Source: a bacterium (GTDB lineage Bacteria > UBA8248). From it: a DNA stretch of 64,000 bases. Positions 1 to 64,000 of this stretch are shown here, in pieces. Where the stretch lies: NCBI GenBank assembly GCA_963692865.2, contig OY843592.1, positions 3,328,001 to 3,392,000 of the forward strand, given 5' to 3'. How positions within the stretch are numbered: the stretch's first letter is position 1; the number at the start of each line of letters is the position of its first letter. The notes under the pieces were generated by a model. The model did not search any database. It had not been told where the DNA came from and saw nothing but the letters and a program-made list of their open reading frames with translations. A program made the position numbers and the translations under genes.

Positions 1-352
1 ACTTGATCGCGTTGGTGAAGAGATCGCAGTTCTGGGAGTGATCCCAGTGCAGGTGCGTGAGGATGAGGATGTCCACTTCCTCGGGCTTCCAGCCCGCGCC
101 TTCCAACTGCTCGCGCACGCCCTGGCCGGGCTCCCGGCTCGCGGGCCAGGGGGCGCCGCCGCGTTCGGGGTCGAGAAAACTGGTGTCGACCACGACCTTC
201 ACGTCCTTGCCGTCGTGGTCCTTCGCCCCCTCGATCATGTAGATGAACGAGGGAATCTCGAGCTTTGTCCCGAAGTTCGTCCAATACACCATATTGGAGT
301 AATCCGTATGGATGGTGCCGCAGTTCAGCGGACGGATGGTGAGGTCTGACAT
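1..352 (-). CDS. N-acyl-homoserine-lactonase-family metallo-beta-lactamase-fold hydrolase (runs off the window edge)
   Basis: Not in the ORF track. Manual translation from ATG at 352: MSDLTIRPLNCG...VVVDTSF...DILILTHLHWDHSQNCDLF, containing the HxHxDH motif. Confidence 0.85.
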   Translation of the reverse strand, partial: MSDLTIRPLNCGTIHTDYSNMVYWTNFGTKLEIPSFIYMIEGAKDHDGKDVKVVVDTSFLDPERGGAPWPASREPGQGVREQLEGAGWKPEEVDILILTHLHWDHSQNCDLFTNAIK

Positions 353-470
353 GGAAACTGTTCCTTTCTGCGTTGTTTCGCGGCCCGCAGCGGGGCGCAA
401 ATGAACGATGGCGAATTTGCCTGTTAATCACCGGCCGGGCGTCACGATGCCGGCGAACGGATGTGCGTTT

Positions 471-1070
471 TCAAGCCCGCGCGGTTCTCGCGAAGCGCAC
501 CACCTCCATCAACTCGTCCGGGCCTTCGGGTTCGACCGCGTCGAGGCCGAGCGCCAGATTCAGCCGGTTGCTCATGTTCCGGTACGACACCGAGCCGATG
601 ATGTCCAATATGTTCTCATCTGAGAACCCCGCCTCGCGCAGCGCGTCCAGGTCCGTCTCGCTCATGGCGTAGTGGTCGAACGTGAGTTTTTCGGCGAAGG
701 CGAGCATCGCCTTGTCCGCGTCGTCGAGAGCCGGGGAATTGTCCCTGTCCATCACCACGCCGGCCACGTCGGCCAGCGTTACGTCGTCGCCGCTTTCAGC
801 ACGGAAAGCCTGGCCATGGTTCATCGTTCAGCCGTAGCACCCGCCGATGGTGGCGACGTAGTAGGAGATCAACTCCTCGCGCCTCCCGCCCAGCGTCGAG
901 TTGCCGCCATGAACGGCCATGTTCATCGTCTGGCGTCCGTTCAAAACTTGGGGCCTGCGCGCCATCGTGAGCAACAGCTTGGGCACCGCGCCTCTCTTCG
1001 CCCGGATGCCCTCGAGAATCCCTCTAGCGGGCTCCTGGGCGTCATTCAGCCTTAATGGGGATATCCACAT
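471..1070 (-). CDS. AhpD/carboxymuconolactone-decarboxylase-like peroxidase-related protein, probable selenoprotein (CxxU, TGA at 828-830)
   Basis: ORFs 828..1070 and 471..824 are in one frame, separated by TGA plus one ACG codon. Read-through gives RREELISYYVATIGG-C-Y-G-U-T-M-N-H, matching the AhpD-type E...CxxCxxxH signature; C-terminal half has AMLAFAEKLT and GFSDENILDII. Confidence 0.85.
789..814 (-). promoter_or_regulatory. Candidate bacterial SECIS hairpin downstream of the in-frame UGA
   Basis: mRNA GCC-AG-GCUUUC-CGUGCU-GAAAGC-GGC: 6-bp stem starting 18 nt after UGA, G at loop position 2, plus a 3-bp lower stem; folded by eye. Confidence 0.55.
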
Positions 1071-1094
1071 TCTCCGTTCTCCTCGATACCAGCG

Positions 1095-2150
1095 TTATTC
1101 GCTTGAGCTTGCCGCGCGCTCTTCCGCGAACGCGGGCATCACCTCTTTCGCAAACCTCTCTATGGATTCAATCGCCTCGCCCTGGGCGATGCCGCGCAGC
1201 ACGAAGATCATGATGTGGTTCACCTGGAACTCCGCCTGGAGCCGCTTGAGATCGGCGATCACCTTATCCGGCGGGCCGATGACGCCGCCGCCCTCGATGA
1301 CCTGGCGGATGTCGACGTCGTAGCTCCAGTTGCGCTTAAGGGCCTCTTTCTCCTCGAGCGGCATCTCGATGGCGTTCACCGCGCTGCGGTAGGAGAGATA
1401 CCACGATTCGGAGGGTTCGATTTGCCGCCAGGCGTGCTCGGGGTCGTCGCATACGTGGACGTGGTGCGCCATGAGGGAGGGATACTCATCCGGGTCGCCG
1501 CCGCGCTTGCGCACGGTTTCCTGGAAGAGCGCCATCTTCTCCAGATACACGTCGGGCCCCTTGAAGGTGCCCGACGCCATGATGTTGTACCCCCTCTCGC
1601 CGGCGAAGACGTAGGTTTCGGGACTCGTGCCGGCCAGCCAGATGGGAGGGCGCGGCTTCTGGACGGGTTTCGGGAAAATCTCCGCGTCGATGCAGCTGTA
1701 GTGCTTCCCGTGGAAGGTGAGGCATTCCCCCTCCAGCAGGCGGGTCATCACCTCGATGCCCTCCTGCATCTTTTCCCTGCTCTCGGAAGGGGAGATGTTG
1801 AAGCCCTGAAACTCCTTGGGCTGGGAGCCTCTGCCAACGCCCAGTTCCAGGCGTCCGCCGCTCAGCACGTCGACCAGGGCCGCCTGTTCGGCCAGGCGCA
1901 CCGGATTGTGGAAGGGCATGATGCAGATGGCGGTGCCGATCCGTATCTTCTTGGTTCTTTGCGCGATGGCGAGCGCGACCATCAAGGCGTCGGGGCACAT
2001 GCCCACGCGGGAGAAGTGGTGCTCGGCCAGGAATACCGTGTCGTAGCCGAGTTCGTCCGCCACCTCGCACTGTTCGATCAACAGATCGAACTCGTGCTTA
2101 TAGGTTTCTCCCTCCTGACAGGCGGGAATGTAGAAAAGCGAGAATTTCAT
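1095..2150 (-). CDS. LLM-class flavin-dependent oxidoreductase (luciferase-like)
   Basis: Start MKFSLF at 2150; motifs AEHHF, RIGTA, PVRLAEQAALVDVLSGGRLELGVGRG, PKPVQKPRPPIW. Confidence 0.9.
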   Translation of the reverse strand: MKFSLFYIPACQEGETYKHEFDLLIEQCEVADELGYDTVFLAEHHFSRVGMCPDALMVALAIAQRTKKIRIGTAICIMPFHNPVRLAEQAALVDVLSGGRLELGVGRGSQPKEFQGFNISPSESREKMQEGIEVMTRLLEGECLTFHGKHYSCIDAEIFPKPVQKPRPPIWLAGTSPETYVFAGERGYNIMASGTFKGPDVYLEKMALFQETVRKRGGDPDEYPSLMAHHVHVCDDPEHAWRQIEPSESWYLSYRSAVNAIEMPLEEKEALKRNWSYDVDIRQVIEGGGVIGPPDKVIADLKRLQAEFQVNHIMIFVLRGIAQGEAIESIERFAKEVMPAFAEERAASSSE

Positions 2151-2197
2151 CTTTCCGGTCTCCTTCACGTACGCGAAAATCCTGCGCGCATGGCGGC

Positions 2198-2596
2198 TTA
2201 CGCGCCCATCGTGAACACCTTGTCCGCCCGGATGCGGTAGATGACGCGCACCTGCCCCGCCTGACGGTTGGGATAGCTGTCCACCCCCAGGTACTTGTTC
2301 GCGAGAGCGTCGATGTGCTCTTCCGCCCCGTTCTCGGTTATCTCGACCACCGTGCCCTGCAACCCCACCCACCTGTAGGCGTTTTCGGGGTCGACGATGG
2401 CCATCGACACCTTGGGACGCGCGCGCATGTTCAGGTCCTTGAGACGCCCCTTGGCCGAATTGACCTCGATGATGTCCCCGTTGGTCCCGAACCACACGGG
2501 AGAGACCTGGGGAGAGCCGTCCTTGTTCTGGGTTCCCAGATACAGGAGGGCCTTGGTGTCGAGAATGCCTGCATGAGATTCGGGTATCAGCGCCAT
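2198..2596 (-). CDS. PPOX-class (split beta-barrel) probable F420-dependent oxidoreductase
   Basis: 132 aa; GTQNKDGSPQVSPVWF, GRLKDLNMRARPKV, IDALANKYLG, RVIYRI. Confidence 0.85.
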   Translation of the reverse strand: MALIPESHAGILDTKALLYLGTQNKDGSPQVSPVWFGTNGDIIEVNSAKGRLKDLNMRARPKVSMAIVDPENAYRWVGLQGTVVEITENGAEEHIDALANKYLGVDSYPNRQAGQVRVIYRIRADKVFTMGA

Positions 2597-2644
2597 TTTT
2601 AGTTCCTCATAAGAAAAAGACTTTCGATTGCGCCCCGGATGCGA

Positions 2645-3625
2645 TCATACGCACCTGGGCAAAACCTCTTCGGTGAACATTCTGAGCGATTCGTCGAAAT
2701 CCTGGACCGGCGGGTCGATCATGATGCTCTTGACGCCGTAGGACTCGATTTCCTGGATGCGCTCGACGCACTGCTCGGGCGTTCCCGTGATGGTGAAACG
2801 GTCCAGAATGTAGTCGGTGATGAGGGGCACGTGCTTGGGATCCCGCCAGTTGCTCACGTCGAAGTTGTCGAGGAGGTTCTGAATCTCTGGCTTGAACGGG
2901 TCGGGCACCGAGTCGAGCGTCATGCGGAAGTTGTGGTGCGCGCGGTTCGCCACCCGCGCCCGCACCTTCTCGCGCGCGCGCACGCCGTCGGTGTCCACCG
3001 AGACGACCGCGCCGAATATGACGTCCATCTCCCCGAGAGAGGCGTCGCGATTCGCCATCCCCTCGTTCAGGTACTTCATCACCCAGTCCACCGTCTCCTG
3101 GTAGACGCCCGAACCGACGATGACGCCGTCGGCGACCTCCGCCGACATGGCGAGCGTCCTCGGGCCTTCGGCCGAGGTGTAGATGGGGATATCGCGCTCA
3201 CACCACATCTTCACGTTCACGCCTTCGGCGTATTCCACCGTCTCGCCGCGCGTGAACGCGCGAACGGCCGCGATGGACTCGCGCATCCGGGCGAGTCTGG
3301 CCATCTTCTTTCCCAGCGTGTAGACGGGCGTGTCTCCCGAGCCGATGCCGAACAGCACGCGGCCGCCCGAGAGTTCGTCGAGCGTGGCGATGGCGCTCGC
3401 CGCCACGCTGTCGTCGTGCAGCACCGGGTTCGTCACGCCGGGGCCGATTTTCACGTGCGAGGTGTTCTCTATCGCCAGAGCGAGCGCGACGTTGTGATCC
3501 CGGCAGGTGAGGTGGCTCTCCGCTATCCAGACCTGTTCGAAACCGTTGTCCTCCGCGTATTTCGAACGCTGCGCCACGAGCCGGATGTCGTCCGGCACCA
3601 AGTGAAGACTAAAACTCATACCCAC
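2645..3625 (-). CDS. LLM-class oxidoreductase, Mer (methylene-H4MPT reductase)-like
   Basis: VWIAES, KIGPGVTNP, ATLDELSGGRVLFGIGSGD, GPRTLAMSAEVADGV, GTPEQCVERI. Confidence 0.85.
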   Translation of the reverse strand: MGMSFSLHLVPDDIRLVAQRSKYAEDNGFEQVWIAESHLTCRDHNVALALAIENTSHVKIGPGVTNPVLHDDSVAASAIATLDELSGGRVLFGIGSGDTPVYTLGKKMARLARMRESIAAVRAFTRGETVEYAEGVNVKMWCERDIPIYTSAEGPRTLAMSAEVADGVIVGSGVYQETVDWVMKYLNEGMANRDASLGEMDVIFGAVVSVDTDGVRAREKVRARVANRAHHNFRMTLDSVPDPFKPEIQNLLDNFDVSNWRDPKHVPLITDYILDRFTITGTPEQCVERIQEIESYGVKSIMIDPPVQDFDESLRMFTEEVLPRCV

Positions 3626-3665
3626 GAAAAAGCGCCTCCAGAATGTTCAGGAAAAGAAGATGACA

Positions 3666-4736
3666 TCAAGCGTTGCTGCCGTTCGAAGCGGCGGGCGCGG
3701 CGGCGTTCACCAGCGGCATGACGTCGTTCGCGAAGCTCTCTATCGAGCGCATCACCGAGGCGTGGTCCGGCCCGCGCCAGGGCGCCAGGATGACGTGATT
3801 GACCCCGTAGTCATCGCGCAGCCTGCAGATATCCTCCGCGACGGCTCCCGGATCGGCGATGATGCCGCCGCCCCTGACGATCTCCTCGACGTTCAGCTCA
3901 TAGCTCCAGTTGCGCTTCAGGTGCTTCGCCTCGTCCTCGGGCATCTCGACCTCGTTCATCTTCGCCCGGTAGCGCAGGTATTCGCCCTCGCCTTCTACAG
4001 TGAGGTTGAAGTATTCTTCCGCATCCGCCGCGTCGCACACGTGGATGTGGTGAACGAGCGGCCTCTCGATTCCGGCGGGGTCGCCGCCCGATTTTCGGAT
4101 GGCGTCCTCATACAGCCCGAACTTTTGCTTGTACACTTCGGGCCCCGTGAAGCCCGCCGAGGCCATCACCTTGAAGCCGTTCTCGCCCGCATAGGTGTAG
4201 GTTTCGGGGCTCGTGCCCGCCAGCCAGATGGGGGGTCTCGGCTTTTGCAGGGGCTTGGGGAAGATTTCCACGTCCTCGCAACTGTGATACCGCCCCTGGA
4301 ACGTCACTTTTTCCCCTTCGAGAAGGCGGGAGAGAATATGGAGCCCCTCTTTTAAGCGCTCGCGGCTCTCGGACGGCTTGGCGCCGAATCCCTGGAACTC
4401 CTTGGGCTGGGAGCCGCGCCCCACGCCCAACTCCAGCCTGCCGCCGCTCAGGAGATCGACCATGGCGGCCTGCTCGGCCAGCCGGATGGGATCGTGGAAC
4501 GACATGATGGAAATGGCCGTGCCCACGTGGATTTTCTTCGTCTTCTGGGCCACGGCGGCGCAAATCAGGAGGGGATCGGGAATCATCCCGACGCGGGAGA
4601 AGTGATGCTCGGCGTACCATACGCACGAATAGCCCAACTCGTCCGCCAGTATACTTTCCGTGAGCATATCCTCATGAACCTGGGCCTCGGTCATATCTTC
4701 GGGACGGTACAGAATGTAAAAAAGCGAAAAGTCCAT
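3666..4736 (-). CDS. LLM-class flavin-dependent oxidoreductase, paralog of 1095-2150
   Basis: Start MDFSLFY at 4736; AEHHFSRVGM, SGGRLELGVGRGSQPKEFQGF and LKRNWSY shared with 1095-2150. Confidence 0.9.
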   Translation of the reverse strand: MDFSLFYILYRPEDMTEAQVHEDMLTESILADELGYSCVWYAEHHFSRVGMIPDPLLICAAVAQKTKKIHVGTAISIMSFHDPIRLAEQAAMVDLLSGGRLELGVGRGSQPKEFQGFGAKPSESRERLKEGLHILSRLLEGEKVTFQGRYHSCEDVEIFPKPLQKPRPPIWLAGTSPETYTYAGENGFKVMASAGFTGPEVYKQKFGLYEDAIRKSGGDPAGIERPLVHHIHVCDAADAEEYFNLTVEGEGEYLRYRAKMNEVEMPEDEAKHLKRNWSYELNVEEIVRGGGIIADPGAVAEDICRLRDDYGVNHVILAPWRGPDHASVMRSIESFANDVMPLVNAAAPAASNGSNA

Positions 4737-4991
4737 AAAAAATCCCCGGCTTCGTTGCGCGAAACTCGCTTGGGTGAATTCCTCTCGGGCGGCCCGCAAG
4801 GCGATCCTCAAGACGAAAAAAACGCGACTCTCGGGTTTCCCGCATCAGGAATCGGGGAGCATAATGCCGATACCGGCGCGGGCGCGTCAAGGTTGCCCGC
4901 TTAATTTACAGATTTCCGTTTATGAAATATGCTTGGCCGCTCTTCGAGCCATTCAGGACGATGTATCGCAGGTTTTCCAAGCGGAGGCGCC

Positions 4992-5750
4992 TTGAACCCA
5001 CTCGCATTGATACTCGCCTTTTGCGCCGCCTTCGTCGGCTCGGGCCTGAAAGCCGTGGGCGGATTCGGCTTCGCCACCTTGACGACGCCCACCGTGGCCA
5101 TTTTCTGGGATTTGCCCACGGCCATCGCCGTCATCTCCATTCCCACCCTGTGCACGAGCCTCATGAACGCCTGGCGAACGCGCGCCGCCGTCCACGAAGG
5201 CTTGCGGCCCTTTGTTCCCTTCTTTTCGATGAGCCTCGTGGGTCTGGCCGCCGGCCTCACGATTCTCCTGAACACGGACCCGCGCCTGATGAAATTCATC
5301 CTGGGCGCCTTCCTGATCTGTCAGATCGTCTGGCAATGGAGCCGGCCCGAAAAGCCTGATCCCGAGGATTCGCTGAAGCGCTCACTGGGCATGGGCGCGG
5401 TCGCGGGACTGATGCTGGGCACCATCAACATCCCATCCCACGTCATCGCCTCCTATCTCACGGGCATGAAGATATCGAAGGAGCGCTACCTCTTCGTGCT
5501 GAGCGCAAGCCAGGTGGTGCTCCGCGTCGCCGCCATCGCCTCCATCGCGGCGGCGGGCTACATCGGCGAGACGGCCCTGTGGCTCATCCTCATCCTCTCG
5601 ACGCCCGTGCTGCTCGGCTTTTTCGTGGGCACGAAGATATACAACATCTTCTCGGATCAGGCGTTCTTCCGTATCGTCACGGCTGTTCTGTTCCTCATGG
5701 GCGCCGTCCTCCTCGTCATGAACTACGAGGGAGTCGCCGTAATTTTCTGA
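4992..5750 (+). CDS. TauE/SafE-family (sulfite exporter-like) membrane protein
   Basis: TTG start after GGAGG; about 8 hydrophobic segments; N-terminal GSGLKAVGGFGF motif. Confidence 0.8.
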   Translation: MNPLALILAFCAAFVGSGLKAVGGFGFATLTTPTVAIFWDLPTAIAVISIPTLCTSLMNAWRTRAAVHEGLRPFVPFFSMSLVGLAAGLTILLNTDPRLMKFILGAFLICQIVWQWSRPEKPDPEDSLKRSLGMGAVAGLMLGTINIPSHVIASYLTGMKISKERYLFVLSASQVVLRVAAIASIAAAGYIGETALWLILILSTPVLLGFFVGTKIYNIFSDQAFFRIVTAVLFLMGAVLLVMNYEGVAVIF

Positions 5751-5882
5751 TTTTTCAGAAAAGAATCGAGTAGCCCGACGGAATTGACGAAGGCGGAGCA
5801 TCTGCGCTATTTTTCGGATTCATCGCGAAAAACGAAAAAGCGAAATCACGCTCCATCAGATATCTCATAAGGACCGAACAAC

Positions 5883-6635
5883 ATGCCGGCGAAAGTAAGC
5901 ATCAAGAATCTGCACATGGAATACTACCTGAAGGACAGAAAGGTGTACGCCCTACAGGACATCAACCTAGACATCCAGGACGGGGAATTCCTCTGCGTCG
6001 TGGGACTGTCCGGTTGCGGGAAAACCACGCTGCTGAACATTCTCGCGGGCTTCCTGAACCACACGGCGGGCTCCATTCTTTTGGACGGCAACCCCATTTC
6101 CGCCGCGGGCCGCATGAACCGGGGCGTCGTTTTTCAGGAATACGCGCTTTTCCCCTGGCGCACGGCGCTCAGGAACGTCGAGTTCGGCCTGGAGATGAAA
6201 GGCCTCGGCAAGGAGGAGCGCAGTCAAAAGGCGCAGGAATTTCTCGAGCTCGTCCACCTCGAAAAATTCACCCATCTCTACCCCCACAACCTCTCGGGCG
6301 GCATGAAGCAGCGCGTCGCCGTGGCGCGGGCGTACGCCTACGAGCCGCAGTTCATGCTCATGGACGAACCCTTCGGCGCGCTCGACGCGCAGACGCGCGA
6401 GAACCTCCAGTCGCTTACGGTCGAGGTATGGGAGAAAACGAAGAAGACCATCTTCTACGTCACGCACAACCTGAGCGAGGCGGTCTACCTCGCGGACAGG
6501 ATCATCGTTCTCGCGGGCCAGCCGGGGCAGATTCACAAGGAGATCGTCGTGGACGTCCCGCGTCCCCGCGACCCCTTCGACCCGAGGGTTATCGAACTCG
6601 AACACATGGCGACCGAAGCCGTGCGCGGCAACTAG
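5883..6635 (+). CDS. ABC transporter ATP-binding protein, nitrate/sulfonate/taurine (SsuB/TauB-like)
   Basis: Walker A GLSGCGKTT, VFQEYALFPW, LSGGMKQR, MDEPFGALDAQTR, VTHN. Confidence 0.92.
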   Translation: MPAKVSIKNLHMEYYLKDRKVYALQDINLDIQDGEFLCVVGLSGCGKTTLLNILAGFLNHTAGSILLDGNPISAAGRMNRGVVFQEYALFPWRTALRNVEFGLEMKGLGKEERSQKAQEFLELVHLEKFTHLYPHNLSGGMKQRVAVARAYAYEPQFMLMDEPFGALDAQTRENLQSLTVEVWEKTKKTIFYVTHNLSEAVYLADRIIVLAGQPGQIHKEIVVDVPRPRDPFDPRVIELEHMATEAVRGN

Positions 6636-6661
6636 CGTCACTTCCTCTTCGGAATCACAAA

Positions 6662-6698
6662 AAGAAAGGCCGGCCCCACTCGGGAGCCGGCCTTTCTT
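6662..6698. terminator. Bidirectional intrinsic terminator between convergent ABC genes
   Basis: 13-bp inverted repeat AAGAAAGGCCGGC / GCCGGCCTTTCTT with A-rich and T-rich flanks. Confidence 0.8.
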
Positions 6699-6718
6699 GT
6701 TCCTGTCGGTGTTATCGG

Positions 6719-7588
6719 CTATTGGCGCTGTCCGCCGACCTCTTCCATCATGCCCCACTTGACGACGGTCACCTTCTCGAACTTCTCGAAGATGAACTTC
6801 TCCATCACGAAGCCGACCAGGGCGATGGCCGCGATGCCCACCAGCATGAAGGCGGTGTCCAGGTCCTCGCGGCTGTCGAAGATGGCGTAGCCGAGACCCC
6901 AGTCGCTCGCGGCCACCATCTCGCCCGCGATGCCGGCGCGCCAGGCGCGCGCCAAGCCGATGCGGATGCCCGAGAGGATGAAGGGCAGCGAGCCGGGGAA
7001 AATGACCTTCCAGAACAGGGTCATTCCCTCGGCGTTCATCGACTGCGCCGCCCGTATCCAGATCGGATTGATGGTCTTCACGCCCGTCCAGGTGGAGGAG
7101 ATGGCCGGAAGCGCCGCGGCGAACGCGGTAATGAAGATCATCGTCGTGTTGCCGAGGCCGAACCACAGGACGAGAATCGGGCTCCACGCCAGGGCCGGAA
7201 TGGGCAGGAGCATGCTCAGGATGGGGATCATGAACTTCTCGAACCAGCCGATTCGCCCCATCGCGATCCCGATGCCTATCCCCACGAAGCCCGCGATGAT
7301 CATTCCCACCATAATCCGCCATGCGGTGTGATAGGAGTGTACGCACAAAACGCATGTGGTCTCACCGGACTTCAGGAAGGTGACCTCGTAGAAGCGGTGC
7401 AGAATGGGGAATACGCGCGGAAACAGCGCGGGCTCGCTCACGTACCAGGCGATGCACTCCCATATCACGAGCACCGCGATGAAGCTCGGGACGTTGTCCT
7501 TGAGCCACATCCAGACTCTTTCCTGCTTCGTGTATTCGTCAGGCAGTTTTACGTCATCTCTTCTGACTTCATCCGTCGCCGTCGCCAT
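6719..7588 (-). CDS. ABC transporter permease, SsuC/TauC-like
   Basis: PIPALAWSP, LWFGLGN, EAA-like IRAAQSMNA, SGIRIGLARAW, GEMVAASDWGLG. Confidence 0.9.
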   Translation of the reverse strand: MATATDEVRRDDVKLPDEYTKQERVWMWLKDNVPSFIAVLVIWECIAWYVSEPALFPRVFPILHRFYEVTFLKSGETTCVLCVHSYHTAWRIMVGMIIAGFVGIGIGIAMGRIGWFEKFMIPILSMLLPIPALAWSPILVLWFGLGNTTMIFITAFAAALPAISSTWTGVKTINPIWIRAAQSMNAEGMTLFWKVIFPGSLPFILSGIRIGLARAWRAGIAGEMVAASDWGLGYAIFDSREDLDTAFMLVGIAAIALVGFVMEKFIFEKFEKVTVVKWGMMEEVGGQRQ

Positions 7589-7835
7589 CAACAGCCTCCC
7601 AAATCATGCGATTTTCAAATCATTTCGTATGCAATGCGTCCACGGCCGAAGCCGTGGAATTATCCATCTACTCTGGATGATTCATTGCGGGTGGATTCCG
7701 ATTTGCGGCCATTCTTGCAAAATTGCTTTCCCAAGTCAAAATCATCGGGCAAAGATTTTCTCGTTTTCGGATCATGGAATTTCACCCGCGATCATCACCT
7801 CACGACGCTTTCGTCCACCCGGGCCGATTACCGCT

Positions 7836-8270
7836 TTATTCAGGGCCTTGATCGGCAATATCCCGAAACCGCGCGGCCACGCTCTCGTCCGCCCCTTCGC
7901 CGATATAGGCGCCGTAGGTCGTATCATCCTCGGCGACCCCCTCGATCTGCCAGGTCGTATCCTTCGCCACGATGAAGACGACGTCCTCATCGTCGGTGGC
8001 CACCATGCTGTGGAGCGAATTGGCCGGTATGTGGATGATGCCCCCCTTGCCGACCGTCTTGCGCTCGCCGTCGATCATCGCCTGCAGGCTGCCCTGCTGC
8101 ACGAAGATGAACTGCTCGTTGGGGTGGCGGTGCGGCCTGCTGCCCGTGCCCGCGGGCTTGTTGATGACGCCGAAGATGACGCGATCGCCGTCCACCCACA
8201 CGCCCTCGGAGGTGCTGTAGCTCGCCCCCGCCAGTTTCTGCTCCATCGTCTTGGGATCGTAAAAAGGCAT
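7836..8270 (-). CDS. Cupin-domain protein
   Basis: Motif 1 HRHPNEQF, motif 2 GGIIHIPANSLH. Confidence 0.85.
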   Translation of the reverse strand: MPFYDPKTMEQKLAGASYSTSEGVWVDGDRVIFGVINKPAGTGSRPHRHPNEQFIFVQQGSLQAMIDGERKTVGKGGIIHIPANSLHSMVATDDEDVVFIVAKDTTWQIEGVAEDDTTYGAYIGEGADESVAARFRDIADQGPE

Positions 8271-8336
8271 TGTCTTTCGTTTCCTCCAATCGATTGTTCA
8301 AGGATTCATGGATTCATTCTACGCTTCCACGCGTTA

Positions 8337-9365
8337 TTATATTTCGCGATATTCGGTGGCGACGGCGAACCCCTTGTTGCCCACCTCGAACGGCCCGCTG
8401 CACCTGCTGAAGAAGAGCACGCCATCGGCCGGACTGCGGAGCTCCTCCACCACTTCGAGACTGTACGGGTCCAGCATTTCCCCCAGAAGCTCACCTTCGC
8501 TCACCTTCGCGCCCAGGTCCGCGAAGTGCGTTTTGCGCGAGATGAGGTATCCCCCGTTCGACGGGTTGGCCTCGGCGCGGTGGGCGAAATCGAAATAGGT
8601 GACCCTCAATCTCTTCTCCTCTCCCGGCAGCATCCCGAGGTGAACGAGGAGGTTCAAAAAACCTTTCTCCATGTCAGCGCGGTAGAGGTTCTCCTCGCAT
8701 TCGGGCAGATAAGCGCCGCCTATCTCCACGCTCACGGCGGGTATCCCCTGCGTGAGCGCATGGCCCGAAGCGCTCGATTTGCTGAAAGGCACGCCATGCA
8801 CCAAGCCTGCGCCCCCGCTCGCGAAGGCGATAGCCATCCCGCGCGATTTCTCGCCGACCGCGCCATCTATGCCCGGGTCCGTATCGACGCGCCTCTGGAT
8901 TCTCCCGGCCGCGCCGCCCGAGTGGAACTCCACGAGATAATCCGCGCGCTCGATCAGGGTTTCACGAATCTTGTGCGCATAGCGCTGCGTGAGCGTCCCC
9001 CTGGCGGAGCCCGGAAACGCGCCCCAGAGGTTCGTCTGCTCGTGCTGATCCGGGGATTGACGCGAGAAATTCGAAAAGGCGAAAGGATTCGCCACCGGAA
9101 CGAGAAGAAGAGCGCCGCTCAACTGCGCGCGGTCGATTTGCGCCAGGACGTTCTGAAACGCGCGAATCGGCTGCGGCTCGTCCCCGTGGACGCATGCGAG
9201 AACGGAGAGGGTGGGGCCGGCCTTCGCCCCTCTCACGCAGTGAAGGGGCAGACCCGTCTCGGCGCCGGTGAGCATCCGCGCCACCGGAATTCTCATGTAT
9301 TCATACGCGCCGGGGGCTACTCCCAAGCCCCCGATTTCCCGGACGTCCGCTCCGCTCACGCTCAA
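8337..9365 (-). CDS. Succinylglutamate desuccinylase/aspartoacylase-family (M14) protein
   Basis: VHGDE, VPVANP, EFHSG, VEIGG, C-terminal GELLG...SPADG domain. Confidence 0.85.
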   Translation of the reverse strand: MSVSGADVREIGGLGVAPGAYEYMRIPVARMLTGAETGLPLHCVRGAKAGPTLSVLACVHGDEPQPIRAFQNVLAQIDRAQLSGALLLVPVANPFAFSNFSRQSPDQHEQTNLWGAFPGSARGTLTQRYAHKIRETLIERADYLVEFHSGGAAGRIQRRVDTDPGIDGAVGEKSRGMAIAFASGGAGLVHGVPFSKSSASGHALTQGIPAVSVEIGGAYLPECEENLYRADMEKGFLNLLVHLGMLPGEEKRLRVTYFDFAHRAEANPSNGGYLISRKTHFADLGAKVSEGELLGEMLDPYSLEVVEELRSPADGVLFFSRCSGPFEVGNKGFAVATEYREI

Positions 9366-10363
9366 TGCCCCCTGATCTCCGAAACCTCGACCACGCGCCC
9401 GCTCTTCGCACTCTCGACGATCGACTCCAGAACGGCCACGACTTCACGCGCCGCTCTTCCGTCCGTTTCGGGCGCGGCCTCGCCCCGGATGCACTTGCCG
9501 AATTCCTGTATTTCTTCGGCGAGCGCATCGCCGCCGTCCACGGAAAGCTCGCTCCTTTGGGTTTCGTCTTTTTTCTGGAGATAGAGCCGCTCTCCCTCGT
9601 CCTCGCTCCATGCGGAGGCTTCGGTGCCGTGGGCCGATGTCGTGCATTGCTTGGGCGTGACGTAGCAGGTGGTGATGTAGCCGAGCGGGCCGCTTTCGTA
9701 TTCGAGGACGATGTTCGTCACGTCATCGAGGTTGCCCGCGGCGTACAGTTGCTTGCTGAACGCGCTCACCCGCTTCACAGGGCCGGCCAGGTACTGGAGG
9801 TTGTCCACCATGTGGACGCCGAGTCCCGTCATTCCCCCCGCCGGGCATTCCGCCGGGTCGTTTCGCCAGCCGCTTCTCGGGTTCTGGCCGTTGGGGTTGG
9901 AGAGGTTCGCCTCCAGGGCGTGGATCATCCCGAGTGCGCCCTCGTCTATCATCCCGCGAATCTTTCGGTTCGCGCCCTGCCGCCTCCTGTGGTGTCCGAT
10001 AAGGAGCGTGACGCCCGCCTTTTCCGTAGCTTCGATGCACTTGTCCGCATCCGCCACCGTCAGGGTGAGCGGTTTTTCGACGAAGACGTGCTTGCCGGCC
10101 GATGCGGCCTGCGTGATCAAGTCCGTATGCGTGGAATGGGGCGTGGCGATGAGAATCCCCTCCACCTCGCTGTCCTTCAGCACTTCATCGTAAGACGCCG
10201 CCGGGCGGCACCCGAATTTCTCCGCAAACTCCTCGCGCGCCGATTCGGTTCTCGTGAAACACCGGGTAATCTCCACGTTTCCCGCCCTTTTCGCGGCGTT
10301 CGCCAGGGTGGTTCCCCAGTTGGCCAGGCCGATGGACGCCAACCGAACCTTTTCATCCGCCAT
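9362..10363 (-). CDS. Gfo/Idh/MocA-family oxidoreductase
   Basis: ILIATPHSTH, AGKHVFVEKP, GHHRR, GVHMVD. Confidence 0.9.
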   Translation of the reverse strand: MADEKVRLASIGLANWGTTLANAAKRAGNVEITRCFTRTESAREEFAEKFGCRPAASYDEVLKDSEVEGILIATPHSTHTDLITQAASAGKHVFVEKPLTLTVADADKCIEATEKAGVTLLIGHHRRRQGANRKIRGMIDEGALGMIHALEANLSNPNGQNPRSGWRNDPAECPAGGMTGLGVHMVDNLQYLAGPVKRVSAFSKQLYAAGNLDDVTNIVLEYESGPLGYITTCYVTPKQCTTSAHGTEASAWSEDEGERLYLQKKDETQRSELSVDGGDALAEEIQEFGKCIRGEAAPETDGRAAREVVAVLESIVESAKSGRVVEVSEIRGH

Positions 10364-10597
10364 AACAACCCCCATTCAGTTAGATGTATGCCGTGCAAAA
10401 TCCTCGTTTACACTCATCGCCAATGAAATGCTGGAGAGCGCCTCTTTTTTTTTGTCGAACATAAATTGTCAGATGCGACGGGAAAGGGTAACATTCGCGC
10501 CTTGGGTTCAACAAACCTGATAACAAAATTTTTCGAATCGTGGTGATTCACCAAAATTTCGGTACGGGTAATTTCGTCAAAATAAGGAGTTCATCGG

Positions 10598-11425
10598 ATG
10601 CCGTTTCATCGTTTCGAAGGAATAGAAAAAAAGGCCCTCTCACCCCACCTCTCCTCCGGCCAGGGCGCCATCGTGGAGGGGGAATACATGTATTTCTGCC
10701 GGGTCAGCAAGGTGGCCGGCACGGGTTCCCAGATACATTACCACCCCAACGAACTCATGATTTTCCCGGTCAGCGGGAAAATCAATGCGCTCGTCGGACA
10801 GGACAGGCGGGTCGTCACGCCGGGCACCTTCGTTCACGTGCCCGCTTTCGCCCAGCACCAGATGATCGCCACCGAGGACGGCGACATGGAATATCTCTAC
10901 GTGAAGGACCGCTCCTGGACGGTCGTGGGCCTCGATAGAGACCAGGTCGTGCCGGACAAGGCGCCCAGCGTCGATGAGATCAACGAAATGTACGAGGACG
11001 GCTCCACCGAAAGCTTCGAAAAAGACGCCGCCAAGGCGCAAATCATCGTCGAGGGCCTGAACAACTCCTATTACCCGATACTCCCCTCCCTGGACGCTCC
11101 CGCATGCTCGGGACGCCATACCGTGTGGATCGAGGGCGAGCGCCTCGCGTTCGGGTATGGCGAGATCCCCGAGGGTTTCGAGGATCAGACCACCGAGAAC
11201 GCGCACGAACAATTCGTCTACGTCATCAAGGGAATCATCGACGCCCAGGTGGACGACGAGCGGCAACAGGCGGGTCCCGGCTCCATCATCCACGTCCCGA
11301 AGGGATCGAAGCGGAGCCTCTCCACGCAGAGCGGCCAGCACGCGCGCTACGCGTCGGTGCGGGCCATGCCGAAGCTAGAGGAGATGTTGAGGGAAAAAGC
11401 GGCGGCCGCGGCGGCGGAAAACTAG
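10598..11425 (+). CDS. Bicupin (two tandem cupin domains)
   Basis: Domain 1 HYHPNE...HVPAFAQH; domain 2 ENAHEQFVY...GSIIHVPKGSKR; homologous to 7836-8270. Confidence 0.8.
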   Translation: MPFHRFEGIEKKALSPHLSSGQGAIVEGEYMYFCRVSKVAGTGSQIHYHPNELMIFPVSGKINALVGQDRRVVTPGTFVHVPAFAQHQMIATEDGDMEYLYVKDRSWTVVGLDRDQVVPDKAPSVDEINEMYEDGSTESFEKDAAKAQIIVEGLNNSYYPILPSLDAPACSGRHTVWIEGERLAFGYGEIPEGFEDQTTENAHEQFVYVIKGIIDAQVDDERQQAGPGSIIHVPKGSKRSLSTQSGQHARYASVRAMPKLEEMLREKAAAAAAEN

Positions 11426-11442
11426 GGCGGGGCGAATCGCGC

Positions 11443-11841
11443 ATGGCGAAACACCTGGTGTGCAAGATATCGGAACTGCCCCCCGGCGCGCGGAAGATAG
11501 TCGATGTCGAAGGCCGCTCCATCGGCGTGTTCAACATCAAGAATTCCCTGTATGCGGTCAGGAATTCCTGCCCGCACCAGGGCGCGCCGCTTTGTCTCGG
11601 CAAGGTCAAGGGGACGATGAAGTCCTCCAGGCCGCATTCGTATGAATACGTGATGGACGAGCAGGTTCTCGTGTGCCCCTGGCATTGCTGGGAATTCGAC
11701 ATCACGAACGGGCGCTCCGTATTCAACCCCCACAGGATGCGCGTCAAGACCTACGAGGTCACGCTCGAGGCGGAAGAAGACCCCTCCATCGAGACGTATG
11801 AGGTAACGCTCGAAAAAGACCTGGTGATGCTGCACGTGTGA
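11443..11841 (+). CDS. Rieske [2Fe-2S] ferredoxin
   Basis: CPHQG and CPWH ligand motifs; start MAKHLVC at 11443. Confidence 0.9.
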   Translation: MAKHLVCKISELPPGARKIVDVEGRSIGVFNIKNSLYAVRNSCPHQGAPLCLGKVKGTMKSSRPHSYEYVMDEQVLVCPWHCWEFDITNGRSVFNPHRMRVKTYEVTLEAEEDPSIETYEVTLEKDLVMLHV

Positions 11842-11869
11842 TTCCCCGCCACAGGAGCCGAGAGAACGA

Positions 11870-12967
11870 ATGAGAAAAATCGAGAGAATAGAACTCTTCC
11901 CCGTCGCCATTCCGCTCAACCATCCCTACAAGAGCGCCACGCGCACCGCGACGCATTCCGAGGACATCGTCGTCAAAATCACCTGCGAGGGCGTTTCCGG
12001 CTGGGGTGGCGCGCCGCTTCGCTCGTTTCCGACCGGGGAGACGCTGAAGAGCGCGTACCAGATTCTCGATGAATACCTGGTTCCCGCGGTCGCCGATTGC
12101 AATCCCTTCGACAGGGAACTCATCGTCCACAAGATGGAAAAGGCCATCCCCTTCCATTACTCGCCGAAAGCGGCGGTCGACTGCGCGGTGCACGATCTTA
12201 TCGGACGCATGCTGGATTGCCCGGTCTACGATCTGCTGGGCGGAAAAATCAGGGACGAGATGCCCGCCTTCGACATCCTGCCCTTGGAATCGCCCGAACG
12301 AACCGCCGAACTCGCGGCGGAATCCATGGCCCTGGGAATCACCTCGTTCAAGGTGAAGATGAACCGCGACACGAAGACGAGCGTCGCCCGCGTGGCGGCG
12401 GCCCGGGAGGCGGCCGGGGATGCGGCGCACATCGTCGTCGACGCGAACATGAGCTGGACGCCCAAGCTCGCCGTGCAGATGTGCGCGCGCATCGAGGAGT
12501 ACGGCATCACCATGCTGGAGCAGCCCGTGCCCGGCAACGACCTCGACGGTCTGGAGTTCGTCACCAGGAACACGCGCATCCCCATCTGCGCGGACGAATC
12601 GTTCCGGCCCGACTATCTGGCCCGGATCGCCCGCAGGCGCGCCGCCGACATCGTGAACCTGAAGGTGAACCGCGAGGGCGGTCTGCTCCACGCGAAAAAG
12701 GCCGCCGCCCTCATCGAGATTCACGGCATCGAGGGCATCTGCGGCAGCGTGATCCACAGCGCGCTGAACGACGCCGCCTGCGCGCACCTTTTCGCCTCGA
12801 CTCCCGCTATCGTCTACAACGAATCAGGAAAAGCTCCCGCCTGGCATGATGAGGACATCGTTACCGGCTTCGAGGCCGAAGGCGGGGTCGTCAAAGTGCC
12901 CGAAGGCCCTGGCTTGGGAGTGGAAGTGAACGAGGAGGCGGTCCAGAAATTCCGCATCGATGTTTGA
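11870..12967 (+). CDS. Enolase-superfamily enzyme, muconate-lactonizing/dipeptide-epimerase subgroup
   Basis: KxK (FKVKM), metal ligands VVDAN, LEQP, ADES, second lysine NLKV, C-terminal PEGPGLG. Confidence 0.88.
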   Translation: MRKIERIELFPVAIPLNHPYKSATRTATHSEDIVVKITCEGVSGWGGAPLRSFPTGETLKSAYQILDEYLVPAVADCNPFDRELIVHKMEKAIPFHYSPKAAVDCAVHDLIGRMLDCPVYDLLGGKIRDEMPAFDILPLESPERTAELAAESMALGITSFKVKMNRDTKTSVARVAAAREAAGDAAHIVVDANMSWTPKLAVQMCARIEEYGITMLEQPVPGNDLDGLEFVTRNTRIPICADESFRPDYLARIARRRAADIVNLKVNREGGLLHAKKAAALIEIHGIEGICGSVIHSALNDAACAHLFASTPAIVYNESGKAPAWHDEDIVTGFEAEGGVVKVPEGPGLGVEVNEEAVQKFRIDV

Positions 12968-13030
12968 TGCGGGCTGTCCTCGCCCATAGGAGCTGTTGAA
13001 AACCCTTTCCCGCTCGGTTTTCACCATCGC

Positions 13031-13166
13031 CGTCATTCCGGCGAAAGCCGGAATCCATTCTAAAGCAGAATGACAATACGCGGGCTGCTCATCTCCCCGT
13101 CATTGGCGAGAATCTGACAAAAAACAAAGGCAAGACAAATGGATTCCGGCTTTCGCCGGAATGACG
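13031..13166. repeat. Inverted pair of 29-bp REP-like palindromic units
   Basis: CGTCATTCCGGCGAAAGCCGGAATCCATT at 13031-13059 and its exact reverse complement at 13138-13166. Confidence 0.9.
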
Positions 13167-13187
13167 AACAAAATCGAACCGCCTCTT

Positions 13188-13215
13188 GTAGGGACAGGTC
13201 GCGACCTGTCCCTAC
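13188..13215. repeat. GTAG-type REP, perfect 28-bp palindrome
   Basis: GTAGGGACAGGTCGCGACCTGTCCCTAC equals its own reverse complement. Confidence 0.85.
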
Positions 13216-13294
13216 GGACCTTCCTCCCCGGTTGGTTCCATTTGCCAAATCACGGAATCAGGACTTTATCAACTGCCCTATTACGATCTCCCGC

Positions 13295-14440
13295 TCAGAG
13301 CTTGTGGCCGTAGAGTTCCTCGGCGCTTTCATGGTAGATGCGCCGCCTCATCTCGTCGGAGACTTCCTGAAAAACCTGCCGGGGGTTGTCGAAATCCCAA
13401 TGCGGATAATCAGAGGCGAACAGCAGCGTCTTCTCCGCCTTGGCCATCCTCAGAATCTGGCGGTGATCCTCGTTCGTGGGCGGCTCGGCGATGGGCTGCG
13501 TGGTCAGCCGGACGTGGTCGACGATGTATTCGCTCGGCGGACGCTCCAGCCAGGGGACTTCCGCGCGAAGTGAGCGCCATTCCTGATCGAAGCGCCACAT
13601 GATGCTCGGCAGCCAGGCGTAGCCCATCTCCTGAAAGACGACCTTGAGTTTCGGGAAACGAACGAACACGCCCTCGCACACCAGGCTGATGACCTGGGCC
13701 TGCGCGATGGTCACCGCGCCCGTGTGCACCTCGATGTAGTAGGCGGGTATTCCCGTGGGGTTCATGGGCGTGTTCACGCCCGCCGCCTCGCCCGCGCCGT
13801 GCATCCCGATAGGGAGCCCCAAGGCCTCGGCGGCTTCGTAGATGGGATAGTAGTGGCGGTTCCCCATCAGAACGTCCATCTGCGGAATCTGCACCTGAAC
13901 CACGGCGGGATGCGCGCCGACCCGCTCGATTTCCTTAGCGGCGAGCACGGGGTCTCGCGGGCCGACGTGCATGGCGAGCTTGAGGCGGGGTTCCGGCTCG
14001 CACCACTCGTGCAGCAGCCAGTCGTTGTTCGCCGCGATGAAGGCGGCCGCCATGTCGGCGTCCGGCAGCCCGCCGATGCCGAACAGGTCACCGGCGATGA
14101 GAACGCCGGCGTCGACCCCGTATTTGTCCAGATGGTGGGAGCGCAGCATGTCGAGGTCGGAACCCGGTCTCCCGCCGTCGGGCGGCAGGGCGTCGGGACG
14201 CTCGGCGCCGTGGGGGTGGTAATACCAGCGCTTGGGTATCGAAAAGACGTTTCGCGCGGTGTTCGGGTCCTTGGCGGAACTGAGCGGCGCCACGCCCATG
14301 CGCTTGCGCCACGATTCCGAGAGATACGGATGAAGCTGGTGCATACCGTTCATGCGCGGGTGGATGTCCGCGTCGATGATCTTGAGCTTCACCTCATCCG
14401 TAGTTTCTTCCACCGCAGTTTCAAGTCCCGTCTCGTTCAT
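13295..14440 (-). CDS. Amidohydrolase-2-fold protein, possible dinuclear oxygenase (AibH2/PtmU3-like)
   Basis: DADIH, PIGMH, YIEVH, VFQEMG, TTQP, FASDYPHWDFD. Confidence 0.8.
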   Translation of the reverse strand: MNETGLETAVEETTDEVKLKIIDADIHPRMNGMHQLHPYLSESWRKRMGVAPLSSAKDPNTARNVFSIPKRWYYHPHGAERPDALPPDGGRPGSDLDMLRSHHLDKYGVDAGVLIAGDLFGIGGLPDADMAAAFIAANNDWLLHEWCEPEPRLKLAMHVGPRDPVLAAKEIERVGAHPAVVQVQIPQMDVLMGNRHYYPIYEAAEALGLPIGMHGAGEAAGVNTPMNPTGIPAYYIEVHTGAVTIAQAQVISLVCEGVFVRFPKLKVVFQEMGYAWLPSIMWRFDQEWRSLRAEVPWLERPPSEYIVDHVRLTTQPIAEPPTNEDHRQILRMAKAEKTLLFASDYPHWDFDNPRQVFQEVSDEMRRRIYHESAEELYGHKL

Positions 14441-14483
14441 TTCAAGGCCCCTCTATGTCAAGAACTCGAAAACGTATGCCGTC

Positions 14484-15827
14484 CTAAAATTCGGGAAACG
14501 CCGCCCGCCAGTCCATCTCCTCCTCGAACCACCTCGCCGCCGCCAGCAGCTTTTCCTCGCCTAAACGCATCGCGCCGAACTGGATGCCCAAGGGGAGATT
14601 CATATCCCCGCGCCCCAGGGGAAGTGTAATCGCCGGCTGTCCCGAAAAAGTGAGCGGCTGCAAAAAGGCGGGCGAGCCCGTGGACTCCTCCCACGGCGGC
14701 GGCCCCGAGTCGAAACTCGGCAGGGCGAACAGATCGTAGCGCTCCATCAGATCGTCCATCTTCCGCATGAATGCGGTACGCACGCGCAACGCCTTCACGT
14801 AATGGACCGCGGGCGCCATGAATCCGATCGTCATGCTCCTGCGCACGTAAGGCGGGAGTTCGTCCTTGTGGGCATCGTACAATTCCTGGTGGCAAGCGGC
14901 GGAATCCACGCAGCGGGCGATGAAATGCGCCGCGTTTATCTCATCCATGCTCATCGGGAGCTCTATTTCGTGGACGGCGACCCCTTTCGCTCTTATCCGT
15001 TCCACCGCCCCCTCGGTCCACTCGGCGACTTCCTCGCCGGCCAGCGCGAGCAGGTGCTTGAAGTACGCGATTTTTCCGGGCTTTCGGGGCGTAACGTACG
15101 CGCTTGGCGGCGGGGCGTCCACGGCGCCGTGATCCGCGCCATCGGGGCCTGCCGCCACCGCCAGCACCCTCGCGATGTCCTCGACCGTGCGCGCGATGAT
15201 TCCCAGATGATCGAAGTTCCACGATACGTCGATGACGCCCGTCCTGGGAATGCGCCCATAGGTGGGCTTGAGACCCGGCACGCCGCAATACGCGGCGGGG
15301 CGAAGGGTGGAGCCCGTCGTCTGGCTGCCGAACGCGGCGGGAACCATGCCCGCCCCCACGGCGGCGGCCGAACCGCTGCTCGACCCGCCCGGGCTTCGCT
15401 CGACGTTCCAGGGATTGCGGGCGATGGATGGGTCCCCCTGCGCGAAGGGCGTCGTCACCGTCTTGCCGAGGGCGATTGCGCCCGCACCCCGAAGACGCGC
15501 CACGCAGGCGGCGTCCTCGGAGGCGGTTCGTCCCTCGAAGATATGCGCTCCGGCTTCGAGCTTGAGACCTCGTATGGCGAAAATATCCTTGGCGGCATAC
15601 GGCGCGCCCGCCAGAGGACCCAGTTCCTCCCCCGCGCTTCTGGCGTCGTCCACCGCCTTCGCCGCCTTGAGAGCGCCCTGCGCGTCCACCTGCACCCAGG
15701 CCTTCACCTGCTCTTCGCAAGCGTCAATGCGCGACAGCAAGGAACGCACCCACTCCTCCGACGTAAGGGCGTCCTCCTCCATCCTGCTCAAGCCCTCGCT
15801 CAAAGAGAGCCGCCAGTGCTCGCTCAT
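14484..15827 (-). CDS. Amidase-signature family amidase
   Basis: AAKDIF, PGGSSSGSAAAV, GSQTTGSTLRPA. Confidence 0.9.
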   Translation of the reverse strand: MSEHWRLSLSEGLSRMEEDALTSEEWVRSLLSRIDACEEQVKAWVQVDAQGALKAAKAVDDARSAGEELGPLAGAPYAAKDIFAIRGLKLEAGAHIFEGRTASEDAACVARLRGAGAIALGKTVTTPFAQGDPSIARNPWNVERSPGGSSSGSAAAVGAGMVPAAFGSQTTGSTLRPAAYCGVPGLKPTYGRIPRTGVIDVSWNFDHLGIIARTVEDIARVLAVAAGPDGADHGAVDAPPPSAYVTPRKPGKIAYFKHLLALAGEEVAEWTEGAVERIRAKGVAVHEIELPMSMDEINAAHFIARCVDSAACHQELYDAHKDELPPYVRRSMTIGFMAPAVHYVKALRVRTAFMRKMDDLMERYDLFALPSFDSGPPPWEESTGSPAFLQPLTFSGQPAITLPLGRGDMNLPLGIQFGAMRLGEEKLLAAARWFEEEMDWRAAFPEF

Positions 15828-16039
15828 ACCACGCCCTCATCGGCATCTTGTTCTTTCAGCTTAGGAATAAACGGCTCATTCGTAGACTCCACGGGCGTGT
15901 CGGAGAGAATCTGCATCATCCGCGCGCAGTCATCCGCCGTCCTGAGGCCCAGTTCATCCTGAGGCACGCCGAAGATGGTCAGAGCCATCTCGCCGATCCG
16001 CGCCGCCGTTTTCTCTTGAGCCTCTCGCGGTTCCGCCAT
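15824..16039 (-). CDS. Small acidic protein, possible GatC/AtzG-like amidase partner
   Basis: 71 aa; G-rich RBS; stop overlaps amidase start (ATGA); DTPVESTNEP segment. Confidence 0.55.
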   Translation of the reverse strand: MAEPREAQEKTAARIGEMALTIFGVPQDELGLRTADDCARMMQILSDTPVESTNEPFIPKLKEQDADEGVV

Positions 16040-16159
16040 CTCCCCTCCCCTCGTCACGCGAACGTTCGCCTCTTGCGCATCGCATATTGGGCATCTCGAA
16101 TGAAAAGCATCATACTATAAAGGAGCCGCCGGACTTAAGGGCGGTGAAGGGGAAAGCGC

Positions 16160-16612
16160 ATGAAAATCTGGGTGGATGCGGACGCATGTCCGCAAGAGGT
16201 CAAGGAAATTCTCTACAAGACCGCCGAGCGCCTCGACATACCCACCGTGCTGGTGGCGAACATGAAGCTCAGGACGCCGGACATCCCATGCGTCTCGATG
16301 ATTCAGGTTCCAGGCGGGGCGGACGTTGCCGATGAGTACATCGTCGAGAACCTGAGCGCGGGCGATTTCGTCATCACGGCGGACGTTCCCTTCGCGGCGA
16401 AGGCGGTGGAGAAAGGCGCGCTGGCCATCGACCCGCGTGGCGAGGTCTACACCGAGGAAAACGTGGGCGAGCGGCTGTCTTTAAGAAACTTCATGATGGA
16501 GATGCGCTCGGGCGGCCTCGTCCAGGGCGGCCCGCCGCCCATGGCCACTGCGGATCGCAAAAAATTCGCTGCGGCCTTAGACCGCGAGTTGACGAAAAAA
16601 AGAAACGCCTAG
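16160..16612 (+). CDS. YaiI/YqxD-family (UPF0178) protein
   Basis: MKIWVDADACP, DFVITADVPFA, DPRGEVYT, LSLRNFM, GGPPP. Confidence 0.92.
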   Translation: MKIWVDADACPQEVKEILYKTAERLDIPTVLVANMKLRTPDIPCVSMIQVPGGADVADEYIVENLSAGDFVITADVPFAAKAVEKGALAIDPRGEVYTEENVGERLSLRNFMMEMRSGGLVQGGPPPMATADRKKFAAALDRELTKKRNA

Positions 16613-17595
16613 GCGTTCACGTCCACGACCACGCGGCCACGCACCCGCCCTTTCAGGATATCGCCGCCCAGACCGGGCAGATCGGACAGCGCCGCTTCGG
16701 TGATCATGGATTCGAGTTTCTCCTGCGGCATCTCCTCCGCGAGCCGCGCCCACGCCTTCTTGCGAGGCTCATGGGGGCACATGACGGAATCGATGCCCAG
16801 CAGATTCACGCCCCGCAGGAGAAAAGGAATCACCGTCGTCTCTAGCGCGCTCCCGCCGGCCAGACCCACCGCCGCCACCGAGCTTCGGTGTTTCATCTGC
16901 GTGAGCAGGCGCGCAAGCGTCGTGCCGCCCACCGAGTCGATGCACCCCGCCCAGCGCTCGCTATCGAGCGGCCGCTTGGTGGGCTCGGCCAGTTCGCTGC
17001 GGGCGATGATATTCGAAGCGCCGAGTGAGCCGAGATACTCGTGGGTCTCCTCCCTTCCCGTCGACGCGGCGACGGAATAACCCAGGTTCGCGAGAACGGC
17101 CACGGCGACGGAACCTACTCCACCGGCGGCGCCCGTGACGAGCACTTCCCCGTCATCCACGCCCATGTCGTGGTCTTCCAGCGCCTGAACGGAGAGCATG
17201 GCCGTGAAGCCGGCCGTGCCGAGCGCCATCGCCTGTCTCGTGGAGAGAGTTGATGGCAGATGCACCAGCCAGTCCCCCTTCACGCGCGCCTTTTGGGAAT
17301 ATCCCCCCCAGTGCGCCTCGCCGACCCGCCAGCCGGTGAGAATCACCTTGTCGCCTGCGCGGTAATCGGGGTGCGCGCTTTCCTCCACCGTGCCCGAGAA
17401 ATCGATGCCTCCGATGTGGGGATAATTCCGCACCAGCCGCCCGATGCCGCCCAGGATCATCCCGTCCTTGTAGTTGAGCGTCGAATAATCGATCGCAACC
17501 GTCACGTCGCCATCCGGCAGGCTCGCCTCCTCAAGCTCCTGAATCGACGGGCTGACTTTCCCGTCCGCTTCTTCTAAAACCAGAGCACGAAACAT
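16609..17595 (-). CDS. acuI: Acrylyl-CoA reductase, AcuI/YhdH family
   Basis: YSTLNYKD, VILTGWRVGEAHWGGY, GTAGFTA, TGAAGGVG, PFLLRGVNLLGIDSV. Confidence 0.85.
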   Translation of the reverse strand: MFRALVLEEADGKVSPSIQELEEASLPDGDVTVAIDYSTLNYKDGMILGGIGRLVRNYPHIGGIDFSGTVEESAHPDYRAGDKVILTGWRVGEAHWGGYSQKARVKGDWLVHLPSTLSTRQAMALGTAGFTAMLSVQALEDHDMGVDDGEVLVTGAAGGVGSVAVAVLANLGYSVAASTGREETHEYLGSLGASNIIARSELAEPTKRPLDSERWAGCIDSVGGTTLARLLTQMKHRSSVAAVGLAGGSALETTVIPFLLRGVNLLGIDSVMCPHEPRKKAWARLAEEMPQEKLESMITEAALSDLPGLGGDILKGRVRGRVVVDVNA

Positions 17596-17701
17596 AGCGC
17601 ATCATCTCCATATGGTTAGTTTTGGGGGAATCACTTCCTTGACTAAGCATAATATTTAATATACGAACCCCCACAAAAATCACAAGAGAGTTAGTCAATG
17701 A

Positions 17702-18010
17702 ATGAAAGGGCGGAAGATGAATGAATTTCTTGCCAGATCCCTCGGTGCATTCAACGCAATTTTGTCGGTTATCGTCATTTCCGTTTCCGGTTTAGTTGGC
17801 TTCCGTATCGGTCAAGATCAGATTTCGGATTACGGCGGCTTCATTGGCATTGCTATCGGCCTCATGGTTGGCTGGATCGTTGCCGTAATCGTGTTCGGCA
17901 CACTCGCCGTGTTACTCAACATCAGAGAATTGCTCGTCAACGTCCATGACACGCTTGAAAAACAGCAAGTCGAAAGAAGGATCAGGAGAAGGTCCGAACC
18001 CAGATTATGA
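17702..18010 (+). CDS. Hypothetical two-helix membrane protein, low GC
   Basis: 102-aa ORF with two hydrophobic segments and a charged tail; fills the acuI-cinA gap; alternative start at 17718. Confidence 0.6.
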   Translation: MKGRKMNEFLARSLGAFNAILSVIVISVSGLVGFRIGQDQISDYGGFIGIAIGLMVGWIVAVIVFGTLAVLLNIRELLVNVHDTLEKQQVERRIRRRSEPRL

Positions 18011-18087
18011 CAAGATCGATCTCCGGCCTAGATTGGACAGGACTTGACGTTTTTCGGGAATCCCCAATAACCGAACGTAACGGAGGG

Positions 18088-18600
18088 TCACTCCCAAGAC
18101 GAACTTTGATTTGTTCCGTTTTTCTCGATTGCCTCTTTGAGCAAACCGAGCGTCGCCTCGGCGAACGCCCACATGTTCGCCTCCCTGTCCGCATCGCCCG
18201 TCTCGAGCGTCATCACCTTATCCACCGGGCCGGATACGGCCATGCACGAATGCCCCGGCGCATCCCCGTACCTGTTCCCCGAAGGGCCGGCCGCCCCCGT
18301 TTCGGAAACGCCCCAGGTCGAGCCCAGCCTGTCCTTAATCGCCGCGGCCAGCTTCGCCGCGTAGGGCTCCGTGCTCGGCCGCATTCCCTCGAAGGCGCTT
18401 TCGGGCAGCCCGAGCAGGATGCTTCTCGAATCATACGTGTAGAGCACGCCGCCGCCCATGTAGTAGGCCGAAGCCCCCGGAACGGCGAGAAGAGCGGAGG
18501 AGACCAGGCCGCCTGCGGAGGTTTCCGCAACGGCGACCGTTTGTTCCCTATCCTTCAGCAATTGCCCGATTTCACCGGCCATTCGCGTGAGCAGATCCAT
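18088..18600 (-). CDS. CinA C-terminal-domain (PncC-like) protein
   Basis: VAVAETSAGG, PGASAYY, SETGAAGP. Confidence 0.85.
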   Translation of the reverse strand: MDLLTRMAGEIGQLLKDREQTVAVAETSAGGLVSSALLAVPGASAYYMGGGVLYTYDSRSILLGLPESAFEGMRPSTEPYAAKLAAAIKDRLGSTWGVSETGAAGPSGNRYGDAPGHSCMAVSGPVDKVMTLETGDADREANMWAFAEATLGLLKEAIEKNGTNQSSSWE

Positions 18601-18758
18601 GAGGTTCTCCAGATGAGAAAAAATTGAACCCGGAAGGTGGAACAATGGCATATTCTCGCCTTAAAATCACCCCGTCACCGCTTTATGGCGCGCGAAACGC
18701 CGGGACGGGGGGACTTGGTTCCCACACGTGATATACTGCGCAGAATGCACGCCAAATC

Positions 18759-21122
18759 ATGAGTCCGACCCGGATACGTGGAGGAAGTCATCTGATGCCC
18801 GGCGGGCAAGAAGGAATCGAAAAACGTCACCACAGTTCCCATTGGGGGGCGTTCCGGGCGCACGTGCGCGATGGCCGCATGGTGGGTTTCGAGCCGTTCG
18901 CCAAGGACCCGGCGCCCTCGCCCATCCTGGAATCGATCCAGGACGCCATATACGACGAAACACGCATCTCCCAACCGATGATCCGAGCGGGCTGGCTCGA
19001 AGGCGGCCCCGGAAATAACTCCGAAGGACGCGGCGGCGAACCCTTCGTGCCCGTCTCCTGGGAGACGGCCCTCGGAATGGTCGCCGACGAAGTCATGCGC
19101 GTCAAAACCGAATACGGCAACGAGTCCATTTTCGCGGGTTCATACGGCTGGGCGAGCGCGGGCCGCTTCCACCATGCGAACACGCTGCTGAAGAGATTCT
19201 TCAACTGCTACGGCGGCTTCACGGATCAGGTGACCACCTACAGCATCGCCGCCGGGTACGTCATCCTTCCACACGTCATGGGGGATTTTATCTCCTGCGC
19301 CGGACACATCACGACTTGGGACAGCATCGCGCAAGACTCAGGGCTGTTCGTCATGTTCGGCGGCGTTCCTGTCAAGAACGCGCAGGTGGCTGCGGGAGGC
19401 GCGGGAGAACACTCCCTGGAGCTATGGCTCGAAAGGGCGAAGGCGAACGGGGTGGAATTCGTGAACGTAAGCCCCCTGAAAGACGATGCGCCAGATTTCC
19501 TGGACGCGCAGTGGCTCGCCGTGCGCCCGAATACGGACGTGGCGCTCATGCTCGGCCTCGCCCATACGCTTCGGGAGGAGAACCTGCACGATACGGATTT
19601 CCTCGCGCGCTATTGCGTGGGTTTCGAGAAGTTCGAAGCCTATCTGACGGGCGAAACCGACGGCCGGCCCAAGAACGCGGACTGGGCGGCCCCCATCACG
19701 GGAATCGGGGCGGACGTCATCCGAACCCTCGCCCGGCGCATGGCGGGCGCGCGAACCATGCTCAACACGAACTGGTCGCTCCAGCGCGCGGACCACGGCG
19801 AGCAGACGTTCTGGATGACCATCACGCTCGCCGCCATGCTCGGTCAAATCGGCCTGCCCGGCGGCGGCTTCGGCTTCGGCTACGGGAGCATGGGCGGACG
19901 CGGCGAGCCGCGCGAGAACATCCCTTCCGTCAGAATGGGGTTCGGGAAAAACCCGACCGGCAGCTTCATCCCCGTCGCCCGCATCGCGGACATGATGCTC
20001 CACCCGGGCGGGGAATACGACTTCAACGGCGAGCGCCGCACCTACCCGGACATCCGCATGGTGTACTGGTGCGGCGGCAATCCCTTCCACCACCACCAGG
20101 ATTTGAACCGGTTGGTGAAGGCGTGGCGGCGGCCCGAGACCATCGTCGTCCACGACCCCTGGTGGACGTCCACGGCGCGCCATGCGGACATCGTGCTGCC
20201 CGCCACCACGACGCTCGAGCGCAACGACATCGGTTCGAGTTCGAGAGACCGCTTCATCCTCGCCATGCACAAGGTGATCGAGCCGGTCGGAGAGGCCCGG
20301 CACGATTTCGACATCTTCGCCGACTTGGCCGAACGCCTCGGCTTTAAGAGCGCCTTCACCGAAGACCGCGGCGAGACGGAATGGCTGAGACACATCTACG
20401 AGGAGGCGCGCCAGAAGGCCGCCTCTCAGGGCGTGGTCCTCGATACGTTCGAGCATTTCTGGGAGACGGGACACACGGAAGTCGCTACGCCTGAGACGCC
20501 GCACGTCTATCTGGCCGATTTCCGGGAAGACCCGGAGAACAAGCCGCTCAAGACGCCCTCCGGGAAAATCGAGATATATTCGGAGCGCATCGAGAGCTTC
20601 GGGTACGCTGATTGTCCGCCCCACCCCGCCTGGCTCGAACCCATGGAGTGGCTGGGGAGCGGACTGGCGGAGAAATTCCCGCTGCACATGATCTCGAACC
20701 AGCCGCGCACGAGACTCCACGGCCAGATGGACAGCGGCTCCACCAGCGTCAAGAGCAAGATTCAAGGCAGGGAGCCGGTGTGGATTCACCCCGCAGACGC
20801 CGCAGCCAGAGGAATCGCAGGCGGAGACGTCGTTCGAATCTTCAATGAGCGGGGCGCGATTCTGGCGGGCGCCGTCATCACGGACGGGCTGCTGCCCGGC
20901 GTCATCCAGCTCTCCACGGGCGCGTGGTACGACCCGCAGGAACCGGGGAGAATCGGCGCGCTCGACAAGCACGGAAACCCCAACGTCCTGACGCCCGACA
21001 AGGGAACCTCGAGCCTCGGCCAGGGCCCCAGCGCGCACAGCGCGCTGGTGGAGATGGAGCGCTACGAGGAAGAGCTTCCCGAAGTCACGGCGTTTCAACC
21101 CCCATCCTTCATCGAGGCGTAA
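18759..21122 (+). CDS. DMSO/TMAO/biotin-sulfoxide-reductase-family molybdoenzyme (BisC-like), cytoplasmic
   Basis: SHWG, GSYGWASAGRFH, TYSIAAG (Ser ligand), GGNPFHHHQD, ADIVLPATT, RLHGQ, GNPNVLT; no Tat signal seen; start may be 18795. Confidence 0.9.
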   Translation: MSPTRIRGGSHLMPGGQEGIEKRHHSSHWGAFRAHVRDGRMVGFEPFAKDPAPSPILESIQDAIYDETRISQPMIRAGWLEGGPGNNSEGRGGEPFVPVSWETALGMVADEVMRVKTEYGNESIFAGSYGWASAGRFHHANTLLKRFFNCYGGFTDQVTTYSIAAGYVILPHVMGDFISCAGHITTWDSIAQDSGLFVMFGGVPVKNAQVAAGGAGEHSLELWLERAKANGVEFVNVSPLKDDAPDFLDAQWLAVRPNTDVALMLGLAHTLREENLHDTDFLARYCVGFEKFEAYLTGETDGRPKNADWAAPITGIGADVIRTLARRMAGARTMLNTNWSLQRADHGEQTFWMTITLAAMLGQIGLPGGGFGFGYGSMGGRGEPRENIPSVRMGFGKNPTGSFIPVARIADMMLHPGGEYDFNGERRTYPDIRMVYWCGGNPFHHHQDLNRLVKAWRRPETIVVHDPWWTSTARHADIVLPATTTLERNDIGSSSRDRFILAMHKVIEPVGEARHDFDIFADLAERLGFKSAFTEDRGETEWLRHIYEEARQKAASQGVVLDTFEHFWETGHTEVATPETPHVYLADFREDPENKPLKTPSGKIEIYSERIESFGYADCPPHPAWLEPMEWLGSGLAEKFPLHMISNQPRTRLHGQMDSGSTSVKSKIQGREPVWIHPADAAARGIAGGDVVRIFNERGAILAGAVITDGLLPGVIQLSTGAWYDPQEPGRIGALDKHGNPNVLTPDKGTSSLGQGPSAHSALVEMERYEEELPEVTAFQPPSFIEA

Positions 21123-22514
21123 ATGTCCAGAAAATTCTTCTCAGACCACGCGAAGTGGCCCCGGTGCGTTTCGGGTGGGCCTTTCCTGTTCTTCAGCGGG
21201 CGGATGGGAATGCGCCCGGGTACGGGGAACATCTGCACCAGGTACGCCGAAATCGGAGAAAAGGGGCCTGCGCGGACGAAGAACTACCCCTGGGTCGACA
21301 GGATAGAAGCGCCCATCGGCGCGCAAGCCATCGCCACCTACGAAGGCGTGGGAGAAACGCTCGAAGCGCATGGCGGAGGGCTGGAGAACCTGCTCCGGTT
21401 CCATCTCTATCAACTCGACAAGCGCTTTTTCCCGGTATTCGACAGCATCCGGCGCCACTATGAACCGAAAGACCCGACGCCGAGCACCGCCGTAGGCATG
21501 GGCGCGTTCGATCTGGAGCGTACCGTGCGCTTCAACATCGACGCCATCGCTCTTAATCCCGAAGCCGCGAAAACGCTGGGGAAAAGAATGGCGCACGAAG
21601 GCTCGAAGGCGCATTCGGCCGCGGCCCATTTCTCCCACGTCGTGGGCGCGGGGCCGTACCTTTTCGTCGCCGGGCAGATTCCGACGGATACCTCGAAACC
21701 CGGCTCCCCCCTCATCCGCAACTATCCCGACATCCCCAAGAGGGGGAGATTCCTCTCCGTCGGCCAGAGCCATGAGGACAGCAGGAACGGCCCCATCGCC
21801 GCGCAGACATGGTTCGTCTACGATCTGATCCGCAAACATCTGGAAGGCTCGGGGTCGTCTCTCGAAAACATCCTGAACCTGACCGTCTATCTCGGGGACA
21901 TGCGCGATTTCCCCACCTTCCACCGCATCCATGAGCGGTTCTTCCCGAAAGACCCGCCCGCCCTCACGGTGATGCAGGTGGCGGAAGTCGGCCACAAGGG
22001 GGAGAAGATCGAAATCGAACCGACGGCGCTGATGGATAAAAGCAAGATCAAGCGCGAGGTGATACGGGGTGAGGATGGCGCAGGCGCCCAGATGAGCCTG
22101 GGCGTCGCGGCGGGCGGCGTGTTGTTCCTCTCGAACCTGATCGGCCTGAACGGGGACGGCGAGCCGATCAGCAAAAGGAGCGAGCTCAAGGGAGCGCTCC
22201 GCCGGAGACTGCCGAAAGCGCCTTCACCGGCGACGAGAAACGTAGTCCTACAGGGGCTTGCGATTCTGGATCGGATGGAAGGCGCGATGAAGGCCGCAGA
22301 CGCCGACATGAGCCGCGTGACGCACCTGACGCTGTTTCTCCAGAACATCGCTCACCTATCGGCGCTCGAACCCCTGTTCAGGAAATACTTCCCGAAGCGA
22401 AGGCCGGCCTTCACCGCCATCCAGATACCCGAAACCTCTCCCGTGGCCGGTACGGAAGTCTCGATGACGGCCATCGGGTGGATAGGCGACGGCGCCCCGG
22501 AGATCGTCGCGTAA
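21123..22514 (+). CDS. Protein with three tandem Rid (YjgF/YER057c/UK114)-like domains
   Basis: Three repeats: LFFSGRM / LFVAGQI / LFLSNLI; AQA / AQT / LQG helices; PTPST / PPALT / RPAFT; FNIDAIA / IEIEPTA / VSMTAIG. Confidence 0.75.
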   Translation: MSRKFFSDHAKWPRCVSGGPFLFFSGRMGMRPGTGNICTRYAEIGEKGPARTKNYPWVDRIEAPIGAQAIATYEGVGETLEAHGGGLENLLRFHLYQLDKRFFPVFDSIRRHYEPKDPTPSTAVGMGAFDLERTVRFNIDAIALNPEAAKTLGKRMAHEGSKAHSAAAHFSHVVGAGPYLFVAGQIPTDTSKPGSPLIRNYPDIPKRGRFLSVGQSHEDSRNGPIAAQTWFVYDLIRKHLEGSGSSLENILNLTVYLGDMRDFPTFHRIHERFFPKDPPALTVMQVAEVGHKGEKIEIEPTALMDKSKIKREVIRGEDGAGAQMSLGVAAGGVLFLSNLIGLNGDGEPISKRSELKGALRRRLPKAPSPATRNVVLQGLAILDRMEGAMKAADADMSRVTHLTLFLQNIAHLSALEPLFRKYFPKRRPAFTAIQIPETSPVAGTEVSMTAIGWIGDGAPEIVA

Positions 22515-22516
22515 AG

Positions 22517-22783
22517 GGGTTGTTGAAAAAGCCCACAGAAGGAGCGCGCCCAATTTCACTCCCCCCTTGAGGGGGAGTCGACGAGGTAAGGGCGTAAGCC
22601 CGCAAGCGAGTCGGTGGGGGGAGCTTTTTCTGTGGCACGTCCCCCCACCGAGTCAGCCTTCACCTGTCGGTTCGGCTTCCTCGTCTGGCTTTCCCCTCGG
22701 AAAGCCAGACCCTCAAGGGGGGAGTGAACTTCAAAAGCGCGCACGCAACCCAAAATCGCTTACCGGGGGTTTTTCAACAACCC
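22517..22783. mobile_element. MITE-like element with 14-bp terminal inverted repeats and nested palindromes
   Basis: GGGTTGTTGAAAAA (22517-22530) / TTTTTCAACAACCC (22770-22783); inner 19-bp inverted repeat 22555-22573 / 22710-22728; further 11-bp and 12-bp stems. Confidence 0.7.
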
Positions 22784-22790
22784 GATAAAG

Positions 22791-23690
22791 CTAGTTCGAA
22801 TCGCAGACCCTGTGCCCGGCGAGGTCCTCGATGAGGGTGGCGAAACCGCTGTGGTCCAACTCCCCGCGGTCCGCCGCCAGGAGCGCGGTGAACATCTGGT
22901 AGAGTTGGCCCGTCGCCGGTATGGCCACGCCCAAATCCGCCCCGGCTTCCATGGCGAGACGCAGGTCCTTGCGGTGCAGGCGAATCCGGAAGCCCGGCGG
23001 GTATTCGCCCTTCACCAGATTCGGCCCGCGCAGCTCGAGCACGCGGGATTGCGCAAGGCCGCCGGATAGCGCCGCTATCATCTTCTCGGGATTCACGCCC
23101 GCTTTCGAGCCCAGCACCAGCGCCTCGCTCATTGCGGCGATGTGCAGCCCCACCATGATCTGATTCGCGATTTTCACGTACCCGCCGTCTCCCACGTTCT
23201 CGCCCACGTGGACGATGGTCTTCCCCATGGCCTCGAAGACGGGGAGCGCATCCTCGAAATCCGCCGCGGCGCCACCCACCATGATGGAGAGCGTGCCCTC
23301 CCTGGCGCCTACGTCGCCTCCGCTCACGGGGGCATCGAGCATGCGCACGCCCCTCTCCCCCAAAGCCCCCGCCACTTTCTTGGAGACGCCGGGAGCGATG
23401 GTGCTCATGTCGATGAAAAGGGACCCCTCCCCCGCTCCCTCGATGACGCCCCCCTCGCCCAGGGCGACCAGTTCGACGTCCGGGGAATCGGGAAGACAGG
23501 TGATGATGACCTCGGCCCTGGAAGCCGCTTCCGATGCGGACCCGCAAACAACCGCGCCCGCCTCACCCAGCTCCTCCAGCGGGGGTTTGCTCCGGTTGTG
23601 GACGGCCACCGAATGACCGGCTTTCAGCAAGTTCAACACCATGGGCTTGCCCATGATGCCGGTTCCGATAAAGGCGACGGATCGCCTCAT
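22791..23690 (-). CDS. 2-hydroxy-3-oxopropionate reductase-like beta-hydroxyacid dehydrogenase
   Basis: FIGTGIMG, LDAPVSGG, LSIMVGG, KIANQI, PGFRIRLHRKDL. Confidence 0.88.
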   Translation of the reverse strand: MRRSVAFIGTGIMGKPMVLNLLKAGHSVAVHNRSKPPLEELGEAGAVVCGSASEAASRAEVIITCLPDSPDVELVALGEGGVIEGAGEGSLFIDMSTIAPGVSKKVAGALGERGVRMLDAPVSGGDVGAREGTLSIMVGGAAADFEDALPVFEAMGKTIVHVGENVGDGGYVKIANQIMVGLHIAAMSEALVLGSKAGVNPEKMIAALSGGLAQSRVLELRGPNLVKGEYPPGFRIRLHRKDLRLAMEAGADLGVAIPATGQLYQMFTALLAADRGELDHSGFATLIEDLAGHRVCDSN

Positions 23691-23798
23691 GTCTACGCCT
23701 CCCTTTTGGCGATTTATGGACAAACAAGTCGCGGGCTGGCCCCTCTGACGCAATCGCGAAAGTTATGCGGACTCCTGCGCTTTACGCCTCCTGGCAGA

Positions 23799-25136
23799 TT
23801 ACCCGCCGAGGCGGGACTCCAGCCATCTTGCTGTTCTCAGCAGTCTCGCGTCGTCTCCCCTAGGCCCCACGAGCTGCGCGCCGAGCGGCATCCCGTCCGC
23901 TCCCTCCAGCAGGGGAAGCGTAACGGCCGGCGTCCCGCACAAGGTCCAGATGGTGCAGAAAACCGGATTCCCCGTCGCGCCCAGCCCAAGCGGCGCCTGC
24001 CCCGGCGCAGGCGGGGTCAAGATGGCGTCGAACCGCGCAAAAATTTCTCCCAGCAATCCGTTCAGAACGGGCACGCGCTCCACCGCCCGGGTGTAATCCA
24101 CCGCGAGATATTTCTTGCCGCGTTCCATCATCTTGCGCAGAAGATCGCTCAGCTGGTCTTTCCCGCGCTCGTATTCCGTCTCAAAGTTCCGCGCGAGGTT
24201 CGATTCCAGGATGACCTGGTGCCACTCGATCGCGCTGTTGAAGGCATCGGGAAGTTCGACTTCCTCCACGACCTCACCGCCCAGACTTGTCGCCAATCCT
24301 TCAAAGGCCGCCTGCGCGTCCTCTTCGGCCTGATCCCACACGGGCGTTTTCACGAACGCGAAACGCGGCGTGACAGGAGGCTCCGAGGCGGCGGTTTCCA
24401 GCAGCCTCGGGGCCGCGCGATGCCGCATGTCCGGGTCGCGCGCGTCAAAGACCATCAGTTGATCGCCCAGGAAGGCGACGTCCTCGACCGAGCGCGCGAA
24501 GAGGCCCACGTGATCGATCGGCCTCGACTGCGGAAGCATGCCGTAGCGTGAAATCGATCCGTGGGTGGGCTTGAAGCCGCAGACCCCGCAAAAAGAGGCA
24601 GGTCGGATGACGGAGCCGTTCGTCTGGCTCCCCACCGCGGCGGGAACCATGCGGGAGGCGACGGAGGCGGCGGAACCGCTCGACGAACCGCCGGGCGTGC
24701 GGTTCGGATCGTGGGGATTCTTCGTCTTGCCGGGAGAATAGACGGCGAACTCCGTCGTCACGGTCTTGCCCATAATGACGGCGCCCGCGCTTTTCAGCAG
24801 GGATACGAGCGCGGCGTCCTCGGTGGGCTGCCGGCCCGCGTGAAGTATGGAGCCGTTCTCGGTCGGCAGATCGGCGGTGTCGATGATGTCCTTGATCCCG
24901 ACGGGAACCCCGTGAAAGGGTCCCAGGGCCTTCCCTTCCCCTCTGGCCTGGTCGGCTTCCCTCGCCTGCCTCAGGGCGAACTCCTCATCCAGGTGCTCCC
25001 AGGCGCCGATTTGCTCCTCACACGCCTCGATGCGGGCCAGGCACGCCCTGACGAGTTCTTCGGAGGTCAATTCACCTTCGCGTATTGCCTCTGCGGCGCG
25101 AAGGGCGCTCAGTTGGGCCGGATTGCTCTCTTCCAT
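23799..25136 (-). CDS. Amidase-signature family amidase
   Basis: GIKDII, PGGSSSGSAA, GSQTNGSVIRPAS. Confidence 0.9.
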   Translation of the reverse strand: MEESNPAQLSALRAAEAIREGELTSEELVRACLARIEACEEQIGAWEHLDEEFALRQAREADQARGEGKALGPFHGVPVGIKDIIDTADLPTENGSILHAGRQPTEDAALVSLLKSAGAVIMGKTVTTEFAVYSPGKTKNPHDPNRTPGGSSSGSAASVASRMVPAAVGSQTNGSVIRPASFCGVCGFKPTHGSISRYGMLPQSRPIDHVGLFARSVEDVAFLGDQLMVFDARDPDMRHRAAPRLLETAASEPPVTPRFAFVKTPVWDQAEEDAQAAFEGLATSLGGEVVEEVELPDAFNSAIEWHQVILESNLARNFETEYERGKDQLSDLLRKMMERGKKYLAVDYTRAVERVPVLNGLLGEIFARFDAILTPPAPGQAPLGLGATGNPVFCTIWTLCGTPAVTLPLLEGADGMPLGAQLVGPRGDDARLLRTARWLESRLGG

Positions 25137-25194
25137 CAGATTACTCCTCCAATCAGCGCGCTTCGTCCTCGGGCGCATCCTTTCAATACATCGA

Positions 25195-26094
25195 TCATCG
25201 GGGACGCTCCGCCGCTCCCGTCAACATGGCCACCGCGGCGAAATCCAGATCCCCCAGGCCATCGCGCGAGGCCATGCGGTAGACCTGGTTCGCGGCCGCG
25301 CCGGCAGGGCACGGAATTCCCAGGGACATCAGGGCGGAAACGGCCAGGGACATGTCCTTGAGCATCAAGTCCACCGTAAAGCCGGCTTCGAAATCCTTGC
25401 TCGATGGCGCGCCCTCGATGAGGCCGGCGCACGGCGGGTCTTTCTCCATCACCCAGCTCCCGCCGCTGCTCGTGCGGACCACCTCATGTAAAATTTTGGT
25501 ATCCACACCCGACGCCTTGCCCATGGCGAACGCCTCCGCCGCCGCCACCATGGTGACGCCCGCGATGAGATTGTTGCAGAGTTTCGCAACCTGCCCCGCG
25601 CCGTACCCCCCGACGTGGATGATGTTCTTCCCCATCAGCGCCAGAACGGGCTGCGCGGTCTCGAACGCCTCTTTCGGCCCCCCGACCATAATCGTAAGGC
25701 TTGCCGCCTCAGCCCCCATCACCCCGCCCGAAACTGGCGCATCGAGCGCCACCGCCCCGCGCTCGGCCGCTTCGGCGGCGAGTTTGCGGCTCTGATCGGG
25801 CTCGATGGTGGAGAGGTCGACCAGCAAGCCGCCCTCGCCCACGGCTTCCATGAGGCCGCCCTCGCCCATGAATACCTCTTCCACTTCGGCTCCCGTGGGC
25901 AGGGAAGTGAGTACGATTTCGCACGTAGAGGCGAGTTCCGCAGGACCGGACGCCTCGAAGGCGCCATGAGACACGGCGCGCTCCACGGATTCCGGGACGA
26001 CGTCCACGACGCCCACTTCATGGCCCGCCTTGATGAGGTGCGGCACCATGCGGCCGCCCATCGCTCCCACGCCTACAAAACCCAATCGCTTCAT
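25195..26094 (-). CDS. mmsB: 3-hydroxyisobutyrate dehydrogenase-like
   Basis: GVGAMG, DAPVSGG, KLCNN, MmsB-type insert SSGGSW...APSSKDFEAGF...LMLKD. Confidence 0.75.
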   Translation of the reverse strand: MKRLGFVGVGAMGGRMVPHLIKAGHEVGVVDVVPESVERAVSHGAFEASGPAELASTCEIVLTSLPTGAEVEEVFMGEGGLMEAVGEGGLLVDLSTIEPDQSRKLAAEAAERGAVALDAPVSGGVMGAEAASLTIMVGGPKEAFETAQPVLALMGKNIIHVGGYGAGQVAKLCNNLIAGVTMVAAAEAFAMGKASGVDTKILHEVVRTSSGGSWVMEKDPPCAGLIEGAPSSKDFEAGFTVDLMLKDMSLAVSALMSLGIPCPAGAAANQVYRMASRDGLGDLDFAAVAMLTGAAERPR

Positions 26095-26134
26095 CAGATT
26101 TCCTCCACGAAAAATTTTCTCATTTTCATTTATC

Positions 26135-27514
26135 TTAACCCGCCCCCGCCAGAAACTCCTCCGCCACCGCGCACAGGAACCCCTCCCTGAAAGCGGGCGC
26201 AAGCAGGGTCATCCCGATGGGCAGCCCGTTCGCATAAAAACCGTTCGGGACGGCGATGGCGCATAAATCCAGCAAATTCACAAAATTCGTATACATCCCC
26301 AGGTTCGCGTTCAAGGCAACGGGGTCACCATTCACTTCATCTATTGTGTAGGCTGTGGGCGTCGTTGGAACCGACATAATATCAATATCTTCCCAGGCTG
26401 ATCTCGCCTCACGCTTTAATTCCTCCAGGCGATAGAATGCCCGGTAGGCGTCGACCGCCGTGTACCGGGCGGCGCCCGCAATCAACTCCTTCGTCACGGG
26501 ATGAAGGGCTCCGGGTTTCTTTCCGAAAAAATCCTCAATCGCCGCCAGACGCTCCGCCATCCAGGGGCCGCCGTAGAGGAGTTTCGCCGCCTCGAAAAAA
26601 GGCGAGAAATCAACTTCCCGAACAGCCACGCCCATCTGTACAACCCGCTCGATGCCCCTCTCATAGGCGCTTCGCGCCTCACCATCTCCCAGAAAATCCC
26701 TTTGTCCGGGGAGGGGAACGCCCGCCTGAATACCCTCCGGCAAGTCGATCATCTCCAAAGACGCTCCCTCCGGAAGAGAGCGGCTGTAAGGGTCCTCATC
26801 GGGCGCGGCCATCGTCTCGAGGGCGCAGAGCGCATCCGCAACCTCCAGGGCGAAGACCGATACGCAATCGAGCGTCCGGCAGGCGGGAACCACGCCCCGC
26901 GCGCTCACCAGTCCTCGCGAGGGCTTGAGACCCACGATGTTGTTGAACCCCGCGGGAACCCGGCCCGATCCTGCCGTATCCGTGCCGAGCGCGAAACTCA
27001 CCAACCCCGCCGCGACGGCCACGGCAGAACCGGAACTCGAACCGCCCGGAACGTAGTCCGCGTGAAACGGATTTCGGGCCACGCCATACGGACTGCGAAC
27101 GCCGACGAGGCCCAGCGCGAACTGATCCAGATTCGTCTTCCCGACGAAAACGGCCCCCGCGTCGAGCAGAAGCGCCACGCATGGAGCGCTCTCATCCGGC
27201 GTATAGGCGTATTCGGGGCACGCCGCCGTCGTCGGAACACCCGCCACGTCAATGTTGTCCTTCACCGCAAAGGGCACGCCGTAAAGGGGGAGTTCGTCCG
27301 CATCCGCGCTACGGGCCTCCAACTCTTGCGCCCGCGCGAGTAATTTATCCTCGGATTCCAAGTGAATCCACACGCCGTCATCACCGCGCGCGGCGATTCG
27401 CTTGCAAACCTCATGAACCACGTCCGAAGGCGTACGCTCTCCCGAAGAATACGCTGCCTGAAGGCGGGAGAATCTCATCTCCTCCGCGCCCGTCCCTGCG
27501 CCCGGCTTCATCAT
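26135..27514 (-). CDS. atzF: Allophanate hydrolase, amidase domain only
   Basis: AVKDNIDVAG, GKTNLDQFA, GTDTAGSGRVPA, LYGGPWMAER, YTNFVNLLD; 459 aa. Confidence 0.8.
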   Translation of the reverse strand: MMKPGAGTGAEEMRFSRLQAAYSSGERTPSDVVHEVCKRIAARGDDGVWIHLESEDKLLARAQELEARSADADELPLYGVPFAVKDNIDVAGVPTTAACPEYAYTPDESAPCVALLLDAGAVFVGKTNLDQFALGLVGVRSPYGVARNPFHADYVPGGSSSGSAVAVAAGLVSFALGTDTAGSGRVPAGFNNIVGLKPSRGLVSARGVVPACRTLDCVSVFALEVADALCALETMAAPDEDPYSRSLPEGASLEMIDLPEGIQAGVPLPGQRDFLGDGEARSAYERGIERVVQMGVAVREVDFSPFFEAAKLLYGGPWMAERLAAIEDFFGKKPGALHPVTKELIAGAARYTAVDAYRAFYRLEELKREARSAWEDIDIMSVPTTPTAYTIDEVNGDPVALNANLGMYTNFVNLLDLCAIAVPNGFYANGLPIGMTLLAPAFREGFLCAVAEEFLAGAG

Positions 27515-29058
27515 CCACAGCTCTGTTGAGATTCGCGCTCCGCCATCTCCCGAAGCGCGGTCTTCAAGACTTTTCCGTAGTTGTTCTTGGGCAGGGCCTC
27601 GATGAAGCGGTACGCGCGGGGACGCTTGAAGCGCGCAATGTGTTCGAGACACAAGCCGTCGAGTTCTTCCTGGCTCACTTGCTCCCCATCCTTGCGCACC
27701 ACGAAGGCCATGACCTCCTCTCCCCAATCCGGGTGCGGACGACCGATGACGGAGACTTCCAGAACGCCCTCGTGGCGGAGCAGCACTTCCTCCACCTCGC
27801 GGGGATAGATGTTGCTGCCGCCGCTGATGATGAGGTCCTTGGAGCGATCCCTGAGGGTGAGGAAACCATCCTCATCCATCACCCCCACGTCGCCCGTGTG
27901 GAGCCAGCCTCCCTTTAGCGCACTCGCCGTGGCCTCGGGGTTGTTCCAGTAGCCTTTCATGACGACGTCGCCGCGCACGAGCACCTCGCCGGTCTCTCCC
28001 GGCGGCAGGGTGTTGTCCTCGGCGTCCACCACGCGCACTTCGACCACGGTGTGCGGCACTCCGACGGAGGCGAGCCGCTCCTCGAAGCGGGGGTGCTGCG
28101 TATCGACGTGCCGCTCTCTGGAGACGACCGTGATGGTCATGGGGCTTTCTCCCTGTCCGTATACCTGAACGAGCTTGTTCCCCAGAGCCTCCATGGCCTT
28201 TTTGAGGTCTTCCAGGTACATCGGACCGCCGCCGTATGCGATGGTCTTGAGATTCGTGGTATCCGCACCCCTGAGCGCCTCGCTCTGAACCAGACGCGTC
28301 ACCATCGTGGGCGCCGCAAACATGGCGAGGCCAGGATATGCCTCGATGAGGCGAAAAATCTCCGGGGGCTCGAACCCCCCGCTCTCGGGGACGATGTTGT
28401 TCGCGCCCTTGTAGACGTGCGGTATGGCGTAGAGGCCCGAGCCGTGCGACAAGGGCGCGGCGTGCAGGATGCAATCGTTTTCGGAGACCGGATCGACGTC
28501 GGCGAAATAGCTCAGGGACATGCTGTGGAGGTTCCGGTGGGTGAGCATGGCACCCTTCGGCCTGCCCGTCGTGCCGCTCGTATAGAAGAGCCAAGCCAGA
28601 TCATCCGGCGCCTGGGGTTCGATGGGGACGGGCTCCCGGGACTGGATCGACCTATATTCGGGAGTATCGGCCTCCATCACGCTTTCCAAGGTCCCGATTT
28701 CATCGACAAGCGGCGATACCGTCCCCATGAGATCGGAAGTGGCGAAACAGCAGCGCGCGCCCGCATTTTCCAGGATGAAGGCCATCTCTTTCGGATGGAG
28801 CTTCGCGTTGATGGGCAAGGCGCAGCACCCCGCATGCCATATGGCGTAGAGGACCTCCAGAAACGCCGGACAGTTCTTCATGGTGATGGCGGCGCGATCC
28901 CCGGGTCTCAGCCCGAGTTCGTCTTTCAGATAGCCCGCCATGGCGCCGGCCCTGCGGGCAAGCGTCTCATACGTGCAATGAACCGCCTCGCCATGAGAAA
29001 TGGCCGGCCGCTCGCCACAGGCGCTGGCCGCCCGGGCCAAAAACTCCGCCATGTTCAT
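27511..29058 (-). CDS. AMP-forming acyl-CoA synthetase
   Basis: FYTSGTTGRPKG, YGQGE, LHTGD, DRSKDLIISGG, YGKV. Confidence 0.92.
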   Translation of the reverse strand: MNMAEFLARAASACGERPAISHGEAVHCTYETLARRAGAMAGYLKDELGLRPGDRAAITMKNCPAFLEVLYAIWHAGCCALPINAKLHPKEMAFILENAGARCCFATSDLMGTVSPLVDEIGTLESVMEADTPEYRSIQSREPVPIEPQAPDDLAWLFYTSGTTGRPKGAMLTHRNLHSMSLSYFADVDPVSENDCILHAAPLSHGSGLYAIPHVYKGANNIVPESGGFEPPEIFRLIEAYPGLAMFAAPTMVTRLVQSEALRGADTTNLKTIAYGGGPMYLEDLKKAMEALGNKLVQVYGQGESPMTITVVSRERHVDTQHPRFEERLASVGVPHTVVEVRVVDAEDNTLPPGETGEVLVRGDVVMKGYWNNPEATASALKGGWLHTGDVGVMDEDGFLTLRDRSKDLIISGGSNIYPREVEEVLLRHEGVLEVSVIGRPHPDWGEEVMAFVVRKDGEQVSQEELDGLCLEHIARFKRPRAYRFIEALPKNNYGKVLKTALREMAERESQQSCG

Positions 29059-29301
29059 TCGAAACCACCCTCCCGCAAGTCACGGCCCACGATCGCGCAA
29101 GCACGCGGTTTCACGGGCGATTCATCGTTGGAAGACCGTCGCTTCATGGCTTGATGATAAGCCATATCCGAATCCATGAATATGCGCTAGTATTAAACCA
29201 TATCTCATCGTTTCATGGAGCGCGGCTCCGGCCGGAAAAACCGCATATGCGAGAGGATCCCAACGAGCGTCCCCTCTTCTCATACCCGTGGAGGCATTTC
29301 C

Positions 29302-30615
29302 ATGCGAAGCGAAAAAGACCTGCTCGATTCGGCCAAGAAATACAGCTTTCGCGGGCGGGTGGACAAGTCGGTTTTCTCGGGCCCCGTCTTCGTGCGCGGC
29401 GAGGGTTCCACCGTCGAGGACGTGAACGGCAAGCAATACCTCGATTTCAATTCGGGCCAGATGTGCTCCGCCCTCGGGCACAACCACCCCACCGTCACGG
29501 ACGCCATCAAGAAAAGCTGCGATGAGCTGATTCACGCGCACAGCAGTTTCTTCAACGATCAGGAAATCATCCTCGCCGAGCGTCTCGGCGCGCTGCTGCC
29601 GCCCCCACTCGAGAAGAGCCTGTTTCTCGGTTCGGGTGCGGACGCCAACGAGGCGGCGGTGACTATCGCCCGCAAATTCACCGGCGGCTTCGAGGTGGCG
29701 AGCCCCCACATCAGCTTCCACGGCCTCTCCGACACGGCGCGCTCGCTCACCTTCGCGGGCTGGCACAGCGGGCACGGGCCGCTCTCGCCGGGGAGCATGG
29801 CCATGGTCGCGCCCTACTGCTACCGCTGCCCGCTCGCCCAGAAATTCCCCGATTGCGAGATCGCCTGCCTGGACACGAGCTTCGAACTCATCGACGCGCA
29901 AACGACGAGCAAGCCCGCCGCCGTCATCACCGAGCCCCTGTTCAGCGCGGGCGGCGTGGTCGAGCCGCCGCCCGGGTGGCTCAAGAAGCTCAAAGAAAAC
30001 TGCGAGGAGCGCGACATGCTCCTCATCGTGGACGACGAACAGACGGGGCTCGGCAAGCTGGGGACGATGTTCGGCTTCGAGAAGGACGAGGTGGCACCCG
30101 ACGTCGTGACGCTGGCGAAACATTTCGGCGGGGGCGTGAGCATCTCTTCGGTCTCGACGAGCGCCGAGGTGGAGGAGAAGATAGCGTCCACAGAGTTCGT
30201 CGTCACCCATTCGCACACCAACGACCCGCTCGCCTGCGCCGCGGGCGTGGCGAGCCTCGACGTCATCGAAGGTGAAGACGTTCCCGCCAAGGCCCGAAAA
30301 ATCGGCGCTCACCTGAGAGAGCGCCTCACCTGGCTGGGCGAACAGTATGAAATGGTGGGCGACATCAGGGGCCGGGGCCTCCTCCAGGGGATTGAACTCG
30401 TGGAGGACAGGCGCTCCAAGACGCCCGCCACCAGACAGGGTAGCGAGATCAACCGCAGGTGCCTGGAGAACGGACTTATCTTCAGCCAGCGGCGCGGGGG
30501 AAGCGTTCTTCGCTTCGTGCCGCCGGCCACGACGACGGAAGGGCAGATGGATCAGGCGATGGACATCCTCACCGACGCGGTGGACAAGGCGAGCGTTCGC
30601 GGCGCCGTCTCGTGA
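29302..30615 (+). CDS. Class-III PLP aminotransferase, 2,2-dialkylglycine-decarboxylase-like
   Basis: LDFNSGQM, LGHNHP, SFHG, DDEQTGLG, PDVVTLAK, GDIRGRGL; GGAGG RBS. Confidence 0.85.
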   Translation: MRSEKDLLDSAKKYSFRGRVDKSVFSGPVFVRGEGSTVEDVNGKQYLDFNSGQMCSALGHNHPTVTDAIKKSCDELIHAHSSFFNDQEIILAERLGALLPPPLEKSLFLGSGADANEAAVTIARKFTGGFEVASPHISFHGLSDTARSLTFAGWHSGHGPLSPGSMAMVAPYCYRCPLAQKFPDCEIACLDTSFELIDAQTTSKPAAVITEPLFSAGGVVEPPPGWLKKLKENCEERDMLLIVDDEQTGLGKLGTMFGFEKDEVAPDVVTLAKHFGGGVSISSVSTSAEVEEKIASTEFVVTHSHTNDPLACAAGVASLDVIEGEDVPAKARKIGAHLRERLTWLGEQYEMVGDIRGRGLLQGIELVEDRRSKTPATRQGSEINRRCLENGLIFSQRRGGSVLRFVPPATTTEGQMDQAMDILTDAVDKASVRGAVS

Positions 30616-30656
30616 GCATGAGCAATTCCGGCTGCCCTAATTTCGACTAGTATCAA

Positions 30657-31148
30657 ATGCTCCACGTCGCTCTCTACCATCCCGCGATTCCGCAGAACAC
30701 CGGGAACATCGGCCGCTTGTGCGTGGGGATGGATGCGCATCTGCACGTCATCGAACCCGCGAAATTCGATTTTTCGGACAACTCCCTCAAAAGAGCGGGG
30801 CTAGACTACTGGCCGGACGTAAAGCTCACGGTCCACGAGAACGAAGCGCTCTTCCTCGAATGGCTGGGCGGGAGAACGCCCTGGCTCATCACGAAGTTCG
30901 GCGCTTCTCGATTCGATAGAGTCTCATTTCGGGACGAGGACGTGCTGCTCCTGGGAAACGAGAACACCGGTCTCCCTGATTCATGGCACGCGCGCTGGGC
31001 CGAGCGGCGGATCTACGTGCCCATGCCCGGGCCGATCCGCTCCTACAACCTCGCCAACACCGCCGCCATCGTCCTCGCGCAGGCCTACGTGCAACTGAAT
31101 GACGAGGAAGTTACGAACCACGGTGGAGGGCAGGACCCCATCGGCTGA
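30657..31148 (+). CDS. trmL: tRNA (cytidine/uridine-34 2'-O)-methyltransferase
   Basis: PAIPQNTGNIGRLC, LKRAGLDYW, GNENTGLP, PM...RSYNL. Confidence 0.92.
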   Translation: MLHVALYHPAIPQNTGNIGRLCVGMDAHLHVIEPAKFDFSDNSLKRAGLDYWPDVKLTVHENEALFLEWLGGRTPWLITKFGASRFDRVSFRDEDVLLLGNENTGLPDSWHARWAERRIYVPMPGPIRSYNLANTAAIVLAQAYVQLNDEEVTNHGGGQDPIG

Positions 31149-31212
31149 AATCTGAAATTTCTAAGCTGGCGAATGAAAAACCTCTGGCAATTACCCGAGG
31201 ATAGCGAAACCA

Positions 31213-32370
31213 TCACGGCGTCATATCCACCCAGCCGCCCTCTTGCGCGCTTTTCAGGCATGCTTCGGCGAGCCTTACGTCGCGGATGCCTGCGGAGAGA
31301 TCGGCGTAGAAGGGCTCATCGCCCGCCACGTGGCGGATGAAGCGCTCCCAGCCATAGCGGTAGGGGTTCTTGTAGGACTCAGCATCTAGCTCTTCCTCCC
31401 AGTTTTCTTGGTAATCCACCGAAACGTCCATTGTGTCCGCGTCGCGGCCCATCAGGAAACCCCGCACCAAAGGCGTATCGCCCGCCGCCTGCTTCCAGCA
31501 ACGTCTTAACCCCGCCACCGCGGAGCCCCCTGTTCCATCCACCTGGAAGGTCACCAGGTCCTCGCGCCGCACGCGGGTGGACCAGGAGCTCAGAATCGCG
31601 CCGCGCGCGCCGCTTTCGAGTTCCAGTAACGTGTGCGCGTTATCCTCTACGTCGACGCGGAAGCGCTCCCCCGCCTCGTCGGCACGCTCGGTCTGGCCCG
31701 TCCAGGAGAGCGCCGCAACGCGCGCAATCGGCCCCAGAACCCCCTCGACGATGTAGCGCCAGTGCGGGTGCATGTCCGAGATGAGTCCGCCGCCGCCCGC
31801 CTTTCGGTAGTTCCAGCTCGGGCGCTGGCATTCGGCCTCGACCCCGTCGAACACCCACCAGCCGAAATTGATCTGAAAACCGATGATCCGCCCCAGAAAA
31901 CCACTCTCAACGATTCGCCTGAGTTTCAGAAACCCCGGCAGGAAGAGCTTGTCCTCCACCGCGCCGTGCTTGAGACCCTTGGCCCGTGCCGCGCGCAGGA
32001 GGCTCATCCCTTCCTGAACGCTGGGCGCCACTGGTTTTTCGGTATAGATGTGCTTCCCCGCGGCGATGGCGCGCTTGAGGACTTCCACCCGCAAATGCGT
32101 GGCCGCAGCGTCGAAGAAGACGGGATACGCCGTATCCCCGAGAGCCGCATCCAAACTGGTCGTCCATGCAAGGCCGCCGTGTTCCGTCGCCAGTTTCGCG
32201 AGGCGCTCTCCGTTCCTGCCGACGAGCAGGAGTTTTGGCAGGATTCTCTCGCCGCCGACTTCGAGGCCGCCCTCGCCGATGATGGGCATGAGCGAGTTTC
32301 TCAGGTGCTGGAAGGAACAGATGCCGCCCGTCGCACCGTGCAGAATGATTCCCAACGCCTGCGTCGCCAT
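31213..32370 (-). CDS. Gfo/Idh/MocA-family oxidoreductase
   Basis: GATGG, AGKHIYTEKP, DKLFLPG, QRPSWNYR, DMHPHW. Confidence 0.88.
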   Translation of the reverse strand: MATQALGIILHGATGGICSFQHLRNSLMPIIGEGGLEVGGERILPKLLLVGRNGERLAKLATEHGGLAWTTSLDAALGDTAYPVFFDAAATHLRVEVLKRAIAAGKHIYTEKPVAPSVQEGMSLLRAARAKGLKHGAVEDKLFLPGFLKLRRIVESGFLGRIIGFQINFGWWVFDGVEAECQRPSWNYRKAGGGGLISDMHPHWRYIVEGVLGPIARVAALSWTGQTERADEAGERFRVDVEDNAHTLLELESGARGAILSSWSTRVRREDLVTFQVDGTGGSAVAGLRRCWKQAAGDTPLVRGFLMGRDADTMDVSVDYQENWEEELDAESYKNPYRYGWERFIRHVAGDEPFYADLSAGIRDVRLAEACLKSAQEGGWVDMTP

Positions 32371-32412
32371 GTTTCCGTCCTGTCCCACGCCCAAGATTTC
32401 GCGAGAACGCTC

Positions 32413-33543
32413 CTAGTCCTCGAGGCCCGCCATCAACTCCGCAGGTTCGATGGGCAGCTTCAATTCTTCGCCTCGCTTGGCCGAGAGGTCCATCGCCATG
32501 GTCAGCACGAGGTTGCGGTGCCCCTCAGCGGCGGTCGCATGGGGCGTGCGCTTGCCCGAATAAATCCGTTGGAACCAGGAATTGGTCTCCTCGCGCATCG
32601 GCCCCCAGAGTTCTCCATCATACGTGTCGCCCGGCGGGAAGCTGGTGAGGAAATCGACGTTGCGTTGCGCCTCCAGGTCGAAATCCTCCGGGTTATAGGC
32701 GGGACCCTGCGAGAATTCAGACGCCATCACCACATCGCGGTGCGTGTCCTCGATGTCCACCACGCCCTTCGTGCCCACGATGCCGATTTCGAGTCCATAC
32801 ACCGCGCCGGGCCATTCCTTGGGCAGCGCCCAGCAGATGTTCATGCTCCAGATGGCGCCGCTATCCATCGTGAACACGCCGAAGGTGGCGTCCTTGGTGC
32901 CGAGATCGCTCAATATCCCCTCGGTCGAGCGCGCGAAGATGGAGACCGGCTTGGCGTCGCCCATCAGCCACAGGCACATATCAAGACTGTGGGTGCCGGA
33001 GACGACCATGGGCGTCAGGAAGCGGCGGTCCTGGGAAAGGCGAACCTCCCCGGTCGGCGCCATGCGGTTCATGAAGGCGCGCGTGACCGCCGCGGTGACG
33101 TCGCCGATCTGGCCGCTCTCGACGCGATCCTTGACAGCCAGAAAACGCCTGCGAAAACGCTGGGTGTAGCCGACCACGGCGTCCACGCCGGCCGATTCTA
33201 TCGCCGCGAGTACGGAGGCCGACTCGCGCGCGTCGGTGGCGAGCGGTTTTTCGATCAGCATGGAAAGGCCGCGCTCCGCCGCGGCGAGCGTGGGTTCGAC
33301 GTGCGCCCAGGTCGAGGTGGCGATGATCGCCGCATCCACCTCGGGACGGGAGATGAGTTCGTGAAAATCGGTGGTGAAGTAATCGGCCCCGATGTCTTGC
33401 TTGAGTTGTTGCCCCACCCGCTCGTTCATGTCGGAGAGGCCGATCCAACCGATTCCGGGGAAATCCCTGGCCAGCGCGCCCCGCATGCGCCCCACCACCC
33501 CGCAGCCGACGATGGCCAGCCCGAGTTCCTTTCTATCCGCCAT
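32413..33543 (-). CDS. Gfo/Idh/MocA-family oxidoreductase
   Basis: VGCGVVG, IEKPLA, GYTQRFR, SGTHSLD. Confidence 0.88.
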   Translation of the reverse strand: MADRKELGLAIVGCGVVGRMRGALARDFPGIGWIGLSDMNERVGQQLKQDIGADYFTTDFHELISRPEVDAAIIATSTWAHVEPTLAAAERGLSMLIEKPLATDARESASVLAAIESAGVDAVVGYTQRFRRRFLAVKDRVESGQIGDVTAAVTRAFMNRMAPTGEVRLSQDRRFLTPMVVSGTHSLDMCLWLMGDAKPVSIFARSTEGILSDLGTKDATFGVFTMDSGAIWSMNICWALPKEWPGAVYGLEIGIVGTKGVVDIEDTHRDVVMASEFSQGPAYNPEDFDLEAQRNVDFLTSFPPGDTYDGELWGPMREETNSWFQRIYSGKRTPHATAAEGHRNLVLTMAMDLSAKRGEELKLPIEPAELMAGLED

Positions 33544-33604
33544 TCCTGTTCCTTTCGTTTATATGGGTATCGTCTGTATGACTTCGTGTATGCAGCCGGC
33601 AAGT

Positions 33605-33635
33605 AAAAAGCCGCGGAGACCCCGCGGCCGTTTTT
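33605..33635 (-). terminator. Intrinsic terminator after the tRNA
   Basis: GCCGCGG-N5-CCGCGGC stem followed by T5 on the minus strand. Confidence 0.75.
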
Positions 33636-33639
33636 CGCT

Positions 33640-33716
<77 letters not shown>

Positions 33717-33727
33717 TCGATATGTGT

Positions 33728-33756
33728 TATCTACTCCCGCACGAGCATTCTGTCAA
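33728..33756 (-). promoter_or_regulatory. Candidate sigma70 promoter of the tRNA
   Basis: TTGACA-N17-TAGATA just upstream of the tRNA 5' end; -10 box is weak. Confidence 0.5.
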
Positions 33757-33822
33757 GGAGAGGGGAGTTCTTCAGAGACACCGGGGAGGCTCTTTTGACG
33801 CCGATGAAACGAAAATCAGGAA

Positions 33823-34146
33823 TCATTTCTTTGAGGGAATGAACTCGTAGACGACTTCCCCTTTCTTGACCAAGCCTAAGTCTTCGCGCGCGATTTTCTC
33901 GATAGCCCGCTCATCGGAGCGCAAGGAGCGAATCTCAGCGCGCAACGCCTTGTTCTTCGCCTCGATTTCCTCGATCTCTTTTTTGAGTTCGAAAACGCGC
34001 TCTTTGTTCACGATGACGGCGAGATATCCGTCCCGGCCCAGCAAGGCGGAGCCGAGCAGCAAGACGATGACGCCCGCAGATATCCAGAAAAAGAGTCTGG
34101 CTTTTGGCGATTGGCCCGTTGTGGAAGATCGTCCTGCTTTTCGCAT
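33823..34146 (-). CDS. ftsB: Septum formation initiator (FtsB/DivIC)
   Basis: One TM helix, coiled coil, IEKIAREDLGLVKKGE. Confidence 0.85.
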   Translation of the reverse strand: MRKAGRSSTTGQSPKARLFFWISAGVIVLLLGSALLGRDGYLAVIVNKERVFELKKEIEEIEAKNKALRAEIRSLRSDERAIEKIAREDLGLVKKGEVVYEFIPSKK

Positions 34147-34181
34147 CGCGCTCAGATTCCGAGACGCGCGAACTTTACTGC

Positions 34182-35461
<1,280 letters not shown>

Positions 35462-35465
<4 letters not shown>

Positions 35466-36319
35466 GAGATGTATTTTCCAATCAATTGATGCAGGCGCTC
35501 TTTCGTCTCTTGCGGCATGCGTGCCGGGTCGGTCATGAGAGCCGTCGCCAAAGAGCCGGCAAAGGGGCTGTCACCGGCGATCTCGGGCGCCGCTTCCTTG
35601 ATGATCTCCTGCGCGAGGGCCGCGTTGCTTCTTACGAGAGCGATCACGGCTTCCACGCTCACCGCCTCTTCCTCCTCGTGCCAGCAGTCATAATCCGTCG
35701 CCAGCGCGATGGTTGCGTAGCTCATCTCCGCCTCGCGCGCGAGCTTCGCCTCGGGCATGTTCGTCATCCCGATGATCGAAGCGCCCCAATCGCGGTAGCG
35801 GAAACTCTCCGCCCGGCTGCTGAACTGGGGGCCTTCCATGCAGACGTACGTGCCGCCCGCGTGCGCCGTCGCGCCCGCCCGGAGGGCCGCGCCCATCAGG
35901 GTCTCGCTCAAAACCCCGCATACCGGGTCCGCCATCGAAACATGGGCGACGACGCCGTCGCCGAAAAACGTGCTCGCGCGCGTTTTTGTGAGATCGATGA
36001 ACTGGTCGGGAATCACGATGTGGCCCGGATGAATCTCTTCTTTCAGGCTGCCCACCGCGCTGACGGAAATCAGCCATTCCACACCCAGTTGCTTGAATCC
36101 GTGGATGTTGGCCCGGAAGGGGATCTCATGCGGCAGATATACGTGCCCGATTCCGTGCCTGGGCAGAAACGCGATCCGCTTGCCGGAGAGCGTTCCCAGA
36201 ACGTAGGGGGCCGAGGGCGCGCCGTAGGGCGTATCGATCGCGCGTTCTTCCACCTCGCCCAGTTCCGCCATCTCGTAGAGGCCGCTGCCGCCGATGACTC
36301 CGATATTCACATCAGACAC
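35462..36319 (-). CDS. mtnP: S-methyl-5'-thioadenosine phosphorylase
   Basis: IIGGSGLY-like start, [36 protein letters not shown]. Confidence 0.95.
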
Positions 36320-36339
36320 TTATATAACCTCGTTCGTCA

Positions 36340-37350
36340 TCACTTCACCGGGGCCGCCCGGATCATTCCCTTCTCGATCAGCGCCTCGGCAATCTGCACC
36401 GCGTTGAGGGCGGCGCCTTTTCTCAGGTTATCCGCCACCACCCAGAGGTTGAGGGTATTTTCCCGGGAATCATCCCGGCGGATGCGGCCGACGTATACCG
36501 GGTCTTCTCCGTCCGCGTCCTTGGGCATGGGATAGGAGAACGATTCCACGTCGTCCAGCACCTCCACGCCCGGCGCGCGGGAGAGCAATGCCCGCGCCTC
36601 CTCGGGTGAAACGGTCTCCTCGAACTCCACGTTCACGGATTCCGAGTGCGCGTTGAAAACGGGCACCCGCACGCACGTGGCGCTGATCGCCAGATGAGGC
36701 GCGCCCATGATCTTCCGCGTCTCATCGACCATCTTCCTCTCTTCTTTGGTATGGCCGCCGTCCAGAAAAACGTCGATATGGGGCAGGCAATTGAAGGCGA
36801 TCTCATGGGGCATTTTCCTGGGAACCGTTTCATCGCCCTCGATTTGCGCCTGCATCTCGTCTATTGCGGCTTGCCCCGCCCCGCTCACCGCCTGATAGGT
36901 GCTCACGACGACTCGCCTGATGCGTGCGGCGTCGTGAAGGGGTTTGAGCGCCACCACGAGCTGGATGGTGGAGCAGTTCGGGTTGGCGATGACCCCCTGG
37001 TGAGCGGCCAATGCTTCGGGGTTCACCTCCGGCACCACGAGGGGCACGCCCTCATCCATGCGGAAGGCGCTGGAATTATCCACCACCACCGAACCGGCCT
37101 TGACGGCGGCGGGCGCGAACTCCAAAGAGCGGGAAGCGCCGCAGGAAAAAAGCGCCAGGTCCACACCACAGAACGCATTCTCGGTGAGCCGGCTTACCGT
37201 AAGCTCGGCGCCGCGAAACGGGATTTTCCGACCGACGCTGCGCGCACTCGCGAGCAAAACGACCTCATCGGCGGGAAAATTCCGCTCCTCCAGGATTCGG
37301 AGCATCTCCCGGCCCACGGCGCCCGTGGCGCCTGCGACGGCGACGCGCAT
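36340..37350 (-). CDS. asd: Aspartate-semialdehyde dehydrogenase
   Basis: GATGAVG, NPNCSTIQ, STYQAVSGAG, CVRVPV, DNLRKGAALN. Confidence 0.97.
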   Translation of the reverse strand: MRVAVAGATGAVGREMLRILEERNFPADEVVLLASARSVGRKIPFRGAELTVSRLTENAFCGVDLALFSCGASRSLEFAPAAVKAGSVVVDNSSAFRMDEGVPLVVPEVNPEALAAHQGVIANPNCSTIQLVVALKPLHDAARIRRVVVSTYQAVSGAGQAAIDEMQAQIEGDETVPRKMPHEIAFNCLPHIDVFLDGGHTKEERKMVDETRKIMGAPHLAISATCVRVPVFNAHSESVNVEFEETVSPEEARALLSRAPGVEVLDDVESFSYPMPKDADGEDPVYVGRIRRDDSRENTLNLWVVADNLRKGAALNAVQIAEALIEKGMIRAAPVK

Positions 37351-38438
37351 CACGACGCTCCTCCCGCCAGGACGGCGATGCGCTCGCCCATCTCGGCGCA
37401 ACCCACCGCTGTGGCGCCAGGCGTGTGGATGTCGGACGTTCTGAGTCCCTCATCGAGCGCTGCGGCCACGGCCGCCTCGATGGCTTCGGCCACGTCCACG
37501 CGCTTTAACGAATAGCGGCACAGCATGGCGGCCGACATAATGGCCGCAATCGGGTTCGCCTTGTCCTGGCCGGCGATGTCGGGCGCCGTGCCGTGCACCG
37601 GCTCATACAAGCCGAAACCCGTCTCGTTCACGTTCGCCGAGGCGAGCATGCCGATGGAGCCCGTGAGCATGGAGGCGCAGTCGCTCAGGATGTCGCCGAA
37701 CATGTTGCCCGTGACGATGACGTCGAATTGCAGCGGGTCGCGAATCAACTGCATCGCCGCGTTGTCCACGTACATGTGGCTGGTTTCGATTTCCGGGAAC
37801 TCTCCGGCAACATCACCGGCGACCCTGCGCCACAGGCGGCCGTTGTCGAGAACGTTCTCCTTGTCCACCGAGCAGAGCTTTTTCCCGCGCACGGACGCCA
37901 GCTCGAACGCGAGGCGAACGATCTGGCGGATCTCCCCCGTGGTGTACGTCATCGTGTCGACCGCCTTTTCCTCATCCGCTGAGAGGCGCTCGATTCCCCT
38001 GGGCCGGCCGAAATAAATGCCGCTCACGCCCTCGCGCACGACGAGGAGGTCCAGACCGCGCACCACCTCGGGCTTGAGCGAGGAGGCTTCCACCAGCGGA
38101 TCGAACATGACGGCGGGCCTTAGATTGGCGAAGAGGTTCAACTCTTTCCTCAGGCCCAGAATGGCCTGCTCGGGGCGTTTGTCGCGCGAGAGTTCATCCC
38201 ATTTCGGACCTCCCACGGCGCCGAACAGCCCGGCGTCGCTCCTCCGGCAGAGGGCGAGGGTTTCTTCGGGCAGAGGCTCTCCCGTCGCGTCATAAGCCGC
38301 GCCGCCGCAAAGACCCTCCTCGAATTCGAAATCCGCGCCGAAGCGAGCGCCCGACGCCTCCAGCACCGAGCGCGCCTGCGCCACTACTTCCTGGCCGATG
38401 CCGTCGCCCGGCAAAACGGCTATCTGGTAACTCCTCAC
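37350..38438 (-). CDS. leuB: 3-isopropylmalate dehydrogenase
   Basis: PGDGIG, GAVGGPKW, NLRPA, NMFGDILSD, EPVHGTAPDIAG; GTG start. Confidence 0.96.
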   Translation of the reverse strand: MRSYQIAVLPGDGIGQEVVAQARSVLEASGARFGADFEFEEGLCGGAAYDATGEPLPEETLALCRRSDAGLFGAVGGPKWDELSRDKRPEQAILGLRKELNLFANLRPAVMFDPLVEASSLKPEVVRGLDLLVVREGVSGIYFGRPRGIERLSADEEKAVDTMTYTTGEIRQIVRLAFELASVRGKKLCSVDKENVLDNGRLWRRVAGDVAGEFPEIETSHMYVDNAAMQLIRDPLQFDVIVTGNMFGDILSDCASMLTGSIGMLASANVNETGFGLYEPVHGTAPDIAGQDKANPIAAIMSAAMLCRYSLKRVDVAEAIEAAVAAALDEGLRTSDIHTPGATAVGCAEMGERIAVLAGGAS

Positions 38439-38455
38439 CGAAAACTCTCCTCTCC

Positions 38456-39064
38456 TTATTGCGCTTCGCTCTCGAAATTCGTGACGTAGGGCAGACGCTG
38501 CGCTACCTCCTCGACCCGGGGGAGATTTCCGCGCAAATTGGCGAGCATGTCCCACGTACCGGCCAGAAAGGCGGCCTTGCGCGTCTCCTGGATGTCGATG
38601 GAAATGACGCGCTCGTCGTAGCTTACCGTGGAATTCCCGATGTCCACGGTGAAGCGCGTCTCCGGATATTCCTGCGCCTGCTTGATCAACTCGTTCACGT
38701 CATCCGCCGACGCCACGCCGAGCGGCACGCCGATGGCGAAGCAGTTTCCCGCGAAAATCTCGGCGAACGATACCCCGACGAGCACGTCGATGCCGAAGCG
38801 CTTGAGCGCCTGCGGGGCGTGCTCGCGCGAGGAGCCCGAACCGAAGTTCTTGCCCACGAACATCATGCTCGCCCCTTTGTGAGCGGGGTTGTCGACGGGA
38901 TGATCGGGCGTGTTCTCGCGCTCATCGCAAAACAGGGCCTTCTCGATGCCATCGAAGGTGATGGACTTGAGAAAGCGGGCCGGCGTGATCCTGTCGGTAT
39001 CGATGTCGTCGCGCGGCATCGGAATGGCCTTGCCCACGATTTTTTCGATTCTTTTCGCGCTCAT
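38456..39064 (-). CDS. leuD: 3-isopropylmalate dehydratase small subunit
   Basis: [31 protein letters not shown]. Confidence 0.95.
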
Positions 39065-40473
39065 GCTTGTTCTCCCATCTCTCTGGGGTCCGCGATGCAG
39101 CCCGCAATCGCCGATGAGGCGACGACGGCCGGGCTGCCGAGGTGGGTTCTTCCGCGCGGGCTGCCCTGGCGCCCGATGAAATTGCGATTCGAGGTGGAGA
39201 TGCTCCTCTCGGCGCCCACGAGTTGATCCGGGTTCATGCCCAGGCACATCGAACACCCCGCTTCGCGCCATTCCGCGCCCGCTTCGGCGAAAACTTCGTG
39301 CAGTCCCTCTTCTTCGGCCTGTTGTTTCACCTGCTGGGAGCCGGGCACCACCAGCATCCTGACGCCCGGGTGCACCTTGTTGCCCTTCATCAGACGCGCG
39401 CCCTCGCGCAAGTCGGAGATTCTCGAATTCGTGCACGAACCCAGGAAGGCAACATCCACCTTCGTGCCGAGAATCGAACCGCCGGGCTTCAAGTCCATGA
39501 ATTCATAACCGTGTTCCGCCGTCTTCCTGTCCTCGCCCGCGAAGCTGTCCACCTCTGGAAGGGGCTGTGAAATCCCGACCGAGTGCCCCGGATTGATGCC
39601 CCAGGTGACCATCGGCTCGATGGATTCACCCGCAATCTCGTAGACGTCGTCATATTCCGCGTCATCGCCCGAGGCGATATCTCGCCAATACGCGAGGCCC
39701 CTCTCCCAGGCTTCTCCCTCGGGGCTGAACTCGCGGCCCTCGAGATAATCGAACGTCGTCTCGTCGGGATTCACGTAACCGATTCGGGCGCCGCCCTCGA
39801 TGCTCATGTTGCAGACCGTCATGCGTCCTTCCATCGACATGGCATCGAAAACGTCGCCGCCGTATTCGTAGGCGAAGCCCAGGCCGCCCTTGATGCCCAG
39901 ATCGTGAATGACGCGCAACGTAACGTCCTTGGGCGTCACGCCGGGACCGAGAGCGCCCGTGACCTCGATTCGCTTCACCTTCAGGCGATTCAGCGCCAGG
40001 GTCTGCGTCGCCAGGACGTGGCCCACCTCGGTCGTGCCGATGCCGAAACCCAGAGAACCCATCGCGCCGTGCGTGCTCGTGTGGCTGTCGCCGCAGGCGA
40101 TGGTCATGCCCGGCTGGCTGAGTCCCAACTCCGGCCCGATGACGTGAACGATGCCCTGCTTGCCGGAACCCAGGTGCAGAAAGAGGACGCCGAACTCGTT
40201 CACGTTCTGCTCCAGGGCGGCCATCATCTGTTCGGCCTGCTCGTCCTCGTAGGGCCTGATCTGGCTCAGCGTGGGGATGATGTGATCCACCGTCCCTATC
40301 GTGCGGCCGGGAAAGGCGACGCCGGCGCCGATTTCCTTGAGCATCCCGAACGCCTGGGGCGTCGTTACCTCATGGATGAGGTGCAGGCCGATGAAAATCT
40401 GGTCCTGCCCCGAATCGAGTCTGGCCACGGTGTGGGAATCCCAAACCTTATCGTAGAGCGTGTTTTTCGACAT
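39061..40473 (-). CDS. leuC: 3-isopropylmalate dehydratase large subunit
   Basis: [41 protein letters not shown]. Confidence 0.97.
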
Positions 40474-40528
40474 GGCATTACCCTCGAAATGATCTACAAA
40501 TTCTTACGCATCATGTTGAAATCGATTG

Positions 40529-41347
40529 TCAGGAAACTGTTTTCGAGCGATCGAGACCTTCGCGCAACGAGGCGATGTAATCGCAAGCCGCCCCCATCTT
40601 GCCTTCTCGGGACTCTTGCGCCTCCATGACGTCGATGAGCGCGCTGCCCACGATGACGCCGTCTGCGTGCCCGGCCACCTCCGCCGCCTGCTCGGGCGTC
40701 TTGATGCCGAACCCCACGAGGACGGGGCGGTTCTTCACCCGGTTGATCCGCCCAAGCGTGGCGCCCAAATCCGAGTCCAGGGCGTCGCGCGCGCCGGTGA
40801 CCCCCATCTGCCCGACGTAGTAGATGAAGCCGCCGCCCGCGTCGTTCACCAGTTCGATGCGCTCCTGCGTGCTCGTGGGGGCGAGCATGAAGACGGGTTC
40901 CAGCGGATAATCGTTCATGATGTCGAGGAGAGCGCTCGCCTCTTCGGGGGGCAGGTCGGGCACGATGACGGCGTCGGCCCCCACCTGCGATGCGCCTCGC
41001 ACGAATTCCGCGAGGCCCATGGCGATGACGGGGTTGTAATACGTCATCAGCACCAAAGGCGTATCGGGTATATCCGCGCGGACCTCACCCACCATCTCCA
41101 GGACGCCGCTCAGGCGCGTTCCGCCCGCAAGCGAGCGCATGCTCGAGCGCTGGATGGTGGGGCCGTCCGCCAGGGGATCGCTGAAGGGAACCCCTACCTC
41201 GAAGCCGTCCGCCCCCGCCTCGGTCATGAGGGGCAACAGTTCGCGGGTGAAGCCCAGGTCCGGATCCCCCGCGGTGATGAACGGGAAAAGACCGGCTCTG
41301 CCCTGCGCGCGCAAACGCTCGAAACACGCTTCCAGCCTGCCGCCCAT
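40529..41347 (-). CDS. trpA: Tryptophan synthase alpha chain
   Basis: TAGDP, EVGVPFSDPLADGPTIQ, YYNP, GVTG, GFGI. Confidence 0.97.
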   Translation of the reverse strand: MGGRLEACFERLRAQGRAGLFPFITAGDPDLGFTRELLPLMTEAGADGFEVGVPFSDPLADGPTIQRSSMRSLAGGTRLSGVLEMVGEVRADIPDTPLVLMTYYNPVIAMGLAEFVRGASQVGADAVIVPDLPPEEASALLDIMNDYPLEPVFMLAPTSTQERIELVNDAGGGFIYYVGQMGVTGARDALDSDLGATLGRINRVKNRPVLVGFGIKTPEQAAEVAGHADGVIVGSALIDVMEAQESREGKMGAACDYIASLREGLDRSKTVS

Positions 41348-42564
41348 CAGCGCACATCCTCGTCATCGAGCATTTCCGACAAAAACCCCTCCGCCTGATG
41401 CACGTCCTTGTCCCCACGGCCGGAGAGGCACAACACCACTGTCTTGTACTCGCCCGCCTCTCTCGTCTCCTCGGCCAGGCGACCCAGCCAGGAAATCGCG
41501 TGGGCGCTCTCGAACGCGGGGATGATGCCCTCCAGCACGGAGAGCTTCTGGAACGCCTTGAGCGCGTCGTGGTCTTCGACGGTCACGTAGCGCGCGCGCC
41601 CTGAATCCTTCAAATGGGAGTGCTCGGGCCCCACGCCCGGATAATCGAGTCCCGCGGACACCGAATGGGCGGGTATGATCTGCCCGTCATCGTCATAGAG
41701 CAGGAACGTCTCGCAGCCATGCAGTACACCCACGCGGCCGGCGCTCAAGGACGCGCCGTGCTCCTCGGTATCCAGACCCCTGCCGCCTGCTTCCACGCCG
41801 ATTAGCTCGACCTCCGCATCGTCCACGAAAGGATGGAACAGGCCGATGGAATTGCTGCCGCCTCCGACGCAGGCCACGCAGGCGTCGGGAAGCCGGCCTT
41901 CGGCCTCGAGAACCTGCGCGCGCGCCTCGCGTCCGATGACGGACTGGAAGTCGCGAATCATCTCGGGGAAGGGATGCGGCCCCACCACCGAACCGATGAT
42001 GTAGTGGGTCGTTCTTACAGAAGCCGTCCAGTCGCGCAGCGTCTCGTTCGTGGCGTCCTTCAAGGTCTTGCTGCCCGAGGTGACCGGAATCACCCGCGCG
42101 CCCAGAAGGCGCATGCGGAAAACGTTGAGCGATTGCCTGCCGATGTCCTCCTCGCCCATGTAGACGTCGCAATCCAGTCCGAACAGCGCCGCCGCCGTGG
42201 CGGTGGCCACCCCGTGCTGGCCCGCGCCCGTCTCCGCGATGATGCGCGTTTTCCCCAGCCTCCGGGCCAGCAGGACCTGGGCGAGCGTGTTGTTTATCTT
42301 GTGGGCGCCCGTGTGGCAGAGGTCCTCGCGCTTGAGATAGACCCTGAGCGCGCCCAGATCGTCGGATAACCGCTCGGCCAGATACAGCGGCGTGGGCCTG
42401 CCTACGAATTCTCTTAAGTAATCGGCGAGTTCTTCGTGATACGCCGGGTCGCTCCGGGCTTCCTCGTAAGCGGCTTCGAGTTCCTCGAGAGCGGGCATAA
42501 GGGTTTCCGGGACATAGCGCCCCCCGAACCGACCGAACCTTCCCCTGGAGACCAATTCACTCAT
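41347..42564 (-). CDS. trpB: Tryptophan synthase beta chain
   Basis: [41 protein letters not shown]. Confidence 0.98.
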
Positions 42565-43211
42565 CTTCTCATTTCCTCGAGTTCGGTTATCGCCGCGCGC
42601 GCGTTTTGTATGAAATCCATTACCCGCTCGGGGTCTTTTCGGGCCAAAACCGCACCCTCCACCCCGCTGCTCGAATCCACGCCGTAGGGCTGAACGCTCC
42701 TCACGGCCTCGGCCACGTTCTCGGGTTTGAGGCCGCCCGAGAGGATGATGGGCCTCGCCCCGGCCGCCAAGCGGGCCAGTTCCCAATCGAAGGTCTCGCC
42801 CGTGCCGCCGAGCGCGCCCTTCACGTAGGCGTCCAGCAATATGGCGCAGCCTGGAAAGTCGTCTATCCGCGCTATCGTCTCGGGCCCCTTGACCCTCAAA
42901 CCCCGGAGCACGCGCAAGCCCTGCGCCATGAGCCGGCGGCAATCCTCAGGCGTCTCGTCGCCATGAAGCTGCGCCGCGTCCAGGCCGACCCGACGCGCGA
43001 TTTCGAGGACGCGCTCGGGGGGCTCGTTCACGAAGACGCCGACCCGCGTCCCGAAAGGGGGCAACGCCTCCGCCATCTCTCTCGCCTGCTCCACCTCCAG
43101 ACACCGGGGAGTGCCAGGAACGAAATTCAGCCCCAGGGCGTCGGCGCCCGCCACCAAGGCGAATTCCGCATCCTCGGCGGTGGTGACTCCACAAATCTTC
43201 ACGCGGATCAT
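42561..43211 (-). CDS. trpF: Phosphoribosylanthranilate isomerase
   Basis: [36 protein letters not shown]. Confidence 0.96.
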
Positions 43212-43382
43212 GGTGCGAAACCCTCCCGAGCAGAGCAAGCATTTATAGCACAGAGTCGAAGCGCAAGCCTAGCGCAAGGAACGCAATACAGGCGCAGTGC
43301 GAGACGATACCAGCAGACCGGGCACGTGCGTCAGCTTGGACTTGGGAGATGCAAATTACGGAGGTATGGAAGCGTCGGCCAG

Positions 43383-44096
43383 TTAGCCGCCGCCCAGATA
43401 CATCATCTTGACTTCCTGGTTGTTCAGGAGTTCGTGGCCGCCGCCTTGATAGCGGTTCCTGCCGAGTTCGAGCACGTAGCCACGATCTGAAATTTCCAGA
43501 GCGCGCGCGGCGTTCTGCTCGACGAGCATGATCGTAAGTCCTTCTTTGGCGAGGCTCACGATTTTCTCGAACACTTCGGTCACGAAACGGGGGCTCAAGC
43601 CCAGGGAAGGCTCATCGAGCATGATCATCTTGGGTCGTGTCATCAGCGCGCGGCCCATGGCCAGCATCTGCTGCTCGCCGCCGCTCATCGTGCCCCCCAA
43701 CTGCTTTTGCCGCTCACCGAGGCGCGGGAAGAGCGTGAAGACGTAATCCATCGCCTCGTCGATTTTCTTCTGATCACGCTCGATGTAGGCGCCCATCTCC
43801 AGGTTTTCCTTGACCGTCATCTGGTTGAAGACGATGCGGCCCTGCGGCACGTAGCCCAGCCCCCGGCCCAGAATCTGATCCGGACGACTGCCCACGATGT
43901 TCTGTCCCTCGAACTCTATCTCGCCGCCGAGGTAGTTGATGAAGCCCATGATAATCTTGAAAGTCGTGGATTTCCCGGCACCGTTGGGCCCGATGACGGC
44001 CACCACCTCGTCTTTGTTCACGTGGAGCGACACGTCGTGGAGTATCTGGATTCGGCCATACGCCGCGTTGACATCCTTGAGATCTAATAGCGCCAT
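43383..44096 (-). CDS. livF: Branched-chain amino acid (HAAT) ABC ATPase, LivF-like
   Basis: GPNGAGKST, SGGEQQMLAMGRAL, DEPSLGL, VEQN. Confidence 0.9.
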   Translation of the reverse strand: MALLDLKDVNAAYGRIQILHDVSLHVNKDEVVAVIGPNGAGKSTTFKIIMGFINYLGGEIEFEGQNIVGSRPDQILGRGLGYVPQGRIVFNQMTVKENLEMGAYIERDQKKIDEAMDYVFTLFPRLGERQKQLGGTMSGGEQQMLAMGRALMTRPKMIMLDEPSLGLSPRFVTEVFEKIVSLAKEGLTIMLVEQNAARALEISDRGYVLELGRNRYQGGGHELLNNQEVKMMYLGGG

Positions 44097-44822
44097 TTAT
44101 CTGTGTCCAAAATATGCTTCGATAACGTCTTCGTTTGCCTGAATATCCTCGGGCAGACCTTCGGCGATCTTCACGCCGTAGTCCAGGACGAACACTTTCT
44201 CGCAGTGGTTCATGATGACGTTCATGTCGTGTTCCACGATGAGAATCGTCTTTCCCTGGTCTTCCTGAAGATGGTGAATGTGGTCGAGCAGGTTGTTGAG
44301 CAGGGTCCTGTTGACGCCAGCCGCGGGCTCATCCAGGAGGATGAGGTCGGGGTCCGTCATGAGGGCGCGGGCGAATTCGAGGAGTTTCTGCTGTCCGTAA
44401 GAAAGGTTTCCACCGTACTCGCCGCGAAGTTTCGTGAGCGTGACGAATTCCATCAAATGCTCTGCGCGCTCACGCGCCTCGCGCACAGGAATCTTCATGC
44501 TGGAGGCTGAGAGCATGTTCTCGAACACCGTCATCTCGCGATAGATGCGCGTAATCTGGAAGGTGCGGCTGATGCCCCTGTTGAAGACCTCATAGGGCCT
44601 CAAACCCACGATATTCTCTCCGTTGTAAAACACCTCTCCGCTGTCCGCCTCAAGAACGCCCGTGAGCAGGTTGAACGTGGTGGTCTTGCCGGAGCCGTTC
44701 GGGCCAATAAGTCCCGATATCTGACCCTTGGGCACCTGAAAAGTGCACCCATCCACCGCCTTGATGCCCCCGAAGTATTTCTTCAGGTGTTGAATGTCGA
44801 GAGCAATTTCTGTTTCGGCCAT
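44097..44822 (-). CDS. livG: HAAT ABC ATPase, LivG-like
   Basis: [38 protein letters not shown]. Confidence 0.9.
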
Positions 44823-44843
44823 TTTCTCGCGCTGCTCCGTTTC

Positions 44844-45782
44844 TTAGTGAACCATACCCTTGCGCGCCCAGCCTTTATCGATGGCGAATCCCATCAACCC
44901 GCGCGGCATGAACCGGGCCACGAGGACGATGAAGATGCCGAATGCGATAAGGTGGGCCGTCGGGAACTTCACCCAGGTAATTTCCTGAACGATATACAAG
45001 ACGAACGTGCCCAGAATGGGTCCGATCACCGTTCCCTTGCCGCCGAACATTGCGAATAGCTTCATGTATATGGTTACAAGGATGAAGAACTCGGTTTCGG
45101 GGTCGATGTAGAGAACCTTGTACGCCTGAATGCCGCCGGCCGCCGCCGGGAAGATGGCGGAGAGCGCGAAGGCGGAAAGCTTGTAGAACGTGGTGTTGAT
45201 GCCCAGGCTTTCGGCGGCGATTTCGTCCTCTCGTATGGCGTTCAGGCGGATCCCGAACCTCGAATGCCCTACCCAATAGGACACGACAATGGTGACCAGC
45301 ATGACCACCAGCATGGCGAAATACGTTTCAAAGGAGTTTTCAATGTTGGGTAGTCCGATTCCCTCTCCGCCGTGCGTGAGATCTTCCCACACCGTGGCGA
45401 CCACGCGCGTGCCCTCCGCCGCGCCGAGCATGGCGATGGCGAAATATGGGCCTTTGAGGCGCAAAACCGGGAACCCGATTATCAATGAGATCACGAAGGA
45501 GACGAATACGCCCACGAAAAGGGTCGGTATCCAATGCCAGCCGTAGTCCACCACCAGAATGCCCGTCGCATACGCGCCGATGCCGTAGAACATGACGTGG
45601 CCGAACGACACGTAGCCCGTGTAGCCGCTGATGATGTTCCAACTCAAGGAAAGAACGACGTACATCATCGTGAACATAATGACGGAGCGCTGATACAGAT
45701 TGATGTTCGAGGGCAACGCGCACAAGATGATTATGAGTATGGCCAGCAATCCGAAATTACGGAGGTGTTCATTTTGGCCCAT
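44844..45782 (-). CDS. livM: HAAT ABC permease, LivM-like
   Basis: WNIISGYTGYVSFGH, LRLKGPYFAI, AIREDEIAA. Confidence 0.9.
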   Translation of the reverse strand: MGQNEHLRNFGLLAILIIILCALPSNINLYQRSVIMFTMMYVVLSLSWNIISGYTGYVSFGHVMFYGIGAYATGILVVDYGWHWIPTLFVGVFVSFVISLIIGFPVLRLKGPYFAIAMLGAAEGTRVVATVWEDLTHGGEGIGLPNIENSFETYFAMLVVMLVTIVVSYWVGHSRFGIRLNAIREDEIAAESLGINTTFYKLSAFALSAIFPAAAGGIQAYKVLYIDPETEFFILVTIYMKLFAMFGGKGTVIGPILGTFVLYIVQEITWVKFPTAHLIAFGIFIVLVARFMPRGLMGFAIDKGWARKGMVH

Positions 45783-45793
45783 TCAGAGCTCTC

Positions 45794-46783
45794 CTAGTTT
45801 TCTTTCGGCCCCATCAGGCCGCGAGGCCTGATCAGCAGCACGAAAACCATCATCCCGTAGGACGCAATTTCCACCATGGCGGTACCGTTGGGGATCATGA
45901 AGGATATGAGGCTCTCGATAACCGCGAGCATCACCCCTCCGATGAGCGCACCGATATAGTGGCCCCTGCCTCCAAGCACGATGATGGCGAAGGCTTGCAG
46001 CGTATACAACACGCCCGTTTCCGGGTTGAAGCCGAACTGAATCGAGACCAGGGCGCCGCCCGCCACGGCCAGCGCCGCAGCGAGTCCCGAGGTAATCATG
46101 TAGATATGGTAAATGTTGATGCCGCAGACCATGGCGACGTCCGCGTTTTGCGCCGTCGCGCGTATCGCCTTGCCGAGGCGGTGAATTTTCAGAAATATAA
46201 AGACGCTGATGGAGATGAAGGCGGCCATCACGAAGCTGATGATCTTGCTCCTGCTCACCGCGATGGTCTCGGTGAGTTGAAACGCGTCGGGAGCGTAGGG
46301 GATGGTGCGGTAATCGGTGGTAAAGATGGCTTCGACGATATGAATGATCGTGAGGCCCATGCCGAAGGTTATCAGCAAGGGCGTCAGTTCCGGCCCGCCC
46401 ACAACAGCGTTCAACAACAGCTTCTGGATGAGTAGCCCGATGACAAAAGCGATGGGAAGCGTGAGGAACAAGGCGAGGAGCGGGTCGATTCCCACATAGA
46501 AGAAGAACATCCAGGTCAGGTAGGCGCCCAGCATCACCAGCTCGCCATGCGCCACGTTGATGATGCGCATGACGCCGAAGATGAGGGTAAGCCCCACGGC
46601 GAACATGGCGTAGACGCCGCCCTGCATGATGCCGTTCAGGATGACGGTGGTCAGGTCCGCCAGCCATTGAAGGTCAAAGAAGACGTTATCCGTATAAATT
46701 CCGACGCCGAACGGTATGGTGTACGCCGCCACCAAAAACAACGCCAGCCAGTACTTACTACGGATTTCCGCTTTTTCCTGCAT
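45794..46783 (-). CDS. livH: HAAT ABC permease, LivH-like
   Basis: GLTLIFGVMRIINVAHG, GKAIRA, VLGG, IRPRGL. Confidence 0.9.
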   Translation of the reverse strand: MQEKAEIRSKYWLALFLVAAYTIPFGVGIYTDNVFFDLQWLADLTTVILNGIMQGGVYAMFAVGLTLIFGVMRIINVAHGELVMLGAYLTWMFFFYVGIDPLLALFLTLPIAFVIGLLIQKLLLNAVVGGPELTPLLITFGMGLTIIHIVEAIFTTDYRTIPYAPDAFQLTETIAVSRSKIISFVMAAFISISVFIFLKIHRLGKAIRATAQNADVAMVCGINIYHIYMITSGLAAALAVAGGALVSIQFGFNPETGVLYTLQAFAIIVLGGRGHYIGALIGGVMLAVIESLISFMIPNGTAMVEIASYGMMVFVLLIRPRGLMGPKEN

Positions 46784-46836
46784 GAGAGATCAAGTCTCCG
46801 CTAACGACTGCACAAAAGAATCTGATACTTTTTACC

Positions 46837-46873
46837 TTCGCGCCGGAGCCGCTTTTATCAGCCCCGGCGCGAA
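46837..46873 (-). terminator. Stem-loop between binding-protein gene and livH (partial terminator or mRNA stabiliser)
   Basis: TTCGCGCCGG / CCGGCGCGAA 10-bp inverted repeat; no U-tract on the coding strand. Confidence 0.55.
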
Positions 46874-46913
46874 AGTTCAAGTATTTATTGCATTTTCGCG
46901 TCTAATGCAACCC

Positions 46914-48110
46914 CTAGTTCTTGCCCCTGTCCTTCCAATTGGGCATCGGCAGCTTGTAGGGGACTTCCGATATCTTCTTGGGCCATACGATCTTGCGCTC
47001 GCCGTTCAATATCTGGAAGGTCAATCCCTCGTGCTGGTTCAAGTTGTTCTTATCCACTTTCCAGGGACCGATGACGGTCGTGGTCTTCATGGTGCGCAAC
47101 GCCTTCCACACCTTGTCCCGGTCCGCAGAGCCGGCCTTCGCCACCGCGTCGCCGAAAATCTGAAGGGACGCATAGGACTGACCCGCGTGGTAGTTGGGGT
47201 TCACGCCGTAGCGTTTCTTATACGCCGCGATGAACTCCTTCATGCCGGGCCTCTTGAGAATGGCCGGCTTCGGCTCCCACTGGCTGAAGCCCAGAACGTA
47301 TTCGGCCGTGTTGCCGAGCTGTTTGGCGAACTTCGGAAGGCCCGGGCCGACGGTTCCGGCGAAAATCTTGAGGTTGATGTTCAGTTCGCGAAGCTGGCGA
47401 ATCTGCGCTGCGGCGTCCGCGAAATAGCTGTTCGAGATGAGCGCTTCCGCGCGGCGCGCCTTGATCTTCTGCAAAAGCGCGGTGAAGTCGGTCTGCTTGC
47501 GCGGATAGTTCTCGTTCAGCACCACTTTGAGGCCGAGCTTCTTCGCCCATTCCACGGCGCCCTCAGCAGACTGACGCGGGAAAAGGCTGTCCTCGCCGAC
47601 AATGGCGATTCGCTTCACACCGATGTCCCTGGCGATGTGAATCGCGCCCTTCTGGTAGTCCTGGGCGACGGCGATGATGTTGAACAGATATTTGCGGCCT
47701 TTCTTCCAGATGATGCCCGAGGAGGCGCCCGGCGCCATCGTGGGGTACTTGTACCTTTCCAGCACGTTGGCCACGGCGTCGGTGATGCCGCTGGAGTAGG
47801 GGCCGATGGTCAGGTTCACCTTGTCCTGCGTGATCAGCTTCTCATAGAGCTTGATGCTCGTCTGCTTGTCAGATTTGTCGTCCAGGATGGTGAAGTCGAT
47901 TTTCTTGCCGAGCCACCCTTTTCCGGCGTTCACCTGATCCACATACAGCTTGTAGGAGTTCACCATACGTCCGGCGGGCTCGGCGTAGCGGCCCGTCTGC
48001 GAAATGGCGATTCCCAGAGAGACCTTGTCCATCGCGTAGCTTTTCTCCACGAAGGGAGCAGCCGAGAGGGCGAGAGCAAAGCCGAGAATCAAAACCAGGC
48101 TTTTCTTCAT
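46914..48110 (-). CDS. HAAT ABC substrate-binding protein, copy A
   Basis: Signal peptide MKKSLVLILG...; SQTGRYA, LDDKSD, GPYSSG. Confidence 0.9.
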   Translation of the reverse strand: MKKSLVLILGFALALSAAPFVEKSYAMDKVSLGIAISQTGRYAEPAGRMVNSYKLYVDQVNAGKGWLGKKIDFTILDDKSDKQTSIKLYEKLITQDKVNLTIGPYSSGITDAVANVLERYKYPTMAPGASSGIIWKKGRKYLFNIIAVAQDYQKGAIHIARDIGVKRIAIVGEDSLFPRQSAEGAVEWAKKLGLKVVLNENYPRKQTDFTALLQKIKARRAEALISNSYFADAAAQIRQLRELNINLKIFAGTVGPGLPKFAKQLGNTAEYVLGFSQWEPKPAILKRPGMKEFIAAYKKRYGVNPNYHAGQSYASLQIFGDAVAKAGSADRDKVWKALRTMKTTTVIGPWKVDKNNLNQHEGLTFQILNGERKIVWPKKISEVPYKLPMPNWKDRGKN

Positions 48111-48281
48111 TTCTTTACACTCCTTTAATCCTTTAATGGAAACAAAAAATACTGCCATACAACAGAGAAACAAGATGAAATTACTGCTCACACGTTAACG
48201 GCAACAATAAGATTCTTTCTTCGCGAGAAGTTCAACTTCACGAAGTGATGGATACGCATTTTAGCCGTCAATAACGGCGAT

Positions 48282-48309
48282 ATGATACGCATATTGTTTC
48301 ATATGTCAA
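48282..48309 (-). promoter_or_regulatory. Candidate sigma70 promoter for copy A and livHMGF
   Basis: TTGACA-N16-TATCAT in an AT-rich gap, downstream of the terminator at 48367-48402. Confidence 0.6.
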
Positions 48310-48366
48310 AGGGGGTTTTGCAAAGAATTTGTGAAAACCCTTCAAATCGTTTTTACCACGGCGAAA

Positions 48367-48402
48367 ATCCCGCCCCGCGCGAAACCGGGCGCGGGGCGGG
48401 AT
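48367..48402 (-). terminator. Intrinsic terminator after binding protein B
   Basis: 14-bp stem ATCCCGCCCCGCGC / GCGCGGGGCGGGAT followed by Ts on the minus strand. Confidence 0.75.
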
Positions 48403-48445
48403 CAAGCGATTGTGCAGGAAAACTAGTTTTATCCCTTAAGCTGCT

Positions 48446-49642
48446 CTAGTTCTTGGCCCTGTCCTTCCATTTGGGCATCGGCAGCTTGTAGGGAACTTCC
48501 GATATCTTCTTGGGCCACACGATTTTGCGCTCGCCGTTCAATATCTGGAAGGTCAAGCCCTCGTGATTGTTCATGCCGGTTTCATCCACTTTCCAGGGAC
48601 CGATGATGGTCGTGGTGCTCATGGTGCGCATCGTCCGCCATACCTTGTCCCTGTCAATGGAGCCGGCTCGTTTCACCGCTTCGCCGAAAACCTGCATGGA
48701 CGCATAGGACTGGCCCGCGTGGTAGTTCGGCTTCACGCCGTAACGCTTCTCATACGCCGCGATGAAAGCCCTCATGCCGGGCCGCTTGAGGATTTCCGGC
48801 TTCGGCTCCCACTGGCTGAAGCCCAGAACGTACTCCGCCGTGTTGCCGAGCTGCTTGGCGAACTTGGGCAGGCCCGGGCCGACGGTTCCGGCGAATATCT
48901 TCATGTTGATGTTGAGCTCGCGAAGCTGGCGAATCTGCGCCGCAGCGTCAGCGAAGTAGCTGTTCGAGATGAGCGCCTCCGCGCGGCGCGCCTTGATCTT
49001 CTGGAGCAATGCTGTGAAGTCGGTCTGCTTGCGCGGATAGTTCTCGTTCAGCACCACCTTGAGACCGAGCTTCTTCGCCCAGTCCACGGCGCCTTCCGCC
49101 GACTGGCGCGGGAAGAGGCTGTCCTCGCCGATGATGGCGATTCTCTTGACGCCGATGTCCTTGGCGATGTGGAGCGCGCCCTTCTGGTAGTCCTGGGCGA
49201 CGGCGATGATGTCGAAGAGATACTTGCGGCCCTTCTTCCAGATGATGCCCGAGGCGGCGCCCGGCGCCAGCGTGGGGTACTTGTATCTTTCGAGCACGTT
49301 GGCCACGGCGTCGGTGATGCCGCTGGAGTAGGGGCCCATGGTCAGGTCCACCTTGTCCTGCGTGATCAGCTTCTCATAGAGCTTGATGCTGGTCTGCTTG
49401 TCCGACTTGTCGTCCAGGATGATCATGTCGATCTTCTTGCCGAGCCAACCACCCTTGGCGTTCATCTGGTCCACGTACAGATGGTAGGAGTTCACCATAC
49501 GTCCGGCGGGCTCGGCGTAGCGGCCCGTCTGCGAAATGGCGATCCCCAGCGTGACCTTGTCCTTCGCATGGCCTTTCTCCACGAAGGGAGCAGCCGTGAA
49601 GGCGAGGGCAAAGCCGAGAACCAAAACAAGGCTTTTCTTCAT
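48446..49642 (-). CDS. HAAT ABC substrate-binding protein, copy B
   Basis: 398 aa, near-identical to copy A over long stretches. Confidence 0.9.
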   Translation of the reverse strand: MKKSLVLVLGFALAFTAAPFVEKGHAKDKVTLGIAISQTGRYAEPAGRMVNSYHLYVDQMNAKGGWLGKKIDMIILDDKSDKQTSIKLYEKLITQDKVDLTMGPYSSGITDAVANVLERYKYPTLAPGAASGIIWKKGRKYLFDIIAVAQDYQKGALHIAKDIGVKRIAIIGEDSLFPRQSAEGAVDWAKKLGLKVVLNENYPRKQTDFTALLQKIKARRAEALISNSYFADAAAQIRQLRELNINMKIFAGTVGPGLPKFAKQLGNTAEYVLGFSQWEPKPEILKRPGMRAFIAAYEKRYGVKPNYHAGQSYASMQVFGEAVKRAGSIDRDKVWRTMRTMSTTTIIGPWKVDETGMNNHEGLTFQILNGERKIVWPKKISEVPYKLPMPKWKDRAKN

Positions 49643-49736
49643 CTCCTATACTCCTCTTATGGAAGTTCAAAAGTTGCGCCGCCATCATTATACGACGCGC
49701 TACGGTTGAACAACCTTCGCCATACAAGCCGCCTTC

Positions 49737-50930
49737 CTAGTTCTTGGCCCTGTCCTTCCATTTGGGCATCGGCAGCTTGTAGGGGACTTCCGCGATACTC
49801 TTCGGCCAGACGATCTTGCGCTGACCGTCGAGAATCTGGAAGGTCAGGCCGTCATGATCGTTCAGGTTGTTCTTGTCCACCTTCCATTTCCCCATGATGG
49901 TCTGGAACTGCGAGGTGCGCAGCGTCTTCCAGACCTTATCGCGATCATACGAACCCGCCTTCTGAACCGCCTGGCTCATAATCTGCATCGATACCCAGGC
50001 GATTCCGGCGTGGTAGTTCGGCTTCACTTTGTGACGCTTCACGTACGAGTCGATGAAATGCTCCATGCCCGGGAACTTCAGAATTTCGGGCCGCGGCTCC
50101 CACTGGCTGAAGCCCAGCACGTATTCCGCCGTGTTGCCGAGTTGTTTCGCGAACTTGGGCAGGCCCGGGCCGACGGTTCCGGCGAAGATCTTGAGGTTGA
50201 TGTTCAGCTCTCTGAGCTGTCGAATCTGGGCCACGGCATCCGCAAAATAGCTGTTCGAGATGAGCGCATCCGCGCGGCGCGCCTTGATCTTCTGAAGCAG
50301 CGCGGTGAAGTCGGTCTGCTTGCGCGGATAATTCTCGTTCAGCACCACATCGATGCCGAGATGCTTCGCCCAATGGACTGCGCCCTCGGCCGACTGCCTG
50401 GGGAAGAGGCTGTCCTCGCCGACGATGGCGATTCGCTTCACGCCGATTTCCTTGGCGAGAAAAACGGCGCCCCTCTGATAGTTCTGGGCGATGGCGTTCT
50501 GGTTGAAAAGATATTTTCTGCCTTTTTGCCAGATGATGCCGGAGGAGGCCCCCGGCGCCAGCGTGGGGTACTTGTACCGTTCCAGCACGTTGGCCACCGC
50601 GTCGGTGATGCCGCTCGAGTAGGGGCCGAGCGTGATGTCGACCTTGTCCTGCGTGATGAGCTTCTCGTAGAGCTTGATGCTGGTCTGCTTGTCCGATTTG
50701 TCGTCCAGGAGAGTGACTTTAATTTTCTTGCCCAGCAGACCGCCCTTGGCGTTTAGCTGATCGACGTACAGCTTGTAGGCGTTAACGAACCTGCCGGCCG
50801 GCTCCGCATAACGGCCTGTTTGGGAGATGGCTCCGCCGAAGTGGATTTCGTTCGCAGCCAGGGCCGGACTCATGAACAACGCCGTCGTCACCAAAAATGC
50901 GACTGTAATGAAGATGCGAGTTACTTTCAT
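49737..50930 (-). CDS. HAAT ABC substrate-binding protein, copy C
   Basis: 397-aa paralog with a different signal peptide. Confidence 0.9.
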   Translation of the reverse strand: MKVTRIFITVAFLVTTALFMSPALAANEIHFGGAISQTGRYAEPAGRFVNAYKLYVDQLNAKGGLLGKKIKVTLLDDKSDKQTSIKLYEKLITQDKVDITLGPYSSGITDAVANVLERYKYPTLAPGASSGIIWQKGRKYLFNQNAIAQNYQRGAVFLAKEIGVKRIAIVGEDSLFPRQSAEGAVHWAKHLGIDVVLNENYPRKQTDFTALLQKIKARRADALISNSYFADAVAQIRQLRELNINLKIFAGTVGPGLPKFAKQLGNTAEYVLGFSQWEPRPEILKFPGMEHFIDSYVKRHKVKPNYHAGIAWVSMQIMSQAVQKAGSYDRDKVWKTLRTSQFQTIMGKWKVDKNNLNDHDGLTFQILDGQRKIVWPKSIAEVPYKLPMPKWKDRAKN

Positions 50931-51074
50931 GTTCTATCCTCCTTTCAAGTAAAAAACATCGAAACTTACGGCGGAAATCCGCCCTTTCTTCAAATGCTTC
51001 CAAAGCAGGATGAAACGAAGCTCTATATGCGCAGCATCAACGATACGCGAAACGTATCGGGGGTCATCTTCACT

Positions 51075-52262
51075 TCAGCGCTTATTTCTCTCCTTCCATC
51101 TGGGCGTCGGCAGCTTGTAGGGAACTTCCGCGAGTTCCTTCGGCCAGACGATTCTGCGCCTCCCGTCGAGAATCTGGAACGTCAGGCCGTCCCGATCGTT
51201 GAGGTTGTTCTCATCCACCTTCCACCTCCCCATCACGGTCTGGAACGCCGAAGCGCGCAGCGTCTTCCAGACCTTTTCGCGATCATGGGAACCCGCTTTC
51301 AGAATCGCCTGACTCACTACCTCAATCGCCCCGTAGGCCATGGCGACATGATCGCTGGGCTTCACCCCGTGGCGCTTCTCATAAGAGGCGATGAGTTCCC
51401 TCATGCCCGGAAACTTCAGGGCGTCGGGTTGCGGCTCCCACTGGCTGAAGCCCAGAACGTACTCCGCCGTGGGGCCGAGTTGCCTGGCGAATTTGGGCAG
51501 GCCGGGGCCGATGGTTCCGGCGAAGATATGGAGGTTGATGTTGAGTTCGCGAAGCTGGCGAATCTGCGCGGCGGCGTCCGCGAAGTAGCTGTTCGAGAAA
51601 AGCGCGTCCGCGCGGCGCGCCTTGATCTTCTGAAGCAGCGCGGTGAAATCCGTCTGCTTGCGCGGATAGTTCTCGTTCAGCACCACCTTGATGCCGAGTT
51701 CCTTCGCCCACTCCACGGCGCCCTCGGCCGATTGACGCGGGAAGAGGCTGTCCTCGCCGATGATGGCGATTCGCTTCACCCCGATTTCCTTCGCGATGTG
51801 CAGGGCGCCCTTGTGGTTTTTCTGGGCTACGGCGTTTTGGTTGAAAAGGTATTTTCGGCCCTTCTCCCACAGCCCCCTGGAGGAGGCGCCCGGCGCCAGC
51901 GTGGGGTATTCGTGCCTTTCAAAGAGGTTGGCCACCGCGTCGGTGATGCCGCTGGAATAGGGGCCGAGCGTGAGATCGACCTTCTCCTGCGTGATGAGCC
52001 TCTCGTAGAGCTTGATGCTGGTCTGCTTGTCCGACTTGTCGTCCAGGAGAACCAGTTTCACCTTCTTGCCCAGCAGACCGCCCCTGGCGTTTTGCCGGTC
52101 GGCGAACAGGCGATAAGCGTTCACGAACCGGCCCGCCGGCTCCGCGTAGCGGCCCGTATGGGAGATGGACCCGCCGATGGTGATTTCATCCGCCGCCCGG
52201 ACCGAAGCGGCGAGGAGCGTCGCCGTCACCAAAAACGCGATGGCGATGAAGGTTCGAGACAC
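51075..52262 (-). CDS. HAAT ABC substrate-binding protein, copy D
   Basis: 395-aa paralog, GTG start. Confidence 0.9.
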   Translation of the reverse strand: MSRTFIAIAFLVTATLLAASVRAADEITIGGSISHTGRYAEPAGRFVNAYRLFADRQNARGGLLGKKVKLVLLDDKSDKQTSIKLYERLITQEKVDLTLGPYSSGITDAVANLFERHEYPTLAPGASSRGLWEKGRKYLFNQNAVAQKNHKGALHIAKEIGVKRIAIIGEDSLFPRQSAEGAVEWAKELGIKVVLNENYPRKQTDFTALLQKIKARRADALFSNSYFADAAAQIRQLRELNINLHIFAGTIGPGLPKFARQLGPTAEYVLGFSQWEPQPDALKFPGMRELIASYEKRHGVKPSDHVAMAYGAIEVVSQAILKAGSHDREKVWKTLRASAFQTVMGRWKVDENNLNDRDGLTFQILDGRRRIVWPKELAEVPYKLPTPRWKERNKR

Positions 52263-52475
52263 TTTCTTTCTCTCCTTCGAAGCTTGGAAAAATATAAAAA
52301 CCGGCGACGGCGCGCCCGCCGCATCAGGCGATTCCGAAACAAACGCAGCGAGATTATCGGTATGCCGCCATCAACAAAACGCGAAAAAGCAATATCCGAC
52401 AAAGGACGCCAAACGCCGTTCGTCGGCGCGATTCATTGGAGGAATGTGTAAATTCTAGCCGGAAGGGGGAAAATG

Positions 52476-52937
52476 TCAAACGCGCTGATTCTGCGCTTTT
52501 TGAGGTTCCGCCGTCTCCGCATCGACCGCGCATCCCTCCACCCAAGACACACCACTCTCGCCGTATTCCTTCTTCCATATCGGCACGATCTGCTTGATGC
52601 GGTCGATCGCGTAGCGGCACGCCTTGAAGGCCGCGTCCCGGTGGGCGGAGGCCGCCGCGATGCCCACCGCGATATCGCCGATTGCGAGGGCGCCCACCCG
52701 ATGGGCCATCGCCAGGTGCGTGACGCCGAAGCGCTCTTCGATCTCCTCAGCCACCTGGCGCATCTTCTTCTCCGCCATCCCAGGATATGCATGGTATTCG
52801 AGGTGCGTTACCCCCTGCCCCGCGCTATGGTTGCGAACCTTGCCCACGAACGTGCAGAGTCCGCCGAGTTCGGGAGAAGCGAGGCTGTCCGCCAACTCGT
52901 CCATGTCGATGGCGGAATCGGTGATGCGGCAGATCAT
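52476..52937 (-). CDS. moaE: Molybdopterin synthase catalytic subunit
   Basis: FVGKVRN, LEYHAY, HRVG, SAHR, KQIVPIWKKE. Confidence 0.95.
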   Translation of the reverse strand: MICRITDSAIDMDELADSLASPELGGLCTFVGKVRNHSAGQGVTHLEYHAYPGMAEKKMRQVAEEIEERFGVTHLAMAHRVGALAIGDIAVGIAAASAHRDAAFKACRYAIDRIKQIVPIWKKEYGESGVSWVEGCAVDAETAEPQKAQNQRV

Positions 52938-53185
52938 GCGCAACCTCCGCTGATGGGTGGAATCAGCGCCAGTTCATCGCCCGCATCCACGGGCGTGCCC
53001 TCGCCCGCGAACTCCTGGTTGACGGAGACGGCGATGGACTCCATGCGTCCGGAAAAAACCGGGAACCGCTCGGCGAGGCTGTCCCTCAAATCGGCTACCG
53101 TGGCGCTTTCGGGCACTTCGAGGTCGATTTCGTCCTCTCCCGTCACCTCTTTAGCCCAGGCGAAGCATTTGACGCGAACTTTCAT
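52934..53185 (-). CDS. moaD: Molybdopterin synthase sulfur carrier ending in GG-CA
   Basis: VKCFA, VSVNQEF, GDELALIPPISGG-CA-stop; overlaps moaE start (ATGA). Confidence 0.9.
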   Translation of the reverse strand: MKVRVKCFAWAKEVTGEDEIDLEVPESATVADLRDSLAERFPVFSGRMESIAVSVNQEFAGEGTPVDAGDELALIPPISGGCA

Positions 53186-53318
53186 GCGATTCCTCACTCG
53201 TGATTCCGCGATTCATGATCTCACCCCGGGATGATAGATATTCCAACCGGCGGAATCAAGGGGTCGCCGCGCCGGCTCGTTCTTCTTGTCCGTCATTTTC
53301 GGGTGTATACTCCGCGCC

Positions 53319-54479
53319 ATGAAAATCGCCTCTCATCCCGAACTCTCCAAAGCCCTGACGGATGCGCTCGAAGACGGCCCCATCCCCTTTCGCCGCTTTA
53401 TGGAACTCGCCCTCTATCATCCCGGAGGCGGCTACTATCGCCGGGAAAAACCGCCGATCGGCCCGGACGGGGATTTCTACACCTCTCCCCACCAAAGCCC
53501 CTGGCTCGGGCGGATGATCGCGCCGCTCATCGAGAAAATCAGGCGGCGCATGGGAGAGTCGCCTCGGCTTCATGTTTGGGAATACGGCCCCGGAGAGGGA
53601 TGGCTCGCCTTCGATATTCTCGAGGCGATCCGATCCTCACAGGCGGCCCTCCACCAAGCCATGGTCTATACGTTCGCCGAGCAAAGCGCGCAGGCCAGGG
53701 CGCGGATTCGGGAAAAGTTCCAGGACTCGGACGACGTTCGATTCGCCGACGCCTCCCGATATCCGCCCGAAGGCTTCGAGGGCGTCGTGCTCGCCCATGA
53801 GTTCCTGGACGCCCTGCCCGTCCACGCCCTCATCCGGAAAGAGGGGCGTCTACAGGAAAGATACGTGGCGCGGCGAGGCGAGAGGCTCATTTTCTGCGAG
53901 GGCGCGCTCTCGGATGAACGCCTGACCGGCTGGTTCTCCGAATTGGGGGTCCGGCTCTCGCCCGAGCAGACGGCGGAGGTGAACTTGAGCGCCATCGACT
54001 GGATGAGCGGAACGGCGCGCCGGATGGAGCGGGGCGCCGTTATGCTCTTCGACTACGGCTTCTCCGCGCGCGTCCTCTACGGCCCCGCACGCCCCGACGG
54101 CGCGCTGCGCGGCTACCGAAACCACACCCTCGTGAGCGACGTGCTCTCACATCCCGGAGAAACCGACCTCACCACCCACGTCGACTTCACCTCCATCCTG
54201 CGGGCTGCTGCGTCGCAAGGCATGGAGCTTGCGGGCTTCACCGATCAGACGCGCTTTCTTCTGGGCGCGGACCTTCCCCGGGCGGTGGAGAACATGAAGG
54301 ACGGGGACGATGAGACGGCGAGGCGCGAGCGCCAGTCCATCATGGGGATCATGGACCCCACCGGCCTGGGCGGGGCGATCAAGGTGATGCTGCTTTCCAA
54401 GAACCTGAGCCTGAGCGATTTGAGCGAATTCTCGATGAAGCCCGACGACAGGGAGTCTCTCGAAACCCTCTTCGGCTAG
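53319..54479 (+). CDS. SAM-dependent methyltransferase, MidA/NDUFAF7 family
   Basis: FMELALYHP..GYY, GDFYTSP, EYGPGEG, HEFLDALP, DYG, DLTTHVDF. Confidence 0.9.
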   Translation: MKIASHPELSKALTDALEDGPIPFRRFMELALYHPGGGYYRREKPPIGPDGDFYTSPHQSPWLGRMIAPLIEKIRRRMGESPRLHVWEYGPGEGWLAFDILEAIRSSQAALHQAMVYTFAEQSAQARARIREKFQDSDDVRFADASRYPPEGFEGVVLAHEFLDALPVHALIRKEGRLQERYVARRGERLIFCEGALSDERLTGWFSELGVRLSPEQTAEVNLSAIDWMSGTARRMERGAVMLFDYGFSARVLYGPARPDGALRGYRNHTLVSDVLSHPGETDLTTHVDFTSILRAAASQGMELAGFTDQTRFLLGADLPRAVENMKDGDDETARRERQSIMGIMDPTGLGGAIKVMLLSKNLSLSDLSEFSMKPDDRESLETLFG

Positions 54480-56266
54480 ACTTCCGCCGGGCGGATGGCG
54501 CGCAGTTCGAGCTGCACCGTGGTCTTGCCGCGCCATCGGTTCAGGCCGGGGGAGAACGCCACGTCCAGCCTGCCCTTCAAGAGTTCCGGCTCCTTGAGCA
54601 GCCCCCCCATGCCGAAGCCGATGGCCTCTCTTTCTTCGCGGAACTGTCGCAGGCTGAGTTTCAGGTGTTCGCCATCCCGGCCCACGCAGCCCGGGCTTCC
54701 CGCCACCTCGACGCGGGAGGCGAAGAAAACGGGCCGCGGGTTCTCCTCCCCGAAGGGCGCCATGTTCTCGAGTTGCTCCAGGAGCGGCGCGTCCATACTG
54801 GAGAGGTCGACGCGGGCGTCGAGCATGAGTTCGCGCTCATCCGCTCCGGTCTTTTCCATCTCGCGAATCACCTCCCGGAAGCGCTCCCTGAAAGCGCCTA
54901 TCTTCTCCTCCGCCACCTTGAGGCCCGCGGCGCCCTTGTGTCCGCCGAACTGGATCAGAAGGGCCGAGCAGCGCTCGAGCGCATCATATACGTTAAGACC
55001 CATGGCGGAGCGGACCGATCCCTTGCCCACCCCGTCCTTCAGGTGGATGAGTGCCGAGGGCCGGTGATACTCCTCCACGAGCTTTGCGGCCACGATGCCC
55101 ACCACGCCGGGGTGCCATTTGTCGCTCGCGAGCACGATGGCCCCATCGCGGGCGTCCGCTCCCGACGCGTCCATGACCGCCACCGCCTCCTCCCAGGCTT
55201 GCTGCTGCAAGTTCTGGCGCTGCCGGTTCCACTCCTCGAGCACCTCCGCGCGCGAGCGCGCCTCTCCCTCCTCGTCGGCGGTGAGAAGCTCGACGCCCAG
55301 GGAGGCTTCTCCTACCCGACCCGCCGCGTTGAGCCTCGGCGCGAGGGTGAAGGAGACGTGCCCGACGTTGAGCGTCTGGGCCTTGAGGTTCGCCGCGGCC
55401 TGTAAGGCGCGAATCCCGGCCTTTCGCCGATCCAGGGCCTCGAATCCGCCCTCGGCCACTTCGGGGGGCGAGAGGATCTCCAGCCCGTGGCGAACGAAAA
55501 TGTGATTCTCGTCCCGCAGGGGAACGACGTCGGCCACCGTGCCCAACGCCACCAGGTCGAGGTGCTGCTTCAGGTTCGGAAGCGGCGCCCCGAACCCGAC
55601 CTCGTGCAGGCGTCGCCTGACGGCCATGATCAGCTTGAAAGCGACCCCGACCCCGCTGAGTCCCTCAAAAGGATACCCGCAGCCCGGCCTGCGGGGGTTC
55701 AGGGCGGCCACGCAGGGCGGCAACTCATCGGGCGGGCTGTGATGATCCGTGATGACGAGGCTTATCCCCATCCGCTCGGCTTCCCTGGCGGCGGCCTGCG
55801 CGTTGATTCCGCAATCGACAGTCACCACCGTGTCGCAACCCGCCGCCTTGAGCTTTTCCAGGCCCTTTCGTTGCAGGCCGTATCCCTCGTCCAGGCGACT
55901 CGGGATGTAGTAGGCAACCTTGACGCCCACCTGGGTGAAAAACCGGCACAGAAGCGCCGTGGCGGAGATGCCGTCCACGTCGTAATCCCCATAAACGCCG
56001 ATGGGGCGGCGGCTTCTGATGCGCTCCAGGAGGTGGGAGACGGCCTCCTCCATCCCTTTCATCAGAAACGGATCGTGCAATCCTGACAGGGGAGCGTCCA
56101 GGAACCTGCGCGCCTCATCGGGGTCTTCAATTCCCCTTTGCGCGAGAAGTTTTCCCATCAGGGGAGGGAGGTTCAATTCGCGGGAAAGTTTTTCGGCCGA
56201 TTCCTTATCGACCGGGCGCAGAGTCCACTTGCGGGGAAAGGCGAGCGGGCCGGTGGAATCGCTCAT
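54476..56266 (-). CDS. recJ: Single-stranded-DNA-specific exonuclease RecJ
   Basis: GDYDVDG, TVDCG, TDHH, GTVADVVPL, PRLNAAGR, GGHKGAAG; alternative start 56335. Confidence 0.97.
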   Translation of the reverse strand: MSDSTGPLAFPRKWTLRPVDKESAEKLSRELNLPPLMGKLLAQRGIEDPDEARRFLDAPLSGLHDPFLMKGMEEAVSHLLERIRSRRPIGVYGDYDVDGISATALLCRFFTQVGVKVAYYIPSRLDEGYGLQRKGLEKLKAAGCDTVVTVDCGINAQAAAREAERMGISLVITDHHSPPDELPPCVAALNPRRPGCGYPFEGLSGVGVAFKLIMAVRRRLHEVGFGAPLPNLKQHLDLVALGTVADVVPLRDENHIFVRHGLEILSPPEVAEGGFEALDRRKAGIRALQAAANLKAQTLNVGHVSFTLAPRLNAAGRVGEASLGVELLTADEEGEARSRAEVLEEWNRQRQNLQQQAWEEAVAVMDASGADARDGAIVLASDKWHPGVVGIVAAKLVEEYHRPSALIHLKDGVGKGSVRSAMGLNVYDALERCSALLIQFGGHKGAAGLKVAEEKIGAFRERFREVIREMEKTGADERELMLDARVDLSSMDAPLLEQLENMAPFGEENPRPVFFASRVEVAGSPGCVGRDGEHLKLSLRQFREEREAIGFGMGGLLKEPELLKGRLDVAFSPGLNRWRGKTTVQLELRAIRPAEV

Positions 56267-56345
56267 CGGCCCTTCACGCTCCCCTGCTCCGCCCGCAGCC
56301 GCCGCGCCGGGGAAGTCGATTCCGAACAAACGCATCGCTCATAAA

Positions 56346-58145
56346 TCACTCACGACCGCGCCCGCCCGGGGCGCTCTTCGAGGGCCACGCGTCGCCGCCC
56401 TGAGCCCGAGCCGCTTCTTCGGAATTCTCCGCAGACAATTCGTCGGGGGAATCATCAAGGGGCGATTCGGCGACCGGAACGATCCCCGGGCCAAGTTCCT
56501 CGAAATCCGCCTCCCCGTCCGGCCCCGCACGCGGAGAGGCGCGCCTGCGCCACCCGTCCCTGATGGAAGGCTTCGGCATGGATCGCGCCATCATCTCGCG
56601 CGCCCCCTGGAAATGGGCGTTCACGGGATTCGAAAAATTCCGGTTCAACGAAACCATCGAGCGCACCAACTCACCCGTGAGGCTCTTGGGCCGGCAGGCG
56701 TTTCCGTTCATGAGAATCGAGAAAGCGAGGATTTCCCCGTTTCGGGCGGCCGCATATCCACTGAAGGCGCGCACGCCGTTCAACACGCCCGTCTTCACCC
56801 GCACCCGGCGCGAATCGACTCCGCGTCGGCGTCTTTTCTTCACCGTCCCGTCTACGCCGAACACGGCCAGCGACGCCATGAACTCGGGCCGCAGCCTGAA
56901 ATCGTTGTGCGCCGCTTCGAGCAGAAGCGCCAGAGCGCGCGGCGAGGCGCGGTTCATCCTGCTCAGGCCCGAACCGTCGGCGAGGGCGATCTCTTTCGCA
57001 GAGACTCCGGTGGAGATCAGGAAATCCCGCACGACGCGCAGGCCTTTTTCCGCCGTACCCGGCGCGCCGTGCGCTTCGGCGCCCATCGTCTTGAGAACCT
57101 GCTCGGCCACGAAATTGTTGCTGAACTTGTTGAGTCCGGTCACCACCTCGCTCAGGGGCGGCGAGAGGTTTCGCGCGAGAAGCTTCGCATCCGGCGGCGT
57201 GGCGGCCCGCCGGATTCCGCCCTTCAAGGCGATTCCCTGCCTTTCGAGTTCGACAGCGACCGCGCCGGCGGTGAAGGCGGTGGGGTCCGTAACGGGCACC
57301 CGATACAGCTTCATCCTCTTCCCCGCCGGAAACAAGCCGCTAATCTGCACGACATCCTTTCCTTTGGAGCGCCTGCGCCCGAGCCGGATTCTCAAGCTCC
57401 TGCGCGAGGTCTTCACCCTCGCATGGAGACGAAGCGCGCGCGAGGGCGGCTCGAGATTCGCCAAAGCCTGCGTACCGACCCCATCTCCCGGAGCCACGAG
57501 CACGTTCGCCGAACCAAAATTCAGGGACAAGGCCCCGTGCGGGGCCAGATACGGCCGGATGGAGCGGCCCACGCGCCACCCGCGCCCATGCTTCTTGTCG
57601 TCGAAAAACGCATCGTCCGCCACCAGATCGCCCTCGATGCGCCTTACGCCGCGCAGCTTGAGGCGGCGAACGAAGTCGCGCATCCTTTCATGCACGAAAA
57701 GCGGATCACCGTAGCCCTTGAGATAAAGGTCTCCCCGCAGGACGCCGCCTCGAACCTTGCCCTTCGCGTAGAAATCGGTGGCGAAGCGGTAGTCCGGCCC
57801 CAGGCGCGCGAGCGCGGCGGCGGCGATGAACAGCTTCACGTTCGACGCAGGAATCCGCTTTGTGGCGGCATTATGGGAGTAGAGCGTCTGCGCTGTGGAA
57901 ACCGAGCGAATGTAAAGGCCCAGGCGTCCGGGGCGGGCGCATTGCCTCTTGAGGGCGCGCCTTACCCTGGCCTGGAAGGCGGCCTTCGAGACGATGCCTT
58001 TTTTTGAAGCGATTCTTTTGTTCGGAGCGCGCCTTTTTCTTGCGGCGAGGGCGTCCGAGGAGCACAAGGCGATGAGGCACAAAACAATCGCCCATAGGGA
58101 AAATCTCAAAAACCGGCCCGCTGAATCCTGTCCCATGATTCTCAT
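56346..58145 (-). CDS. dacB: D-Ala-D-Ala carboxypeptidase/endopeptidase (PBP4)
   Basis: Signal peptide, ASNVK (SxxK), GYGDP, FSNN (SxN), DGSGLSR, KTG; low-complexity C-terminal tail. Confidence 0.92.
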   Translation of the reverse strand: MRIMGQDSAGRFLRFSLWAIVLCLIALCSSDALAARKRRAPNKRIASKKGIVSKAAFQARVRRALKRQCARPGRLGLYIRSVSTAQTLYSHNAATKRIPASNVKLFIAAAALARLGPDYRFATDFYAKGKVRGGVLRGDLYLKGYGDPLFVHERMRDFVRRLKLRGVRRIEGDLVADDAFFDDKKHGRGWRVGRSIRPYLAPHGALSLNFGSANVLVAPGDGVGTQALANLEPPSRALRLHARVKTSRRSLRIRLGRRRSKGKDVVQISGLFPAGKRMKLYRVPVTDPTAFTAGAVAVELERQGIALKGGIRRAATPPDAKLLARNLSPPLSEVVTGLNKFSNNFVAEQVLKTMGAEAHGAPGTAEKGLRVVRDFLISTGVSAKEIALADGSGLSRMNRASPRALALLLEAAHNDFRLRPEFMASLAVFGVDGTVKKRRRRGVDSRRVRVKTGVLNGVRAFSGYAAARNGEILAFSILMNGNACRPKSLTGELVRSMVSLNRNFSNPVNAHFQGAREMMARSMPKPSIRDGWRRRASPRAGPDGEADFEELGPGIVPVAESPLDDSPDELSAENSEEAARAQGGDAWPSKSAPGGRGRE

Positions 58146-58193
58146 ATTCGGTGTCCGTCACGCGCCGGGCGGGGGCGGGAATACCGGGTATTC

Positions 58194-58751
58194 TCACAAA
58201 AAAGCGAGAGCCTGCATCACTTGCTGAACCGACGGGCGGTCACTGGGATATTTGCCCACGTGAACGTAGCGAACCACGCCGTTCTTGTCGATGATGAAAG
58301 TGGCGGGCCGGGCGATATCCTCTCTCGGATGAAGCACCCCGTATTGCTTGATAATTCGCTTCTTCGCGTCCGATATCAGGAGATACCGAATGCCCAATTC
58401 CCGCGTCGTCTTGTTCATCTCGAGCGCGTTGTCCGCGCTGACGGCGATGATTTCGGCCTGAAGCCCGTGAATTTTCCCTGAAAATCGTTGGAACTCGACG
58501 AGTTGCCGTTGGCAGATGACTCAGAAATGACCCCGATAAAAGATCATCAAGAGGTTCTTCTTGCCCTTGAGATCGGACAGCTTGAAGCCCTGGATTTCAA
58601 ACGCATGCGCCTTATCCCCCACCTTGGGACGATTCTCATCGAAAGGCGCTGCAGCCGCTCCATCCACGCTCATCACGCTCATGAGGAGGAAAGCGAGCGC
58701 CGTCGCCGCCGGGCGCAAAGCTCGCCTGAAAGAAAACCTGCACCATCTCAT
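58194..58751 (-). CDS. Exported AhpC/TSA (peroxiredoxin-like, thioredoxin-fold) protein, probable selenoprotein (UxxC, TGA at 58521-58523)
   Basis: Read-through joins two ORF-track fragments in frame: PKVGDKA...LSDLKGKKNLLMIFYRGHF-U-VIC-QRQLVEFQ...EIIAVSAD...LISD...YGV...ARPATFIIDKNGVVRY; GGAGGG RBS before ATG 58751. Confidence 0.88.
58490..58507 (-). promoter_or_regulatory. Candidate bacterial SECIS hairpin
   Basis: mRNA GG-C-AACUC-GUC-GAGUU-CC; loop begins with G, 21 nt after UGA; folded by eye. Confidence 0.5.
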
Positions 58752-58879
58752 CGGGGAAACCCTCCGGGTCATCAAGTCGAAAAACACCGCCGGGTCGAAT
58801 CTTAATCCGCCCGGAGCGGGCTGTAAACCATTCGGACGCGCCGCATTGACGATAAGAGGCGGCGTATGCGAATCTCCAA

Positions 58880-60454
58880 ATGTCTCCCGCCCGCCGGTAT
58901 GATCAGGTGAGAAACCAATCGCTTGCTCTTGTAGTTCTCATGCTGGCGTGCGCGAGTTTATACGCCTGCGGGGAAAATCGCTCAACGAAAGGCGACGCCA
59001 TCGTCGTCGGCATCGGAACCAACCCCACGCAACTCGACCCGAGGCTGGCGCAAGACGCCGTCTCCTCCAAGCTGCTGCGCTTCGTCTTCAGCCGCCTGAT
59101 ATCAAAGGACCACGAGGGCCGCACCGTCCTGGAACTCGCCGAGAAGTGGGAGCGGCCCACGCCCCTCGTTCACCGCTTCGAACTCAGGCGCGGGGTACGG
59201 TTCCACAACGGAGAAGCCCTCACCTCATCGGACGTGAAATACACCTTCGACTCCATACGCGACCCCTCGCTCGCCTCCCCCAAAGCGGCGGGACTTAAAG
59301 AGCTCGCGCGCATCGAAACGCCCACGCCGCACAGTGTCGTCTTTCATCTCAAGGAACCTTCCGCCTCGTTCGCGGAATCCCTCATGGTCGGCATACTCCC
59401 CAAAAGCGCGCGCGAAACGGGGAGCCGCTTCGCCCACAAACCCGTCGGCGCCGGTCCGTTTCAGTTCGTGGAATTCACGCCGGACGAGCGAATCACCTTA
59501 AAAGCGTTCGCTGGCCACTTCGCCGGCAAGCCCGCTTATGAGCGCCTCATCTTCCGGATTCTTCCCGAGGAGACCATCCGCGTCCTGGAACTAGAAAGCG
59601 GCGGGGTCGACTTCCTCCAGAACGCTTTCTCGCCCGACGTTTTGCCGCGCCTCATCAAAAACAAGCGGCTCAGGATACGAAAGCGCCTGGGGACGAACTT
59701 CAGCTATATCGGCTTCAACATGAGCGACCCGATTCTCTCCAAACTCGAGGTGCGGCGCGCGATAGCCCACGCCATCGACAGGCGGCCCATCGTGCGCTTC
59801 ATCCACAAGGGTCTCGTCCAGGAGGCGGACAGCCTGCTGCCCCCCGATCACTGGGCGCACCGAAGAGGTCTCCCAAGCTACGCGCACGACCCGGCCCTCG
59901 CAGTGAAACTCCTCGATGCGGCGGGCTATCCCGACCCCGACGGGCCGGGGCCTCGCCCGCGCTTTACGCTCGTCTACAAAACCTCGCAAAACGAGCTTGG
60001 CCGCCGCATCGCCACCGTGTTCGGCCATCAACTCGCCCGCGTGGGAATCAAGATGAAAATCCGCTCCTATGAGTGGGGCACGTTTTTCGGCGACGTCAGA
60101 AACGGGAACTTCCAGCTCTACAGCCTGACGTGGGTCGGCATATCGGACCCCGACATCTACCGCTACATCTTTCACAGCCGCTTCACCCCGCCGGCGGGCC
60201 TCAACCGCGGCCTCTACAAAAACGCGCGCGTGGACGCGCTTCTGGAAGAAGCCCACCAGTCCGATGACCCCGAGATTCGCGCCCGCGCCTACGGCGAGAC
60301 GCAGCGCATCCTGAGCGAGGAGCTCCCCTACATCAACCTGTGGCACAGCGTGAACGTGGCCGTCTTCGACAAGCGCATATCGGGCTATCGGGTATATCCG
60401 GATGCGGATTTCATCTCACTGGCGAAAGCGACTCTTTCACCCCTGGCGGAGTGA
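58880..60454 (+). CDS. Peptide/nickel (family 5) ABC substrate-binding lipoprotein
   Basis: Lipobox LYAC, LDP, LRRGVRFHNG, DVKYTF, VGAGPF, VRRAIAHAIDR; start may be GTG 58907. Confidence 0.9.
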   Translation: MSPARRYDQVRNQSLALVVLMLACASLYACGENRSTKGDAIVVGIGTNPTQLDPRLAQDAVSSKLLRFVFSRLISKDHEGRTVLELAEKWERPTPLVHRFELRRGVRFHNGEALTSSDVKYTFDSIRDPSLASPKAAGLKELARIETPTPHSVVFHLKEPSASFAESLMVGILPKSARETGSRFAHKPVGAGPFQFVEFTPDERITLKAFAGHFAGKPAYERLIFRILPEETIRVLELESGGVDFLQNAFSPDVLPRLIKNKRLRIRKRLGTNFSYIGFNMSDPILSKLEVRRAIAHAIDRRPIVRFIHKGLVQEADSLLPPDHWAHRRGLPSYAHDPALAVKLLDAAGYPDPDGPGPRPRFTLVYKTSQNELGRRIATVFGHQLARVGIKMKIRSYEWGTFFGDVRNGNFQLYSLTWVGISDPDIYRYIFHSRFTPPAGLNRGLYKNARVDALLEEAHQSDDPEIRARAYGETQRILSEELPYINLWHSVNVAVFDKRISGYRVYPDADFISLAKATLSPLAE

Positions 60455-60457
60455 TAG

Positions 60458-61378
60458 ATGCGGAAATTCCTCTTAAGGCGCGTTTTGCTGCTCATCCCCG
60501 TCCTGTGGGGGGTGACGACGCTCGTCTTCATCGTCACGCAGGTGCTGCCGGGCGACCCGGTGGACCTCATGCTGGGCGAGACCGCCCGCCCGGCACAGCG
60601 CGAACAACTGCGCAAGACACTCGGGCTGGACAGGCCCATCGGCGTTCAATACGCCGAATACATGGGCGGGCTCCTGCGGGGAGACCTGGGGAATTCACTC
60701 CACCAGAAACGAGCGGTCTCGGCCATCATCTTCGAGCGCACCTACGCTTCGGCGGAACTCACGCTCGCCTCGATGGCCGTTGCGCTGCTCATCTCGCTTC
60801 CGCTGGGAATCGCCGCGGCGCGAAGACAGGGCACGGCGCTCGACCTGGGGGCGGGCTTTCTCGCCGTGGCGGGGGCGAGCATGCCCGTATTCTGGCTCGG
60901 GCCGCTGCTCATCATCGTCTTCTCCATCGGGCTGGGCTGGCTGCCCGTCTCGGGTCGGGAAGGTAGTTTCAGCCTCGTCCTCCCGGCCGTGACGCTCGGC
61001 GCTGCGCTCTCACCGATATTGATGCGCATGACGCGCTCGAGCCTTCTGGAAGTGCTGCCGCAAGACTACATCGCCGCGGCGCGGGCGAAGGGCATCTCGG
61101 AGAGGCGGGTGCTCTGGCTCCACGCGCTCAAGAACGCGTGCCTGCCGCTCATCACCATCCTCAGCCTCCAGCTCGGCGCCCTGCTCTCCGGCGCGATTAT
61201 CACCGAGACCGTCTTCGCCTGGCCCGGCGTGGGGCGGCTGGTGATCCAGGCCATCGCCGCACGCGACTACCCTCTCGTGCAGGGTTGCGTGCTGTTCATC
61301 GCCGCCGTCTACGTGAGCGCGAACTTTCTGGCCGACGTCGCCTACGCCTGGCTGGACCCGCGCGTGAGGCTCACATGA
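60458..61378 (+). CDS. Peptide/nickel ABC permease, DppB-like
   Basis: PGDP, GLDRP, GDLGNS, ARAKG, ETVFAWPGVG, RDYP, DPRV. Confidence 0.92.
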   Translation: MRKFLLRRVLLLIPVLWGVTTLVFIVTQVLPGDPVDLMLGETARPAQREQLRKTLGLDRPIGVQYAEYMGGLLRGDLGNSLHQKRAVSAIIFERTYASAELTLASMAVALLISLPLGIAAARRQGTALDLGAGFLAVAGASMPVFWLGPLLIIVFSIGLGWLPVSGREGSFSLVLPAVTLGAALSPILMRMTRSSLLEVLPQDYIAAARAKGISERRVLWLHALKNACLPLITILSLQLGALLSGAIITETVFAWPGVGRLVIQAIAARDYPLVQGCVLFIAAVYVSANFLADVAYAWLDPRVRLT

Positions 61379-62184
61379 GGCGCGGCCTGTCCATTTACCT
61401 GGGCGGGGGAATCATCTCCCTTTTGCTCGTCGCCACCCTGGCCGCCCCTCTTCTCTCGCCCCAAAACCCCTACGAGATGGAACTATCCCTGGGGCTGGCG
61501 GCTCCCGAGGCGGCACACCCCTTCGGTCGGGACAAACTCGGCCGCGACATCCTGAGCCGCGTCCTCTACGGGGGGAGGACCTCGCTAATGGTGGGCTTCG
61601 CCGCCGTCTCGATATCCGTACTTCTGGGCGTCGTCATCGGAGGAATCGCGGGCTATCTGGGCGGGGTGTGGGATGAGGCGATCATGCGCGTGACAGACGT
61701 GTTCCTGGCCTTTCCGGGCATATTGCTCGCCATCGCGCTCATGTCGGTGCTCGCGCCGAGTCTTTGGAACATCGTCATTTCGCTGTCGGTCTTTGGATGG
61801 GTGGGCTACGCGCGCCTCACCCGCGCGCAGGTGCTGGCGCTGCGCGAACGCGAATTCGTTACCGCCGCCCGCGCAGCGGGCGCGGCGCCCGGGCGAATCC
61901 TCACCCGCCACCTGCTCACGAACGTCATCTCCCCGGTCATCGTGGAGGCGAGCATCGGCATGGCGGGTGCGATTCTCGCAGAATCGGGGCTCTCGTTCCT
62001 GGGGTTGGGAATACAACCGCCCGATCCGAGTTGGGGGGCGATGCTGGCCGAGGGGCGCGACTTTCTGCTCGTCGCCCCGCATCTGACGATTTATCCGGGA
62101 ATCGCCATTGCCCTCACCGTCATGGGCCTGAACGTCCTGGGCGACGGGTTGAGAGACCTGCTCGACCCGACTCAGAAGAGATAG
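61375..62184 (+). CDS. Peptide/nickel ABC permease, DppC-like
   Basis: HPFGRDKLGRD, EFVTAARAAG, LSFLGLG, PSWG, GDGLRDLLDP. Confidence 0.92.
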   Translation: MRRGLSIYLGGGIISLLLVATLAAPLLSPQNPYEMELSLGLAAPEAAHPFGRDKLGRDILSRVLYGGRTSLMVGFAAVSISVLLGVVIGGIAGYLGGVWDEAIMRVTDVFLAFPGILLAIALMSVLAPSLWNIVISLSVFGWVGYARLTRAQVLALREREFVTAARAAGAAPGRILTRHLLTNVISPVIVEASIGMAGAILAESGLSFLGLGIQPPDPSWGAMLAEGRDFLLVAPHLTIYPGIAIALTVMGLNVLGDGLRDLLDPTQKR

Positions 62185-62639
62185 AGGAAGTACCAGCGCC
62201 GCTTTTTCTTCTTCTCTTTTTTCACGGCGGGGGCGGGAGCCTCTTGCCTGGGCGCGGACCCCGGCCCTTTTTCTCTTTTCAGTTGGGGAACGGGCTTCGG
62301 TTTGGGAATTTTGGCGATGTCGACCAATGCGCCGTGCGGAAAGGTGGTGCTGCGAACCTCCTTTTTGAAAAACGTCTCAGGCTGAACAAGGTGGCAAGCG
62401 AGGCACCGGGTAGCGGCGCGCAGCGGGCTCTTCTCGCCGTAGCGAAGTTGTTGCTTCTCGACGTGCGGGGATTCCTGGAAGCTTGCGTGCAGATGGCAGC
62501 TTTGGCAGTAGGATTTGACGACCACGTTCTCCTCCGCAAGAGGAAGAGAACCGCGCACCGCCCTTTCGATGGGCTTGCGCTGGCAGGCGGAAACGAGCAG
62601 CAAGCAGACCGCCAGCGCCATGAGCCATGAGTTCTTCAT
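62172..62639 (-). CDS. Small di-heme c-type cytochrome lipoprotein, putative
   Basis: Lipobox VSAC; two CxxCH motifs (CQSCH, CLACH). Confidence 0.7.
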   Translation of the reverse strand: MKNSWLMALAVCLLLVSACQRKPIERAVRGSLPLAEENVVVKSYCQSCHLHASFQESPHVEKQQLRYGEKSPLRAATRCLACHLVQPETFFKKEVRSTTFPHGALVDIAKIPKPKPVPQLKREKGPGSAPRQEAPAPAVKKEKKKKRRWYFLYLF

Positions 62640-62737
62640 CCAGCCGCTCCCAGAAATCTACGTCCCCGAAACACCTCATTCCGCTCAGGAGCGCGCAGTA
62701 TACGGACTGCGCCTGTACGCCGCAACGAAGCCGCGCG

Positions 62738-63151
62738 TCAGGCGCTTTCCCTGCGATTCGCCACCGTTTCACGCACATAGGTGACGATGTCCTCCATCGT
62801 CGCGCCCGGGGTGAAAATCTCGTCCACCCCCTTTTCCTTGAGAAAGGGAATGTCCTCATCCGGCACGATGCCGCCCCCGAAGAGCAGGACGTCCTCCATG
62901 CCGTGCCCATCGAGCAGTTCACGGATTCTGGGAAACAGGTGGTTGTGCGCGCCGGATAGAATCGAGAGACCCACGCAGTCGACGTCCTCCTGCATGGCGG
63001 TCGAAGCGATTTGCTCGGGCGTCTGGCGGATGCCCGTGTAGATCACCTCCATGCCGGCGTCCCTGAGAGCGCGCGCGACCACCTTGGCCCCCCTGTCATG
63101 GCCGTCGAGGCCGGGCTTGCCCACCAGCACCCGTATTTTTCTCTCGCTCAT
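62738..63151 (-). CDS. Stand-alone cobalamin-binding subunit of an acyl-CoA mutase
   Basis: [31 protein letters not shown]. Confidence 0.93.
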
Positions 63152-63325
63152 CCGCCGCCTCCACGCTTGATGCAATCCGGAAGGTTACAACCCCGATTAT
63201 CCTGTAAAGAAAGCCGCGTTTCAAACGAACTCCGGGGGCGTATCGACTTTTCCCAAAAGTTTGCGTAACCTCGAAACAACCAGACAAGAGCGTTTCCGAA
63301 TCACGTCGCCCCACAGGATTTTCAC

Positions 63326-64000
63326 ATGACGCCCACGCGGGAAATCTACTGGAACATCGTCTTCGGCCCCTTGATCTACCTGCTCGCCGCGGCGGCCATC
63401 GGCGTGATGTCCTACGGCATCTACCAGCGCGTGCGCCTTTGGCGGCTGGGCGGAGGGGAACTCAGAACCGATAATCCGGCGAAGCGCCTCTGGGGCGTGG
63501 TGGACGAGTTGGTGCTCCACCGCCGGATGCTGCGGGACACCTACCCGGGCCTCATGCACCTGTTCATCTTCTATGGCTTTTTCGTCGAACTCATCGCCAC
63601 CTCGATGATAGCCGTCCAGGAATGGACGGGAATCCACTACTTGAAGGGAAACCTCTACCTGGGCTACTCGCTGCTGAGCGACGGCTTCGGGCTTTTGGGG
63701 ATCGTCGGCATCGTGATGGCTCTCTGGCGGCGTCTGGTGATGAAGCCCGAGCGCATGAACTCGGTGCTCGACGACTATCTGGCGCTCTGGCTGCTCCTGC
63801 TCGTCTTCGTCCAGGGCTTCGTCGTGGAGGGGCTGCGCATCGCGGCGACGGAATTACGGGACAACCCGGCCCTGGCCCCCTGGTCGCCCGGCGGCTACGC
63901 GGTCGCCCTGACCCTCCAGGGGCTGAGCGTCGAAACGCTCCGGTTCCTCCACCGCATCAACTGGTGGTTCCACGCCGTCACCGCATTCGTCCTGCTCGGC
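63326..64000 (+). CDS. Membrane Fe-S oxidoreductase (FadF/HdrF-like, NarI-like N-terminus), runs off the window edge
   Basis: Not in the ORF track. Manual translation: MTPTREIYWNI...GLMHLFIFYGF...LWRRLVMKPER...GFVVEGLRIA...WSPGG...NWWFH. Confidence 0.8.
   Translation, partial: MTPTREIYWNIVFGPLIYLLAAAAIGVMSYGIYQRVRLWRLGGGELRTDNPAKRLWGVVDELVLHRRMLRDTYPGLMHLFIFYGFFVELIATSMIAVQEWTGIHYLKGNLYLGYSLLSDGFGLLGIVGIVMALWRRLVMKPERMNSVLDDYLALWLLLLVFVQGFVVEGLRIAATELRDNPALAPWSPGGYAVALTLQGLSVETLRFLHRINWWFHAVTAFVLLG

Follow-up and report, generated by a model that had tools for sequence, protein, structure and literature searches.

The window, that is, the whole stretch of 64,000 nucleotides analysed here, carries near its start a minus-strand gene that we read as probably encoding a single AhpD-like selenoprotein (Table 1). 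From 1070 to 471, the minus strand forms one frame interrupted only by a TGA at 830-828. Two ORFs under translation table 11 share this frame, namely 1070..828 (80 amino acids plus the TGA) and 824..471 (117 amino acids), and the letters at their junction are TGC TAC GGC TGA ACG ATG AAC CAT. The first-pass annotation had described these ORFs and this junction without giving a strand, and both are confirmed on the minus strand. With the TGA read as U, the frame yields a protein of 199 residues carrying U81.

Table 1. Features at the locus. In the RNA numbering used for the hairpins, column 1 is the U of the UGA, and the window coordinate equals 831 minus the column.
Feature	Coordinates	Strand	Remarks
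Metallo-beta-lactamase-fold (MBL), lactonase-like protein	2..352	-	downstream; cut by the window start
Putative AhpD-like selenoprotein gene	471..1070	-	199 codons 1070..474, terminal TGA 473..471, proposed Sec codon 81
Zone of suppressed synonymous change	783..827	-	directly 3' of the UGA (783..827 corresponds to codons 82-96)
Hairpin B, extended	789..814	-	columns 17-42; GCC/GGC added across a 2-nt bulge; apical loop CGUGCU
Hairpin B, core	809..792	-	columns 22-39; GCUUUC-CGUGCU-GAAAGC, the stem of the first-pass annotation; begins 18 nt past the TGA
Hairpin A	800..818	-	columns 13-31; CAUGG / 9-nt loop / CCGUG, 5 bp in the window; only -3.0 kcal/mol
Redox motif C78-Y-G-U81-T-M-N-H85	816..839	-	column frequencies taken from 86 full-length relatives
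Proposed Sec81 codon, in-frame TGA	828..830	-	47 of 50 related genes with TGA, 3 with a Cys codon
E66	875..873	-	11 residues ahead of C78, giving E-x11-C-x-x-U-x-x-x-H
Shine-Dalgarno-like GAGGAG	1079..1084	-	8 nt ahead of the ATG at 1070..1068; read directly from the letters
Luciferase-like (LLM) flavin monooxygenase	1095..2150	-	upstream, 24 nt from the AhpD-like gene; listed ORF extends to 2495, family match from MKFSLF (about 2150)
F420-dependent PPOX-class oxidoreductase	2198..2596	-	further upstream; TIGR03618 98.3 bits (cut-off 79.05)

In public protein sets, the closest relatives of this gene appear only as fragments. In a word-indexed protein search, 12 of the 13 best matches were proteins of 116-117 amino acids beginning with M-N-H just past the TGA, and the remaining one, P0012 (154 amino acids), has this M-N-H as its start as well. 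P0014, which came first among the full-length matches of that search, is 49% identical and has Cys at the TGA column. An exhaustive search of representatives returned as its best three a C-terminal piece of 116 amino acids, an N-terminal piece of 80 amino acids (96% identity) and a Cys form of 201 amino acids. One fragment is publicly named 'hypothetical protein [Nitrospinae bacterium]'. It had been anticipated that standard annotation would miss the gene, and public predictions do split it into pieces of 116-117 and 80 amino acids; the in-frame UGA, most likely a selenocysteine codon, leads gene callers to cut the gene in two. As long as such predictions offer only 'hypothetical' pieces of 80 and 117 amino acids, a redox enzyme is miscounted in a reportedly selenoprotein-rich lineage, even in a case where the putative CxxU selenoprotein is recognisable from the raw sequence.

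The read-through protein matched TIGR01926 (peroxidase-related, AhpD-like) with 109.3 bits against a cut-off of 81.8, residues 2-177 lying on positions 2-174 of the 178-position profile, and Pfam CMD (PF02627) with 24.8 bits against a cut-off of 23. Both scores, together with the frame, bear out the single protein of 199 amino acids with TGA at position 81 that had been proposed from the first reading. The model for canonical AhpD of the M. tuberculosis type (TIGR00777) gave 12.9 bits, below its cut-off of 191.95. An identity as 4-carboxymuconolactone decarboxylase was considered and rejected: only the generic Pfam CMD model matches, and the structure 4g9q was retrieved at TM 0.31-0.35 with a probability of 0.54. 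The nearest PDB entries by sequence were 6k40 (E 1.2e-18) and 3c1l (E 1.2e-17), along with 2pfx, 2prr and 2oyo (to 5e-13), and the CxxCxxxH of all five aligns with the C78 to H85 motif of the window protein. An AlphaFold2 model, computed from the query and 86 full-length representatives (picked by eye from 150 listed, with fragments and longer fused forms excluded), is all-helical with ten helices (pLDDT 90.4, pTM 0.86), and Foldseek placed 3c1l, 2prr, 6k40, 2pfx and 2oyo at TM 0.72-0.82 to it. Of the same 86 relatives, 74 have Cys at the U81 column, 80 have Cys at that of C78, 83 have His at that of H85 and 81 have Glu at that of E66; the TGA thus stands on the second Cys of CxxCxxxH, as had been suggested. 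Family profiles and the predicted fold together identify the read-through product as an AhpD/CMD-type oxidoreductase of the TIGR01926/COG2128 family.

A single scan of genome contigs gave 129 pattern matches, from which 49 loci were confirmed; with the window gene, they make up a set of 50 related genes. The two redox codons are TGC/TGT-x-x-TGA in 35 of these genes, TGA-x-x-TGA in 12 and Cys-x-x-Cys in three, so that 47 of the 50 have TGA at the Sec81 column. The Cys-x-x-Cys genes are L043 from Dehalococcoidia and L045 and L047 from Thermoplasmata, while the records of TGA-bearing genes are labelled Nitrospinota, Dehalococcoidia/SAR202 and Betaproteobacteria. The TIGR01926 cut-off was passed by all ten loci re-scanned out of the 49. 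On a maximum-likelihood tree of the 50 proteins, rooted by midpoint only, the window protein falls into a clade of 20 rows (the window and L001-L019; support 100/98), every one of which has CxxU. L020 does not belong here but groups with the UxxU clade described below (96/83).

When the window gene is compared with L001-L019 (19 loci), most of the codon changes in either half of the gene are synonymous. For L018, we counted 49 synonymous and 14 non-synonymous changed codons ahead of the TGA and 61 and 33 past it; for L013, the corresponding counts were 22 and 10 ahead of it and 27 and 16 past it. An in-frame deletion in L012 makes the codon counts of its C-terminal half meaningless. Such a pattern of substitutions indicates that both halves are translated and under purifying selection.

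The RNA that follows the UGA offers two overlapping hairpins (Table 1). Hairpin B, noticed at the first reading as a stem 18 nt past the TGA, is indeed present at 809..792 and folds with -6.7 kcal/mol as the core and -10.6 kcal/mol when extended, in the window and in L001-L017 alike. L018-L020 have a weaker, rearranged version of it, and the other clades do not form it; overall, 63.8% of its cells are paired. Hairpin A is short in the window gene, and in the TGA genes of Dehalococcoidia, betaproteobacteria and other distant lineages, its columns hold a stem of 7-8 bp with a GUU loop, such as ACGGAGC-GUU-GCUCCGU, or the variants GAGA/UCUC and GAGG/CCUC; the L021 form of hairpin A reads CACGGAA-GGUCC-UUCCGUG. 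When pairs were counted over the 47 TGA genes (31 distinct rows, the three Cys forms excluded), 81.0% of the hairpin A cells were paired, as opposed to 30.2-48.8% with the partner slid by 1-3 columns, and none of 500 shuffles reached its percentage paired or its covariation score. Pair 20-24, for example, is AU in 12 rows, CG in eight and GC in two. The number of hairpin A pairs changed on both sides was two, which does not exceed the shuffles (81 of 500 reach it). Not one of the 47 TGA genes varies at C13, A14, G16, G17, U26, C28, G29 or U30. Hairpin A is not formed in any of the three Cys-form genes (+7.3, -0.4 and +2.9 kcal/mol), and in L018 and L019, it is lengthened to 7 bp while hairpin B is weakened. 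The strongest hairpin of the window's clade lies about 8 nt further downstream than the family-wide hairpin A, which is common to all 47 TGA genes.

Folding energy did not set this region apart in the window: over the 45 nt past the TGA, z was -0.21, with 71 of 200 shuffles folding as well, and over 61 nt, z was -1.02, which is not significant. Only L032 and L044 reach z = -2.18 in this test. A long-range stem, GGCCAG/CUGGCC, appeared in the first MFE fold and was dropped, as inspection by eye found it not kept in L017-L019.

Synonymous variation was compared across 19 ungapped members of the window's clade, leaving out L012 (with its deletion) and L020. Of codon pairs encoding the same amino acid, a fraction of 0.30 differ across the gene; this drops to 0.09, the global minimum, in the 10-codon windows starting at codons 81-89, codons 85-94 among them, and places the minimum at codons 82-97. 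So low a window was reached in 43 of 5000 permutations of codon columns. Codons 86, 88, 89, 90, 92 and 94 never vary, and their third positions lie in the hairpin B stems or at U30, while the synonymous sites that do vary include column 21, in the bulge of hairpin B, and column 33, in its loop. At column 39, the C to U change of L018 and L019 is matched by G22 to A, turning a G-C pair of hairpin B into A-U. Column 15 varies between U and C and pairs with G29 either way in hairpin A. Since the synonymous minimum of the gene lies just here and its pattern fits the stems, the comparison argues that an RNA stretch directly 3' of the UGA is constrained and under selection. For bacterial SECIS elements, we used as a guide a spacing of 16-37 nt between the UGA and the G of the loop. 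The putative SECIS of the window's clade is most likely the extended hairpin B at 814..789, with G29-U30 in its loop; alternatively, the family-wide hairpin A at 818..800 may act instead of hairpin B or alongside it. In either case, the RNA element that had been expected after the TGA is backed by the synonymous minimum and by the 81% pairing of hairpin A.

Herein, a paralogue deserves a description of its own. At twelve loci (L021-L031 and L049), each of the two redox codons is TGA, in the arrangement H-G-G-TGA-Y-G-TGA-A-M-N-H, and the products of these genes are 46-52% identical to the window protein. Judged by accession prefixes, ten of the 12 lie in assemblies that also carry a member of the window's clade. 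The UxxU genes form one branch (100/98) nested among the CxxU genes on the midpoint-rooted tree, show many synonymous changes on either side of their TGAs and, in the two loci scanned, pass TIGR01926 with 85.2 and 100 bits. A search for this paralogue within the window matched only the CxxU gene itself. The tables of the reviews list AhpD-like proteins as CxxU with one Sec and give UxxU only under other families (PMC2398784, PMC13188914, PMC9312934). Among the papers listed for bacterial UxxU selenocysteine and for AhpD diselenide, we likewise came upon no AhpD-like UxxU protein.

The UxxU form would imply two Sec residues and a possible diselenide. If this is true, the two paralogues would offer a natural CxxU/UxxU pair in which to study the effect of a second Sec on a CxxC-type redox site, and would also raise the question of how one short stretch of mRNA serves UGAs 9 nt apart. 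It is tempting to suppose that, in this Nitrospinota-labelled lineage, the AhpD-like fold has moved step by step to the use of selenium, with CxxU and UxxU coexisting, UxxU nested and the hairpin shifted, and that the window gene perhaps encodes a pathway-specific selenol reductase; we hold this scenario to be rather unlikely. As a lead, the CxxU/UxxU pair within the same genomes is the more useful.

We also looked for components of selenocysteine decoding. Scanned for tRNAs and with Rfam, the 64-kb window yielded tRNA-Met only and no tRNA-Sec, none of the 61 window ORFs matched selA, selB or selD among the NCBIfam models, and ARAGORN detected no tRNA-Sec in the 49 loci including their flanks. 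A gene of the AIR-synthase family at L024 4136-5455, beside a UxxU paralogue, was considered as selD and rejected: it is ThiL, with 286.9 bits for TIGR01379 (above the cut-off), and it scores 74.4 bits with the selD model, below the cut-off of 125. The 25 window genes supported by a family match end in TGA (11), TAA (seven) or TAG (seven), and the terminal stop of the AhpD-like gene is TGA as well; such usage argues against a global reassignment of TGA. MAGs named Nitrospinota or Nitrospinaceae and filed under 'UBA8248' are among the organisms tabulated as having 48-54 predicted selenoprotein genes (BSepDB, PMC13326102). Sec decoding thus gains indirect support from the two-TGA paralogue in the same assemblies and from the selenoprotein richness tabulated for these similarly named MAGs (PMC13326102). 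A crude read-through screen of the window yielded 108 TGA sites flanked on either side by an open frame of 45 codons or more; nine of these, selected from their third-position GC and by visual inspection, were scanned against Pfam. Two of the nine matched families, neither with a single domain spanning the TGA, and both were discarded: one reflects the LLM and PPOX genes lying in frame by chance, and the other is an ordinary phosphorylase gene.

The surroundings of the gene recur at other loci, where neighbour families were assigned for 55 of 105 listed ORFs chosen by eye. In L005 and L018, the MBL-fold gene is full-length and is followed in each by a small CMD-family gene, giving the order PNPOx - LLM - AhpD-like gene - MBL - small CMD protein. 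L020 keeps part of this order, with LLM upstream and a CMD gene downstream, and the distant CxxU member L044 also adjoins an LLM gene. Such conserved neighbours induce us to speculate that the enzyme might serve one oxidative pathway and not general defence.

Several other readings of the interrupted frame have to be weighed. If the TGA at 830-828 marked a pseudogene, a strain-specific nonsense allele or a sequencing or assembly error, gene callers would stop there, as they do, and public sets would hold only fragments for the closest relatives, as is the case. Against this stand the 47 of 50 genes, drawn from several phyla, that share the TGA codon, all 20 members of the window's clade among them, the mostly synonymous change in both halves and the exact alignment of the TGA with the catalytic Cys, and we give such an accident next to no credence; the first-pass annotation, which had taken the TGA for something other than a strain-specific allele, was right on this point. 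Scarcely more credible is the production of two polypeptides of 80 and 117 amino acids, with translation stopping at the TGA and restarting at the ATG three bases on (TGA ACG ATG). An ATG does stand one codon past the TGA in the window and in L001-L017, but it is replaced by CTT/CTA in L018/L019, GTG in L020, ACC in L044, GTT in L046 and CTG in L048; moreover, a restart would put C78 and H85 of a single catalytic motif on separate chains, and the Cys-form relatives are single chains. The UGA might also be read through as a standard amino acid, be it near-cognate Trp, Cys or Gly or a product of a reassigned code. The scans that recovered no Sec machinery in the window and no tRNA-Sec in the 49 loci would fit this reading; nevertheless, we find it very improbable in view of TGA serving as an ordinary stop, the pairing of TGA with Cys at the redox position together with the constrained RNA element, and the selenoprotein-rich character of related MAGs as tabulated in PMC13326102. 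Taken together, the conservation of the TGA, the synonymous changes and the use of TGA as an ordinary stop rule out, in our view, that the TGA is a nonsense allele or a sequencing error or that the genetic code has changed, while the exchange of TGA and Cys at the redox position, followed by a constrained RNA element, amounts to a signature of Sec.

A further possibility accepts the selenoprotein and differs in its role, which would be that of a dedicated selenol/thiol reductase of the LLM/MBL/CMD pathway, for example, a Bmp8-like reductive dehalogenase. The LLM neighbour kept in L005, L018 and L020 and recurring in the distant L044 points this way, as does the appearance of the Bmp8 debrominase (6ohj and 6ohi) among the structural matches at TM 0.68-0.73 and 17-18% identity. 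Yet the neighbourhood alone is weak evidence, and the closest solved relatives in both sequence and fold are peroxidase-related AhpD-like proteins. One of these is DR1765 of Deinococcus radiodurans, whose mutant is sensitive to H2O2 and whose CxxC Cys residues matter for complementation, according to a review (PMC8945050). We thus consider a pathway reductase a minority possibility, and by analogy with DR1765, a Cys-form relative at 33% identity, the window protein may act as a peroxidase.

Overall, the results support the selenoprotein interpretation put forward in the first-pass annotation. With a probability of about 0.88, we conclude that 1070..471 is one gene for a 199-residue AhpD-like CxxU selenoprotein with Sec at the UGA 830-828. 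In the mechanism that we envisage, SelB and Sec-tRNA(Sec) would read this UGA as selenocysteine, guided presumably by a stem-loop in the approximately 45 nt that follow. Judging from the relatives, Sec81 would stand in for the attacking Cys of their CxxC pair. It could then attack a peroxide or an oxidised partner with the assistance of the His and Glu residues and subsequently bond with C78 as a selenenylsulfide, to be recycled perhaps by a thiol or lipoamide reductant.

Finally, we would like to set the window gene beside known systems. In M. tuberculosis AhpD, the active site comprises Glu118, Cys130, Cys133 and His137, with Cys133 as the attacking residue. The structures of this enzyme (1gu9 and 1lw1) resemble the window protein in the helices of the CMD fold and in the arrangement E-x11-C-x-x-C-x-x-x-H; however, their fold is further off (TM 0.45-0.55), and the window protein does not belong to TIGR00777. 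DR1765 (6k40) and the JCSG proteins 3c1l, 2prr, 2pfx and 2oyo share with it the fold and the aligned CxxCxxxH and differ in having Cys at both positions, the second of which is TGA in the window gene; identity ranges from 24 to 36%. The Bmp8 debrominase (6ohi/6ohj), a thiol enzyme of the CMD fold, belongs to the same fold class, whereas the low identity noted above sets it apart, and nothing here points to a halogenated substrate. Bacterial SECIS elements of the E. coli fdhF type are stem-loops within the coding sequence right after the UGA, with a G (GU) in a small apical loop; both hairpins offer such an arrangement, with the difference that in the window gene two overlapping candidates compete.

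As for the selenoprotein family itself, AhpD-like (COG2128) proteins with CxxU have been listed since 2005, when 27 sequences from the Sargasso Sea were presented as a new selenoprotein family (PMC1088965). 'AhpD-like 1, COG2128, CxxU' later counted 299 genes in the marine GOS metagenomes and ranked among the most abundant families (PMC2398784), and reviews carry the entry 'AhpD-like protein, COG2128/TIGR01926, CxxU' (PMC9312934, PMC13188914), PMC13188914 with one Sec. These sources agree with the statement, already made at the first reading, that AhpD-like selenoproteins are known as a class. The window gene has in common with this family (COG2128/YciW) the TIGR01926 match, the CxxU motif, the proposed Sec at the second position and a stem-loop 3' of the UGA. 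It shows every family feature that we tested, nothing essential differs, and the selenoprotein family is already known; the gene is thus a further member from a lineage labelled Nitrospinota. What is new for selenium biology is a clade with a conserved TGA and suppression of synonymous change over the proposed SECIS, and no new principle is involved.

The probable AhpD-like selenoprotein gene (U) is embedded in a cluster whose gene order is kept: F420/PNPOx-class oxidoreductase, one or more LLM flavin monooxygenases, AhpD-like(U), an MBL-fold lactonase-like gene and a small CMD-family protein. The hairpin following the UGA varies by clade (columns 13-42 after each TGA in the related loci, counting the U as 1). 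Dehalococcoidia, betaproteobacterial and other distant genes have a 7-8-bp hairpin with a GUU loop, while the window's clade carries a weak 5-bp version of this upstream hairpin together with a stronger one lying about 8 nt further downstream; in two members of the clade, L018 and L019, the upstream hairpin is strengthened again. Such a pattern looks like a SECIS drifting inside the coding region.

In L012, which belongs to the window's clade, the gene has an in-frame gap of 8 codons in a conserved stretch (...SE(ADLDALRE)AGFSDEN...); the gap may be genuine, or it may stem from the assembly. The source MAG records of two CxxU loci, L040 and L042, are titled 'Bordetella parapertussis'; this name looks doubtful, because the tree places both genes in a tight group with genes from MAGs of uncultured Betaproteobacteria.

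Coordinates of the features discussed
Feature	Location	Strand	Details
Conserved cluster	window 2-2596	-	
Conserved cluster	L005 2327-7922		
Conserved cluster	L018 4480-7800		
Upstream hairpin	window 800-818		
Downstream hairpin	window 789-814		
Gene with 8-codon gap	L012:6001-6573		
UxxU paralogue, example	L024:6001-6564		second TGA 6235-6237, first TGA 9 nt before it
Molybdopterin S/N-oxide reductase, BisC/TorA family	window 18759-21119	+	TIGR00509, 1082 bits, above cut-off of 1017.55
Longest ORF at this locus, 484 aa	window 35081-36532	+	
PNP_UDP_1 phosphorylase	window 35276-36319	-	157 bits, first ~285 codons of minus-strand frame

Elsewhere in the window, the region of the BisC/TorA-family gene also contains genes for an amidase, a Rid-family protein, allophanate hydrolase and acyl-CoA ligase. 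The 484-aa ORF had no NCBIfam family match; set against the phosphorylase on the opposite strand, it is a case of an antisense ORF outcompeting a real gene in a GC-rich window (61.7% GC).

Finally, a UxxU paralogue, absent from the window, has TGA at both redox positions in all 12 copies (L021-L031 and L049). It is TIGR01926-positive, shares 46-52% identity with the window gene and has a single hairpin, the family-wide one, located after the second TGA. The copies compose a single, well-supported branch nested among CxxU genes, and 10 of the 12 have a CxxU gene in the same assembly. The selenoprotein reviews consulted describe the AhpD-like family with one Sec only.
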